The notes beneath the pieces were generated by a model, which worked only from the letters and a program-made list of their open reading frames with translations, was not told the DNA's origin and did not search any database. A stretch of 64,000 nucleotides of DNA. Origin: an uncultured delta proteobacterium (GTDB lineage: Bacteria; Desulfobacterota; Binatia; Binatales; Binataceae). Numbering within the stretch: the stretch's first letter is position 1; the number at the start of each line of letters is the position of its first letter. The stretch covers positions 640,001 through 704,000 of the forward strand of contig CAWEEQ010000004.1 in assembly GCA_963808235.1 (NCBI GenBank), in the 5' to 3' direction. Positions 1-64,000 of the stretch are shown piece by piece. Position numbers and translations under genes: made by a program.

Positions 1-14686: not shown

Positions 14687-15241
14687 CTAGAACAACGGGA
14701 ACTGCGTGTCCTTGTTGACGTTCAGGTTGAGCGCGCTCCCGCTCGAGTTGGCAACGCGGCACCCGACCGCATCGCCGCGTTGGCAGGTGCTCTCGGCCGA
14801 ATCGGTTTCAGTCTTCGGCCAAGGCAACACCGAAATTGAATCGCAATCGGCCGGGTTGCCCTGTTTGCAGGATGAATACAGTTCGGCATACCGCGAGCTC
14901 AGACGCTCGCAGACCGCGGAGTCGCCGTTGTCGCACGCAATCGTCGCGAGCGCCTGGCATGAAGCCTCGTCGCTGGCCTGACATCTTTTAGTCAGTGCCC
15001 GGCTCGCCTCCGCCTGAAAATCCGGGACGTAGCTGGTGCACATGCGGACCGGCGCCTCGCACTTTGTCTGCAGCAGCGCGACGCACGCGTCAGCCTCGTT
15101 CTGCGCGCATCGGTCCGCATTCGTTTTGTAAATTTGATAGACCGCGGTCTCGCCGTACGACATGCATCCGGAAAACAATCCGGCTGCCGCGATCAACCCG
15201 GCTGAAATCAGCCGCTGCGATGTACCGATTCTGCCTGCCAT
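14687..15241 (-). CDS. Cys-rich helical-repeat lipoprotein (Sel1/Hcp-like spacing)
   Basis: Lipobox LFSG-C; repeated C-x7-C pairs such as CDNGDSAVC, CKQGNPADC and CQRGDAVGC. Confidence 0.6.
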   Translation of the reverse strand: MAGRIGTSQRLISAGLIAAAGLFSGCMSYGETAVYQIYKTNADRCAQNEADACVALLQTKCEAPVRMCTSYVPDFQAEASRALTKRCQASDEASCQALATIACDNGDSAVCERLSSRYAELYSSCKQGNPADCDSISVLPWPKTETDSAESTCQRGDAVGCRVANSSGSALNLNVNKDTQFPLF

Positions 15242-15289
15242 GGTCTACTGACGTTCGGCTTGATCAAAGGTTTCACCCAAACCATGCAC

Positions 15290-15318
15290 AAAAAAAAGGC
15301 GATCCCCAAGGGATCGCC
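15290..15318 (-). terminator. Rho-independent terminator after the Zn-ribbon gene / prkA operon
   Basis: Minus strand: stem GGCGATCCC-TTG-GGGATCGCC then a T8 tract. Confidence 0.85.
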
Positions 15319-15340
15319 CCAAAACGCAACGAAACTTTAA

Positions 15341-15526
15341 TTAGTGCTTCGTCTCGATTCGCCTGCCGTAGGTCACTTCGCCCTTATCGACGCGCAACGA
15401 GAAGCCGCAATCGGGATTCGTGCAGACCCACGCCTTGAAAAGAACCGAAGCGCCTTCCTGTCCATAATCCGAAAGAGGAATCAGCGTACCATTATTGCAT
15501 TTCTGGCACTTCGGCCACTCCATCAT
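15341..15526 (-). CDS. Small Zn-ribbon protein (61 aa)
   Basis: CQKC...CTNPDC motif; strong AAGGAGG SD upstream; followed by a terminator. Confidence 0.8.
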   Translation of the reverse strand: MMEWPKCQKCNNGTLIPLSDYGQEGASVLFKAWVCTNPDCGFSLRVDKGEVTYGRRIETKH

Positions 15527-15697
15527 CCGCGCCTCCTTACAGCCGACCCGAACCGCATCGTCCGTGCTGAAATTATCCGACCCCCAAATCTAAAGCAACG
15601 TGCCGCGAGCCAATTCCGGCGCCTCGCCGATACCTCTTTTGGGGGACGAAATTCGATATGTGGGCAGGCGCCTGAGCGGAAAGATTGAACGGAAAGG

Positions 15698-17185
15698 TTA
15701 CTTGAGCGCGCGGACCGAGAAGCCGCGGTCGTTGCTGCATAGCAGCGAGCGCTTGCCGTCGAGCACGGTCTCGAGCACGACCTCATGGCCCCACAATCGT
15801 TGCAGATACGCGAGGCTCTTTTCCGCGTATTCCAGATGAAGGTCGCGGGCGTCGTGCTGATGCTTCACATAAAGGGTGCGATTCTGGCCGAAGTCGGCAT
15901 CCTCGACCTTGAGCACTGGAATCGAGTTGGTGCCGACGTTCTTGATCAGCGTTTCCTTGACTTCGCGCCATCCGTCGTCGTCGGCGACTTTGCTCACCAC
16001 CAGTTCCTCGCCGCGCGCTTCGTACTCGAAGATGTCCATCTCGCGCATCAGGTCTTCGGTCAGATAGCGGCGCAGGAACGATGCGTCGCGCTCGACTTCG
16101 CGGGCCTCGAAAATCTTCTCGGTGCCGGTCTTCACCGGCGACCCGTCGCGCTTTATTTCCTCGGCGGTGGGTTCCGTGTAGCGCCGGTAAATGTCTTCCC
16201 AAATTTTGAGTCCGAGATGGTACGGGTTGATTTGGCCCGGAATCGGCCGCACGACCTGGTTGTGACGCACGATGAATTCGAGATGCAGTCCCTGGTCGAG
16301 ATCGAGCGATTCCAGAATCCGCTTGTGCCAGTAGCTGGCCCATCCCTCGTTCATGATCTTGGTTTCCGCCATCGAGACGAAGTACTTCGCTTCTTCGTCC
16401 GCGATAGTCAGCAGATCTTTTTCCCAATCGGCAAGAAACGGATTGTGATCGCGGATAAAGAGCAGCAGATCTTCGTCGGGCTCGAGCGGAACTTTGTGGA
16501 AATCGGGAACTTCGATTTCCTTGCGCGCATGGATCTTCTGAAATGGATCGGGCTGTCCCTGCGCGGCGGTCTCGGCGCGATCCAGTTGCTCGCGCGGGCT
16601 CAGTTTCTTGATCGCGAAATTGCGCCGGCACTGCCACGACAGCGCATGCGCCGCGTCGAGAATTCGCTCCACCTTCTCGACCCCGATCGAAGGATCCTCG
16701 ACGTAGCGGCGGACCCGGAGCGCATGCGCCTTGAAGATCTCGATCGTGTGTTCGGCGCGGGTCGACGATTTGTAGGTAAAATTGTTCTTGAAGAAATCGT
16801 TGTGCCCGTAGACGTGCGCGATCGTCAGGATCTGCAGGAGCATCGTGTTGTCGCGCATCAGGTACGCGATCGCCGGATTCGAATTGATCACCATCTCGTA
16901 GGGCAAGCCGCTGACCCCGTGATCGTAGAGCGTCTTCAGCTTTTCGTACGACTTGCCGTACGACCAATGCGGATAGTGCGAGGGCATCCCGGAGTACGCC
17001 ATGTACCCGAGCATCCCGGAGTGATCGCAAATCTCGAATTCCTGCGGGTAACAGTCGAGCCCGAACTCGGCCACCTTCTCGCGAATTTTTTCGTCCCACT
17101 CGACGAGGTCTTTTAGCTCGTAGGGGGCGATTTTGGCCACCTTGCCGACGCTTGCCGCGTTTGCGATTCCTTCGCCCGAGCTCAT
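15698..17185 (-). CDS. spoVR: SpoVR/YcgB family protein
   Basis: GMP.HYPHWSYGK, YEMVINSNP, AHVYGHNDFFKNN, TKIMNEGWASYWH and NPYHLG motifs. Confidence 0.95.
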   Translation of the reverse strand: MSSGEGIANAASVGKVAKIAPYELKDLVEWDEKIREKVAEFGLDCYPQEFEICDHSGMLGYMAYSGMPSHYPHWSYGKSYEKLKTLYDHGVSGLPYEMVINSNPAIAYLMRDNTMLLQILTIAHVYGHNDFFKNNFTYKSSTRAEHTIEIFKAHALRVRRYVEDPSIGVEKVERILDAAHALSWQCRRNFAIKKLSPREQLDRAETAAQGQPDPFQKIHARKEIEVPDFHKVPLEPDEDLLLFIRDHNPFLADWEKDLLTIADEEAKYFVSMAETKIMNEGWASYWHKRILESLDLDQGLHLEFIVRHNQVVRPIPGQINPYHLGLKIWEDIYRRYTEPTAEEIKRDGSPVKTGTEKIFEAREVERDASFLRRYLTEDLMREMDIFEYEARGEELVVSKVADDDGWREVKETLIKNVGTNSIPVLKVEDADFGQNRTLYVKHQHDARDLHLEYAEKSLAYLQRLWGHEVVLETVLDGKRSLLCSNDRGFSVRALK

Positions 17186-18525
17186 GATTCCTTTACCCGG
17201 TCCTTGGCCAGGAACGCCTTGAACGACGGCCAGATGTCCTCTTTGCGTTCGATCAGCACGGTGTGGAAGTTGGGCGCCTGGATTCGGCGGAACACGTTGA
17301 GCATCGAAGATTCATAGTAGCGCGAGCCGAGCGGTTTGATTTCGCCGTAGCCGAACAGGTTGCAGATGGTGGCGAGTTCCTCCGCGTCTTTGAGCGCGGC
17401 GGGATTGTCGGAGTCGAAGTTGTCGCCGTCGGAGCAGTGGAACGCGTACACGTTCCACAAGGACGGATGGTAGCGCGCGGCGATGATCTCCAGCGCCTTC
17501 GCGTATCCCGATGAAATGAAAGTGCCGCCCGATTCACCCTTGTGGAAGAACTCTTCCTCGGTGACCTCGCTGGCCTCCGTGTGATGCGCGATGAAAACGA
17601 TTTCGACGTTGCGGTAGCGGGTCGAGATGAACTGGTAGAGGAGAAAGAAGAAGCTGCGCGCGAGATACTTCTTCATCGTGTCCATCGAGCCCGAGGTATC
17701 CATGATGCAAATGACCGCGGCGTTGGACTCTTCCTTGGTGTCGACTTCGACGTGCTTGTAGCGCAAGTCATCCTGATGGAACGGGAAGCGCCGCTTGACG
17801 CGCTGGAACGCGGCGACGGTTGCGGGAGCGAGCGCTTCCTCATCGGGTGTGCCTTGGTCGAGAGTGCCTTCTTCGAGCGCGATTTCATCCAGCGCGCCTT
17901 CAACGTCGGCGTCGGCGCCGATTTCGCGGTCGGCCTTCGACTCGGCCAGGGCGCGCGCGGCCGCATCGTTGCGTTTGTCCGACGCGAGCATCCGCATCAC
18001 GCGCTGCTTGGCGGTGCGCCGCTTGTCGAGCCGGATGCGGATGCCGACCTTGCGGTAGCCTTTGCGCCGCGACGAGTATTCGGACTGGATTTCGCGCAGC
18101 GCGCGGCGTTCGAGGTTGGGCAGCTCGAGATCCTCGAACATGATCTCGATCAGCTCCTCGAGGGTGACGTCGGTCTCGTAGTAGTCGACGCCGGGACGAT
18201 CGCCGGCATGTTCGTCGCCCTTGCCGAGGCCGTCCTTGCCGGTCTTGCCGACGACCTGGCCGGGGCGGGTCTCGCCGTCGCCCTGCGATGCGCCGGGGGC
18301 GTTGTCGCCGTAGACGAAGCGGTATTCCTTGATTCCGCGGAGCGGAACCTTGATGACGCGATCTTTATCTTTGCCGATGATCGATTCTTCGGCGATTATG
18401 TCGGCGATATTTTCGCGGATCGATTCGCGGACTTTCTGGCGATGGCGCAGCCGGTCGCCGGCTGAGCGATCGGAGCGCTCGGCGTCGGAAATCCGGTACT
18501 CGCGGAAGATTGTGTCGCCGCTCAT
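17182..18525 (-). CDS. yhbH: YhbH/YeaH (DUF444) vWA-like protein
   Basis: MDTSGSM MIDAS motif, ARSFFFLLY.F, ESGGT.ISS, SDGDN and GYGEI; ATGA overlap with spoVR. Confidence 0.93.
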   Translation of the reverse strand: MSGDTIFREYRISDAERSDRSAGDRLRHRQKVRESIRENIADIIAEESIIGKDKDRVIKVPLRGIKEYRFVYGDNAPGASQGDGETRPGQVVGKTGKDGLGKGDEHAGDRPGVDYYETDVTLEELIEIMFEDLELPNLERRALREIQSEYSSRRKGYRKVGIRIRLDKRRTAKQRVMRMLASDKRNDAAARALAESKADREIGADADVEGALDEIALEEGTLDQGTPDEEALAPATVAAFQRVKRRFPFHQDDLRYKHVEVDTKEESNAAVICIMDTSGSMDTMKKYLARSFFFLLYQFISTRYRNVEIVFIAHHTEASEVTEEEFFHKGESGGTFISSGYAKALEIIAARYHPSLWNVYAFHCSDGDNFDSDNPAALKDAEELATICNLFGYGEIKPLGSRYYESSMLNVFRRIQAPNFHTVLIERKEDIWPSFKAFLAKDRVKES

Positions 18526-18590
18526 AGTTGCATCACAGGGGCTGTTTGCGTCGCGGAACTCAACGCACTGTGATTGCCTTGGGCGCGGCT

Positions 18591-18623
18591 CCGGGTTTCT
18601 TCGCTGCGCTCAGAATGACACAA
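18591..18623 (+). repeat. 33-bp palindromic repeat R1 (GIY-YIG-associated family)
   Basis: ccgggtttcttcgctgcgctcagaatgacacaa. Confidence 0.9.
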
Positions 18624-18710
18624 AAAACAGACTCCACTCGGAAGAACATAAAACATCAACCCTGTGGATCGAACTTTCATTCTGGTTCTTTGTGGGTCTG
18701 CTCTGCGTCC

Positions 18711-18743
18711 TTGTGTCATTCTGAGCGAAGCGAAGAAACCCGG
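18711..18743 (-). repeat. 33-bp palindromic repeat R2, inverted relative to R1/R3/R4
   Basis: Reverse complement ccgggtttcttcgcttcgctcagaatgacacaa, 1 mismatch to R1; supplies the nuclease stop codon. Confidence 0.9.
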
Positions 18744-19054
18744 TCTTCGCTCGACACAGCACTCAAGTCCTGCCACGAGGGGTTTTCTTGTTCAATCAGT
18801 GCAATCTTTTTTGACCGCGTTAGGGACTTAATATGTTTCTCGGCTTCAATCGCTGCGCCGATGTCGTTTGTCTCCTGGAAATAGACTAAACGGTCGATGC
18901 CGTAGCGTTTTGTGAATCCGTCGAGGGTGCCGCTTTTGTGTTCGTACACGCGGCGTTCGAGATCGTTGGTCACGCCAACGTAGAGCGTTCGCGAGATGCT
19001 GCTCATGATGTAGACGAAGTAGGACTTGGGGCTCGATGTTCTTCGCGTGGTCAT
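18716..19054 (-). CDS. Small stand-alone GIY-YIG nuclease (YhbQ/UPF0213-like)
   Basis: YFVYIM...LYVGVTNDLERRVYEHK...FTKRY...LVYF...AAIEAEKHIK...KKIALIE..NP.W.DL; catalytic Tyr/Arg/His/Glu present; ATG at 19054 directly adjoins repeat R3. Confidence 0.92.
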   Translation of the reverse strand: MTTRRTSSPKSYFVYIMSSISRTLYVGVTNDLERRVYEHKSGTLDGFTKRYGIDRLVYFQETNDIGAAIEAEKHIKSLTRSKKIALIEQENPSWQDLSAVSSEDRVSSLRSE

Positions 19055-19203
19055 CCGGGTTTCCTTGCTTCGCTCGGAATGACACAACGATCAGGCACGG
19101 AATTGAGGAAAGGCACGATGTCCTCGCTTCGCCTTGGGTCTTGGAGGGTCGATGTTCTTCGCGTGGTCATCCGGGTTTCCTTGCTTCGCTCGGAATGACA
19201 CAA
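19033..19203 (+). repeat. Two identical 55-bp direct repeats (19033-19087, 19149-19203), each containing a 33-bp palindrome (R3, R4) plus the first 7 codons of the nuclease
   Basis: tcgatgttcttcgcgtggtcatccgggtttccttgcttcgctcggaatgacacaa occurs twice with a 116-bp period; degenerate extra copy at ~19117-19137. Confidence 0.92.
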
Positions 19204-19259
19204 AGACCAGACTCGGCTCAGTCAGATTGGTCGTTTGCTTGTTCCTCGGCGTTATTTGC

Positions 19260-21194
19260 TTAATCCTTCCACAAATTGTTGGCTGCGTACTTCAGGACTA
19301 CGTCTACGCAGGATTCGCAGTAGCCGTTTTCCAGCAGGTTTTTTACCATCGAGCTGTACTTTTCGCCTTGCTCCTCGTCGCGGGTGCGGGCCTTGGTGAT
19401 GATGCGTGAGATGTCGCGGACCGAGGTCATCAGCTTTTTCTCGATCGCTTCCTTGAGCGGCTCGTAGCTCTTGTAGCTGATCTTCTCGTTGCGCCGCGAA
19501 GTGGCCCACAGGTACGCGATCACTTCCTGGCGGAATCCGTCGGCGGCCGAGCCGATTATCGCGATCTGCTCTTCGATCGACTTCAGGAACCCTTCGTCCG
19601 GCGACAGTTCCTCATTGGTATTCCGGTCGCGGACGCGGGTCTTATTGACGTAGGCCTCGGCGTGATCGAGGTAGTTCTGGAACAGCGATTCCGCCTGCTC
19701 CTGGTAGGAGTAAACGAACGCGCGGGTGATCTCTTTTTCGAGCAGGTCGAGATATTCCTTGTGCAGCGTGTCCTGCAGGAACTCGAGGTACTGCTTGCGG
19801 GTATCGTCGGGCAGGTCGCCCTCCTTGGTCATCGAGATGAGCGCCTCGCGCACGTTGATCGGATTGATGCAGTTGCCGGTGACGTTGTCGGAGAGCGCAT
19901 TGTCGAGCGCCTTCATGATGAAGCGGGTCGAGATTCCCGACATCCCTTCGCGCTTGGTGTCCTCTTTCAGTTCCTGCACGTCGATCTTCTTGGTGCGTCC
20001 CTTCTCGACGACTTCCTCGCCGTTGTAGAGCCGCAGCTTGGTCATCAGATCGCATTTTGAGGTCGGCTCGAGCCGCGACAGGATCGCGTACATCGAGGCG
20101 AGCTCGAGCGTGTGCGGCGCCACGTGCGCGCGGAAGTCGGAGTTCCTGATGATCTTCTGATAGATCTTCACTTCTTCCGACAGGCGCAGGTTGTAGGGCA
20201 CCTTGACCACGACGATACGATCGAGGATCGCCTCGTTGGTGTGATCGGCTTTGAACTTCTGCCATTCCGCTTCGTTCGAATGCGCGACGATGCAGGTATC
20301 GACGTAGACCATCCCATGCCGCCCCGGCGCCGGAATGACTTTTTCCTGGGTCGCCGTGATCATCGCGTGCAGGTACTCGGTCTCGTTCTTGAAGACTTCG
20401 ATGAACTCGACGATCCCGCGGTTGCCGACGTTGAGCGCGCCGTTAAGCTCGAGCACGCGGGGGTCGCCTTCCGAATACTGATCGAGTTTCGAGATGTCTT
20501 CCGATCCGATCAGAACCGAGGTGTCCTGGTTATTCGGATCGACCGGCGGAACCACGCCGACACCGACCCGGTTGCGCTTGGAGAAGGCGCGCGCGGAGAT
20601 CGGGAATTCCTCGTAACGGTTGTTGAACTCGGATTTCAGGCGATAGCGGCATACCGGGCAGAGATCGCCCTCGATGTGCACGCCGAGCATCTTCTCGAAC
20701 TCGCGGCGCAGATGGCGCGGGACGAGATGCAGCGGCTCCTCGTTCATCGGGCATCCTTCGATCGCGTAAATCAGGCCGACCTGCTCGAGGCCGCGCTGGA
20801 TGCGCTCGACCAGCGAGCTCTTGCCCGATCCGACCGGTCCCATCAGGTACAGAACCTGACGGCTCTCTTCGCCCTTGAGCGAGGCGGAATGGAAGTAGCG
20901 GACTATCTGCGCGATAGTGCGCTCGATTCCGAAAAATTCCTCGGCGAAGAAGTTGAAGACCTTGATCGGCTCGTCCTTGTAGAGCCGCTTGGTACGGGGA
21001 TCATCGGTGTCGGACAGCGGATGCAAGCCCGACGAGATGATCAGATCGTAGATGCGCGCGTGCGAGAGCTTGGTCATGATCGGGTCGGCCTTGACCAGCT
21101 CGAGGTATTCGAGCAGCGTGCCGCGCCATTGTTTCGACTCGCGCGCGGCGCGGTCTTCCTTGATCACTCGCTCGAAGTGGTTGAGATCCGCCAT
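19260..21194 (-). CDS. prkA: PrkA/YeaG family AAA+ protein (annotated as serine protein kinase)
   Basis: Walker A GPVGSGKS, GCPMNEEPL, GNRGIVEFIEVFK, HSNEAEW and EGMSGISTRF motifs. Confidence 0.96.
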   Translation of the reverse strand: MADLNHFERVIKEDRAARESKQWRGTLLEYLELVKADPIMTKLSHARIYDLIISSGLHPLSDTDDPRTKRLYKDEPIKVFNFFAEEFFGIERTIAQIVRYFHSASLKGEESRQVLYLMGPVGSGKSSLVERIQRGLEQVGLIYAIEGCPMNEEPLHLVPRHLRREFEKMLGVHIEGDLCPVCRYRLKSEFNNRYEEFPISARAFSKRNRVGVGVVPPVDPNNQDTSVLIGSEDISKLDQYSEGDPRVLELNGALNVGNRGIVEFIEVFKNETEYLHAMITATQEKVIPAPGRHGMVYVDTCIVAHSNEAEWQKFKADHTNEAILDRIVVVKVPYNLRLSEEVKIYQKIIRNSDFRAHVAPHTLELASMYAILSRLEPTSKCDLMTKLRLYNGEEVVEKGRTKKIDVQELKEDTKREGMSGISTRFIMKALDNALSDNVTGNCINPINVREALISMTKEGDLPDDTRKQYLEFLQDTLHKEYLDLLEKEITRAFVYSYQEQAESLFQNYLDHAEAYVNKTRVRDRNTNEELSPDEGFLKSIEEQIAIIGSAADGFRQEVIAYLWATSRRNEKISYKSYEPLKEAIEKKLMTSVRDISRIITKARTRDEEQGEKYSSMVKNLLENGYCESCVDVVLKYAANNLWKD

Positions 21195-21309
21195 CGGCTA
21201 TCTCCTTCGGGTAAAAGTGTTTCGGGGTAAGTTGTATTGAGCAGTTAGACTGCCAGAGGGAGCGGGAAGCGTTCGGGCCGTGCGACTTTTATAGCCCATT
21301 CTGCATCCG

Positions 21310-21338
21310 AGTATATCGGAGCCGGGCAGGTGCAACAA
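21310..21338 (-). promoter_or_regulatory. Putative sigma70 promoter of the prkA operon
   Basis: TTGTTG-17 bp-TATACT on the minus strand, ~115 nt upstream of the prkA ATG. Confidence 0.45.
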
Positions 21339-21538
21339 GCAAGCATCCGAAAAAGCGCATCGAAAGCGAATCTTCGGAATCCTAGTCTCGCCTGCGCGGC
21401 TGGCGGCAGGGGTGACCCCTGCACCCAGTGTCTACACGGAGCGAAGCGGCCAGTGGCGGCATTTCGCGGTGGTTTTGGGTGTGGGGAGTGCGCGAAACCT
21501 TGCAGGGGGTTTCTTTGATTGAGTTTGGGCACTGAGTG

Positions 21539-21592
21539 GTGGCACGAGCTGGAAGCTCGCGCATCACCCACGGGCAGGGACGCCCGTGCCAC
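21539..21592. repeat. Inverted REP dimer (GTGG-tagged hairpins, REPIN-like)
   Basis: GTGGCA-CGAGCT-gga-AGCTCG facing the reverse complement of GTGG-CACGGGC-gtccct-GCCCGTG, 7-nt spacer. Confidence 0.65.
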
Positions 21593-21599
21593 TAGAATT

Positions 21600-21634
21600 T
21601 TAGGAAAATTGGGAAAATTAGGAAAATTGGAAAA
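21600..21634. repeat. Short tandem 9-mer repeat (TTRGGAAAA, about 4 copies)
   Basis: ttaggaaaa ttgggaaaa ttaggaaaa ttggaaaa, spanning the stop codon of the MBL gene. Confidence 0.75.
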
Positions 21635-22505
21635 GGTGGTCGGAGACGGGGACTGCTTCGCCGAGGACGATGCGGCCGCGATCGTTTTTGACGCGCGCTG
21701 CGAAGACCGCGTCGTCGTGGGCGAACGACAGCCACCACGCGTTCTTTTCCGCGAGTCCAAGGTAGTGCGCTTTCTGTTCCATCGTGCGGAGTGCGTCGAG
21801 ATCGTAGGCCTGGTTCCATGGACCGCGCAGATGCGAACGGGTTGGGATGATATCGGCCATGTGCATGAAGCATTCGCCGCCGTCGCTCACAATTGCCGCC
21901 TGATGATCGCGAGTATGGCCGCCGGTTACCACGGCGCGCACGCCCGGAACGATGTCGGTGTCGCCGTCGATTGCTTCGAGCATCGTGCGCACCGGCGCCA
22001 GGATTTCGCGGCAGTGGCGATAGGCGGCGTGCAGGCGCTCGTTGCGCGGATTCTCGGCGATCTCGAGTTCGCCGCGCTGCACAAAAATCCGCGCGCGCGG
22101 AAACGCGGGCTCGAGCACCCCTGAATCTCGCCGGCGCACGATTCCTCCGCAGTGATCGAAATGCAGATGCGAAACGATCACGGCTGTGATGTCGTTGGGT
22201 TCCATCCCGAGCGCGCGGATGTGCGAGGGGAGCCATCCGTCGCCGTGATCGAAGATCTGTCGCTCGACGTCGCTCAGGCGGTTGCCGATTCCGGTGTCGA
22301 CCAGGATCGCGTCGGTGCCTTTCATAATGAGCGGACAGGTCAAGTTGAGGCGGATACGATTGCGCTCGTCGGGCGGATGGTTGCGTTTCCAGAGTTCGCG
22401 CGGGACCACGCCGAACATGCATCCGCCGTCGTTGCGCCATAGGCCATCGGCGAGGAACGCGACGGAGAATGCGCCGATTTTGATTTTTGGTGGTAGTGCT
22501 GGCAT
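21618..22505 (-). CDS. MBL-fold metallo-hydrolase (YtnP/AHL-lactonase-like)
   Basis: DGG.MFGVVP, LVDTGIG, SHLHFDHCGG (HxHxDH), GGHT and D/H metal ligands. Confidence 0.88.
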   Translation of the reverse strand: MPALPPKIKIGAFSVAFLADGLWRNDGGCMFGVVPRELWKRNHPPDERNRIRLNLTCPLIMKGTDAILVDTGIGNRLSDVERQIFDHGDGWLPSHIRALGMEPNDITAVIVSHLHFDHCGGIVRRRDSGVLEPAFPRARIFVQRGELEIAENPRNERLHAAYRHCREILAPVRTMLEAIDGDTDIVPGVRAVVTGGHTRDHQAAIVSDGGECFMHMADIIPTRSHLRGPWNQAYDLDALRTMEQKAHYLGLAEKNAWWLSFAHDDAVFAARVKNDRGRIVLGEAVPVSDHLFQFS

Positions 22506-22592
22506 CTACCTAACCCCTAACCCCTTCCCCTGGTGGAATCGCCCCCGGCGCGTGGGGAACCAAATCAAAGGCGAGAGCGGCAAGAAATTGGT

Positions 22593-23054
22593 TCAACTTC
22601 CCGTCAACCATAATCCGAGCAGCAGTGCGATACTGCCCATCGCGACGACTGCGGCGTGCGCCTTCACTGTCCGATCAAGAAGGCCCGCGAGCGCATCGCT
22701 CCGTCCGCGTTCGATCACAGCTCTGAAGGTCACGCCGATTCTGATCGAGTAGCGCATCACGGCGATCATCGCGATGAAGAGTGCGATCTTGATCGTGAGT
22801 ACGGTGATGAACGTGATCGAAAAGGTGAATTGCCGCGAAATTCCGGCTTCCACGAAATTGATCAGCCCGGCCAGGAACAGCAGCGCTGCGGCAGCCATCG
22901 CGAGGAGATCGATCTGGGGAGCCGCGTTGACGGCGAAGTGACGCTGCTCGGCGCTTCCCGGCTCGGGTGCGAATCCCGCGATGACGAAGCATGCGCATGC
23001 GCCGATCCACACTGCGCCCGCCGCCGCGTGTATCCATAGAATCGTCGTCGCCAA
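22593..23054 (-). CDS. 4-TM membrane protein, CopD/DUF4149-like
   Basis: WIH..AGAVWIG N-terminal helix, four hydrophobic segments, LTIKI motif. Confidence 0.55.
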   Translation of the reverse strand: MATTILWIHAAAGAVWIGACACFVIAGFAPEPGSAEQRHFAVNAAPQIDLLAMAAAALLFLAGLINFVEAGISRQFTFSITFITVLTIKIALFIAMIAVMRYSIRIGVTFRAVIERGRSDALAGLLDRTVKAHAAVVAMGSIALLLGLWLTGS

Positions 23055-23140
23055 TGGTCTGGTTCCCCCTGTTCGCGCGATCGGCGAAAAGACTAATCCG
23101 CGACGCGTTTGATTGCATCCCTGATGCGCGCTGGCGGAAC

Positions 23141-23277
23141 GTGAGGGCGCGACGGCATCGAGCTGAATGCGCGCGCCCTCACCCGACGCAGCGTCGGCCT
23201 CTCCCGGGGGGAGAGGCGAATCAGGAAATCGCTTGGCGGGAAGCCCCTTCGACTTCGCTCAGGACGACAGAAAGGAG
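23141..23277. repeat. Composite intergenic repeat (double-hairpin element plus CCTTCGACTTCGCTCAGGACGACA palindrome)
   Basis: ccctcac-ccgacgc/gcgtcgg-cctctccc/gggagagg (23176-23216) followed by cccttcgacttcgctcaggacgaca (23245-23269); modules shared with 31319-31539. Confidence 0.75.
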
Positions 23278-23449
23278 GACGACAGAAGGAGGAGGATCCG
23301 GTTGCTTGATGGGTGGCGCATCCGGATCATAGCCGGGCTGTTTCGCGCGAGCGGCGTCGCGAAAAATTGGAGCTTAACTGGCGGCCAAAATACTGACATG
23401 ATGTAGCGGAATTTTCGTTTCGATTTTTTTTGTGGAGGGGAGGACATCA

Positions 23450-24529
23450 ATGAAGTACCGGGGGACAGCGGCGGCGTTGGCGGCTTTTATTTTGGCGATC
23501 GGAATCGGGAGCGCAGCGATGGCGGCCGGTCCGCTCGTCAACTGCAGTCAGACTCTCTTTCAGGCTCGGCCAATCGATCTCGGCGTTTCGGGCGGAAATA
23601 TCCACGCCTTCTTCAATAACCATCGGATTTGCACCAGCGGGACGCTCGGATCGGAGGTGCAGAATACAGGCGGCACTGCGTTCGTCTTGAGCAACAATCA
23701 CGTGCTCGCGGACGTTAACAAGGCCACGCCCGGACAACTCATCGTGCAGCCCGGCTTGGCGGACGAAGGCTGCCAGAAATTCAAGGATGACGCGGTTGCA
23801 AAGTTCTCCAAGGCGGTGCCCATCAATTTCGGCGGCAAAAACACCGTCGACGCGGCGATCGCGCAAGTAATTTCGGGAGACGTGAACTCGGAAATCCTGA
23901 ATATCGGGCCGATAGCAGCGACGACTGTTACCGCTTCCCCGGGATTGGCGGTGCAGAAGATGGGCAGTAATACTTGCCTTACGGCTGGAACTATCACGGC
24001 GGTGGCGATGAAAGGAAAGGTTGGTTACCCCGGGGGAAAAACCGCCAAGTTCGTAGATCAAATCGTGATTGCGGTCCAGGATTTCGGTGGGCCCGGCGAC
24101 TCCGGATCGCTCATCGTAACCCAGGATAGTTGCCCGCAAGCAGTTGGACTGCTGTTCGCCGGAACATCTGACCAGTCGCAGACGATCGCCAATCCGATTT
24201 CCGATGTGCTGACCAAGTTGAAGGTCACAATGGTTGGGGGATGCACTGCCGCGACGGCCGCGCCGCGAGCTTCTGACGAGGCCGGCAATATCGGGATGTC
24301 GAAAGAGGTCGTGGATTCCGCGAAGGCGGTTCGCGACCGGCACGAAGACCAGCTCATGAGTATCCCGGGCGCCGTCGGCACGGCGATTGGAATCGGCGAT
24401 CAACCGGGGCAGGCGTCGATCGAAGTTTATATAAAAAAGGCGACTCCTGAGGCGCAAGCTGCCGCGCCCAAGGATGTCGAAGGCGTTCCGGTAAAACTGA
24501 TCGAGAACGGCGGCTTCGTAGCGTACTGA
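23450..24529 (+). CDS. Secreted trypsin-like (S1, Nal1-like) serine protease, paralog 1
   Basis: Signal peptide; SGTLG, LSNNHV (His), VDAA (Asp), GDSGS (Ser) and GLLFAG. Confidence 0.82.
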   Translation: MKYRGTAAALAAFILAIGIGSAAMAAGPLVNCSQTLFQARPIDLGVSGGNIHAFFNNHRICTSGTLGSEVQNTGGTAFVLSNNHVLADVNKATPGQLIVQPGLADEGCQKFKDDAVAKFSKAVPINFGGKNTVDAAIAQVISGDVNSEILNIGPIAATTVTASPGLAVQKMGSNTCLTAGTITAVAMKGKVGYPGGKTAKFVDQIVIAVQDFGGPGDSGSLIVTQDSCPQAVGLLFAGTSDQSQTIANPISDVLTKLKVTMVGGCTAATAAPRASDEAGNIGMSKEVVDSAKAVRDRHEDQLMSIPGAVGTAIGIGDQPGQASIEVYIKKATPEAQAAAPKDVEGVPVKLIENGGFVAY

Positions 24530-24770
24530 GTGCGGAGCCCGATCGCGCGGCATCGCGCCACCAAATCCCGAGGGTGAACCGGCTCCGAGGCCTGCGATCC
24601 GCGCTTGGCGTTGTGGTCGCTCGGCGGGTGTTAACGCGCGGTTAGCGTGCCGCAGAGCGTTATAGATAGTAAGACACCTATCTTTGGTGTAAACCTTGCT
24701 GGTAACGCGCAATCAAGTGCGGACTTCAATTTTAGGGAGGGGAAAGATGCAGGAAGAGTGGGGGATAACT

Positions 24771-25907
24771 ATGAGTTATAAGAGGAAGGCAGCAACGTTG
24801 GTTGCGTGCATGCTTGCGATCGGTGTTGCGTCGACGCCACAAAACGCGTCCGCCATCTCAACCTGCGAAACCGTACCGCCACCTCAACAAACGGCGTTGG
24901 CGCGTCCGATTCCGCTCGGCATTTCGGGCGGAAATATCCACTCGTTCTTCAGGTCCAAGGCCGGAAAGCTGCTGGGTTGCACCAGCGGGACGCTGGGATC
25001 GATGGTGCAGGACTCAAGCCTCAATCAATACATCCTCAGCAATAATCACGTGCTCGCGGACGAAAATGCAGCTAAACCCGGCGACCGGATCGTGCAGCCC
25101 GGCCTTGTGGACGTAACATGCATCAAGTCGCCGAGCAATGCGGTTGCGACCTTCAACAGCAAGGTCAAAATCAATTTCGCAGGTGGCAATAACACCGTCG
25201 ACGCCGCCCTTGGCGCCGTTGAGCCAGGAATGGTGAGCCCTCAAATCCTCTTTATCGGGGATATCGCAGGATCGGTGGCGACGCCGACGCTCGCGCTGCC
25301 TGTTCAGAAAATGGGCCGTACGACTTGCGTTACGACCGGAAAGATTGCGGGGCTCGACGCCAACATCACGGTAAACTATTCCGAAGTCAAAAAGCCGAAA
25401 TTGGCCAAGTTCATCAACCAGATTCTTGTAACCGGCAGCCCTGCCACCCCTACGTTCGGCGGACCCGGCGACTCAGGATCGCTAATCCTAACCCAGGGCA
25501 GTTGCCCTCAGGCGGTGGCGCTGCTCTTTGCGGGCTCGACTGACGGAACCGTCACGATAGCCAACCCGATTTCCACGGTGCTGAGTGCGCTGAACGTTTC
25601 GATGGTGGGTAGTTGCACGCCTTCGGTGGCATCGGACAGCGTGAACGCAGATGTCCTGGCCGGAAGTATCGGCATGACGAATGAGGACGTGGATTCCGCG
25701 AAGGCGGTTCGCGATGGGCACGAAGACCAGCTCACGAGTATACCGGGCGCAGTCGGCACGGCGATTGGCATCGGCGATGAGCCGGGCCAACCCGCGATTG
25801 AGGTTTATCTAACGAAGCTGACTCCAGAGGCTCAAGCTGCGGCGCCCAAGGATGTCGAAGGTGTTCCGGTGAAGCTGATCGAGAACGGCGGATTCGTCTC
25901 GTACTGA
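24771..25907 (+). CDS. Secreted trypsin-like (S1, Nal1-like) serine protease, paralog 2
   Basis: Same triad motifs plus KMGRTT; C-terminal ~70 aa nearly identical to paralog 1. Confidence 0.82.
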   Translation: MSYKRKAATLVACMLAIGVASTPQNASAISTCETVPPPQQTALARPIPLGISGGNIHSFFRSKAGKLLGCTSGTLGSMVQDSSLNQYILSNNHVLADENAAKPGDRIVQPGLVDVTCIKSPSNAVATFNSKVKINFAGGNNTVDAALGAVEPGMVSPQILFIGDIAGSVATPTLALPVQKMGRTTCVTTGKIAGLDANITVNYSEVKKPKLAKFINQILVTGSPATPTFGGPGDSGSLILTQGSCPQAVALLFAGSTDGTVTIANPISTVLSALNVSMVGSCTPSVASDSVNADVLAGSIGMTNEDVDSAKAVRDGHEDQLTSIPGAVGTAIGIGDEPGQPAIEVYLTKLTPEAQAAAPKDVEGVPVKLIENGGFVSY

Positions 25908-25923
25908 GTGCGGAGTCCGTCGT

Positions 25924-26979
25924 CTAGGGTCGCGCTTCCAGCACGAGGTTAAACGGCGTCGCGGTTGCGCGGCGGACGCGGGAAAATCCTCCGGCCGTGA
26001 GCACTTCGCGCAGCCGCTTCTCGCCCGCCGAGTTGCCAAGTCCCAGCGCGACTTCCTGGGCCAGCGATGCGGGCACGCAGATCATCGTCGATGCGGCGTA
26101 GAACGTACGTCCAATCGGGTTGAAGTTTTCCTCGATTCGGTCGCCAGCGAACGGCTCGACAACCATCCAGGTTCCACCCGCTTTGAGCGTCGCCTTCACG
26201 TGCGATGCGGCGCCGACCGGATCGCCCATGTCATGCAGACAGTCGAAGAACGCGACGAGGTCGTAAGTTCCCGGATAGTCCTTCGCCGATGCGCGCTCGA
26301 AGTGGGCGCGATCGGCGACGCCGGCCTCACGCGCCGATTCGCGGGCGCGGACGATTGACGGCTCGTGATAGTCGAAACCAAAGAACTCGGATTTCGGATA
26401 TGCCTTCGCCATCAGGATCACCGATGCACCGTGGCCGCATCCGACATCCGCGACGCGCGCGCCGCGTTTGAGTTTTTCTTCCACGCCTTCGAGAGCGGGT
26501 ATCCATTCCGAAACCAGATGCATCGAGTAGCCGGGGCGAAAGAAGCGCTCGGTGCCGCGGAACAGACATGGGTCGTGCTCGTGCCATCCGACGCCGCCGC
26601 CGTTGCGAAACGCGTTGGCGACCTTGGGCTCATCGCGGATGGTGGCGGCGACAATCTCGAACATGCCGGGAAAGAAGGCGGGGCCGCCTTCGTCGGCGAG
26701 GACGAGGGCTTGCTCCGGCGACATCGAGAATCGTCGAGTTGCGGGATCGTAGTTGATATATCCGGCGGCCGCTTGAGCGGCGCTCCACTCGCGGACGTAT
26801 CGCTCGACGGTGCCGGTGCGCGAGGCCAGTTCGGCCGCGGTCAGAGGACCTGCGGCGGCCAGCGCTTTGTAGAGTCCGAACTTATCGCCAAGCAGTACCA
26901 GCGCAGCACCCATCGCGGCGCCGACGTCGCCGAGCATGCGTCCGAGTAGTTCCTGAAGTTTGTTTTCGTCGATCGCCAT
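25924..26979 (-). CDS. Class I SAM-dependent methyltransferase with N-terminal wHTH (Rv2258c-like)
   Basis: ERYVREW wHTH segment, ADVGCGHG motif I, FDCLHDMGDP and TPFNLVLEAR. Confidence 0.88.
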   Translation of the reverse strand: MAIDENKLQELLGRMLGDVGAAMGAALVLLGDKFGLYKALAAAGPLTAAELASRTGTVERYVREWSAAQAAAGYINYDPATRRFSMSPEQALVLADEGGPAFFPGMFEIVAATIRDEPKVANAFRNGGGVGWHEHDPCLFRGTERFFRPGYSMHLVSEWIPALEGVEEKLKRGARVADVGCGHGASVILMAKAYPKSEFFGFDYHEPSIVRARESAREAGVADRAHFERASAKDYPGTYDLVAFFDCLHDMGDPVGAASHVKATLKAGGTWMVVEPFAGDRIEENFNPIGRTFYAASTMICVPASLAQEVALGLGNSAGEKRLREVLTAGGFSRVRRATATPFNLVLEARP

Positions 26980-27058
26980 AGGCGCTCCTCCCTCATGCTT
27001 CGCTTAAGGGCCGGAACGATGGATGCGTAAGTCGAGCACGTTGCGAGGTCGCGGGTAC

Positions 27059-28210
27059 CTAGACGATTTTGCGGAAGGCGAGGGCGGGGCTGATCTTGAC
27101 GGCCTGCATCACCGGTACGATCGCGCTTAGCAGGCTTACCGTGACGATCGCGAAGAGCCCGGCGAACGCCAGGTCGGGCGTCACCTGCATGTAACCCAGT
27201 CCGCCGATCACCGCGCCCATCGTGACGCCGCGCCCGAATAGCGCCCATGCCAAGCCGGCGCCTGCTGCGCCGCCGATGAGGCCCATCGCGGCGGCCTCCG
27301 CGAAGAGCATCGTCGCGACGTGGACGGGCTCGAAGCCGAGTGCGCGGATAACCGCGACTTCGGAGATTCGCTCGCGCACGTTTATCGCCATCGAGTTTGC
27401 CGCCACCAGCAGCACCGTGATGACCACCACGGCGCAGAGGCTCAGGATTATCGTGCTGAGATCCGCGATCGCGGAGACGCCATTTGCGATCGAATCGCTC
27501 TCCGTGATCGTGCTGGTCTCGTACTCGGAGTTGCGGAACCGGCCGTCGATCTCCTCGATCACCTGCGGGATTTCATTCACGTGCGCGATCCGGACCGCGA
27601 TGAACGACGCGGCATCGGTGATATCGACGCCATAGGTCTGCTTCACCGCTTGATCGAAATAGTCGCGCCGAAAGATGAAGCTGTTCTGGCTCAGCCGCGC
27701 CTTCAGTTCCGCGATTATCAGAAATTGCAGCGTGAGCTTGCTGTCGCCGTTTTTGAGCGTAATCCACTGACCGATATGCCAGTGGTATTTTTCCATGAGC
27801 ATCCTGCCGACCAGCGCGGAACGCCGTTCGCGAAGAAACTCCTTGACCTGATCGGGCGTGAGAGAACTTTCGGGATAGACCTCTTGCACATCGGGGTCGA
27901 TACCGAACGAGACGATCGGCTGGCGATCGTTCTGATAGAGTCCGCCCCACTGGCGCTCGGCAGTGGTGGCCGCGACCCCCGGCATCTTCGCGATCGCGTC
28001 GCGATACCAGATCGGCAACATGTACGCATTCGGGGCGCTGACGATCACGCGGAGGCCCGTGGATACCTCGTCGAGGATCCGGTTGAGCGAGACCGGCACC
28101 GCGATCAGCACAGTCAACAGAAAGGCGGCGACAAATAGAGTCAGCACGCTCAGCGTCGTGCGCAGCATCCGGCGGCGCAGATTGCGGAATATCAGCAATA
28201 CAAGTTTCAT
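27059..28210 (-). CDS. ABC transporter permease, FtsX/MacB type
   Basis: N-terminal TM, periplasmic domain, VRER.SEVAV.RALGF motif and three C-terminal TMs. Confidence 0.88.
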   Translation of the reverse strand: MKLVLLIFRNLRRRMLRTTLSVLTLFVAAFLLTVLIAVPVSLNRILDEVSTGLRVIVSAPNAYMLPIWYRDAIAKMPGVAATTAERQWGGLYQNDRQPIVSFGIDPDVQEVYPESSLTPDQVKEFLRERRSALVGRMLMEKYHWHIGQWITLKNGDSKLTLQFLIIAELKARLSQNSFIFRRDYFDQAVKQTYGVDITDAASFIAVRIAHVNEIPQVIEEIDGRFRNSEYETSTITESDSIANGVSAIADLSTIILSLCAVVVITVLLVAANSMAINVRERISEVAVIRALGFEPVHVATMLFAEAAAMGLIGGAAGAGLAWALFGRGVTMGAVIGGLGYMQVTPDLAFAGLFAIVTVSLLSAIVPVMQAVKISPALAFRKIV

Positions 28211-28254
28211 CGCTCATACTTCGCGAGGATCTGTTTCATTTTTCAGGTCACGGC

Positions 28255-29421
28255 TCACGCCTCGCGTAATACGGCGTTGATGCCGATCGCCGAGGCGCGC
28301 CACGCGGGAAGAAATCCGCCAATCACGCCGATCAGAACGCCGGCGATGAGACCGGCCGCGACCGCTCGTATTCCAAGGTGAAACGAAAATATCAGCAGCC
28401 CGACGTTCATCAGGTTGCTGTTGAGGCCGGTAATGTCGGCGACCAGCATGCCTGCGACTTCGCCGACAATCGCGCCCGCCAAACCGAGCATCGCGCTCTC
28501 CGCGACGAAGCTCACGAGCACGTTGCCCGGTCCGAATCCGAGCGCGCGCAACACGCCGATTTCCCGGCTGCGACGGGCGACCGCCGCGTACATCGTGTTC
28601 ATCCCGCCGAAGACCGCGCCGATCGAGAGGATTGCGGCCAGGATCAATCCGTAGGACTGGAACTGATCGGCGATTTTATTCTGCTCCGAGTAAAATTGCG
28701 TCTCCGATTCGGCGTGAAGCGGCAGGCGCGGATCTTTTTTCAGAGTCTCCTCCAGCGACGACAGCTCTCCGGGCTTGATCACGACGTGCAGCACATTCGC
28801 GATCGCGTTTCCGGTCGTGCGGCGATAGTCAGTGAAGAGATCGTCAACGTCAGCCCATATCTCCGATTCGCGCGCGCTGTCATGGTCGGAGAAACTCCCG
28901 ACGATGTTCCAACTGCGCCGTCCGAAATGGAATTTCGCAGGAGGCGTGAGCGCGGGGAACTTTGCGACGAGCTTGCGCCCGACTACCCATTCTCCGGCGC
29001 CGGGAACCGGCCAATGCCCCGACTCCAGCTTCATGTTCCGATGCACGTTGTAGGCGATCGGCCTTACTCCGCGCAGATAGACGAACATGGTCTTTGCGTG
29101 ACCGGGATTTACGTTGAGCGCCGCGACAATTTCCGGCGAGATAAGCGGCGCGCCGCTGGGGTCGGTCGCGAATTGCGGCATCGCATGCAGCAGCTCGTAC
29201 ATCGGTTTCGCAATGACGCTGTTTGGCTCAGCCTCCGCGCCGGTGGAGAGAAGAATGTAGTTGCCAGGCTGGGCCGCAGTCTGGACCGTCCTTCTCATCC
29301 CGTCGACGAAACCGAACAGGATAAAAAGAATCATCACCACCAGCGCGATGCCGAGGCCGGCCATGATCGACGATGACCATCGCACCACGAGGCTGCGCGC
29401 GTTGTAGCTGAGCGGGATCAA
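28255..29421 (-). CDS. ABC transporter permease, FtsX/MacB type
   Basis: MIPLSYN start, ESEIW and NTMYAAVARRSREIGVLRALGF motifs, GG.LPAWRA end. Confidence 0.88.
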   Translation of the reverse strand: MIPLSYNARSLVVRWSSSIMAGLGIALVVMILFILFGFVDGMRRTVQTAAQPGNYILLSTGAEAEPNSVIAKPMYELLHAMPQFATDPSGAPLISPEIVAALNVNPGHAKTMFVYLRGVRPIAYNVHRNMKLESGHWPVPGAGEWVVGRKLVAKFPALTPPAKFHFGRRSWNIVGSFSDHDSARESEIWADVDDLFTDYRRTTGNAIANVLHVVIKPGELSSLEETLKKDPRLPLHAESETQFYSEQNKIADQFQSYGLILAAILSIGAVFGGMNTMYAAVARRSREIGVLRALGFGPGNVLVSFVAESAMLGLAGAIVGEVAGMLVADITGLNSNLMNVGLLIFSFHLGIRAVAAGLIAGVLIGVIGGFLPAWRASAIGINAVLREA

Positions 29422-29476
29422 TGGCGCCCCCGACTGAGTCAGCGAGTGTAGCGCGAGATATCCGCCTCGGCTAGCT
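29401..29476. repeat. Direct repeat copy 1 (permease start plus upstream region)
   Basis: Matches 31234-31308 with 4 substitutions and 1 indel. Confidence 0.9.
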
Positions 29477-29833
29477 GAGTCAGAGAGTGGGTAGATCTAG
29501 AATAGAGGATACCGAAACCTTATGCAGGTTTCGGACTTCCCGATTTGATTAAACAGGACGCGCGAAAACCGAGCGTCCTTCTTTGCCAGCGGGCGAGACC
29601 GAAGCCGGCAAGGAACTCCGGATGCCCCAGGCTCGCCATCGTCGAAGGTAACTATCGGACACTGAGCTAAGTCCAATTGTTTGCTCTAGGAATGACGCAT
29701 TGATATGAGTCAGCTTCTGAAAGAGATTTTGGGGGCAGTCTAAACCATTCGTACGAAAACCTCGGAGAATGCTGGGGCGTGATCTCGAGAAACCCGAGCA
29801 TTGCATCCGTCTAGCCAGGTCGGGGGGAAAGCC

Positions 29834-31222
29834 ATGACTAGAGCAGAGAAAAGGTTTGGGGATTATCGGCAGCACCTTGGCGTGACGCGCGTTCAGCAGA
29901 TGGCGATCGTCGTATTTGTGCTTACGCTCGCCACACGAGCCGCTGCGTTTACCTCGGTTCTTCCGCCGTTCACCGGGGCAAGCGACTTCATCACTGGGTT
30001 TCCCACCTGCCTCAACCTCCCGTTTACTACCGAGACTTTAGGTCCCCTAGGTGTGCTCTTTGACGGAGCACACTTCTTTGTCGACGACCCTTGCATCGGC
30101 GGGGGTACGACCTACAGATTCACCGCTGCTGGTGGTGATGCGTCAGCCCCCGATGCCGAAGTGGCAAATGGCCTGTTCGAGGGCCTCACGCTGAAGGGCG
30201 GTGTGTACTATGGCAACGGGGATTCGGCCATGTACCAATTCGAGCCCACAACGCTCAGCACGACCCCAATAGTGAACCTGCCTGTCTTTCCGTTGGGTTT
30301 GGCTGGACAGCCTGGCACTACGAATATCTGGTCGGGGGATCTGGACAATGGGGGCGCCGGGGGATTGTTCCTCATATCAAATCCGACCTCGGCAAGCCCG
30401 TCCGTAACCGAACTAACTAACGCCGTATGTTTTGACGGAATCGCGTTCACTGCCGATGGGACGAAATTTTACGGCGCCATCTGCGGGTCCACCTTTGTCT
30501 TTGGGTTGGACCTCACTACCGGGATAAGTTTCGTGGTGGATACTGCTCATCCGCTCATGGCCTGCGATGCTCTGCAAACCGACTGCACCGATCAGGACAC
30601 AGACGGCATCGCAGTGGCGCTAAACAACACGACGCTTTCGGGCATTGACGTTTCGAACAATGTCTTCGTAAACAGCCACGACGGGACCCTGGTGCGAATC
30701 GACGTAAACAATGGCAACGCAGTTTCGGCAGTGGCGAGCGGCGGATCACGCGGCGATTACACAACCGTAGGACCCGATAATTGCCTCTATGTGACGCAGT
30801 CGGATCGGGTCGAGAAGATGAGTCCCTGTTTCTTCCAAGTCTCCATCGCCAACAAGTGTCCGCTGACTCAGGGTTTCTGGAAGAACAATCCTGCGGATTG
30901 GCCGGTGACATCGCTGCTACTCGGGAGCGAAAGCTACACCCAGTCACAGTTAGAAGTAATTCTTCACACTCCGGCGGGTGGCGATGCGAGTCTGATCCTT
31001 GCAGACCAACTGATAGCAGCCAAATTGAGTATTGCGGGCGACTCCAACCCAGGGCCAATCGCATCAACAATCTCAAATGCGGATAGTCTGCTTGCGGCGC
31101 AGTCGGGCAGACTCCCCTACAAGATTAAGCCTTCCTCCACGGCCGGGCAGGCGATGGTCAACGATGCAGACATCCTGAACAACTACAACAATGACGCTCT
31201 GACCCTGAGCTGCACCCCGTAG
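29834..31222 (+). CDS. Secreted protein: beta-propeller-like N-terminus plus C-terminal TQGFWKN-motif domain
   Basis: Hydrophobic signal ending RAAA; DGIA/GLA blade-like repeats; CPLTQGFWKNNP...ILADQLIAAKL module; alternative start at 29900. Confidence 0.7.
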   Translation: MTRAEKRFGDYRQHLGVTRVQQMAIVVFVLTLATRAAAFTSVLPPFTGASDFITGFPTCLNLPFTTETLGPLGVLFDGAHFFVDDPCIGGGTTYRFTAAGGDASAPDAEVANGLFEGLTLKGGVYYGNGDSAMYQFEPTTLSTTPIVNLPVFPLGLAGQPGTTNIWSGDLDNGGAGGLFLISNPTSASPSVTELTNAVCFDGIAFTADGTKFYGAICGSTFVFGLDLTTGISFVVDTAHPLMACDALQTDCTDQDTDGIAVALNNTTLSGIDVSNNVFVNSHDGTLVRIDVNNGNAVSAVASGGSRGDYTTVGPDNCLYVTQSDRVEKMSPCFFQVSIANKCPLTQGFWKNNPADWPVTSLLLGSESYTQSQLEVILHTPAGGDASLILADQLIAAKLSIAGDSNPGPIASTISNADSLLAAQSGRLPYKIKPSSTAGQAMVNDADILNNYNNDALTLSCTP

Positions 31223-31233
31223 CCCAAAGCGCA

Positions 31234-31308
31234 GTTGTAGCTGAGCGGGATCAATGGCGCCCCCGATGAGTCAGGGAGTGTAACGCGAGATATGCGCCTC
31301 GGCCAGCT
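31234..31308. repeat. Direct repeat copy 2
   Basis: gttgtagctgagcgggatcaatggcgcccccgatgagtcagggagtgtaacgcgagatatgcgcctcggccagct. Confidence 0.9.
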
Positions 31309-31318
31309 TGGGTGCGGG

Positions 31319-31696
31319 GTGAGGACACTGGCGCGACGGCGACTCGCAGGCGAAATCAAAGAAAAGGAAATCGCTTCGCGGAGGTTCCTTCGGCAGGGCT
31401 CAGGACAGGCTCTTCGACTCCAGCAGCTTTCGCTCAGGACGACGGAAAGGAGCGGAGCCCTGCAGGCGATGGCATCGAGGTGGATGCGCGCGCCCTAACC
31501 CGTCGAGTGGGCGCGACGACCTCTCCCGAAGGGAGAGGTTTGCATAACCTCAGCGCGGCTTCGGAGCAGAGCAGAATCTTGAATCGCGCGCCAGAAAACG
31601 CGCGCTGGATAAGGTCCCTCGCCTTCAATCCTCTCCCATCGGGAGAGGGGATGATGCCTCGACTGGTTACGCAAAGGTCTCCGAAGGGAGAGGTGT
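31319..31696. repeat. Cluster of REP-like palindromes (composite repeat)
   Basis: ttcgctcaggacgac palindrome near 31430, double-hairpin element 31493-31539, and cctctccc-atc-gggagagg at 31630-31648. Confidence 0.7.
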
Positions 31697-31727
31697 AGGA
31701 GCGCGTCGGTCGCCTGCCGGTTTGCGC

Positions 31728-32462
31728 TCATTCGACTACGATTGGGATTCGGAGATCGAATTCGGAGGGGACTGGCGCGCCGGAGCGCATCGCGGGGAAG
31801 AACTGCCATTGCGAGAGCGCGGCTAGCAGCACCTGATTCAGGCGAGGGTTGCTGGTCGGCTTGATAAGGGTGACGGTTACCGTGCCGTCGGGGGCGACGA
31901 CGAAGTGGGCCATCGCTTCGGCATGGATCGCGTCTTCGCGCAGGTCGTCGGGGATCTTTGGCGGCGGGGCGTAAATCGCGCGCGCGCCGGCGCTATCGGT
32001 ACCCACACCGGCGCCGGTGCCGACGCCGGTACCACCCGAGATGCCGGAGGTATCCTCTTTTGGAACGCTCGGAGGAGCGGGCGGAACCGACACGGCGATC
32101 CCGCCCGAGGGAGAAGTCGCGAGCGCGGGCGGCGGAAGATGCGGACGGGCGCGGGGCGCGTGATGGATCGGCTTGGCGGCCGGTTTTGCCGCGGGGGCAG
32201 CGCCGCCCTGAAGTCCCGCGGGCACCGGCGGTGGCGGGGGCGGTTCGACGATGGTCGCGATGACCACGTCGTAATGCGGAGGCGGGGGCAGACTCGACGG
32301 GATGAATCTCGTGCCGAAGACCATCGCGACCAGAGTGACCATCGCGAGCGGCACGGTCACCGCGAACGTGCGCGACGGCGCGGTCCTCAGCGCGATGAAG
32401 TCGTCATCGCCGCCGCGAATTGGCGGCGGCGCGAATGAATTTAGAAGGGCGCCGCTAGCCAT
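31728..32462 (-). CDS. tonB: Energy transducer TonB (TM, Pro-rich linker, TonB_C)
   Basis: TM anchor, poly-Pro region, C-terminal FVVAPDG.V...LNQ..LAAL.QWQF.PA; start overlaps the receptor stop (TGATG). Confidence 0.8.
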   Translation of the reverse strand: MASGALLNSFAPPPIRGGDDDFIALRTAPSRTFAVTVPLAMVTLVAMVFGTRFIPSSLPPPPHYDVVIATIVEPPPPPPVPAGLQGGAAPAAKPAAKPIHHAPRARPHLPPPALATSPSGGIAVSVPPAPPSVPKEDTSGISGGTGVGTGAGVGTDSAGARAIYAPPPKIPDDLREDAIHAEAMAHFVVAPDGTVTVTLIKPTSNPRLNQVLLAALSQWQFFPAMRSGAPVPSEFDLRIPIVVE

Positions 32463-34864
32463 CAGCTGGACCCCGCGGCGGAGGCTTTGAAAGTAGGAAG
32501 TTCCCACTTGATGCCGCCGTAGAGAGCGCGGCGCGGACCGAACTGCGCCGCGAAGACGCCGATCCCGGAGCCGTTGCGAACTTCGTAGATGTGATCGTTG
32601 AGATTTACGACCGCGCCGCGCAGTTCAATCGCACCACCGCGGCCAAGTGGGAAGCGCTTGGTGATTCCCGCGTCGACCTGGATGTAGTAGGGCAGATTCC
32701 CGGTGTTGGCGAAGCCGCTCCTCAATCCGCTGCCGTAGATACCGTCGAGGCTGAAGGTGTAGCCCTTCCAGCTGTAAACGGCGCCGGCGGAATCGGTGAA
32801 TGTCTGATCGTGATCAAGAAAAATGTAATGGCTATTGATGAACTTCAGTTCGTCCGGCGCGAAGTTGAATTGGCCGGATTCGACCTGAGTACCCTGTGCG
32901 ACGCTGTAGGCGAAGTTGTTGTACGCGTAAAAGTTCTCGTGAGTGTATGAGCTGGTGAACTCGACTCCATAAACGCGGCCCTTCCGATAGTTGAAGGTCT
33001 CGAATATGAGCGCGGGCCCGAACTGGCCTTCGTCGATCAGGTCGGCTGCCTTCTTGTAGTAGGAGTCGATACCCACATTGAGTCCGGGTATGACCTCCTG
33101 GGTTGCTCCAACGTCGAACAGATGGTCGCGCTCGACCGTCGGAGTCCCGTTGCCGGTGGAAGCGGGCGCACCGGTCGTGTTCCTGAATTTGGCAATCGTC
33201 TCCGCGGACACAAGCTCGGTCGGTGGCGGCGTCATTTGCCGCGCGTAGCCGGCGTGTAACACGGTGCCCTTGAAAGGAGTGTATTCCAGCGCGACGCGAG
33301 GACTTGCCTGGTCCGCACGCACCAGGCCGTCGTAGAGGTCGAAGCGGACGCCATAGTTGAATTTGAGCTTTTTGGCGATCTGCCACTCGTCCTGCACATA
33401 GACGCTGTAGATCCAGGTCTGCAGAGCTATGTCGTCGACGATATTGATCGGAGTCGTCAGAGGCGTTCCGCCCATTATTGGGAACGTCGCCTCGTGATTG
33501 TCGATCTCGGCGCGTTCGGCGTCGAAATATCCGCCGAGGCGAAAAGTATGATCGGCAATCCCGTGGTACGCGGTGTCGAGCTGAAAGCCGTTGCCCCAGT
33601 CGCTGCGGAAAACCCGCGACGCGGCGCCGTTATAGATCAGGTCGCCGACGTGATCGGGATTGAAGGTGACCGTCGAATAGCGGCTGAACGGCGCGAGCTG
33701 ATAGTCGAAGTTCGATCCAACCACGCCTTGCAGCGCGAGCACATTGAAATAGTTCTGCTCGGATTGGTTCTCGCGCACTTTCGCCGACGGATACACCGGC
33801 ACTCCGGCCAGCAAGAAGACCTGCGGCTGATTGGGATTCGCGGGAATCTGAAAGTGATTGATCGCGGTGCCTGATATTAAACTGAGGCGCGTTGTGGGGT
33901 TTAGAAAATACGAGAAGTATCCGAATCCCGATCCCTGGTTACTGGTGTCGTGAATCGCGGTGGGGCCGGGCGTGGGAGGCTCGACGCCGCGATCGGTGCC
34001 GAGGTATTGCCCGGTCACGAAGTAACTGAAGTTGCCCTTGGAGCCGCCGTACTCGAAGCTCGGCTGAGTGGTTCCGCGTTGTCCGCCGTAGAAGTCAACG
34101 TCGGCGACGTTGTCGAGGAGGCCGTCCTTGGTCTTGATATCGATAATGCCCGCGGTGCGAAGTCCGAATTCAGCCGGCAGGACACCGGTCAGCAAGCTGA
34201 TCGAATGGGCAAAGCGGGGACTTAAGACTTGTCCGAAACCGGTGATTCCTTCGGGGAGCTGGACGCCGTTTATTCGGTATTGAATGTTGGCGTGATCGCC
34301 GCGCACGTGCAGTTGTCCGAAGGAATCCTGCGCGACGCCCGGCGCCTGCAGGATCACCTGGTTGAGAGATGTATTCGCGCCCTGGGGCAGTTGCTCGATA
34401 GCCTTCTCGCTGAAGCGATAAACGCTGCCGCCGGTCTCCGGTGACAGGCCGTTGCGGGCCTGATTGAGCCGGGTGGCGACGACGGCCATGCTGAGCTCGC
34501 GCGAAGCTTGCATCACGAGGGCAACCGGCGGCGCGCCGCGCGCGGCTACGATCACGATTTTGGTCGCGGGCTTGAAGCTCGTCTCATCGGCAAGCACGGC
34601 GTAAGCGCCGGGAGCGACGTCATGGAAGGCAAACGTGCCGTCGGATCCACTTTTGATGCGCGCGACGACCGCGCCCTTCTGGGTCTGGAGAGTTAGATTT
34701 GCGCCGGGAATTGGGCGGCCCAGGGCGTCCTTGACGGTGCCCGAGATAATCCGTGGCACGGGAGGCGAAGGGGCCGCGGCGCGGGCCTCCCGCACGCCGT
34801 CAACAGAGATAGTGATAGTCAGCAAAATTGCCATCAATGCAATCGCAATCGCAATCGGTCGCAT
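32462..34864 (-). CDS. TonB-dependent outer membrane receptor with N-terminal carboxypeptidase-regulatory-like domain
   Basis: Signal peptide; ISGTVKD..G.PIPGA.L domain; plug PGV...HVRG..NIQYRING; YVQDEW and G.RFD barrel motifs; SD before the ATG at 34864. Confidence 0.9.
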   Translation of the reverse strand: MRPIAIAIALMAILLTITISVDGVREARAAAPSPPVPRIISGTVKDALGRPIPGANLTLQTQKGAVVARIKSGSDGTFAFHDVAPGAYAVLADETSFKPATKIVIVAARGAPPVALVMQASRELSMAVVATRLNQARNGLSPETGGSVYRFSEKAIEQLPQGANTSLNQVILQAPGVAQDSFGQLHVRGDHANIQYRINGVQLPEGITGFGQVLSPRFAHSISLLTGVLPAEFGLRTAGIIDIKTKDGLLDNVADVDFYGGQRGTTQPSFEYGGSKGNFSYFVTGQYLGTDRGVEPPTPGPTAIHDTSNQGSGFGYFSYFLNPTTRLSLISGTAINHFQIPANPNQPQVFLLAGVPVYPSAKVRENQSEQNYFNVLALQGVVGSNFDYQLAPFSRYSTVTFNPDHVGDLIYNGAASRVFRSDWGNGFQLDTAYHGIADHTFRLGGYFDAERAEIDNHEATFPIMGGTPLTTPINIVDDIALQTWIYSVYVQDEWQIAKKLKFNYGVRFDLYDGLVRADQASPRVALEYTPFKGTVLHAGYARQMTPPPTELVSAETIAKFRNTTGAPASTGNGTPTVERDHLFDVGATQEVIPGLNVGIDSYYKKAADLIDEGQFGPALIFETFNYRKGRVYGVEFTSSYTHENFYAYNNFAYSVAQGTQVESGQFNFAPDELKFINSHYIFLDHDQTFTDSAGAVYSWKGYTFSLDGIYGSGLRSGFANTGNLPYYIQVDAGITKRFPLGRGGAIELRGAVVNLNDHIYEVRNGSGIGVFAAQFGPRRALYGGIKWELPTFKASAAGSS

Positions 34865-34984
34865 CCTCAAAATCCTCCCAAAGCATCGGCCGCGGCGTCG
34901 CAAGCGATGCGCGATGCGAAGCCGGCGAATGGCAATCGCCATTCGCGCCAAGTCATTCAGATCAGATGTCGGAAACGGCGAAGA

Positions 34985-35317
34985 CTAGGCCGATGCGGGA
35001 GGAGCGCGGCCAAAGAGATGAGAGTCGAACGACGGTACGAGTGCGAAGCAGAAATCTTTTGGATCAAAGCGTTTGGCGTCGAGCGGCGCGGCGAGCGGGA
35101 ACGGTGCCGCGCTGACGCTGGGCGCGTGCTGGTGATGCAGGCATAGCGAGCAGAGGCTGTCGGGCGCGGCGGCGGCCGCGATCGAAGGATGCGGAGCGAA
35201 CGCGAGCGGATGATAGTGTGCGGCGCCGAGCGACTGCGCCAGCATCAAGATTACGCCGGCTGCCAGCGCGAGTCTGCGCCGCCAGGCGGAGCGCGTTCCT
35301 GTGAGCTTCGTATGCAT
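34985..35317 (-). CDS. DUF2946-like (CruR/CutF-type) leader protein with CxxC and C-terminal RAPP motif
   Basis: N-terminal signal/TM, HYH, CSLC-LHHQH, ends FGRAPPASA; lies directly upstream of the TBDR. Confidence 0.75.
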   Translation of the reverse strand: MHTKLTGTRSAWRRRLALAAGVILMLAQSLGAAHYHPLAFAPHPSIAAAAAPDSLCSLCLHHQHAPSVSAAPFPLAAPLDAKRFDPKDFCFALVPSFDSHLFGRAPPASA

Positions 35318-35367
35318 TAGAGAAATCGTATCGACCTCATCAAGCGTGCCGCGCCATCCGTGCTGGG

Positions 35368-36399
35368 TCAAGGCTCTTCAATCGGGGTGAGGGCGAAGGC
35401 GTCGGCCAGGAGTTCGTGGGAGTGGAGGCGGGCCTGGTGGTTGTGGACCACGGTTACAACCATCACTTCGTCGATGTTGAGGACGCTTGCGATGTCGACC
35501 AGCGTGTCGTGGACGTGGGCGGGTGTGCCGATTATCGAGCGGGGCCACTCGCCGGTCTCGCGCAGCGCGATGTCGTCGGGCGCGGGGCCGAGTTCCGCGA
35601 GCGCATCTTCGGGTGTCGGGATGGGTCCGCGATTTCCCTGGCGTGCGTGGCGTACGAACAGTCGAACGCTCGAGGCCATGCGCTCCGCTTCCGCATCGGT
35701 GTCGGCGCAGATCGCACCGATTCCAAGGATCGCGAGCGGCGCCTTCAATTCATTGGAGGGGATGAAGTGCGAGCGGTAGTACTCGATCGCGGCGCGAGTG
35801 TGAGTCGGATCGATGAAGTGCGCGAAACTGTACGGCAGTCCGAGCTGCGCCGCGGCGGCCGCGCTCCACATGCTCGAGCCGAGCAGCCAGACGTTGGGGG
35901 AACCGGGCATCGCGGGTGATAGCTCGATACGGCTGAATGCGTGATCGGGTCGGAAGCCATTGTGCAGGAACGCGAGCAGCTCGACGAGCTGGCGCGGAAA
36001 ATCGTCGGCCGGCGGTCCGGGCGTGGTGCTGCGATCGCGGCGCAGCGCGAAGGAATCGAGCGGGCTGCCGCCGGGTGCGCGTCCGATCCCGAGATCGATT
36101 CGACCGGGATAAAGAGCGTGCAGCACGCGAAAGGTTTCCGCGACTTTCATCGGGCTGTAGTGGGGCAGCATCACGCCGCCCGAGCCGACCCGGATATGCG
36201 AAGTCTCGGCGGCCACCCGTGCGATCATGATTTCGGGCGCCGGGCTTGCGAATGCGCCGGTCGCATGATGCTCGGCGATCCAGTAGCGCTCGTAGCCGCG
36301 CCGATCGGCGAGACGGGCGAGCTCGATGGTGTTGTGGAGCGCGTCAGCGGTCGTGAATCCGGCGGGGACTGGTGATTGATCGATGATGGAGAGTTTCAC
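35368..36399 (-). CDS. LLM-class flavin-dependent (luciferase-like) oxidoreductase
   Basis: LSIIDQSP, RYWIAEHH, IRVGSGGVMLPHYSP, GRIDLGIGRAPG and WLLGSS; GTG start inferred. Confidence 0.9.
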   Translation of the reverse strand: MKLSIIDQSPVPAGFTTADALHNTIELARLADRRGYERYWIAEHHATGAFASPAPEIMIARVAAETSHIRVGSGGVMLPHYSPMKVAETFRVLHALYPGRIDLGIGRAPGGSPLDSFALRRDRSTTPGPPADDFPRQLVELLAFLHNGFRPDHAFSRIELSPAMPGSPNVWLLGSSMWSAAAAAQLGLPYSFAHFIDPTHTRAAIEYYRSHFIPSNELKAPLAILGIGAICADTDAEAERMASSVRLFVRHARQGNRGPIPTPEDALAELGPAPDDIALRETGEWPRSIIGTPAHVHDTLVDIASVLNIDEVMVVTVVHNHQARLHSHELLADAFALTPIEEP

Positions 36400-36465
36400 G
36401 AGCGGTAGTAGCGAGCGACTGGTCGCTTTCACGATGATATTGATTGGACGGCAAGGAGGCGAGCG

Positions 36466-37485
36466 ATGGCGCTTTCACGCATTGAGATTGGAGAACTGGC
36501 GGCGGGGTTTGCGGCGGCGAAGGTTCCGTATGCGGCGCTTGTTCCGGCGGACGGAGGGCCGTATCCGCTCTGCCTGTTCCTGTACGGCGGCGGTGGGAGC
36601 CATCGGACGCTCGTCGATTGCCGCCCGGTATTCGAGCGGTGGTGGAGTGAGGGCATCGTGCCGCCGATGGTCATGGCGAGCGCTGATACTGGCCCGATGA
36701 GCTACTACCTCGACCATCCCGACGGCAACGCGCGGTGGGAGAGCTTCATCGCGGAGGATTTCCTCGCGCACCTTCGCGCAACATTTGAGGTTCGAAGCGA
36801 GCGCGAATCGACGTTCATCACGGGTATCTCGATGGGCGGGTACGGCAGTCTCAAGATTGCATTGCGGCGGCCGGATCGGTTTGGCGCGGTTGCGGCGATT
36901 CAGCCGCTGCTCGAGCCGGGGCTGCGCGATTCGGATATCGGCGCGCGCAACCGGATGCATCATATGATCGGAGGACCGCCTGAATTGCTCGGCGAGAATC
37001 GCGACGCGGTTTTCCAGGCAAACAATCCTGGCAACCTCGCACGCGCCAATGCCGGCGCGATCAAGGAATCGGGACTCGCGATCTATCTCGAGGTTGGCGA
37101 CCGGGATTTCCTGAACGCCCATGACGGCACTGAATTTCTGCATCGGATTCTGTGGGACCTCGACATCGCGCACGAGTACCGGCTCATCCGCGGCGCTGAT
37201 CACGGCGGACCGACGTTGATCCCGCGGATGCGCGACGCGTTCGTATGGCTGGGCTCGGTCAGTGCGCAGACGCATCATGCGGGCGCACAATCAGAGACCG
37301 CCGATGAGCGCGCGGTGAGCGAATGGATCGCGCGCGGACTGGCCGGGAATCCCCCACCGGTCGATCCTAACAGCGACGCATTCATCCGCATCCTTCGCGC
37401 GCAGTTGAAGCCGCTCAGAGATCAGGCGGCGCGGCTCGATCCGACCACGGCGAGGCGCTACGGGAAACTGCCAAGAACTAGCTGA
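36466..37485 (+). CDS. Esterase, alpha/beta-hydrolase (S-formylglutathione hydrolase/tributyrin esterase-like)
   Basis: GISMGG nucleophile elbow, GDRD and ADH catalytic residues. Confidence 0.78.
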   Translation: MALSRIEIGELAAGFAAAKVPYAALVPADGGPYPLCLFLYGGGGSHRTLVDCRPVFERWWSEGIVPPMVMASADTGPMSYYLDHPDGNARWESFIAEDFLAHLRATFEVRSERESTFITGISMGGYGSLKIALRRPDRFGAVAAIQPLLEPGLRDSDIGARNRMHHMIGGPPELLGENRDAVFQANNPGNLARANAGAIKESGLAIYLEVGDRDFLNAHDGTEFLHRILWDLDIAHEYRLIRGADHGGPTLIPRMRDAFVWLGSVSAQTHHAGAQSETADERAVSEWIARGLAGNPPPVDPNSDAFIRILRAQLKPLRDQAARLDPTTARRYGKLPRTS

Positions 37486-37490
37486 TCGCA

Positions 37491-38396
37491 TCACGCGCGG
37501 CGGGCGGGAGCGTCTCCTCGCAGGAGGTGTCTCTCGAGGCGAAACTTCTCTGCAATCGCTTGCGCGACGGCCATGATGCGGCCCGCACGGCGCAGGTCCT
37601 CATGATAAATCAACCAAAGGGACTGCATCGTCGGAGGTGCCTCAGGCCAGATTCTGACCAGTCGCGGCTCATTGTCGGCGAGATAGCAGGGCAGGAACGC
37701 AATTCCGAAACCATACACGGCAGCCCAGAAGAGCGCGTTCGTGCTGTTGCTGCGAAACGCGATTCGCGCGCCCTCGGTCGACTCGCCCATAAATTGCGAG
37801 TGCTTCGCCGGCCACATGTAAGCCCACGCGACAAGCTCCTGACCGGACAGCCCTTCGCCGCGGCGCGGTTTAGAATGATGCTTCAGGTAGTTGGGCGAGG
37901 CGTATAAAGCGAGGCCGAATCTTGCGATGCGCCGGCATATCAGGCCGGGTTCGACGGGTTTGAGATTTCTGAGTGCAATGTCGGCCTGGCGGCGCACGAC
38001 ATCGAGTCGCCGATAGTCCGGAATCATCTCGATCTCGATCTCGGGATGACGCCCGCGGATTTGCTGCATTGCGGGGATGACGAATCGGGCCGCGAAGGTC
38101 TCGGTCGCCGTGATTCGGACCAGGCCGGCGGCCGCGCGATCCTTTCCGGCGGCGCGGCGCTCGACCTCGATAGTGTCAGACTCGATCCGCTCGCACATCG
38201 CTTTGATCGATTCGCCCGCGAGCGTTAACGCGAGGCCGTCGGGGGTGTGCTGAAGCAGTTTGGTGCCGAGGTGGCGCTGCAGGGCGTCGAGCCAACGTCC
38301 GACGGTGGTGTGATTCACGCCGAGCTCATTTGCCGCCGCTGCCAGGCTTCCGCCGCGCACTGCCGCGAGAAAGAAGCGAAGGTCATCCCAATCCAT
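37491..38396 (-). CDS. LysR-family transcriptional regulator
   Basis: MDWDDLRFFLA...GSLAAAA..LGVNHTTV HTH; substrate-binding domain with ADIALR; divergent from the ADH gene. Confidence 0.92.
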   Translation of the reverse strand: MDWDDLRFFLAAVRGGSLAAAANELGVNHTTVGRWLDALQRHLGTKLLQHTPDGLALTLAGESIKAMCERIESDTIEVERRAAGKDRAAAGLVRITATETFAARFVIPAMQQIRGRHPEIEIEMIPDYRRLDVVRRQADIALRNLKPVEPGLICRRIARFGLALYASPNYLKHHSKPRRGEGLSGQELVAWAYMWPAKHSQFMGESTEGARIAFRSNSTNALFWAAVYGFGIAFLPCYLADNEPRLVRIWPEAPPTMQSLWLIYHEDLRRAGRIMAVAQAIAEKFRLERHLLRGDAPARRA

Positions 38397-38497
38397 GCGT
38401 GCATTTTTGCGCAGCAATAGTGCACGCGCAATCGGTGTCTGGGACCGGGCAACGCAGTAAAAAGGAGACCGACAAAGTCATTATCAGGAGATCCCCT

Positions 38498-39514
38498 ATG
38501 CGCGAACTGAATTTTGCCGGCCCCGGTAAAGTCGAATGGCGTGAGACGGTGGCGCCGGTCCTCGACGGCCCGAATCAGGCGCTGATTCGTCGGATCGCTG
38601 TCGCTACCTGCGATCTCGACGTGCTGCTGCTACGTGGCAAGGCTCCCATGTTCGGGGCGAACTTTGCGCTCGGGCACGAGTGCGTTGGCCGCGTGCTCGA
38701 GGTCAGCGAAGGAGCAGGCCGGTTCAGGCCGGGCGACATGGTGGTTCCATCATTTCAGATCACCTGCGGCGAGTGTCCGCGATGCCGGCGCGGTCTGACC
38801 GGCAATTGCGAAAAGATTCGCGGCACGGCGATGTACGGTATCGGGGCGCTCGGCGGTAACTACGGGGGCGCGTTTGCCGATGTGATGAAGGTTCCATTTG
38901 CGAGCGCGATGCTGGTCCCGTTGCCGAGCGCGCTCGTTCCGCGCGACGTCGCCAGCATCTCCGACAACGTCGCCGACGCGTGGCGCACCGTCGTCCCGCA
39001 GCTTCGGGAAAATCCGGGGGCTCGGGTTCTTATTGTTGGCGGCGGAAGTATCGGGCTGTATGCGATCCAGCTCGCGATTGCGTCGGGCGCTGCACAGGTC
39101 GATTACCTGGACGCTGACGCTCCTCGATCAGCGCTGGCCGAACGACTCGGCGCCAAGATTCAAAACGCATCGTCGCTGCGCAAGAGCGTACGCTATCCGA
39201 TTACCGTCGAAGCGGGCGGTACGCACGAAGGTCTCGTGCTCGCGATACGCGCGACCGAACCCGCGGGCATCTGCACCAGCGTGGGAATCCATCCGGGCAA
39301 CGCGACTCCGATGCCGCTTTTCGACATGTACATCACCGGCATGACCTTCGTGACCGGCCGCGGCCATTCGAGAACGGTGCTGCCTGAAGTTTTGGAAATG
39401 GCAAGAACGCTGAAAATCGCGCCGGCGAAGGTAACCAATCGAGTAGTCGAATGGGACGACGCGCCGGCCGCGCTCTGTGATCCGCCGGACAAGTTGGTCG
39501 TGGTGCGCGAATGA
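38498..39514 (+). CDS. Zn-dependent medium-chain alcohol dehydrogenase
   Basis: ATCDLD, LGHECVG, CGECPRC...NC structural Zn site, GGGSIG; AGGAG SD. Confidence 0.88.
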   Translation: MRELNFAGPGKVEWRETVAPVLDGPNQALIRRIAVATCDLDVLLLRGKAPMFGANFALGHECVGRVLEVSEGAGRFRPGDMVVPSFQITCGECPRCRRGLTGNCEKIRGTAMYGIGALGGNYGGAFADVMKVPFASAMLVPLPSALVPRDVASISDNVADAWRTVVPQLRENPGARVLIVGGGSIGLYAIQLAIASGAAQVDYLDADAPRSALAERLGAKIQNASSLRKSVRYPITVEAGGTHEGLVLAIRATEPAGICTSVGIHPGNATPMPLFDMYITGMTFVTGRGHSRTVLPEVLEMARTLKIAPAKVTNRVVEWDDAPAALCDPPDKLVVVRE

Positions 39515-39615
39515 CGCTCTGGTAAAAACGGCGAGTATTGGCGAGAATCCGATCGTGAGTCTGAGCCAACCGTTCTGCGCGGCGGCCGGATAGCACGCCA
39601 ATCGGAGGAACAATC

Positions 39616-40910
39616 ATGAGTTGGGATTTTGAAACTGAGCCGGAATTCCAGAAGGAGCTCGACTGGATCGATAAGTTCGTGCGCGAGGAAGTCGAGCCGC
39701 TCGACTACGTGCTCGGGCATCCGTACGACGTGCGCGATCCGAAGCGGAACAAACTGGTGCGGCCGCTGCAGGCCGAGGTGCGCAAGCGCAAACTCTGGGC
39801 GTGTCATCTCGGCCCGGAACTGGGCGGGCAGGGCTATGGGCAGGTCAAGCTTGCGCTGATGAACGAGATCCTCGGGCGCTCGCGATTCGCGTCGATCGTG
39901 TTTGGATGCCAGGCGCCGGACTCTGGCAACGCCGAAATTCTGGCGCATTATGGTACGCCCGACCAGAAGAAGCGGTTTCTGCAGCCGCTGCTCGATAACG
40001 AGATCGTTTCGGCATTTTCGATGACCGAGCCGCAAGGCGGTGCCGATCCAAAAGTCTTCAAGACCAAGGCCGAGCTTCGCGGCGACGACTGGGTGATCAA
40101 CGGCGAGAAATGGTTTTCTTCGAACGCACATCTCGCGTCGTTCCTGATCGTGATGGCGGTGACCGATCCGGACGCGAAGGAATATGAGCGGATGTCGATG
40201 TTCATCGTGCCAAAGGAAACGGCGGGAGTGGAAATCCTGCGCAACATCGGAGTCGGCACGCATGAAGCGGAAGGCAGCCACGCATACATCCGCTATTCGG
40301 ACGTGCACGTTCCGAAAGACCATATGCTCGGACCGCGGGGCGGCGCGTTCGTTGTCGCGCAGACGCGCCTGGGCGGCGGCCGGATTCATCATGCGATGCG
40401 CACGATCGGGCAGGTGCGCAAGGCGTTCGACATGATGTGCGAGCGGGTGCTCTCGCGCACGACGCAGGGATCGCGGCTGGCGGACAAGCAGATGGTGCAG
40501 GAAAAAATCGCGGACTCGTGGATGGAGATCGAGCAGTTCCGCCTGCTGGTGCTGCGCACCGCGTGGAAGATCGATCGGTACAAGGATTACCTGAAAGTGC
40601 GAAGGGACATCGCGGCGGTGAAGGCGCTGATGCCGAAAGTTTTCACGACGTGGCGTCGCGCGCGCTGTTCCTGCACGGATCGCTCGGCGCGACCGGCGAG
40701 ATGCCGTTCGTCGAGCAGGTGATCCAGAGCTTCCACATGGGACTCGCCGACGGGCCGACCGAGGTTCACAAAATCACGCTCGCGCGGCAGGTGTTGCGCG
40801 ACTACAAGGCGACCGACGGCCTGTTCCCGTCGCAACATATTCCGAAGCTGCGCGCGGCGGCGTTGAAGAAGTACGCGGATCGGATCGAGTTGGAGGTGGC
40901 GAATCAGTAA
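39616..40910 (+). CDS. Acyl-CoA dehydrogenase (apparent -1 frameshift near 40645)
   Basis: QAPDSGNAE, FSMTEP, INGEKWF and RLGGGRIHH motifs; C-terminus HDVA...HGSLG...LADGPTEVH continues in the 40437..40910 frame. Confidence 0.9.
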
Positions 40911-40994
40911 AGCGCGAATTTTTCGCCGGCGGTTGTAAATTCTACCGAAGTTGGCGCGCAAGTCGTCCAGATTTCTCCTGCGGTTGGTTCGGGC

Positions 40995-41405
40995 ATGAAA
41001 AATGCTCGCTTCCGATCCGCAGGAGGCACGGACGTGACCAAGATTATTTTGTCGTCGGGATTCTGGCTCACGTTGGCGGTGTTCGTGGCGTTGGGTTACG
41101 CGTTCGCCGCCGATTGTCCGGGGTCCTTGAACTGTGCCGACGGAACTTCCGCGCTTTCGTCATCGTTGATTCACGGAAATGCAACTTCCGACTCCGCCGC
41201 GCGGGCGAGCGATGTGCTGAATCGAAGCCGATGCGCGTCGATGCCTGCGGTGCGTGGCACCGACCCGGCGTTTCCCGAAGTCGCCAATTGGGAGCGTGGC
41301 GGCTCGATGTTCGCACCGGGGTTCTCGCTTACGATGACGCGCCGCCCCAACCATTTCACGCTGTGTCCCGGCCCGGTCGAAATTCCGGAAACCCTGGTCC
41401 AGTAA
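40995..41405 (+). CDS. Hypothetical secreted protein
   Basis: Hydrophobic signal ending AFA; alternative GTG start at 41034 after GGAGG. Confidence 0.5.
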   Translation: MKNARFRSAGGTDVTKIILSSGFWLTLAVFVALGYAFAADCPGSLNCADGTSALSSSLIHGNATSDSAARASDVLNRSRCASMPAVRGTDPAFPEVANWERGGSMFAPGFSLTMTRRPNHFTLCPGPVEIPETLVQ

Positions 41406-41573
41406 CTATCCCCGAGTAATTATCCCGCGAAATTTTTCCCGGTTAGATTCCAGGATCTCGCATCGGCAACGACTGCGGTTGTCGGATTTTTGTCAGTTGC
41501 ATTATGAAACCTTAGTCGGCTAGAAACGACTCAAGGGTCCTGTCAGTGTGCTCGTAATCGAAAAATCAGGGAG

Positions 41574-42050
41574 ATGACGACTATGCAAGCGATCAAGTTT
41601 GACGACGTGGCGGCGCTGAAGGCGAAGATCGGCAAAGAGTTCGGCCCGTGGAGCGAGCCGATTCACGTCACCCAGGAAAAGATCAATCAGTTCGCCGACG
41701 TGACCGGCGACCATCAGTGGATTCATATCGACATCGAGCGATGCAAGAAAGAGAGTCCGTTCGGCGGACCGGTCGCGCATGGGTTCCTGACCCTGAGCCT
41801 GCTGCCGGCATTCAAGATGACCGAGGACTGGACGATCACCGGATTTCGCAACGTGGTGAATTACGGCGCGAACAAGCTTCGCTTCATCTCGCCGGTGCCG
41901 GCCGGCGCGAAAGTCTATGCGCGTTCGCGGCTGCTCGCAGTCGAGCCGCGGCCGATGGGTACGATGCTCACGCGGGAGACTGAAATCCAGGTGGTGGGCT
42001 CGCAGAAGCCCGCGGTGGTTTACGAAGCGCTGATGCTGTTCGTGAAGTAG
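41574..42050 (+). CDS. MaoC-family dehydratase (NodN-like)
   Basis: FADVTGDHQWIH.D and AHGFLTLSL motifs, NYG.NKLRF. Confidence 0.9.
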   Translation: MTTMQAIKFDDVAALKAKIGKEFGPWSEPIHVTQEKINQFADVTGDHQWIHIDIERCKKESPFGGPVAHGFLTLSLLPAFKMTEDWTITGFRNVVNYGANKLRFISPVPAGAKVYARSRLLAVEPRPMGTMLTRETEIQVVGSQKPAVVYEALMLFVK

Positions 42051-42090
42051 AAGCGCGGCGAGACGGAGATTACGGGACGGAGATTAGTTG

Positions 42091-42990
42091 ATGGCATACG
42101 AACAGATCATTTACGAGGTCGCGGAAAATATCGCGACGATCACGCTCAACCGGCCGGAGAAGCTGAACGCATTCACCGGGATCATGATGAACGAGATGAT
42201 CGACGCCTTCGACAAGGCCGACGCGGACGACAACGTGCGCGCGATAATCGTCACGGGCGCTGGACGCGCGTTCTGCGCGGGCGCGGACCTGTCGGCGGGG
42301 CCGAGAACGTTCGACTCGACGCGGGAGGATCGTCCGGAGCGGCGCTCGGCGATTCGAGCCGACGGGAGCGTGGACTGGAGCAACGAGGCGATTCGCGACG
42401 GCGGGGGACGTTTGACGCTGCGGATTTTCGAGTGTCTGAAGCCGGTGATCGCGGCGGTAAATGGCCCGGCGGTGGGGGTCGGCGTCACTATGCAATTGGC
42501 GATGGACGTGCGGCTCGCGTCGGAGAATGCGCGCTTCGGCTTTGTGTTCGCGCGGCGCGGGATCGTGCCGGAAGCGTGCTCGAGCTGGTTCTTGCCGAAG
42601 ATCGTGGGCGTCTCGCAGGCGCTGGAATGGACGCTCACGGGACGGGTTTTTCCTGCCGAAGAAGCTCTCGAAGGCGGCCTAGTCAGAAAAATCTACAAAC
42701 CCGGCGAGCTTATTCCGGCGGCGCGCGCGCTCGCCCGCGAAATCGCGGACAATACGTCGGCGGTCTCGGTGGCGCTCATCCGGCAGATGATATGGCGGAT
42801 GGCGGGCGCCGATCATCCGATGGAAGCGCACAAGGTGGACAGCCGTGGAATTTTTGCGCGGGGTGCGTCCGCCGATGTGCGAGAAGGGGTTGCGTCGTTT
42901 CTGGAGAAGCGGCCGGCGAAATTTCCGGACCGGATATCGGAGGACATGCCCGCGTACTTTCCGTGGTGGCAGGAGCGGAAATACAGCTAA
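42091..42990 (+). CDS. Enoyl-CoA hydratase/crotonase family protein
   Basis: TLNRPEKLNA, FCAGADL, KPVIAAVNGPAVGVG and GIVPE. Confidence 0.92.
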   Translation: MAYEQIIYEVAENIATITLNRPEKLNAFTGIMMNEMIDAFDKADADDNVRAIIVTGAGRAFCAGADLSAGPRTFDSTREDRPERRSAIRADGSVDWSNEAIRDGGGRLTLRIFECLKPVIAAVNGPAVGVGVTMQLAMDVRLASENARFGFVFARRGIVPEACSSWFLPKIVGVSQALEWTLTGRVFPAEEALEGGLVRKIYKPGELIPAARALAREIADNTSAVSVALIRQMIWRMAGADHPMEAHKVDSRGIFARGASADVREGVASFLEKRPAKFPDRISEDMPAYFPWWQERKYS

Positions 42991-43409
42991 CGCTTCGCGG
43001 TTAACTGCGGGGGCGGTGGACCCTCTGGATGCTGAGGCGCGTTGTCGGTGATCTGGTGCCAGGGAGCCTTCGAGGCTACGTAGATGTGAGAGCTGGTCCG
43101 CACTTTCGGGTCGTCGTCGAGAGCGCCTGCTGGAATCAGCACGACGTCACGCGTGGGCACCGCACGCGGCATCGGACTGCCACAGGTCCGGCAGAACGAG
43201 TTGCCAAATCTCAGCGTGTTCGGCAGCCGATAGTTGACGACGAGATCTTCGCCGCGAAGCCATCGGAATGCTCGCGCCGGCACGAACAGATTGGCGGCGT
43301 ATGCTGCGCCGCGCGCCTTGCGGCATCGCGAGCAATGACAGTTGCGCAGCTCGATTGGATCGCTGGCCTCAAAGGCCACCGCACCGCACAGGCAGCTTCC
43401 CGTAGTCAT
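42987..43409 (-). CDS. GFA/CENP-V family Zn-binding protein
   Basis: GSCLCG, CHCSRCRK, FCRTCGS and HIYVASKAPW motifs. Confidence 0.9.
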   Translation of the reverse strand: MTTGSCLCGAVAFEASDPIELRNCHCSRCRKARGAAYAANLFVPARAFRWLRGEDLVVNYRLPNTLRFGNSFCRTCGSPMPRAVPTRDVVLIPAGALDDDPKVRTSSHIYVASKAPWHQITDNAPQHPEGPPPPQLTAKR

Positions 43410-43437
43410 CGCGAACACCTCCAGTTAGAGCGCGGGG

Positions 43438-45423
43438 TCACGGATTGCGACGGATTACGACGCGGACTTCGCCGCGGCGCTCGGCCTTGATCGTCAATCG
43501 TTGGTTGTCGAGATCGAGTACGCCGTCGGCGCCGGACACTTCGAATACGCATCCACGCGGATACTGTAGAAGCGGGACGAAAATCTCGGTCGACGCTGCG
43601 ATCGACGGATCGGAGTCGTAGACGAACTCGAAAGTGCCGGCGACGCGATCGAACTTCATCGTGCGCGGAGTGCCTTGGGTCGCCTTCGCATACGGGCGCA
43701 CGAAGCCCGCCAGGGCGCGTCCGCCGCTGTTGATATCGGCGGGATTCGTCTGGTGGTCGCGTGAGAAGATGCTCAAGTCTTCCTGGTTCCATCCGTCGCC
43801 GATCGCGAGGTCGTTGCGATTGGACGCTGTGTAGTTCCATTGCGTACTGTTGATGAGCAGCCGGTCAAGCGCGTTGTACATCAGATCGAGCGCGATGATG
43901 TGCGGCGTCCATGGCGCATCGGAGCGATCGCCGGCATCGAAGGCGCGGTACGCTTCGGCGCCGTTCAAATCGAAGGGAATCCCGCATTCGCCGATAAGAG
44001 TCGGGGCGCCGCCCGGGATCGATTCTGACATCCTGGCGATCTTGCCGAGTTGACGCTCGTATTGCGCCTGGACTTGGCCGGCGGCAGACGCGATCTCGCC
44101 GGTCATCACGTCCAGGTTGAAATTCGGATTGAAAGTCTTGGTCGCGAGCGTGACAACGTCGTACCAGTGACCGGCGTTGACGGTGTTTGCGGGCGTATCG
44201 GCTGGGAACGCGGGGCCTGAGAATCCGGACATCGGATCGAGTTCGGCGAAGAGAATCCAGTCGGGATTGATCTCGCGGATATTTTCGGCGACCCGGGCAA
44301 AAAACGGTCCCATGTAATCCTCGATGAAATCGACCTTGCGATCGCCGACACGCTTGAAGAAATCGTCGCGGAGTACCTGGTAGCTGCCGTCGGCGTTTCG
44401 GCGCCATGCGCCGGCGGCCTCAAATGGATCGGCGCTTTCGTCGGTCCAGATTGAGACGCGATCGGGATTTATCGTTTTCTCGCCCTTGACGATCGCAGAC
44501 TTGGTCGCGAGATCGAATTCGAGCATCGGAACCGACCGCGAGACGCCGTGCGAGACCAGTAACCCGTCGAGCGGCGACCACGCGAGGCCAGGGAACGCGC
44601 GATTTGGATTTACGTCGCTCGGGCCGAGGTGACGGTAGGTGAGCGATTGTCCGATCCAACCTTGAGTGGGTTCGTTGAGCGAATCGAAGCCCATCACGTT
44701 GGGCAGGTCGCGGATTCGTCGCGCGATCTCGCGCTGCGCGCCGAGATAGTGCTCGAGCATGTAATCCTGCACGTTGAGGCCGTCGACAGTGAGGCCGGGC
44801 GTGAAGTCATTGCCGGCGAAGAACAGCGTCCACATGATGCCGTTGGCCGGGCGCCGCGCGTTCTGCGACCAGCTCATCGTGGGATAGCGATCTTCCTGGC
44901 GTCCGCCGCGACCATAGTCATATAGATGTTGCATCACGTGAGCAGAGCCGGAGTTGGCGAGGCGGCGATAGTCAATTCCGATTTTTTCGAACAGCCAGCC
45001 GGGGGCTCCGTCGCCACCGGTCATTCTGCTCCACACGTCCTGGTGAAAATCGACGAACAGGTAGAATCCGTAGTCACCGGCTATCCGGCACAACTCGGCA
45101 AAGTAATCGAGGTATTCGGTGTCGTAATCATTGGGCCCGCGATGCTCGACGGCTTCCCACGTGGTCAGCATCCGCAGGCAGTTGAATCCCCACGCGCGAA
45201 GGCGCGAGAAGTGTTCGTCGGCTTCGTCGATCGGAAAGGGGCGGCCGACGAAAGATACTTCGCGATGGTCGGAGAAATCGGAAGGAAAATTGGTGCCGCC
45301 GTCGGGGTAGGGAACCTTGCAGTCGCCCCCTAAGTTGACGCCGCGCAGAATCACGCGCCGCCCCGATTCGTCGACGAACCATCGCCCCTCCAAATGGAGG
45401 CGCCGCAAACTCATCGTGGTCAT
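43438..45423 (-). CDS. GH5 endoglycoceramidase/steryl-beta-glucosidase-like glycoside hydrolase
   Basis: LRGVNLGG..K.P, TWEAVEH, DFHQDVWSR..GG.GAP.W, SLNEP (acid/base), IGECG (nucleophile), WNQEDLSIFS and a C-terminal beta-sandwich. Confidence 0.85.
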   Translation of the reverse strand: MTTMSLRRLHLEGRWFVDESGRRVILRGVNLGGDCKVPYPDGGTNFPSDFSDHREVSFVGRPFPIDEADEHFSRLRAWGFNCLRMLTTWEAVEHRGPNDYDTEYLDYFAELCRIAGDYGFYLFVDFHQDVWSRMTGGDGAPGWLFEKIGIDYRRLANSGSAHVMQHLYDYGRGGRQEDRYPTMSWSQNARRPANGIMWTLFFAGNDFTPGLTVDGLNVQDYMLEHYLGAQREIARRIRDLPNVMGFDSLNEPTQGWIGQSLTYRHLGPSDVNPNRAFPGLAWSPLDGLLVSHGVSRSVPMLEFDLATKSAIVKGEKTINPDRVSIWTDESADPFEAAGAWRRNADGSYQVLRDDFFKRVGDRKVDFIEDYMGPFFARVAENIREINPDWILFAELDPMSGFSGPAFPADTPANTVNAGHWYDVVTLATKTFNPNFNLDVMTGEIASAAGQVQAQYERQLGKIARMSESIPGGAPTLIGECGIPFDLNGAEAYRAFDAGDRSDAPWTPHIIALDLMYNALDRLLINSTQWNYTASNRNDLAIGDGWNQEDLSIFSRDHQTNPADINSGGRALAGFVRPYAKATQGTPRTMKFDRVAGTFEFVYDSDPSIAASTEIFVPLLQYPRGCVFEVSGADGVLDLDNQRLTIKAERRGEVRVVIRRNP

Positions 45424-45535
45424 TGGCTCAATCCGTTGTCGATTCTTGAGGATCGGGCCGAGGTTGACGCAATGTAGGATCGCACGTCAAGGTACGCGAC
45501 GAAGGCACGGGTGAGGGGAAAAACGGGTAGCCATC

Positions 45536-48500
45536 GTGGGTGACCTCTTCAAGCGATTGCTCGCGCGCCTCAAGCGATCGCGCGAGTACGTTGAACCGTG
45601 GGCTGCGCGCACCGGCGCGCTGGCTAAATCGCGCCGGACGCGCAAAGTCGGGCTGATCGTCGTCATAGTGATTTTATTCCTCGGGGTGGCGACGTATTTC
45701 GCAGTGCCGCCGGTGCTCCGACATATCGTGACCGGGCCGGTCGCCGCGAGCATCCATCGCCAGGTCAGCGTCGGCAAAATCGGGTTCAATCTTTACCGGC
45801 TCAGTCTCGACGTCGATAAACTTCACGTCAGCGAGCGCGACAGCCCGGCTGCATTCGTCGATGTTGGCCACTTGAGAGTCAAGGTTTCGTGGGCGTCGCT
45901 GTTCCGATTCGCGCCGGTCGTCGGCGAAGTGGCGATCGACAAGCCTACCATTCACGTAGTTCGCTCGGACGAACAAAAATTCAACTTCTCCGACCTACTG
46001 GAGAGTGCGCCACCCGACAAGTCGAAACCGCCTCCGGCTCCGAGTGCGCCGATGCGCTTTGCGGTTTCCAATATTCAGATCCGCGACGGCGATGTGCGAT
46101 TCGACGACAAGTTGCTCGGAGAGCATCACGCGATCGAGCACATCCACATCAACGTTCCGTTTGTTGCGAACCTGCCCCAGGACGTTGACGTGTTCGTCGA
46201 GCCGCTAATCGAAATGGTTGTGGACGGGAGCCCGTTGCGTATTGCGGGTGTGGCAAAGCCATTTGGCGCCGCGCGCGATTCAGTGCTTGATCTGAAATTG
46301 CATCGACTCGATCTGCGGCAGTATCTCGCCTATGTGCCGCGGAAAATTCCGATCAAGATTCCGAGCGGAGCGCTTTCGGGCGATGTCTACGTGCATTTCG
46401 TACTCGAGGAGTCGAAGCCCGTTATCCGGCTGAACGGGACCGTTGCGCTCGATCAGCTCGACGTGCGCGACGCGGCCGACGCGCCGCTGGTCGCACTCAC
46501 CCATGCCGAGGTTAAACTCACGGACGTCGAGCCGCTCGGCGCGGTCATTTATTTGCGCTCGATTCGAGTCGACGGACTGAACACTCATCTCGTGCTGAAC
46601 GCTGACGGCAGCAATAATCTCACGTCGATCATGGCGCCGAACCCCGCGCCTGCGCCGGCGACCGCTCAAGCGCCGACTACAATCACTCAATCCGCATTGC
46701 CAGCGCCGGCAGCTGCGCCATCGCCGGCGCCCGCGCCTGGCGCGGAGAGTCCGCCGACCGACTTTGCGTTGGACTCGTTCGAGCTGACCAACAGCGTCGT
46801 GGAGTTCAAGGACAACAGCGCCGCGACGCCGGGGGACGCTGGCGATTGACGCAATTCATGTCGGGCTCCAGAACCTGAGGACGCTTGGGAAGGTGCCTGC
46901 TACTTACGATATGAACGCGAAAATTCGCCGCGGCGGATCGATCGAAGTCAAAGGCGGACTGAATCTCGGGCAGCAGCAGGCGACCAGCGAGGTCGCGATC
47001 GATCAGATCGATTTGCCGGCGCTGCAAACATTTGCGCAATCGGCGTTCGCGGGCAATCTCGCGTCGGGGAAGCTGAGTGCAAAAGCCAGCCTGCTGACCA
47101 ATTTCTCCAGCGGGAAGTTCAACCTGCACGCGGAACCCGCGAGCGTGTCGATCGACAATTTTGAAGTGCGCGCGCCGCGCGAGCGCGAGATTCCGGCGAA
47201 GTGGACGAATTTCAGCGTCGCGATCGGGCAGTTCGACCTGGCGTCGCATAGCGCAAAGGTCAACGAGGTGCGCGCGAACGGGATGCATCTGTACGTTCGG
47301 CGCGATCGCGACGGCAAATTGAGTTTGGCATCGCTGATGCGAAGCGCAGCGCCGCCGCCGCGCGAGAAGCGCGGGACCGAACAGCGCCGGACCGAGCGGG
47401 TGGCGCGCCGGTCGCGAGCGAGGCGCGCTGCACCCGCACCGCCGCCACCGCCGCCGGGCGAAAGCTGGAAATACGAGGTCGCATCGATCGCGATAGAAGG
47501 GACCGACGCGACCTTCGAGGACCATATGGCGCCGCAGCCGATCAAACTGGCGCTCGCGCCGCTGAACCTGCGGCTCAAGGATGTTTCGAGCGACCTTGCG
47601 AAGCCGATCTCGGTCGATATTGACGGCACTCTGAACCGCAAGGGGACTTTCAAAGTCACTGGAACCGCCGCGCCGGTACCGCTCAAGGCCGAGCTGCGCG
47701 TCGCGACCAAGCGCCTGGATCTTTCGTTTGCCGATCCTTACGTCAGCAGCCGGCTGAACGCGAAGATCACGAGCGCGAATCTGACGATGGACGGCGCCGT
47801 CGGTCTCGAGCAGGCGCGCAAGGATTTTATTGTCAGCTATCGCGGCGACGCGACGCTGGGCAGCGTGCGGATGCTCGATAAGCTGACCAACGATCTCTTT
47901 TTCAGAATGAACGCGCTCAACGTGAACAAAATCGATTTCGCGCTCGGGAAGGGTCCGCCGAAAGTACATATCGGCGAAGTCGCGCTGAGCGACTTTTATT
48001 CGCGGATCATTCTCAACGCCGACGGCAAATTGAACTTGAAGGACATCACGGCGAGCCCGCAGGAAGCGCCGACTTCGCTGACGCGAGCCGCGGGAACGCC
48101 GGGCTCGAAGGGAGTGGTGCCGGTGGCGCCGACTCCGACGCCCACAGCAGCGCCGAGCCCGGTGGCCGGCGCGGCTCCTGGAGCGTCTCCGGGAGCATCG
48201 CCGAGTCCACAGCCTTACGCGGGGCAGCCGATGGACGCCGATATCGAGGTGAGCAAGACCGTACTCAAGGGGGGCAAGGTCGATTACACGGACAATTTCA
48301 TCAAGCCCAACTACACGGCGAATTTGAGCGAGATGGAGGGGCAGGTCGGCGCGTTCGGAACAAAATCGACATCGCCCGCGGACGTTTCACTCGACGGAAA
48401 AATTAATGGCAGCTCGCCGATCAATATCAACGGCTCGATCAACCCGCTCGCGCCGACTGCGTTCGTGGATATCAAGGCGAAGGCCGACGCGATCGAAATG

Positions 48501-49433
48501 ACCGGGCTTTCGCCGTACACGACCAAATACACCGGCTATCCGATCGTCAAAGGCACGCTGACGGTTGATGTTCACTACCTGCTGGATACAGGAAAGCTGA
48601 CCGCCGAGAATCACATTTTCATCGATCAACTGACCTTCGGCGATCACGTGGACAGCCCGGGCGCGGCGAATCTGCCGGTTCGCCTTGCGGTTTCATTGCT
48701 CAAGAATTCGAAAGGCGAAATCGATCTGCAAATCCCCGTGTCGGGTTCGCTCTCTGATCCGCAATTCAGCATCGGCGACGTCGTTTGGAGCGCGGTCAAG
48801 AACCTGGTCGTCAAGGCCCTGACGTCACCATTCTCGCTGCTGGCGGCGGCGTTCGGTGGCAGCGGCGGCGCGCAGCAGGACCTCGGCTATATTGAGTTCG
48901 CGCCGGGGTACGCGACCCTGACGGCGGATAGTCAGCAGAAGCTGGACACTGTCGCGAAGGCACTGGCGGAGCGAACCGGATTGAAGCTCAACATTTCTGG
49001 ACGGGTCGATCCAAAGTTCGACAAAGACGGTTACCGCGAGGCGTCACTCGAGCACAGCATCCAAGTGCTGAGACACAATGCCGAGGGCGACAGTGCGGGC
49101 GGGAACGCCAAACCTGCCGCGCTGTCGGCGGCGGACTACAACAAATATCTGCAGAAGGTCTATAGCGCGGGAAAATTTGAGAAGCCACGCAACGCTATTG
49201 GAATCGCGAAGTCGATCCCGCCCGACGACATGAAGAAACTCATCCTCAGCAACACTCCGGTGAGCGATCAGGATCTGCACAACCTGGCCGACGGGCGCGC
49301 AAATGCGGTGCGCGCGTACCTGAATACGAAGCAGGTGGAGGCTGCGCGGATGTTCATCGTCGCGCCGAAGCTGGACGCGAGCGGAATCAAGGATCAGGGC
49401 AAGACTACGCGCGTGGACCTGTCGCTGGAGTGA
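45536..49433 (+). CDS. DUF748 (AsmA-like) large periplasmic protein (apparent +1 frameshift in the G-run near 46831)
   Basis: N-terminal TM, repeated NFSDL/beta-taco-like segments, C-terminal LPVRLAVSLLKN..GEIDL.IPVSGSL.DP.FS and OmpA-like tail; ORFs 45536..46849 and 46893..49433 join if one G is removed. Confidence 0.85.
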
Positions 49434-49502
49434 CGCGCTCTCGGAGCCGCTCGGCTCCGCTTGCCCTAAGTGAAGTCAAAGTGTTTTGCGCCGAGACAGA
49501 CT

Positions 49503-49534
49503 CGGGATTCTTCGCTGCGCTCAGAATGACACAA
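49503..49534 (+). repeat. Solo copy of the GIY-YIG-associated palindrome between convergent genes
   Basis: cgggattcttcgctgcgctcagaatgacacaa, 1 mismatch to R1 and followed by a similar A-run; degenerate inverted partner at ~49461-49481. Confidence 0.85.
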
Positions 49535-49611
49535 AAAAAGAGTGCGCAAGCCATGCTGTTCGATGTGCAATGGCTTCCGCACGGTCGAGAAACTACTCGG
49601 GCGCGGCCCGG

Positions 49612-51156
49612 CTAAAGAGAACCGAGAATTCGATCGGGGACTGCGTCCCACGCGCGGCGCTCGTCGTCGTAGGGCGCGGCTTCGAGTTTGGTCGTCTCGC
49701 CGAAAACCATCGTGGCTCGACCCGTGTCGGTGTATTGCGCCCAATCGCCGACGCTGGCGCAGCTCGGATTGACTGAACGCGCAAACGCGAGCCATGCGTC
49801 TTGCATCTGCGCCGCCAGCTTTTCCGCGGCCGCGCCGGTGCCCGAAAATGCGGACATCCCGGGCAAGTGGTTGGTGCCAAAGACGAAGCCAAGCTCGAGC
49901 GCGTGGCAGGATCCGAGCAGACCGCCCATCGCGGGCGAGCGCCAGGTGAGGAGATAGCTGTAGACACGCGGCTCAAGTTTTCCCTGCACCGATGCGAGGC
50001 GCACGCCCGGGATTCGGAAGACGCGATCGGTCTCGATTGCGGTGAACAAATCGGCCGGCGCGGTTGGATCGCCGCGACCGGCGCGTGCTTTCTCGTAGGT
50101 ATCGATCAGCGCGTCGGCGGATTCGGCGGTCAAGCGTCTGCTGATGCGCGCGCCGAGCCCGGCGCGATCGAGTCTGCCGAGCGAAGGATCCATCATCGCG
50201 AACAACTTCCATTCTTCGAGCGTGGAGCCGACCATCACCGCAACATTGCGCGCGGAACCGTTCGCGACCATCTCGATCGCAGCCTTCGGAAGATGGGTTC
50301 CGTCGATCACGGGCTGATATGCCATCCCGAGTTCAGGATCCGGCGTTTTACCGTCGGCGAGCAGAGTGCCGGTCAGCAATTGCGCCGGGGTCAACGCGCG
50401 GATCGCGTCCGCACTAGCGGGCTGCGTGCCGAGCTTCGACAGCACTCGCTCGGCGACGCGGTTCGCACGCGCCACGGGTGCGCCGGTATGGCAGGCTCCG
50501 CTTTGCGGTATCGCTTTATGGAAGAGGCCGCGCGCGGAGGGCATCGCGAGCAAACTTCCGACGCTCATGCCGCCGGCCGATTCGCCGAAGATTGTGACGT
50601 TGTCGGGGTCGCCGCCGAATTCCGCGATATTGTCGCGCACCCACTCGAGCGCGGCGACCTGATCGAGCATCCCTTCGGTTCCGGTGGAAGGGATTTTTCC
50701 GCTGGTTACATCTTGAAGACGCAGGAAACCTAAAGGGCCGAGGCGATAATTGACGCTGACAAGCACGACGTCGCCGCGCTTACTGAGAACGGACCCGTCG
50801 TAGATCGGCTGCGAGGACGCGCCGATTGTGAATCCGCCGCCGTGGATCCAGACCATCACTGGCCGCCGTTTGGCGTCGAGACCGGGAGTCCAGAGGTTCA
50901 AGTAAAGGCAATCTTCAGACTGCGGATCGTTGATCACCATCGCGGCGAGGGCGCCGTTGATCAATTGATTCTGATGAGACACCGCGCCGAAGGTACGCGC
51001 ATCGCGGACTCCGGTCCACGGAGCGGGCTTCTCGGGCGCGGCCCATCGGCGAATACCTGTCGGAGGCGCTGCGAACGGGATTCCTTTGAAGACGAAGAGT
51101 CCGCCCTGGTCGTCACCTTCAAGTTTGCCGCAGCGGGTCGATACGGTCGCGGTCAT
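49612..51156 (-). CDS. Type-B carboxylesterase (PnbA-like)
   Basis: FKGIPFA, SEDCLYLN.W, WIHGGGF, FGESAG nucleophile and HALE. Confidence 0.92.
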   Translation of the reverse strand: MTATVSTRCGKLEGDDQGGLFVFKGIPFAAPPTGIRRWAAPEKPAPWTGVRDARTFGAVSHQNQLINGALAAMVINDPQSEDCLYLNLWTPGLDAKRRPVMVWIHGGGFTIGASSQPIYDGSVLSKRGDVVLVSVNYRLGPLGFLRLQDVTSGKIPSTGTEGMLDQVAALEWVRDNIAEFGGDPDNVTIFGESAGGMSVGSLLAMPSARGLFHKAIPQSGACHTGAPVARANRVAERVLSKLGTQPASADAIRALTPAQLLTGTLLADGKTPDPELGMAYQPVIDGTHLPKAAIEMVANGSARNVAVMVGSTLEEWKLFAMMDPSLGRLDRAGLGARISRRLTAESADALIDTYEKARAGRGDPTAPADLFTAIETDRVFRIPGVRLASVQGKLEPRVYSYLLTWRSPAMGGLLGSCHALELGFVFGTNHLPGMSAFSGTGAAAEKLAAQMQDAWLAFARSVNPSCASVGDWAQYTDTGRATMVFGETTKLEAAPYDDERRAWDAVPDRILGSL

Positions 51157-51289
51157 ATGCATAGAACCTCGGCGTTTTGGTTGCGAGGATTCTTGCAGGA
51201 TTCACATGGAATTCACAAACGCCGCGGACGCGCGGGTCGTTTGGATCGAGTGACGGGCGGACTCTATAGTGCACTTGGGGGAAACATTG

Positions 51290-52684
51290 ATGACAACTAA
51301 GACTAGACGTCGATTCGGGTGGTCGATCAGCGTTACGGCGGTGCTGTTGGCGATTGGCGCGATGATCTTCGCGCGTGGGTTCGTAGTCGAGATTCGCGCC
51401 TCCGCAGATACTCCAGCGCTTTTGCCGGATTCGACCGAAATCGACAGTGGAAAGGGCCGTGCGCTTCCAGTTGCGGGCGACGTGCTGATGGTCGGTGGCA
51501 TGGGCGTTGGCAAGGCGAAAATGAAAACCCTCTCGAAAGCCGAGTTTTACGATCCGACCCAGGGCAAATTTTTCCAGACTGGCAGTATGCCAGTTACCGC
51601 GGCCGTGCAGGGCGCGAGCCTCGCGTCATCGTCGCCGGGAGCGAAGGTGGTGGCGCTCGGAGGAATCAGCGGGACGGGCCACGCCAACGTGAATCTGCTT
51701 TCGTTCACGGGGACGGTGGTCGCAAGCACCGAGAGTTACGATCCGTCGGCTGGGACCTGGTCGGCGGGAGCAAACATGATGTCGTCGCCGCGCGCAGGCG
51801 CGACTGCGACGCTGCTACCTTCGGGACTGATACTGATCGCGGGCGGCTTCGACGCCAGCGAGAATGCGCTCAACACCGCCGAGCTGTTTAACCCCGCGGA
51901 TGGAACCCTGGTCCGCACCGACAACAACATGACTGATGCGCGCGCGTTTCATACCGCGAATCTGCTGCTCAGCGGTAAGGTTCTGCTCGTGAGCGGATTG
52001 ACCGATAACAACGGTTCGACGTCCACGACCGCCGACATCTTCGATCCGGCGGCCGGAACGCATGGCCGCTTTACGACCAGCGTCGGCACGCCCCTGGCCT
52101 CGGCCGCCGGGGCGAGCGTGCTGTTTCCGAGCGGAGCGCTGATGGGCAAAGTACTGATCACCGGTGGCGACCTATGCGGCAGTGGCTTCGTTTGCAGTTC
52201 ATTCACGGGCCAGCTTTACAATCCGGGGACGGATCAATTCGCCTTCGCGGCATCGATGAACGAATCCCGCATCAACCACACCGCGACCCTGCTCCAGAAT
52301 GGAAAGGTGCTGATCACCGGCGGAATCAATCTATTCGCCACGATGGGCGCCGGAAAAGTGAACGGAGCGGGAGCCGCGACCACCTTCAGCAAGTCAGCGG
52401 AATTGTTCGATCCGGCCACCGTGAGCTTCACCTGTGTCGGCGGCGCGGGCAGCAGTGGATGCATGCCGACAATGACCAAGACGCGCGCGGGCCACACGGC
52501 GACACTGATGGACGATGGCACGGTACTGATCGCCGGGGGGTTCGCATCCTATGGGCCTCCGGTTTTCCAGATGGGGAATGCAACCAAGACCGCGGAGATT
52601 TTCAATCCAACCAGCGGCACCTTTGCGAAGACCAAGTCGATGCATACAGCGCGCGGAGGGCATACCGCGACGATGCTTCAGTAG
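51290..52684 (+). CDS. Secreted kelch-repeat beta-propeller protein
   Basis: Repeats R..HTATLL..GKVLI.GG...AELFDP; N-terminal signal peptide. Confidence 0.85.
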   Translation: MTTKTRRRFGWSISVTAVLLAIGAMIFARGFVVEIRASADTPALLPDSTEIDSGKGRALPVAGDVLMVGGMGVGKAKMKTLSKAEFYDPTQGKFFQTGSMPVTAAVQGASLASSSPGAKVVALGGISGTGHANVNLLSFTGTVVASTESYDPSAGTWSAGANMMSSPRAGATATLLPSGLILIAGGFDASENALNTAELFNPADGTLVRTDNNMTDARAFHTANLLLSGKVLLVSGLTDNNGSTSTTADIFDPAAGTHGRFTTSVGTPLASAAGASVLFPSGALMGKVLITGGDLCGSGFVCSSFTGQLYNPGTDQFAFAASMNESRINHTATLLQNGKVLITGGINLFATMGAGKVNGAGAATTFSKSAELFDPATVSFTCVGGAGSSGCMPTMTKTRAGHTATLMDDGTVLIAGGFASYGPPVFQMGNATKTAEIFNPTSGTFAKTKSMHTARGGHTATMLQ

Positions 52685-52730
52685 CTCGTCGCGCAAGGTA
52701 CTGACTTACAACCACACAGGCGGCGTGGCC

Positions 52731-53720
52731 ATGGCAGAAAGACCTCCACTCAGATTTGGAATACTTGGTGCGGCGCGGATCGCGCCTGAGGCGCTTGTCA
52801 AACCGGCGCAGAAGTCGGCGGATGCGGAGGTCGCGGCGATTGCAGCGCGCGATCCTGCTCGTGCGCGCGAATTCGCCGCCACGCATAACATCCCGCGAGT
52901 ACACGCGAGCTATGCGGACCTAATCAGCGACCCCGAGCTCGACGTCATCTACAATCCGCTGCCCAACTCGCTTCATTGCGAGTGGACGATGGCCGCGCTC
53001 AGAGCGGGGAAGCACGTGCTGTGCGAGAAGCCGATTGCCTCCAACGCGGCCGAAGCGGAGCAGATGGCGAAGGTGGCGGAAACAACCGGGTTGATCCTGG
53101 GCGAGGCGTTCCACTACCGCTATCATCCGCTGGCGGATCGCGTGCGCGAGATCCTCGCGAGCGGTACGCTGGGCCGGGTCCGACACGTCGAAGGAAATTT
53201 CTCGGTTCCAATCCCCGAAAAGAACATCCGCTTCGATTGGAGTCTTGCCGGCGGCGCCACGATGGATTTGGGATGCTACCCGCTCCATATGATTCGCAAC
53301 TTTTCCGGTTTGACCACCAAAGTGATTCGAGCCAAAGCGGAAACCGGACCGAAGAATATCGACATCGCGATGGAAGTGGAGCTCGAGCTCGCGGGCGGAG
53401 TAAGCGCCAGGATGACCTGCTCGATGAAGAAGGATGCGCAGCTTGGTGCGTCGTTCAACGTGCGCGGTGAGATGGGTGAATTGAGAGTGACGAACCCGGT
53501 CGGGCCACATTGGGGAAATCAGTTGACGGTCAAGACCGGCGCAAGTGAGAAGACTGAATCAGTGCCGGGAGACACGACCTTCACATATCAGTTGAGTGCG
53601 TTTGTGAAGGCGGTTCGCGCAGAGGCGAAGTTTCCGACCGATGGCGCTGAAGGGATCGTCAACATGGGCTTGATCGACGACGTGTATCGAGCGGCCGGAC
53701 TTCCGCCGCGCGGAAGCTGA
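52731..53720 (+). CDS. Gfo/Idh/MocA family oxidoreductase
   Basis: GILGAARIA, YNPLPN.LH, GKHVLCEKP and GGA.MDLGCY. Confidence 0.9.
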   Translation: MAERPPLRFGILGAARIAPEALVKPAQKSADAEVAAIAARDPARAREFAATHNIPRVHASYADLISDPELDVIYNPLPNSLHCEWTMAALRAGKHVLCEKPIASNAAEAEQMAKVAETTGLILGEAFHYRYHPLADRVREILASGTLGRVRHVEGNFSVPIPEKNIRFDWSLAGGATMDLGCYPLHMIRNFSGLTTKVIRAKAETGPKNIDIAMEVELELAGGVSARMTCSMKKDAQLGASFNVRGEMGELRVTNPVGPHWGNQLTVKTGASEKTESVPGDTTFTYQLSAFVKAVRAEAKFPTDGAEGIVNMGLIDDVYRAAGLPPRGS

Positions 53721-53751
53721 ACGAATCGAGCTTACGCTTCGGAGAAATAAA

Positions 53752-54636
53752 ATGATTACCGAACAACTGAAGAATGTAATCGACAGAATCAAGTCTCAGC
53801 CGCAGAATCCGAACGCGCCGATCGCGAATCGTCGCGCCGGGATGGAACGGATCAGCGAGCATGTTGCGCGCGACGTGACCTGCGAGCCCGTCGACGCGGG
53901 CGGCGTGCATGCGGAATGGATCGCGACGCCCGGCGCGGCAGCGGACCGCGTGATTCTGTACTTGCACGGCGGCGGATACGTAATCGGTTCGATCAACACG
54001 CATCGAGCAATGATCGCGAGAATCGCGCGGGCGTCGAATGCGCGCGCGCTCGCAATCGACTACCGGCTCGCGCCGGAGCATCCGTTTCCCGCCGCGGTCG
54101 AGGACAGTGTCGCCGCGTACAAATGGCTCCTCGCGCAGGGTTACAAGCCCGCAAAGATCGTAATCGCCGGTGATTCCGCCGGCGGGGGATTGGCGCTGGC
54201 GACGTTGGTGGCGCTGCGCGATTCCGGGCAGCCGATGCCGGCCGCTGCGGTCCCGATATCTCCGTGGACCGATCTCGAAGGCACTGGAGATTCGGTGCGC
54301 AGCAAAGCCGCGAAAGATCCGATGGTGCAGCAGGACAACCTTGCGGGGTCAGCGAAGCAATACATCGGCAACGCGGATCCAAAGAATCCCCTGATCTCGC
54401 CGCTGCACGCCGACTATCGCGGGCTACCGCCGATGCTCATCCACGTCGGAGAGGCGGAGATTCTGCTCGACGATGCGACCCGGGTCGCCGAACGCGCGAA
54501 GAAGGCCGGGGTGAACGTCGAACTCGAGGTCTGGGACGACATGATTCATGTCTGGCACGTGTTTGCGAAGTTGCTGCCAGAGGGCCAGCAGGCGATCGAC
54601 AAGATTGGAAAGTTCGTGATCGCGCGAACTTCGTAA
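53752..54636 (+). CDS. Hormone-sensitive-lipase family alpha/beta hydrolase
   Basis: HGGGY, DYRLAPEHPFPAA, GDSAGG and HVW motifs. Confidence 0.92.
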   Translation: MITEQLKNVIDRIKSQPQNPNAPIANRRAGMERISEHVARDVTCEPVDAGGVHAEWIATPGAAADRVILYLHGGGYVIGSINTHRAMIARIARASNARALAIDYRLAPEHPFPAAVEDSVAAYKWLLAQGYKPAKIVIAGDSAGGGLALATLVALRDSGQPMPAAAVPISPWTDLEGTGDSVRSKAAKDPMVQQDNLAGSAKQYIGNADPKNPLISPLHADYRGLPPMLIHVGEAEILLDDATRVAERAKKAGVNVELEVWDDMIHVWHVFAKLLPEGQQAIDKIGKFVIARTS

Positions 54637-54644
54637 GTCGCCCG

Positions 54645-55589
54645 TCAACTCGCGAGTGCGTTGTAATGCACGTCGGTGAGTTGCTCGGAGACCTCCCACA
54701 GCCGCTTTGCCGACGCGGCGTCACTGGCAGCCGCGCTGCGTCCGACTTTTGCAGGGTGCCCCCGAAACTCGCCCATCCCGTCGGGGCCGATGTAGTCGTT
54801 GCCGGCGACGGCGGGCGACGTGGCGGCATACTCGGTCGGCAACGCACCCATCGCAGCGCTTTGCGCGAGCAGTCTATTACCGAGCTCGGAAAGATATTCC
54901 ATCGTCGACGATCCCGACATCTTCGGTCCCACGGCCTGCAGATTGGTGGCCGCGTATCCGGGATGGCATGCGACGCTCAAGAATTTCTTCCCGGCTGAAT
55001 CGGCTTTTCGCTGCAGCTCCGAGGTGAACAACAGGTTGGCAAGCTTGCTCTGCCCGTAAGCTCTCCACTTGCCGTAGCCGTTCTTCAATTGCAGGTCGTC
55101 GAAGTGCATCCGGCCCATCCGATGCGCGCCGCTGGCTACATTGACCACTCGCGCGCCATCGGTCGCGAGGAGCAGATCGAGCAGCAGGCCCGTGAGCGCG
55201 AAGTGACCTAGATGATTGGTGCCGAACTGCATCTCGAACCCGTCAGTGGTGAGCCGATACGGGATCGCCATGACGCCGGCGTTGTTGCATAGCACGTGCA
55301 GCGCGTGATGCTGCACGTGGAATGCGTCGGAGAAAGCGCGAATCGATGCGAGGCTCGAAAGATCGAGCGCCATCACCTCGACGTCGGCGCTGGCTGACGA
55401 TGCGGTTATCCGATCGGCCGCGGTGCGCGCCTTTCCGAGGTCGCGACAGGCGAGGATTACCTTAGCCCGCTTGCGCGCGAACTCGAGTGCAGCCTCGTAG
55501 CCGATACCACTATTGCCGCCGGTTACGACTATCGTCTTGCCGGACAGATCCGGGATGTCATCGCTGGTCCAGGCGTTCTGATTGGGCAT
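54645..55589 (-). CDS. Short-chain dehydrogenase/reductase (retinol dehydrogenase-like)
   Basis: TGGNSGIG, NNAGVM, FGTNHLGHF and YGQSK (YxxxK). Confidence 0.92.
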   Translation of the reverse strand: MPNQNAWTSDDIPDLSGKTIVVTGGNSGIGYEAALEFARKRAKVILACRDLGKARTAADRITASSASADVEVMALDLSSLASIRAFSDAFHVQHHALHVLCNNAGVMAIPYRLTTDGFEMQFGTNHLGHFALTGLLLDLLLATDGARVVNVASGAHRMGRMHFDDLQLKNGYGKWRAYGQSKLANLLFTSELQRKADSAGKKFLSVACHPGYAATNLQAVGPKMSGSSTMEYLSELGNRLLAQSAAMGALPTEYAATSPAVAGNDYIGPDGMGEFRGHPAKVGRSAAASDAASAKRLWEVSEQLTDVHYNALAS

Positions 55590-55682
55590 GTGCGCGTTCC
55601 CCTCGGCGCGAGTATACGAGTGCTACCGCACGATCACCAAGCGGGTGTAAATTGCCGCCAGATCAAACCTCGGAGAAAGACG

Positions 55683-56495
55683 ATGGCTCAGTACGTCACA
55701 GTCGAGCGCCCGCGCGAAGGCGTTGCGCTGATCACGATGGCCAATCCGGCGATCAACAATCACGTATCGTGGAAAGGAGTCGGCGAGCTTGCCGCCGCGA
55801 TGAAGGAAGCGCGCGAAAACGGCGCGCGGGTGACGGTTCTGGCGTCCGGAGTCGCTGGGCATTGGTTCGAGCATGCATGGCTGCAAGATCTTGCCCACGC
55901 AATCGAAGGCAAGCCTACGACCGGCGAAGGCGCGTCATGGTTTAACGCGCTGCATGAGATAGGCGGGACCCAGGTCGTGAGTATCGCAGCAATTTCGGGA
56001 GACTGTTCGGGCGGCGGCGCCGAACTTGGATGGGCGTGCGACCTTCGTATCGCGGAGGAGCAGGCGCTGTTCGCGCAGCCCGAGATTCAGATCGCGCTGA
56101 CCACGGGAATCGGCGGCACCAGCCGTCTCGCGCGATTGATCGGACGCAGCGCGGCCGCGGAGATGGTGATGCTTGGGCGCCCGATGACGGCGCGGCGCAT
56201 CTACGAGCTCGGCGGAGTGAACGAAGTTGTGCCAGCAGGCAAGGCGGTCGAAGTCGCGCTGGAGTGGGCGGGCACGCTCGCCGGACGTCCGCCGAAAGCG
56301 CTCGCGGCGCTGAAGCAAATTCTGATCGACAACGATGACATGAAGATGAGCGACGCGCTGACCAATGAGCAGCGGTTGTTCCAGTCGGTGGCAAACACTC
56401 CGGAAGCGATTCAGACGATGCGCATGATACAGGGGCGCTTCGATGCCGGCGAGAGCATCCGCAAAGTCTACGGACTGCCGCGCGGCGCAAAGTAG
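55683..56495 (+). CDS. Enoyl-CoA hydratase/isomerase family protein (divergent)
   Basis: AAISGDCSGGGAEL..ACDLRIA, QPE and GGTSRL.RLIG. Confidence 0.82.
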   Translation: MAQYVTVERPREGVALITMANPAINNHVSWKGVGELAAAMKEARENGARVTVLASGVAGHWFEHAWLQDLAHAIEGKPTTGEGASWFNALHEIGGTQVVSIAAISGDCSGGGAELGWACDLRIAEEQALFAQPEIQIALTTGIGGTSRLARLIGRSAAAEMVMLGRPMTARRIYELGGVNEVVPAGKAVEVALEWAGTLAGRPPKALAALKQILIDNDDMKMSDALTNEQRLFQSVANTPEAIQTMRMIQGRFDAGESIRKVYGLPRGAK

Positions 56496-56562
56496 TTGGC
56501 CGTAACTTTTTCGCACCGCGTCGGTTTTAGTGGCACGGAGGTAACGCCAGCATCGCGGACTC

Positions 56563-57840
56563 ATGAGCGAATCGAAACAGACCGCGGCTCCACGCCGCGC
56601 CGCACTGATCTTTATCTTCGTCACGGTCGTGCTGGACATGCTGGCGCTCGGAATGATCGTGCCGGTGCTGCCGAAGCTGGTCGAGGATTTTGTCGGCGGC
56701 AACACCGCTCGCGCGGCGGAGATATATGGATTGTTCGCCACCGTCTGGGCGCTGATGCAGTTCATTTTCTCGCCGGTACTTGGCGCGCTGTCCGATCGCT
56801 ACGGGCGCCGGCCGGTCATCCTGCTCTCAAATTTCGGACTCGGCCTCGACTACCTGGTAATGGCGTTGGCGCCGAGCGTCGGTTGGCTGTTCGTCGGGCG
56901 TGTGATCTCCGGAATCACCGCGGCCAGCTTCTCGACCGCATACGCATACATCACCGACGTGACGGTGCCGGAAAAACGCGCCGCGAGTTTCGGGATGCTG
57001 AGCGCGGCCTTCGGACTGGGCTTCGTACTCGGCCCGGCGATCGGCGGAGTGCTGGGTAACATTGATCCTCGGCTGCCGTTCTGGGTCGCCGCGGGATTCA
57101 GCCTGGTGAATTACATGTACGGCCTGCTGGTGCTGCCCGAGTCTTTGCCGCTCGAGCGGCGCGAGCGCTTTTCGTGGCGGCGCGCGAACCCAATCGGCTC
57201 GATTACGCTGTTGCGATCGCATCGCGAGCTATTTGGTCTCGCAATCGTAAATTTCATCGGCAATATCGCGCACGAAGCGCTGCCGACGACGTTCGTGCTC
57301 TATGCCATGTATCGCTACGGATGGAACGAGCGCACGGTGGGGCTCGCGATCGCAGCGGTCGGCGTGTGCTCCGCCGTGGTCGGCGCCGGTCTCGTGGAAC
57401 CGTTCGTTGCGCGCCTCGGCGAGCGCCGCGTTATGCTCATCGGACTAGTGTTCGGCATCGTCGGGTTCACACTCTATGGATTCGCATCGACGAGCGCTCT
57501 GTTCTGGGCAGCTCTTCCGGTGAATGCGCTGTGGGGACTCTCCAGTCCGCCGATGCAGGGCATGATGACGCGGCGCGTGAGTTCGTCAGAGCAGGGACAG
57601 CTTCAGGGCGCGCTCAGCAGTCTGCGCGGCATCGCGTTCATGATCGGACCGTTGCTATTCACGACCGTCTTCGCGAGCTTCATCGGTGCGAATCGCGACT
57701 GGCATCTTCCCGGCGCCCCCTATCTGCTTGCGGCACTCCTGCTTGCGGGCGCGATGTGCGTGGCGTGGCAGGTCACTCGTCCGCGCTTGAGCGCGCCGGA
57801 GCCCGCACTTACACCGGCCGTGGCAGATTCGAGCAACTAG
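56563..57840 (+). CDS. MFS transporter, TetA/TCR-like DHA1 family
   Basis: About 12 TMs; LGALSDRYGRRPV motif A, GRVISGIT, GFVLGPAIGG motif C and QGQLQG. Confidence 0.9.
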   Translation: MSESKQTAAPRRAALIFIFVTVVLDMLALGMIVPVLPKLVEDFVGGNTARAAEIYGLFATVWALMQFIFSPVLGALSDRYGRRPVILLSNFGLGLDYLVMALAPSVGWLFVGRVISGITAASFSTAYAYITDVTVPEKRAASFGMLSAAFGLGFVLGPAIGGVLGNIDPRLPFWVAAGFSLVNYMYGLLVLPESLPLERRERFSWRRANPIGSITLLRSHRELFGLAIVNFIGNIAHEALPTTFVLYAMYRYGWNERTVGLAIAAVGVCSAVVGAGLVEPFVARLGERRVMLIGLVFGIVGFTLYGFASTSALFWAALPVNALWGLSSPPMQGMMTRRVSSSEQGQLQGALSSLRGIAFMIGPLLFTTVFASFIGANRDWHLPGAPYLLAALLLAGAMCVAWQVTRPRLSAPEPALTPAVADSSN

Positions 57841-57918
57841 CAGATGGCAATGATCGGACTTCTCGGATAAAGTGCGGAAGCATGAATTTTCGTTCGGCAT
57901 TTTTCGGGGGAGTTGCAA

Positions 57919-60900
57919 ATGGCGTCAGGGCGGGGGTCCGTAGTTTTCGCACAGAATTGGCTTAGGGCTTTACTTCCAATCGTTGTAGCCGCGTTTTTGC
58001 TCGCGGTACCATTCGTAGAACAGATATCGGCGGATAACTCGTTCGCCGCGGAGCCGCCTGCAGCCGATATCGATACCTGCGCAGGCGGAGTCCTGACGCC
58101 GGCGAAGATGCCACCAATAGGCGCCGTCAAAGACCTGGAAGTGACCGGTGATTGCGAGGTGCCGGCCGGCAACTACTATTACGGCAACGTAAATATCTAC
58201 GTTAAGAACAGCGGCGTCGGAAATCTGAGCTTCGACGATGCGACGACTAACTTCTGGGCCAATTCGATCCTGGTCGAAAATGGAGGGACGTTAAGAGCCG
58301 GTATATCGAAAGATGGCGCCACCATCACACCAATCGGCACCAATGGAGTACTGACGATCCATCTCTATGGAGCGGAAGACAAAGACCCCAGGCATGGAGT
58401 GGGAATCCTCTGCAAAGAGGGTTCGATGTGCGGCGTTGACCCAACCACATGGAAGTCGAACATCGGCAACACCGATACGAAAAAGTGCACGGTGACGAAG
58501 AAGCTGCCCGGTGGAGTCGACGATTGTTTTTACGCCTACAAGTCATTGAACTTTGACGATGGAGATACCAACGCCTACTTCGGATACAAGGTCCTGGCGG
58601 TCTCCTTTGGCGGCTCACTGAGACTATTTGGCAAGAAAGGCGCGTCGTACGACACGATCACGAATAACGATCCTTCTAACTCCGGCACCAGCTGGGTACG
58701 CCTGGCGGCAAATCTGCAAGGCGGCGGCAAAGATACCTCGATCACGCTGGATAGAGCGGTAGATTGGAAAGACGGCGATCAGATCGTGATCATGAGCACC
58801 GACTACATGCCCGGACATGCCGAGCTGCTAACGCTCGATGGAGATGCAAACGGAAACACCATCAAAGTCAAAGCGCCCGGGGTCCAGTATGCCCATCAGG
58901 GCATGAGGTTCCCGTTGTTGTCGAGAGATCCGAAAATTCCCGATCGCCTGGGACTAGACCCTAACCTGGTAACCAATGGAATTGAGAACCGGGCTGCCGT
59001 AGGGCTGCTATCGCGAAGCATCAAAATTGTCTCGGGCGGCAACGGTCCGAACGTTGATTTCCCCGGTTTGCCCAGCACCTATTCCTTTGGCGGTCATACC
59101 ATCGTTCGCCAGGGGTTCAGGAACTACCAGGTGCAAGGGGTGGAGTTCTCTCAACTGGGAGAAGGCGGAAAGATCGGACACTATCCGGTGCACTTTCACC
59201 TGGCCCGCAAGACAGCGCGGACGGATCCTACGCAGAACGCCTTCGTCAAGGATTGCTCGATCTGGGATTCGATGACGCGATGGATCGTGATTCACGGAAC
59301 CCAGGACATTACGCTGGCGCGCAACGTCGGGTACGAGTCGATCGGACACGGCTACTATCTCGAGGACGCGTCCGAAATCAACAACAAGCTCTATTCCAAC
59401 TTGGGGATACTCGCGCGTGCCGCCGTGGACAACGTGCAGAATCCACGTAAGGTCCCCGGCATCCTCGCAGCGGATTTTCCTCCGGTAAACGGCATTGCTC
59501 CGGAAAGGCGCATACGGCAGGAATTCGTCCCCTACCATTCCGACATCGATCATCCGAGCGTGTTCTGGATGACCAACGGATGGAACGATTTCGAATACAA
59601 CGTGGCCTCGGGGGCCGGCACCTGCGGTGTTTGCTATTGGCTGGTGCCGGCATGGAACAGCGGTCCGTCGAGCAAGATGGCATGGCAGTCTTACGCGGCA
59701 GAGCAGCGCGAATCCGATCGAGTAGCCACATCGCCGCTGCAGAAGTTCCTGGGCAATTCGTGCTCATCGGCGATGACCTCCTTTCAGACCATCGGAGACT
59801 CATCGGCATGTCTCGGAGTGGTCAACAATGACGACCCGCAGAATCTCTTCCCGGTCATGCCGAGCCTCCACAATGACTTCGCAAAGCAACTGCCCAAGTC
59901 CCGCACCGATAAGGATTTCGATCTGACTAAGGCAGAAATCGCCGACCTCGCGACCTACTATCCCAATGTCAGCGCGGGCGGAGGACGGTTCGCAACCAAA
60001 TGTCCGGATGTTGACCCAACCAAACCCTTTGATCCCAAAACAGATTGTGGCGACAGGATAACGGTCAAAGCGTGCAGTCAATCAGACGAGTCGAACTGCA
60101 TGCCCACCGTTCTGGATCACTACACCTCATCGTTCAACTGGGCTCACTTCAACCTCGCGGCTATCTGGCTCCGGCCGCAGTGGTCGCTTGTGATCAACAG
60201 CGCGATTACCGACGTACAGGGCGGGGGTCTCTCGTTCGTAACCGGCGGCGGTTACACCCACTCCGATGAGATACCTGGCTACTGGGGGCTGGCGCTGAAG
60301 AATATTTTTGTCGGCGCGACACAGCCGAGCAACCCGTACGCGTTCGCTGGCGGGCCGTTCAACCCGAAGACTGCCGCGATGATGCCTCCATTCAAAATAA
60401 GCTGCGCGGCGCAGACCAACAACGGCTTCGTCGGGAACTACTGTCTGGATACGGATCAGGGCGTCAGCTTCCCGATCACCTCCTTTGGCGGCAATCAGCG
60501 TTTCTTCAACATCTACGACGGTCCGTCCTATCAAGACTCGAACGCTTACCTGGACATCAAGAAGACGACCGGTCTCGACTGCACATCAGGACCCGGGGGA
60601 TGTTTCGGCAGCCAGTGGCCGAATGCGCGCGGGCTCGGCACTCCGCAAGACAATACGATTTCGGGAACCGACAACTGCTATCTACCCAACGCGGCCATCG
60701 CGTGGAAGCAGCCAAACGGATTCTACTATCCGCCGGCGTTCCATTCGAAGAATCTGTTTTTCGACAATGTAGATATTCGCCATTTTGTGATTGAGCCGTT
60801 ATTCAAGCCGGGCACTTTCGACACCGACGATAGTGCTGTCACGACGCACTACTGTACGGGCGCCCCCGGCATGTTCATCGATTTTACCGATGTCGATCGG

Positions 60901-62061
60901 CAGACCGAACTCGACGACGACGACGGCTCGCTGACCGGCCTGGCGCAGACCATATCGGTCAATCTGGATCCATTCTTCACGGCACCGGTCGAGACGGTGG
61001 AATGTCAGTCCGGACCGTTCCTCGAAAAACCTGCTGCTCCCACACTGCCGCCCGGAACGGCGAAGACCAGTCCTTACGAGTACGTTACCACCGCGATATA
61101 TCCAAAGTGCTTTGCCAGTGACCCTGGCAGCGACAAATGCAATAAAATTCTCGAGGGCTCCGATCCACCTACCATCGATCCAACTACCATATGGAGAAAG
61201 GAGTGCTCTAACTCGGTCTGTTATGGCGTGCCGCTTTACAGGCAGTACCTGACCAATCAGGAAAAGAACGGACCTCCGATGCCCGCAGCGCTACCGACGC
61301 CGAGTATCAAAATGATGGGGCAGGACCAGGCCCAACGGAGCAGCCTTACGGTCAACAACGCTACGTACTACATTGATACGACAATGACCGCGGCAGACCA
61401 GGTTGCGGCGCCACGCGCGATTGCATCAAATGTCTTCCGGAAAAATCAGACCTATTATCTATATTTGCTATTCGCCAAGCCCAACACGAAGCAGACCTAC
61501 CAGTTGTATGTGGGGCAGGATCCCGATTGGAAACCAGACGCGAATGTTCAATTGGTTCGCGCCGAGTTTCCTGATTTTCCGTACCACTTTAAGAAAGGTA
61601 CCTGGCCCGCACAGTGGAACCGCGATGGCTACGATCCGGGCACGGGCATTGAGACTATAACCATAGACATGAACGGCTACGCCGACTTCTTGACTGATTT
61701 CAATAAGTCGAAAGTAAATGAGTGCGCGCCGGTAAGCTACTGTGCACCAACCGGGACGAATAACGCGTGCACTTGCCAGTTGGCTAAGGATCCAAAAAAT
61801 CCGCAACAGTTCATAGACTGCCAGTCGGTTTGCACCAACTGGGCGAACAAGGACGTTGAGTGCCCGAACGGCCAATGCTTTGGCTTCGCGGTTACACTAT
61901 CCGATAAGTTCGAGCCTATTCCGAAGGCGCAGCCTCGTCCTCAGCCGACTCCAGGGTGTTTTCCGAATAACATCTTCAACATTCCCGTGACGCCGGCCTC
62001 AGACGACCTCGCCGGGACCTGTGCCAATCCGCTTCTTCCAATCACTCAGCTATGCAATTGA
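57919..62061 (+). CDS. Large secreted G8-domain / parallel beta-helix protein (CEMIP/TMEM2/fibrocystin-like)
   Basis: Signal peptide; G8-like ILVENGGTL.AG...LTIHLYG; RAAVGLLSRSIKI, FGGH, GVEF..LG....GHYPVHFH, RWIVIHGT and GHGYYLED motifs; Cys-rich. Confidence 0.8.
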   Translation: MASGRGSVVFAQNWLRALLPIVVAAFLLAVPFVEQISADNSFAAEPPAADIDTCAGGVLTPAKMPPIGAVKDLEVTGDCEVPAGNYYYGNVNIYVKNSGVGNLSFDDATTNFWANSILVENGGTLRAGISKDGATITPIGTNGVLTIHLYGAEDKDPRHGVGILCKEGSMCGVDPTTWKSNIGNTDTKKCTVTKKLPGGVDDCFYAYKSLNFDDGDTNAYFGYKVLAVSFGGSLRLFGKKGASYDTITNNDPSNSGTSWVRLAANLQGGGKDTSITLDRAVDWKDGDQIVIMSTDYMPGHAELLTLDGDANGNTIKVKAPGVQYAHQGMRFPLLSRDPKIPDRLGLDPNLVTNGIENRAAVGLLSRSIKIVSGGNGPNVDFPGLPSTYSFGGHTIVRQGFRNYQVQGVEFSQLGEGGKIGHYPVHFHLARKTARTDPTQNAFVKDCSIWDSMTRWIVIHGTQDITLARNVGYESIGHGYYLEDASEINNKLYSNLGILARAAVDNVQNPRKVPGILAADFPPVNGIAPERRIRQEFVPYHSDIDHPSVFWMTNGWNDFEYNVASGAGTCGVCYWLVPAWNSGPSSKMAWQSYAAEQRESDRVATSPLQKFLGNSCSSAMTSFQTIGDSSACLGVVNNDDPQNLFPVMPSLHNDFAKQLPKSRTDKDFDLTKAEIADLATYYPNVSAGGGRFATKCPDVDPTKPFDPKTDCGDRITVKACSQSDESNCMPTVLDHYTSSFNWAHFNLAAIWLRPQWSLVINSAITDVQGGGLSFVTGGGYTHSDEIPGYWGLALKNIFVGATQPSNPYAFAGGPFNPKTAAMMPPFKISCAAQTNNGFVGNYCLDTDQGVSFPITSFGGNQRFFNIYDGPSYQDSNAYLDIKKTTGLDCTSGPGGCFGSQWPNARGLGTPQDNTISGTDNCYLPNAAIAWKQPNGFYYPPAFHSKNLFFDNVDIRHFVIEPLFKPGTFDTDDSAVTTHYCTGAPGMFIDFTDVDRQTELDDDDGSLTGLAQTISVNLDPFFTAPVETVECQSGPFLEKPAAPTLPPGTAKTSPYEYVTTAIYPKCFASDPGSDKCNKILEGSDPPTIDPTTIWRKECSNSVCYGVPLYRQYLTNQEKNGPPMPAALPTPSIKMMGQDQAQRSSLTVNNATYYIDTTMTAADQVAAPRAIASNVFRKNQTYYLYLLFAKPNTKQTYQLYVGQDPDWKPDANVQLVRAEFPDFPYHFKKGTWPAQWNRDGYDPGTGIETITIDMNGYADFLTDFNKSKVNECAPVSYCAPTGTNNACTCQLAKDPKNPQQFIDCQSVCTNWANKDVECPNGQCFGFAVTLSDKFEPIPKAQPRPQPTPGCFPNNIFNIPVTPASDDLAGTCANPLLPITQLCN

Positions 62062-62330
62062 GAACGAACACTAAAGGAGCGCTACTTGCGACTGCGGTTG
62101 CGATTGCATTCGTCGCGACCCCAGTCCGCGCCGAAGACTCCAAGTCGAAAGATCGGCCGGCTTTCGTCGCGTGTCTCGGCGCCAATACCTGCAAGGGACA
62201 AAGCGCCTGCAAGAGCTTCGACCACGATTGCCAGGCGATGAATTCATGCAAGGGCAAGGGCTTCATCATGACGACTGAAAAAGAATGCAAAGATAAAGGC
62301 GGCAAGATCATCGACGCCGAAGATATGTAG
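62052..62330 (+). CDS. BufA2-like (bufferin-type) Cys-rich secreted peptide
   Basis: Signal peptide; CLGANTCKGQSAC...C...NSCKGKGF....EC...GG six-Cys pattern. Confidence 0.75.
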   Translation: MQLRTNTKGALLATAVAIAFVATPVRAEDSKSKDRPAFVACLGANTCKGQSACKSFDHDCQAMNSCKGKGFIMTTEKECKDKGGKIIDAEDM

Positions 62331-62449
62331 AAGATCTCGAAAAACGCCGCTCTCCCATCTCGCCGACATTGTCTTCTCGTCGAGCGTTAAGTCCCGCATT
62401 GCGATAGACTGAAACAATTCGGGCCCCGGCCTCAGCAGGAGCAAATAAC

Positions 62450-63469
62450 ATGCAGATGGGAATGATCGGTCTCGGCAGAATGGGTGCGAACATGGTGCGG
62501 CGCCTGGTCCGCGGCGGCCACCAATGCGTCGTGTTCGACGTGAGCCCCGATGCGGTGAAGCAACTGGCGAAGGAGGGCGCTACCGGCGCCGCGTCGCTGG
62601 ACGATTTCGCGGCCAAGCTCAACAAGCCGCGCGCCGCATGGATGATGGTGCCGGCGGCCGTAGTCGAGCAGACCGTCGCCGACCTGTCGAGCCGATTCGA
62701 GAAGGGCGACATCATCGTCGACGGAGGCAATTCGTACTACATCGACGATATCCGGCGCGCCGAAGCGCTCAGGGCCAAGGGGATCCATTACGTCGACTCG
62801 GGCACCAGCGGCGGAGTCTGGGGACTCGAGCGCGGCTACTGCCAGATGATCGGCGGCGAGACCGAGATCGTGAAGCATCTCGATCCGATCTTCGCAACGC
62901 TCGCGCCCCGGCTCGGACTCGGCGCCGCGCACTCCCGGTCGCGAAAAGGTCAAGGGCAGTACCGCCGAACACGGCTACCTGCACTGCGGACCTAACGGCG
63001 CGCGGCCATTTCGTGAAGATGGTCCACAACGGAATCGAGTACGGGATCATGGCGGCCTATGCCGAGGGGATGAACATCCTGCGCAATGCGAACGTCGGCA
63101 AGCAGACGCATGCCGCCGACGCGGAGACCACGCCGCTGCGCAATCCCGAGACTGTATCAGTACGATTTCAACTTGACCGACATTGCGGAGGTCTGGCGCC
63201 GCGGCAGCGTGATTGCGTCGTGGCTGCTCGATCTGACCGCCGACGCGCTGCTCGGGGATCCGGAACTGAAGAAGTTCGCTGGGCGGGTTTCCGATTCTGG
63301 CGAAGGCCGCTGGACGATTGACGCGGCTATCGACGAAGGAGTGCCGGCTCACGTGCTGACCGCGGCGCTTTACGAACGGTTCAGCTCGCGCGGCGCAGCC
63401 GACTTCGGCGACAAGCTGCTCTCGGCGATGCGCTACGAATTCGGCGGGCACATCGAGAAGAAAGCTTAA
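62450..63469 (+). CDS. gnd: 6-phosphogluconate dehydrogenase, decarboxylating (short type); three apparent +1 frameshifts
   Basis: [37 protein letters not shown] and AMRYEFGGH motifs split across frames at ~62908, ~63002 and ~63150. Confidence 0.92.
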
Positions 63470-63481
63470 GGGGTACTTGCG

Positions 63482-64000
63482 ATGCCGGCTTCAGACCCAG
63501 CGAACGCATCCGGCCACTCCGCGCAGGGACGGCCCGCAGATCCGTGCGTGTTCGTTATCTTCGGAGCGACCGGCGATTTGACCAAGCGGTTATTGATGCC
63601 GGCGTTGTATAATCTGTACGCCGGCAAGCTGCTGCCGGACAATTTCGCCGTCGTCGGCGTCAGCAATATAGAGATGAGTTCCGAGGATTTCAGCAAGCAG
63701 CTCGGCGAAGAGATCAAACAATTCGCTACTACCAAGGTCAGTCCTGAGCTCTGGAAATGGTTCGACCAACGGCTCTTATACCTGTCGGGCGACTTCAAGG
63801 ATCCTGCGACCTATCAGCGGATCAAGTCGGAGCTCGGGACCGCCGACAAGCTGCACGGCACGCCCGGAAACTACCTGTTCTACAACGCGGTGTCGCCAAC
63901 TTATTTCGGCGAGATCGTCAAGCAGCTGGCTCAGGCGGGACTGACCAAAGAAACCGACGGAAATTGGCGCAGAGTGATCATCGAGAAGCCGTTCGGTCAC
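63482..64000 (+). CDS. zwf: Glucose-6-phosphate 1-dehydrogenase, 3'-truncated by the window edge
   Basis: Manual translation: MPASD...PCVFVIFGATGDLTKRLLMPALYNL...WRRVIIEKPFGH; absent from the ORF track because there is no stop in the window. Confidence 0.95.
   Translation, partial: MPASDPANASGHSAQGRPADPCVFVIFGATGDLTKRLLMPALYNLYAGKLLPDNFAVVGVSNIEMSSEDFSKQLGEEIKQFATTKVSPELWKWFDQRLLYLSGDFKDPATYQRIKSELGTADKLHGTPGNYLFYNAVSPTYFGEIVKQLAQAGLTKETDGNWRRVIIEKPFGH

What the first reader, a model, noticed from the sequence alone, without database searches (positions are those of the whole stretch)
18591..19203. GIY-YIG nuclease bracketed by palindromic repeats: candidate REP-like mobile/repeat system without a RAYT
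Seen: a 112-aa GIY-YIG gene sits exactly between two inverted 33-bp repeats (R2 18711-18743, R3 19055-19087), forming a 377-bp unit with terminal-inverted-repeat geometry. R3 abuts the ATG and R2 supplies the stop codon. Two further copies flank the unit (R1, R4). The internal hairpin shows a compensatory change (TTCT..AGAA in R1/R2 vs TTCC..GGAA in R3/R4), so structure appears selected. A near-identical nuclease-free copy lies at 49503, and related CTTCG..CGCTCAGGACGAC variants at 23245 and ~31430. The ~730-bp insert splits prkA from yhbH. Known: REP/REPIN families are flanked and served by HUH-type RAYT transposases; small UPF0213-like GIY-YIG proteins have no established role in repeat spread that I know of. 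Inference: this nuclease recognises or cleaves these hairpins and disperses the repeat family, or is carried by it.
Basis: partly seen in the sequence, partly recalled or inferred. Interest (0 to 1): 0.8.

Follow-up and report, generated by a model that had tools for sequence, protein, structure and literature searches.

The report
Ssn nuclease flanked by hairpin repeats
A small GIY-YIG nuclease gene sits between inverted copies of a hairpin repeat that is scattered about 80 times through this genome; this arrangement matches the Ssn single-stranded-DNA nuclease system described in 2025, so it is a real but already known kind of system.

Summary
A 112-aa GIY-YIG gene (18716-19054, minus strand) is bracketed by inverted 33-nt repeats. 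Two more copies flank it, and about 80 copies lie elsewhere in the genome. All 4 small GIY-YIG genes of this genome are bracketed the same way, each by its own repeat variant.

Across phyla, homologues carry the same architecture: a (C/T)GTCA tag, a hairpin and then TC. It is present on both sides in 36 of 76 loci.

This is the published Ssn/SRM system (Chenal et al. 2025, PMC11893778). There, SsnA binds such hairpins only as single-stranded DNA and cuts a few bases upstream. The authors already noted the IS-like and REP/RAYT-like layout.

The window protein is 42% identical (E 7e-15) to a Neisseria gonorrhoeae locus flanked by exact NTS repeats.

Three things appear new here:
- This G·A-mismatch hairpin variant escapes the published search pattern, which matches 1 of 79 copies.
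- Within the genus, the prkA-yhbH site is occupied, empty, degenerate or holds repeats only.
- One empty site is nested among occupied relatives, and this genome carries a different nuclease lineage at that site.

This suggests the cassette is gained, lost and replaced. How it moves was not shown.

The parts
18716..19054 (-). ssn-like gene: a single-domain GIY-YIG nuclease of 112 aa. The last ~12 residues are read-through into the 3' repeat.
   Evidence: Pfam PF01541 at E 2.5e-14. 42.4% identity and E 7e-15 to an NTS-flanked N. gonorrhoeae locus. Y15, R35, H39 and E72 are invariant and Y25 is at least 90% conserved among 56 family members.
19055..19087 (-). R3, the 5' repeat (SRM-like): TTGTG-TCA tag, TTCC..GGAA hairpin, then ACCCGG. 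It abuts the ATG.
18711..18743 (+). R2, the 3' repeat, inverted relative to R3, with a TTCT..AGAA hairpin. Its TGACA supplies the stop codon.
18591..18632 (-). R1, an extra copy with its T-run. It stands back to back with R2, 87 nt away.
19146..19216 (-). Partial duplicate of the cassette's 5' end: R4 (19171-19203) plus the first 25 nt of the gene (19146-19170).
   Evidence: family D1: 93% identical to 19030-19100
19260..21194 (-). prkA, the upstream host gene.
   Evidence: Pfam AAA_PrkA at E 5e-147 and PrkA at 8e-88
17182..18525 (-). DUF444 (yhbH-like), the downstream host gene.
   Evidence: Pfam DUF444 at E 9e-127
49436..49541 (-). Solo long-form copy (~105 nt) between two convergent genes. 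It is homologous to the 3' repeat plus 3' UTR of the paralogous cassette at G000:C4:1749745.
   Evidence: In 9 same-genus genomes these two genes lie only 8-17 nt apart.
23240..23272 (-). Related repeat variant carrying a TGTCG tag.
31381..31445 (-). Related repeat variant carrying a CGTCG tag and a long loop.

Best explanation
This is a member of the Ssn/SRM system. The gene encodes a minimal GIY-YIG nuclease of the Ssn family. The repeats are its cognate Ssn-related motifs: an oriented hairpin with a conserved 5' tag ((C/T)GTCA, here TTGTGTCA behind a T-rich run) and a conserved TC or CC just after the stem.

Inferred mechanism, by homology with the characterised Neisseria, N. elongata, N. 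wadsworthii and Wolbachia enzymes. The protein binds the hairpin only when the TGTCA-bearing strand is single-stranded, as in replication, repair, recombination or DNA uptake. It then cuts a few bases 5' of the tag, which here would fall in the T-rich run.

Shown here by comparison. The repeat-gene-repeat cassette is not fixed. Within one genus the same 16-21-nt prkA-yhbH spacer is empty, occupied, occupied by a frameshifted gene, or holds repeats only. This genome carries a different nuclease lineage at that site from its nearest relatives.

Not shown. Whether the nuclease itself causes these gains, losses and replacements, or the spread of the ~80 solo copies.
For: Same genome.
- 6 PF01541 hits. 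The 4 small genes are all bracketed by inverted copies, and the 2 larger GIY-YIG proteins (open frames of 339 and 674 aa) are not.
- The repeat variant follows the nuclease clade. The 658806 and 2935643 genes carry TTCY stems. The 1749745 and 1804104 genes carry TCCC stems and group at SH-aLRT 96. The window gene's clade has 98.
- 79 structure-defined copies, 74 of them intergenic by a crude ORF map. 61 matches to a degenerate pattern against 0 for the reversed control.

Across phyla.
- Of 76 scorable homologue loci (80 fetched), TGTCAYYC lies upstream in the inward orientation in 55, downstream in 39 and on both sides in 35. Of 1115 control windows, 0 have it on both sides.
- Inverted-repeat score of 25 or more: 38 of 76 loci against 31 of 1115 controls.
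- In a separate sample from the window's own phylum, 11 of 11 loci have the tag-hairpin-TC unit on at least one side and 8 of 11 on both.

Hairpin.
- 140 of 184 flanking TGTCA sites open a stem of at least 4 bp, and 114 of those are followed by TC. There are 14 different closing stems.
- On 60 aligned 19-nt hairpins, 8 of 8 pairs show double changes, and 0 of 500 shuffles reach the covariation score. The inner pair, which was not used for selection, is GC 43, AU 17 and unpaired 0.

Identity with Ssn.
- The published NTS is CGTCATTCCCGCGMAVGCGGGAATCYRG, with ssDNA-only binding and a cut upstream. 71% of homologues have SRMs nearby and 42% on both sides (PMC11893778).
- The window protein matches an N. 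gonorrhoeae locus at 42.4% identity and E 7e-15. That locus is flanked by exact NTS matches.
- The family's catalytic Tyr, Tyr and Glu are conserved.

Turnover.
- Junction states are given.
- The empty G004 is nested in a 98-supported prkA clade with the occupied G000, G003, G015 and G006.
- Relatives' nucleases at this site are 82-90% identical to each other but 70-77% to the window's.
- Partial end copies occur.
Against: - No biochemistry was done on this protein. Identity to the nearest NTS-flanked homologue is only 42%. The paper shows that stem sequence as well as shape matters, so specificity cannot simply be transferred.
- The published SRM search pattern matches 0 of the 4 window repeats, 1 of 79 genome copies and 4 of 76 homologue loci. 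Membership of the repeat therefore rests on architecture, not on the authors' own criterion.
- The CDD family cd10448 could not be checked.
- Standard DNA folding energies of the window repeats are no better than shuffles: 134 to 197 of 200 shuffles fold at least as well. The hairpin rests on covariation. The outer four pairs of alignment A1 were required to pair when the rows were chosen, so only the inner four are unbiased. Two of those inner four are G·A/A·G mismatches in 50 of 60 rows.
- The turnover argument rests on a 990-nt single-gene tree with many unresolved forks, and on metagenome-assembled genomes. Allele replacement by ordinary homologous recombination would give the same pattern.
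- One repeat pair in this genome brackets a different small gene, so bracketing is not exclusive to the nuclease.
Confidence: 0.8

Rival explanations
1. Selfish cassette. Repeat-ssn-repeat is an autonomous mobile element, and its own nuclease starts its movement. Cuts beside the hairpins in single-stranded DNA would lead to precise excision, or to break-induced copying from another copy. Solo repeats and truncated ends would be abortive products or landing sites.
For: - Empty, occupied, frameshifted and repeat-only states occur at one site within a genus.
- An empty site is nested among occupied relatives.
- A different nuclease lineage sits at the same site in G000.
- At the one alignable junction there is no target duplication and the original spacer is intact beside the insert (L083 against L084).
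- Tandem truncated end copies occur in G000, in its relatives, in Planktothrix and in Sinorhizobium.
- The closest homologues mix phyla.
Against: - GIY-YIG enzymes hydrolyse DNA and form no covalent intermediate, so they cannot rejoin strands by themselves (established knowledge).
- No excised form or new insertion was observed. The laid metagenome contigs gave nothing usable.
- Homologous recombination between strains explains presence and absence equally well.
- Most solo copies are single, not paired.
Confidence: 0.3
2. Domesticated host system, as proposed for Neisseria. The nuclease restricts or trims incoming or exposed single-stranded DNA that carries the repeats. This would modulate recombination around repeat-marked genes, and the repeats would be kept for that role.
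For: - In N. meningitidis, deleting ssnA raised transformation with NTS-bearing DNA about 5-fold. Mutating the NTS removed the effect (PMC11893778).
- The copies here are oriented. The tag side faces a gene's 3' end in 56 of 74 intergenic copies (binomial p 1e-5).
- A repeat pair brackets a small membrane-protein gene, as NTS clusters do in Neisseria.
- ComEC and DprA homologues are present.
Against: - ComEC and DprA also ring in 10-11 of 14 control genomes, so they say little.
- Two of the 7 occupied same-genus genomes carry frameshifted genes, and 3 of the 14 genomes compared have no trace at this site. Four diverged paralogues sit in one genome. This fits dispensable, turning-over elements better than a fixed host function.
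- Competence of this uncultured organism is unknown.
Confidence: 0.3
3. The repeats are an independent REP-like family moved by some other enzyme. The nuclease gene merely inserts into them or hitch-hikes between them.
For: - There are about 80 copies against 4 genes.
- Solo copies sit where relatives have 8-17-nt spacers.
- A pair brackets an unrelated gene.
Against: - No Y1/RAYT transposase was found in the 93%-complete assembly.
- The tag-hairpin-TC unit accompanies the gene across more than 10 phyla while its stem sequence changes. The two sides of one gene match in 23 of 30 typed cases.
- Homologues bind their own flanking repeat with nanomolar affinity (PMC11893778).
Confidence: 0.08
4. 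The hairpins act in RNA, as terminators, UTR stabilisers or a small RNA, and not in DNA.
For: - The copies are intergenic and oriented relative to gene ends.
- A T-rich run adjoins the tag. There are at least 5 T in the 8 nt before GTGTCA in 61 of 79 copies.
Against: - No Rfam family matches, even at E up to 1.
- Only 1 G-U pair occurs among 480 cells of the covariation table, which is unusual for an RNA helix.
- The T-run precedes the hairpin and does not follow it.
- SsnA does not bind RNA of the same sequence (PMC11893778).
Confidence: 0.03

Closest known systems
Ssn nucleases with NTS/SRM repeats (Chenal et al., Nat Commun 2025, PMC11893778)
   Same: - A single-domain GIY-YIG protein of about 95-110 aa.
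- The gene is flanked on both sides by inverted, oriented hairpin repeats carrying a (C/T)GTCA tag 5' of the stem and a C just 3' of it.
- Tens to hundreds of further copies lie in intergenic DNA.
- Each paralogue has its own repeat variant.
- Sequence homology to an NTS-flanked Neisseria gene.
   Different: - The stem here has two conserved G·A/A·G mismatches and a GNA loop (TTCYGAGCGAAGCGARGAA).
- The published SRM pattern misses it: 1 of 79 copies match.
- The base run 5' of the tag is conserved and T-rich, whereas in Neisseria it is variable.
- The host is an uncultured soil bacterium, so no activity or phenotype is known.
REP/REPIN repeats with RAYT transposases
   Same: A gene present in only a few copies per genome (here four diverged paralogues) is flanked by inverted copies of a tagged palindromic repeat that populates intergenic DNA. 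Each gene class has its own repeat class.
   Different: - The enzyme is a GIY-YIG hydrolase, not an HUH Y1 transposase, and none of the latter was found.
- The tag is TGTCA, not GTAG or CGTC. In a term search of PMC3733652, TGTCA and TGACA had no occurrence.
IS200/IS605 insertion sequences
   Same: Hairpin ends are recognised as single-stranded DNA. There is no target duplication. Excision may be seamless.
   Different: There is no TnpA and no covalent strand transfer. The ends here are true inverted repeats.
GIY-YIG homing endonucleases (I-TevI type)
   Same: The same catalytic fold. The presence/absence, degeneration and loss pattern resembles a homing cycle.
   Different: - There is no DNA-binding domain.
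- TIGR01453 scores 18.5 bits against a cut-off of 56.
- Homologues do not cut double-stranded DNA.
Bacterial Slx1-like/UPF0213 proteins (PDB 1zg2, 1ywl)
   Same: The nearest solved structures by sequence, at E 2.7e-7 and 4.7e-5. They are also minimal GIY-YIG domains.
   Different: - This clade has an invariant C-terminal N within a conserved NPxWxDL motif, which is not aligned in 1zg2.
- The 2006 survey read those proteins as vertically inherited repair enzymes (PMC1564403).

Membership tests
Ssn/SRM system | Single-domain GIY-YIG protein of about 94 aa | tested here: met
   The only Pfam hit is GIY-YIG, over residues 12-83 of 112. The family core ends near residue 98.
Ssn/SRM system | Homology to characterised SsnA (the paper's criterion is E < 1e-10) | tested here: met
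   tblastn gives 42.4% identity and E 7e-15 to an N. gonorrhoeae locus that is flanked by exact NTS matches. This is a proxy: the N. meningitidis protein itself was not at hand.
Ssn/SRM system | Assignment to CDD cd10448 | not testable with these tools
Ssn/SRM system | Oriented hairpin repeats with a conserved 5' tag and a 3' C on both sides of the gene | tested here: met
Ssn/SRM system | Match to the published degenerate SRM search sequence | tested here: not met
   0 of 4 window repeats and 1 of 79 genome copies match. The same pattern does find the NTS copies in the Neisseria locus.
Ssn/SRM system | Catalytic Tyr, Tyr and Glu (Y6, Y17 and E64 in N. meningitidis) | tested here: met
   Y15 and E72 are invariant and Y25 is at least 90% conserved in 56 sequences. 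The mapping to the Neisseria numbering is inferred.
Ssn/SRM system | Cleaves only single-stranded DNA next to the repeat | not testable with these tools
   This needs purified protein.
REP/RAYT | The flanked gene is an HUH Y1 transposase | tested here: not met
   The flanked gene is GIY-YIG. PF01797 has no hit in the genome.
REP/RAYT | GTAG or CGTC tag on the palindrome | tested here: not met
   The tag is TGTCA and is invariant in 60 of 60 aligned copies. The rows were picked by a TGTCA match.
GIY-YIG homing endonuclease | Nuclease domain joined to a DNA-binding domain; matches TIGR01453 | tested here: not met
   18.5 bits against a cut-off of 56.05. The protein has a single domain.
Transposase-type IS or MITE | Target-site duplication at the ends | tested here: not met
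   At the one alignable junction (L083 empty against L084 occupied), the insert lies between the prkA TGA and an intact spacer, with no duplication.

The most novel reading that the evidence does not exclude
Repeat-ssn-repeat cassettes are active mobile elements of a kind not yet demonstrated. They would move without a transposase, through single-strand cuts made by their own minimal nuclease beside hairpin ends. They would excise seamlessly, re-invade the same short intergenic spacers, and shed solo hairpins and truncated ends as by-products. The G·A-mismatch hairpin variant seen here marks a large soil and sediment branch of the family that the published survey pattern does not detect.
Probability: 0.3. 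Interest if true: 0.75.

Novelty: new member of a known kind. Interest (0 to 1): 0.4.

Why it matters
The Ssn family was described only in 2025. Its role outside Neisseria, and the origin of its repeats, are still open. This locus adds comparative evidence that the cassette comes and goes at a fixed site within one genus and can be replaced by another lineage. That bears on the authors' open question of whether it is an IS-like element or a domesticated one.

The locus also shows that a widespread hairpin variant is invisible to the published search pattern. The reported share of homologues with flanking repeats (71%) is therefore probably an underestimate for soil phyla.

The four paralogue-repeat pairs in one genome would be a natural test set for the specificity of single-stranded-DNA cutting enzymes.

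Tried and rejected
- Rfam on 18000-19800 at E up to 1 gave no match.
- Nine literature searches found nothing relevant. These covered GIY-YIG with REP, MITE, TIR, RAYT, COG2827 and UPF0213, and repeat strings used as search words. Only the tenth, GIY-YIG since 2021, listed the Ssn paper.
- Metagenome contigs were laid on 17900-19900. They are short unitigs and none spans the locus. One 21-nt-sided joint (18627 to 19262) is too short to trust. The lack of cover over the gene body is no finding. The two repeat bins have far higher summed depth than their flanks in run X4, which only says the repeat is common in soil data.
- A strict degenerate repeat pattern was run across 120 genomes of the phylum. 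It hit only 4 of them, although 37 carry a homologue. The pattern is too narrow, so this is not a co-occurrence test.
- GC skew of contig C4 shows no clear replichores, so no leading/lagging-strand test was possible.
- I looked for terminator hairpins upstream of the T-run. By eye the flanks are pyrimidine-rich and show no consistent stem, so I dropped this.
- DNA folding energies are not better than shuffles.
- ComEC and DprA are present but uninformative.
- The protein tree of 84 sequences over 101 columns is mostly unresolved. I make no claim of transfer from it beyond the window's own clade.
- Structure prediction, fold search and complex prediction were not run. Sequence links to 1zg2/1ywl and to the Neisseria homologue seemed sufficient.
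- The solo copy at 49.5 kb could not be given exact insertion borders, because the rest of that spacer also differs from relatives.

Full report
**The observation.** The four 33-nt repeat copies lie at 18591-18623, 18711-18743, 19055-19087 and 19171-19203. A fifth copy is at 49502-49531. A search with the 30-nt core finds 5 matches at up to 3 mismatches, against none in 100 shuffles.

The 112-aa ORF on the minus strand (18716-19054) is a GIY-YIG domain protein (Pfam E 2.5e-14). R3 touches its ATG, and its stop codon is the TGA inside the TGACA of R2.

R4 is part of a 71-nt duplicate that also copies the first 25 nt of the gene. The insert separates prkA from a DUF444/yhbH gene by 734 nt, with SpoVR downstream.

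**The repeat family in this genome.**
- The 30-mer has 57 matches at up to 6 substitutions.
- A structural definition (GTGTCAYYC, a hairpin closed by at least 4 pairs, then TC, CC or AC) finds 79 copies. By a crude ORF map, 74 of them are intergenic.
- Most solo copies are longer than 33 nt. One class of about 115 nt is homologous to the whole 3' repeat plus 3' UTR of a paralogous cassette. A second class is about 75 nt.
- A T-rich run precedes the tag. There are at least 5 T in the preceding 8 nt in 61 of 79 copies.
- The tag side faces the 3' end of a neighbouring gene in 56 of 74 copies (p about 1e-5).

**All small GIY-YIG genes here are bracketed.** The genome has 6 GIY-YIG domain hits. 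The two larger GIY-YIG proteins (open frames of 339 and 674 aa) are not bracketed.

All 4 small genes lie between inverted copies of the repeat, each with its own variant. The stems are TTCC/TTCT in the window gene, TTCT with an extra A at C4:2935643, and TCCC at C4:1749745 and C4:1804104. The two TCCC genes group together (SH-aLRT 96) and the two TTCY genes fall in another clade (98).

The cassette at 1749745 carries three tandem copies of its 5' end and three of its 3' end, each with a piece of the gene.

**The association holds across phyla.** A scan of one genome per species found 504 confirmed relatives among 599 candidate stretches, and the best 80 were kept. Of these, 76 had enough flank to score.
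- TGTCAYYC lies upstream, pointing inward, in 55 loci. It lies downstream in 39 and on both sides in 35. None of 1115 control windows in the same loci has it on both sides.
- The best inverted-repeat score across the gene reaches 25 in 38 of 76 loci, against 31 of 1115 controls.
- In a second, independent sample from the window's own phylum, 37 of 120 other genomes hold a homologue. Of the 11 loci returned, 11 carry the unit on at least one side and 8 on both.
- Complete records of isolates show the same thing, including truncated tandem ends. These are a Planktothrix agardhii plasmid, where the gene sits between an MmeI-type enzyme and DISARM drmA, and a Sinorhizobium meliloti replicon.
- The protein family is large: 13,087 cluster representatives at E up to 0.001 and 3,778 at 1e-10.
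- 24 of the best 150 family members end in peptides that are read-through translations of the 3' repeat. About 0.6 are expected after shuffling.

**Anatomy of the repeat.** What is conserved is a 5' tag, a hairpin of variable sequence and loop length, and TC after the stem.
- Of 184 TGTCA sites flanking the genes, 140 open a perfect stem of at least 4 bp. Of those, 114 are followed by TC, and 14 different closing stems are used. Elsewhere in the same loci the figures are 86 of 288 and 34.
- On 60 aligned 19-nt hairpins, every one of the 8 pairs shows changes on both sides. No shuffle of 500 reaches the covariation score, and sliding the partner collapses pairing.
- The outer four pairs were required to pair when I chose the rows, so they are biased. 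The inner pairs were not. One inner pair is GC in 43 rows, AU in 17 and never unpaired. Two others are G·A/A·G in 50 rows and Watson-Crick in 10.
- Only one G-U pair occurs in 480 cells, and the mismatches are purine-purine on the tag strand only. This points to one DNA strand being the functional one.
- Against this, nearest-neighbour DNA energies of the window repeats are no better than shuffles. Those parameters give no credit to sheared G·A pairs or GNA loops. That remark is from my own knowledge.

**What it is.** Nine literature searches found nothing. The tenth listed Chenal et al., Nat Commun 2025 (PMC11893778). I read its abstract, Results parts 1-2 of 4, the section on the family, the Discussion and the Methods paragraph on the search pattern. 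[quoted passage not shown]

The paper reports the following.
- The Neisseria NTS is CGTCATTCCCGCGMAVGCGGGAATCYRG.
- Degenerate 'Ssn-related motifs' flank ssnA homologues in many phyla. 71% of homologues have at least one nearby and 42% have them on both sides.
- SsnA is a 94-aa single-domain GIY-YIG protein (cd10448). It binds the hairpin only as single-stranded DNA, on one strand only, with nanomolar affinity, and cuts a few bases upstream.
- Cleavage depends most on the three bases before the palindrome. Binding depends most on the C just after it.
- Three further homologues cut next to their own repeats.
- The authors point out that NTS-ssnA-NTS looks like an insertion sequence, and they compare it with REP/RAYT.

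The window's unit has the same plan: tag, hairpin, then C. The window protein matches an N. gonorrhoeae locus at 42.4% identity and E 7e-15. That locus is surrounded by exact NTS matches. The catalytic Tyr, Tyr and Glu are conserved in the family alignment. I therefore file the finding as a member of that system. CDD membership and activity could not be tested.

**What seems to be added here.**

First, the published search pattern does not see this variant. It matches none of the 4 window repeats and 1 of 79 genome copies. It matches 4 of 76 homologue loci, whereas the structural definition finds 58, with 36 on both sides. The pattern did find the NTS copies in the Neisseria locus, so my transcription works. 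The strings TCTGAGCG and TCCGAGCG do not occur in the paper's supplementary text files.

Second, the prkA-yhbH junction was compared in relatives.
- Four class-level relatives have spacers of 12-32 nt.
- Fourteen same-genus genomes, including this one, were compared.
  - Three have clean 16-21-nt spacers (G012, G004, G011).
  - One has a single repeat (G013).
  - One has a degenerate pair (G007).
  - One has three repeats and no gene (G016).
  - One has a 135-nt spacer without repeats (G014).
  - Seven hold the gene (G000, G008, G015, G006, G003, G017, G001).
- In G017 and G001 the gene is in two or three frames.
- In G015 the insert lies exactly between the prkA stop codon and the intact ancestral spacer seen in G004, with no duplication.
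- On a 990-nt prkA tree, the empty G004 is nested in a 98-supported clade with the occupied G000, G003, G015 and G006.
- The nucleases of four relatives at this site are 82-90% identical to each other. They are only 70-77% identical to the window's, no closer than the window genome's paralogue elsewhere.
- The six relatives share a downstream segment that G000 lacks, while G000 has its partial copy upstream.

Together this points to loss or seamless removal in some lines, and to replacement by another lineage in G000. Ordinary homologous exchange of alleles could do the same, and the tree is short with several open forks.

**Mechanism: shown and inferred.**
- Shown here: the association, the conserved hairpin, the intact catalytic residues and the turnover at one site.
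- Shown elsewhere, for homologues: single-strand-specific binding and cutting.
- Inferred: that this protein cuts in the T-rich run 5' of TGTCA on the tag strand.
- Open: whether that cut drives excision, copying or spread of the repeats, or serves the host as in Neisseria.

No RAYT-type transposase was found in this 93%-complete assembly.

**Verdict.** The interest lies in the comparative evidence for cassette turnover and in the undetected hairpin variant, not in a new kind of system.

Noticed in passing
G000:C4:570610-571124 (outside the window): A pair of inward-facing TCCC-type repeats, with about 85 nt of matching arms, brackets a small ORF that looks like a hydrophobic membrane protein by eye. 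It is not a nuclease. This resembles the NTS-gene-NTS layout reported around membrane-protein genes in Neisseria.
   Followed up: partly
G000:C4:1002099-1002828 (outside the window): A gene-less repeat pair (a short 5' unit, about 45 nt, then a long 3' unit) is tandemly triplicated with a 283-nt period.
   Followed up: no
G000 contig C4, 2.0-3.85 Mb: Repeat copies are strand-biased here: 22 of 29 have the tag on the + strand (p 0.008). Over the whole genome the split is 50 + to 29 -. GC skew gives no clear replichores to relate this to.
   Followed up: partly
window 49541-49600; loci L107, L114, L116, L117, L121: The same short spacer between two convergent genes is a hot spot in relatives for other inserts. 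These are a small ORF and a second repeat family built on CCTAACCCC...CTTCCC...GGGAAGGGG hairpins, which also occurs beside many Ssn-type repeats in G000.
   Followed up: no
L136 (Planktothrix agardhii plasmid p1, 17650-20316): The homologue, with its repeat arrays, sits between a type IIL MmeI restriction-modification gene and the DISARM helicase drmA, that is, inside a defence island.
   Followed up: no
window 15698-21194: prkA, DUF444/yhbH and spoVR form the usual three-gene cluster on the minus strand. In this genome the cassette interrupts the prkA-yhbH spacer, so any co-transcription must pass through about 730 nt of repeats and an extra gene.
   Followed up: no
G000:C4:1749745 and C4:1804104 loci; L088; L136: Short tandem runs of the tag with its T-rich leader alone (CTTTGTGTCA-like units, about 16 nt apart) precede full repeats, as if many truncated 5' ends were stacked.
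   Followed up: no
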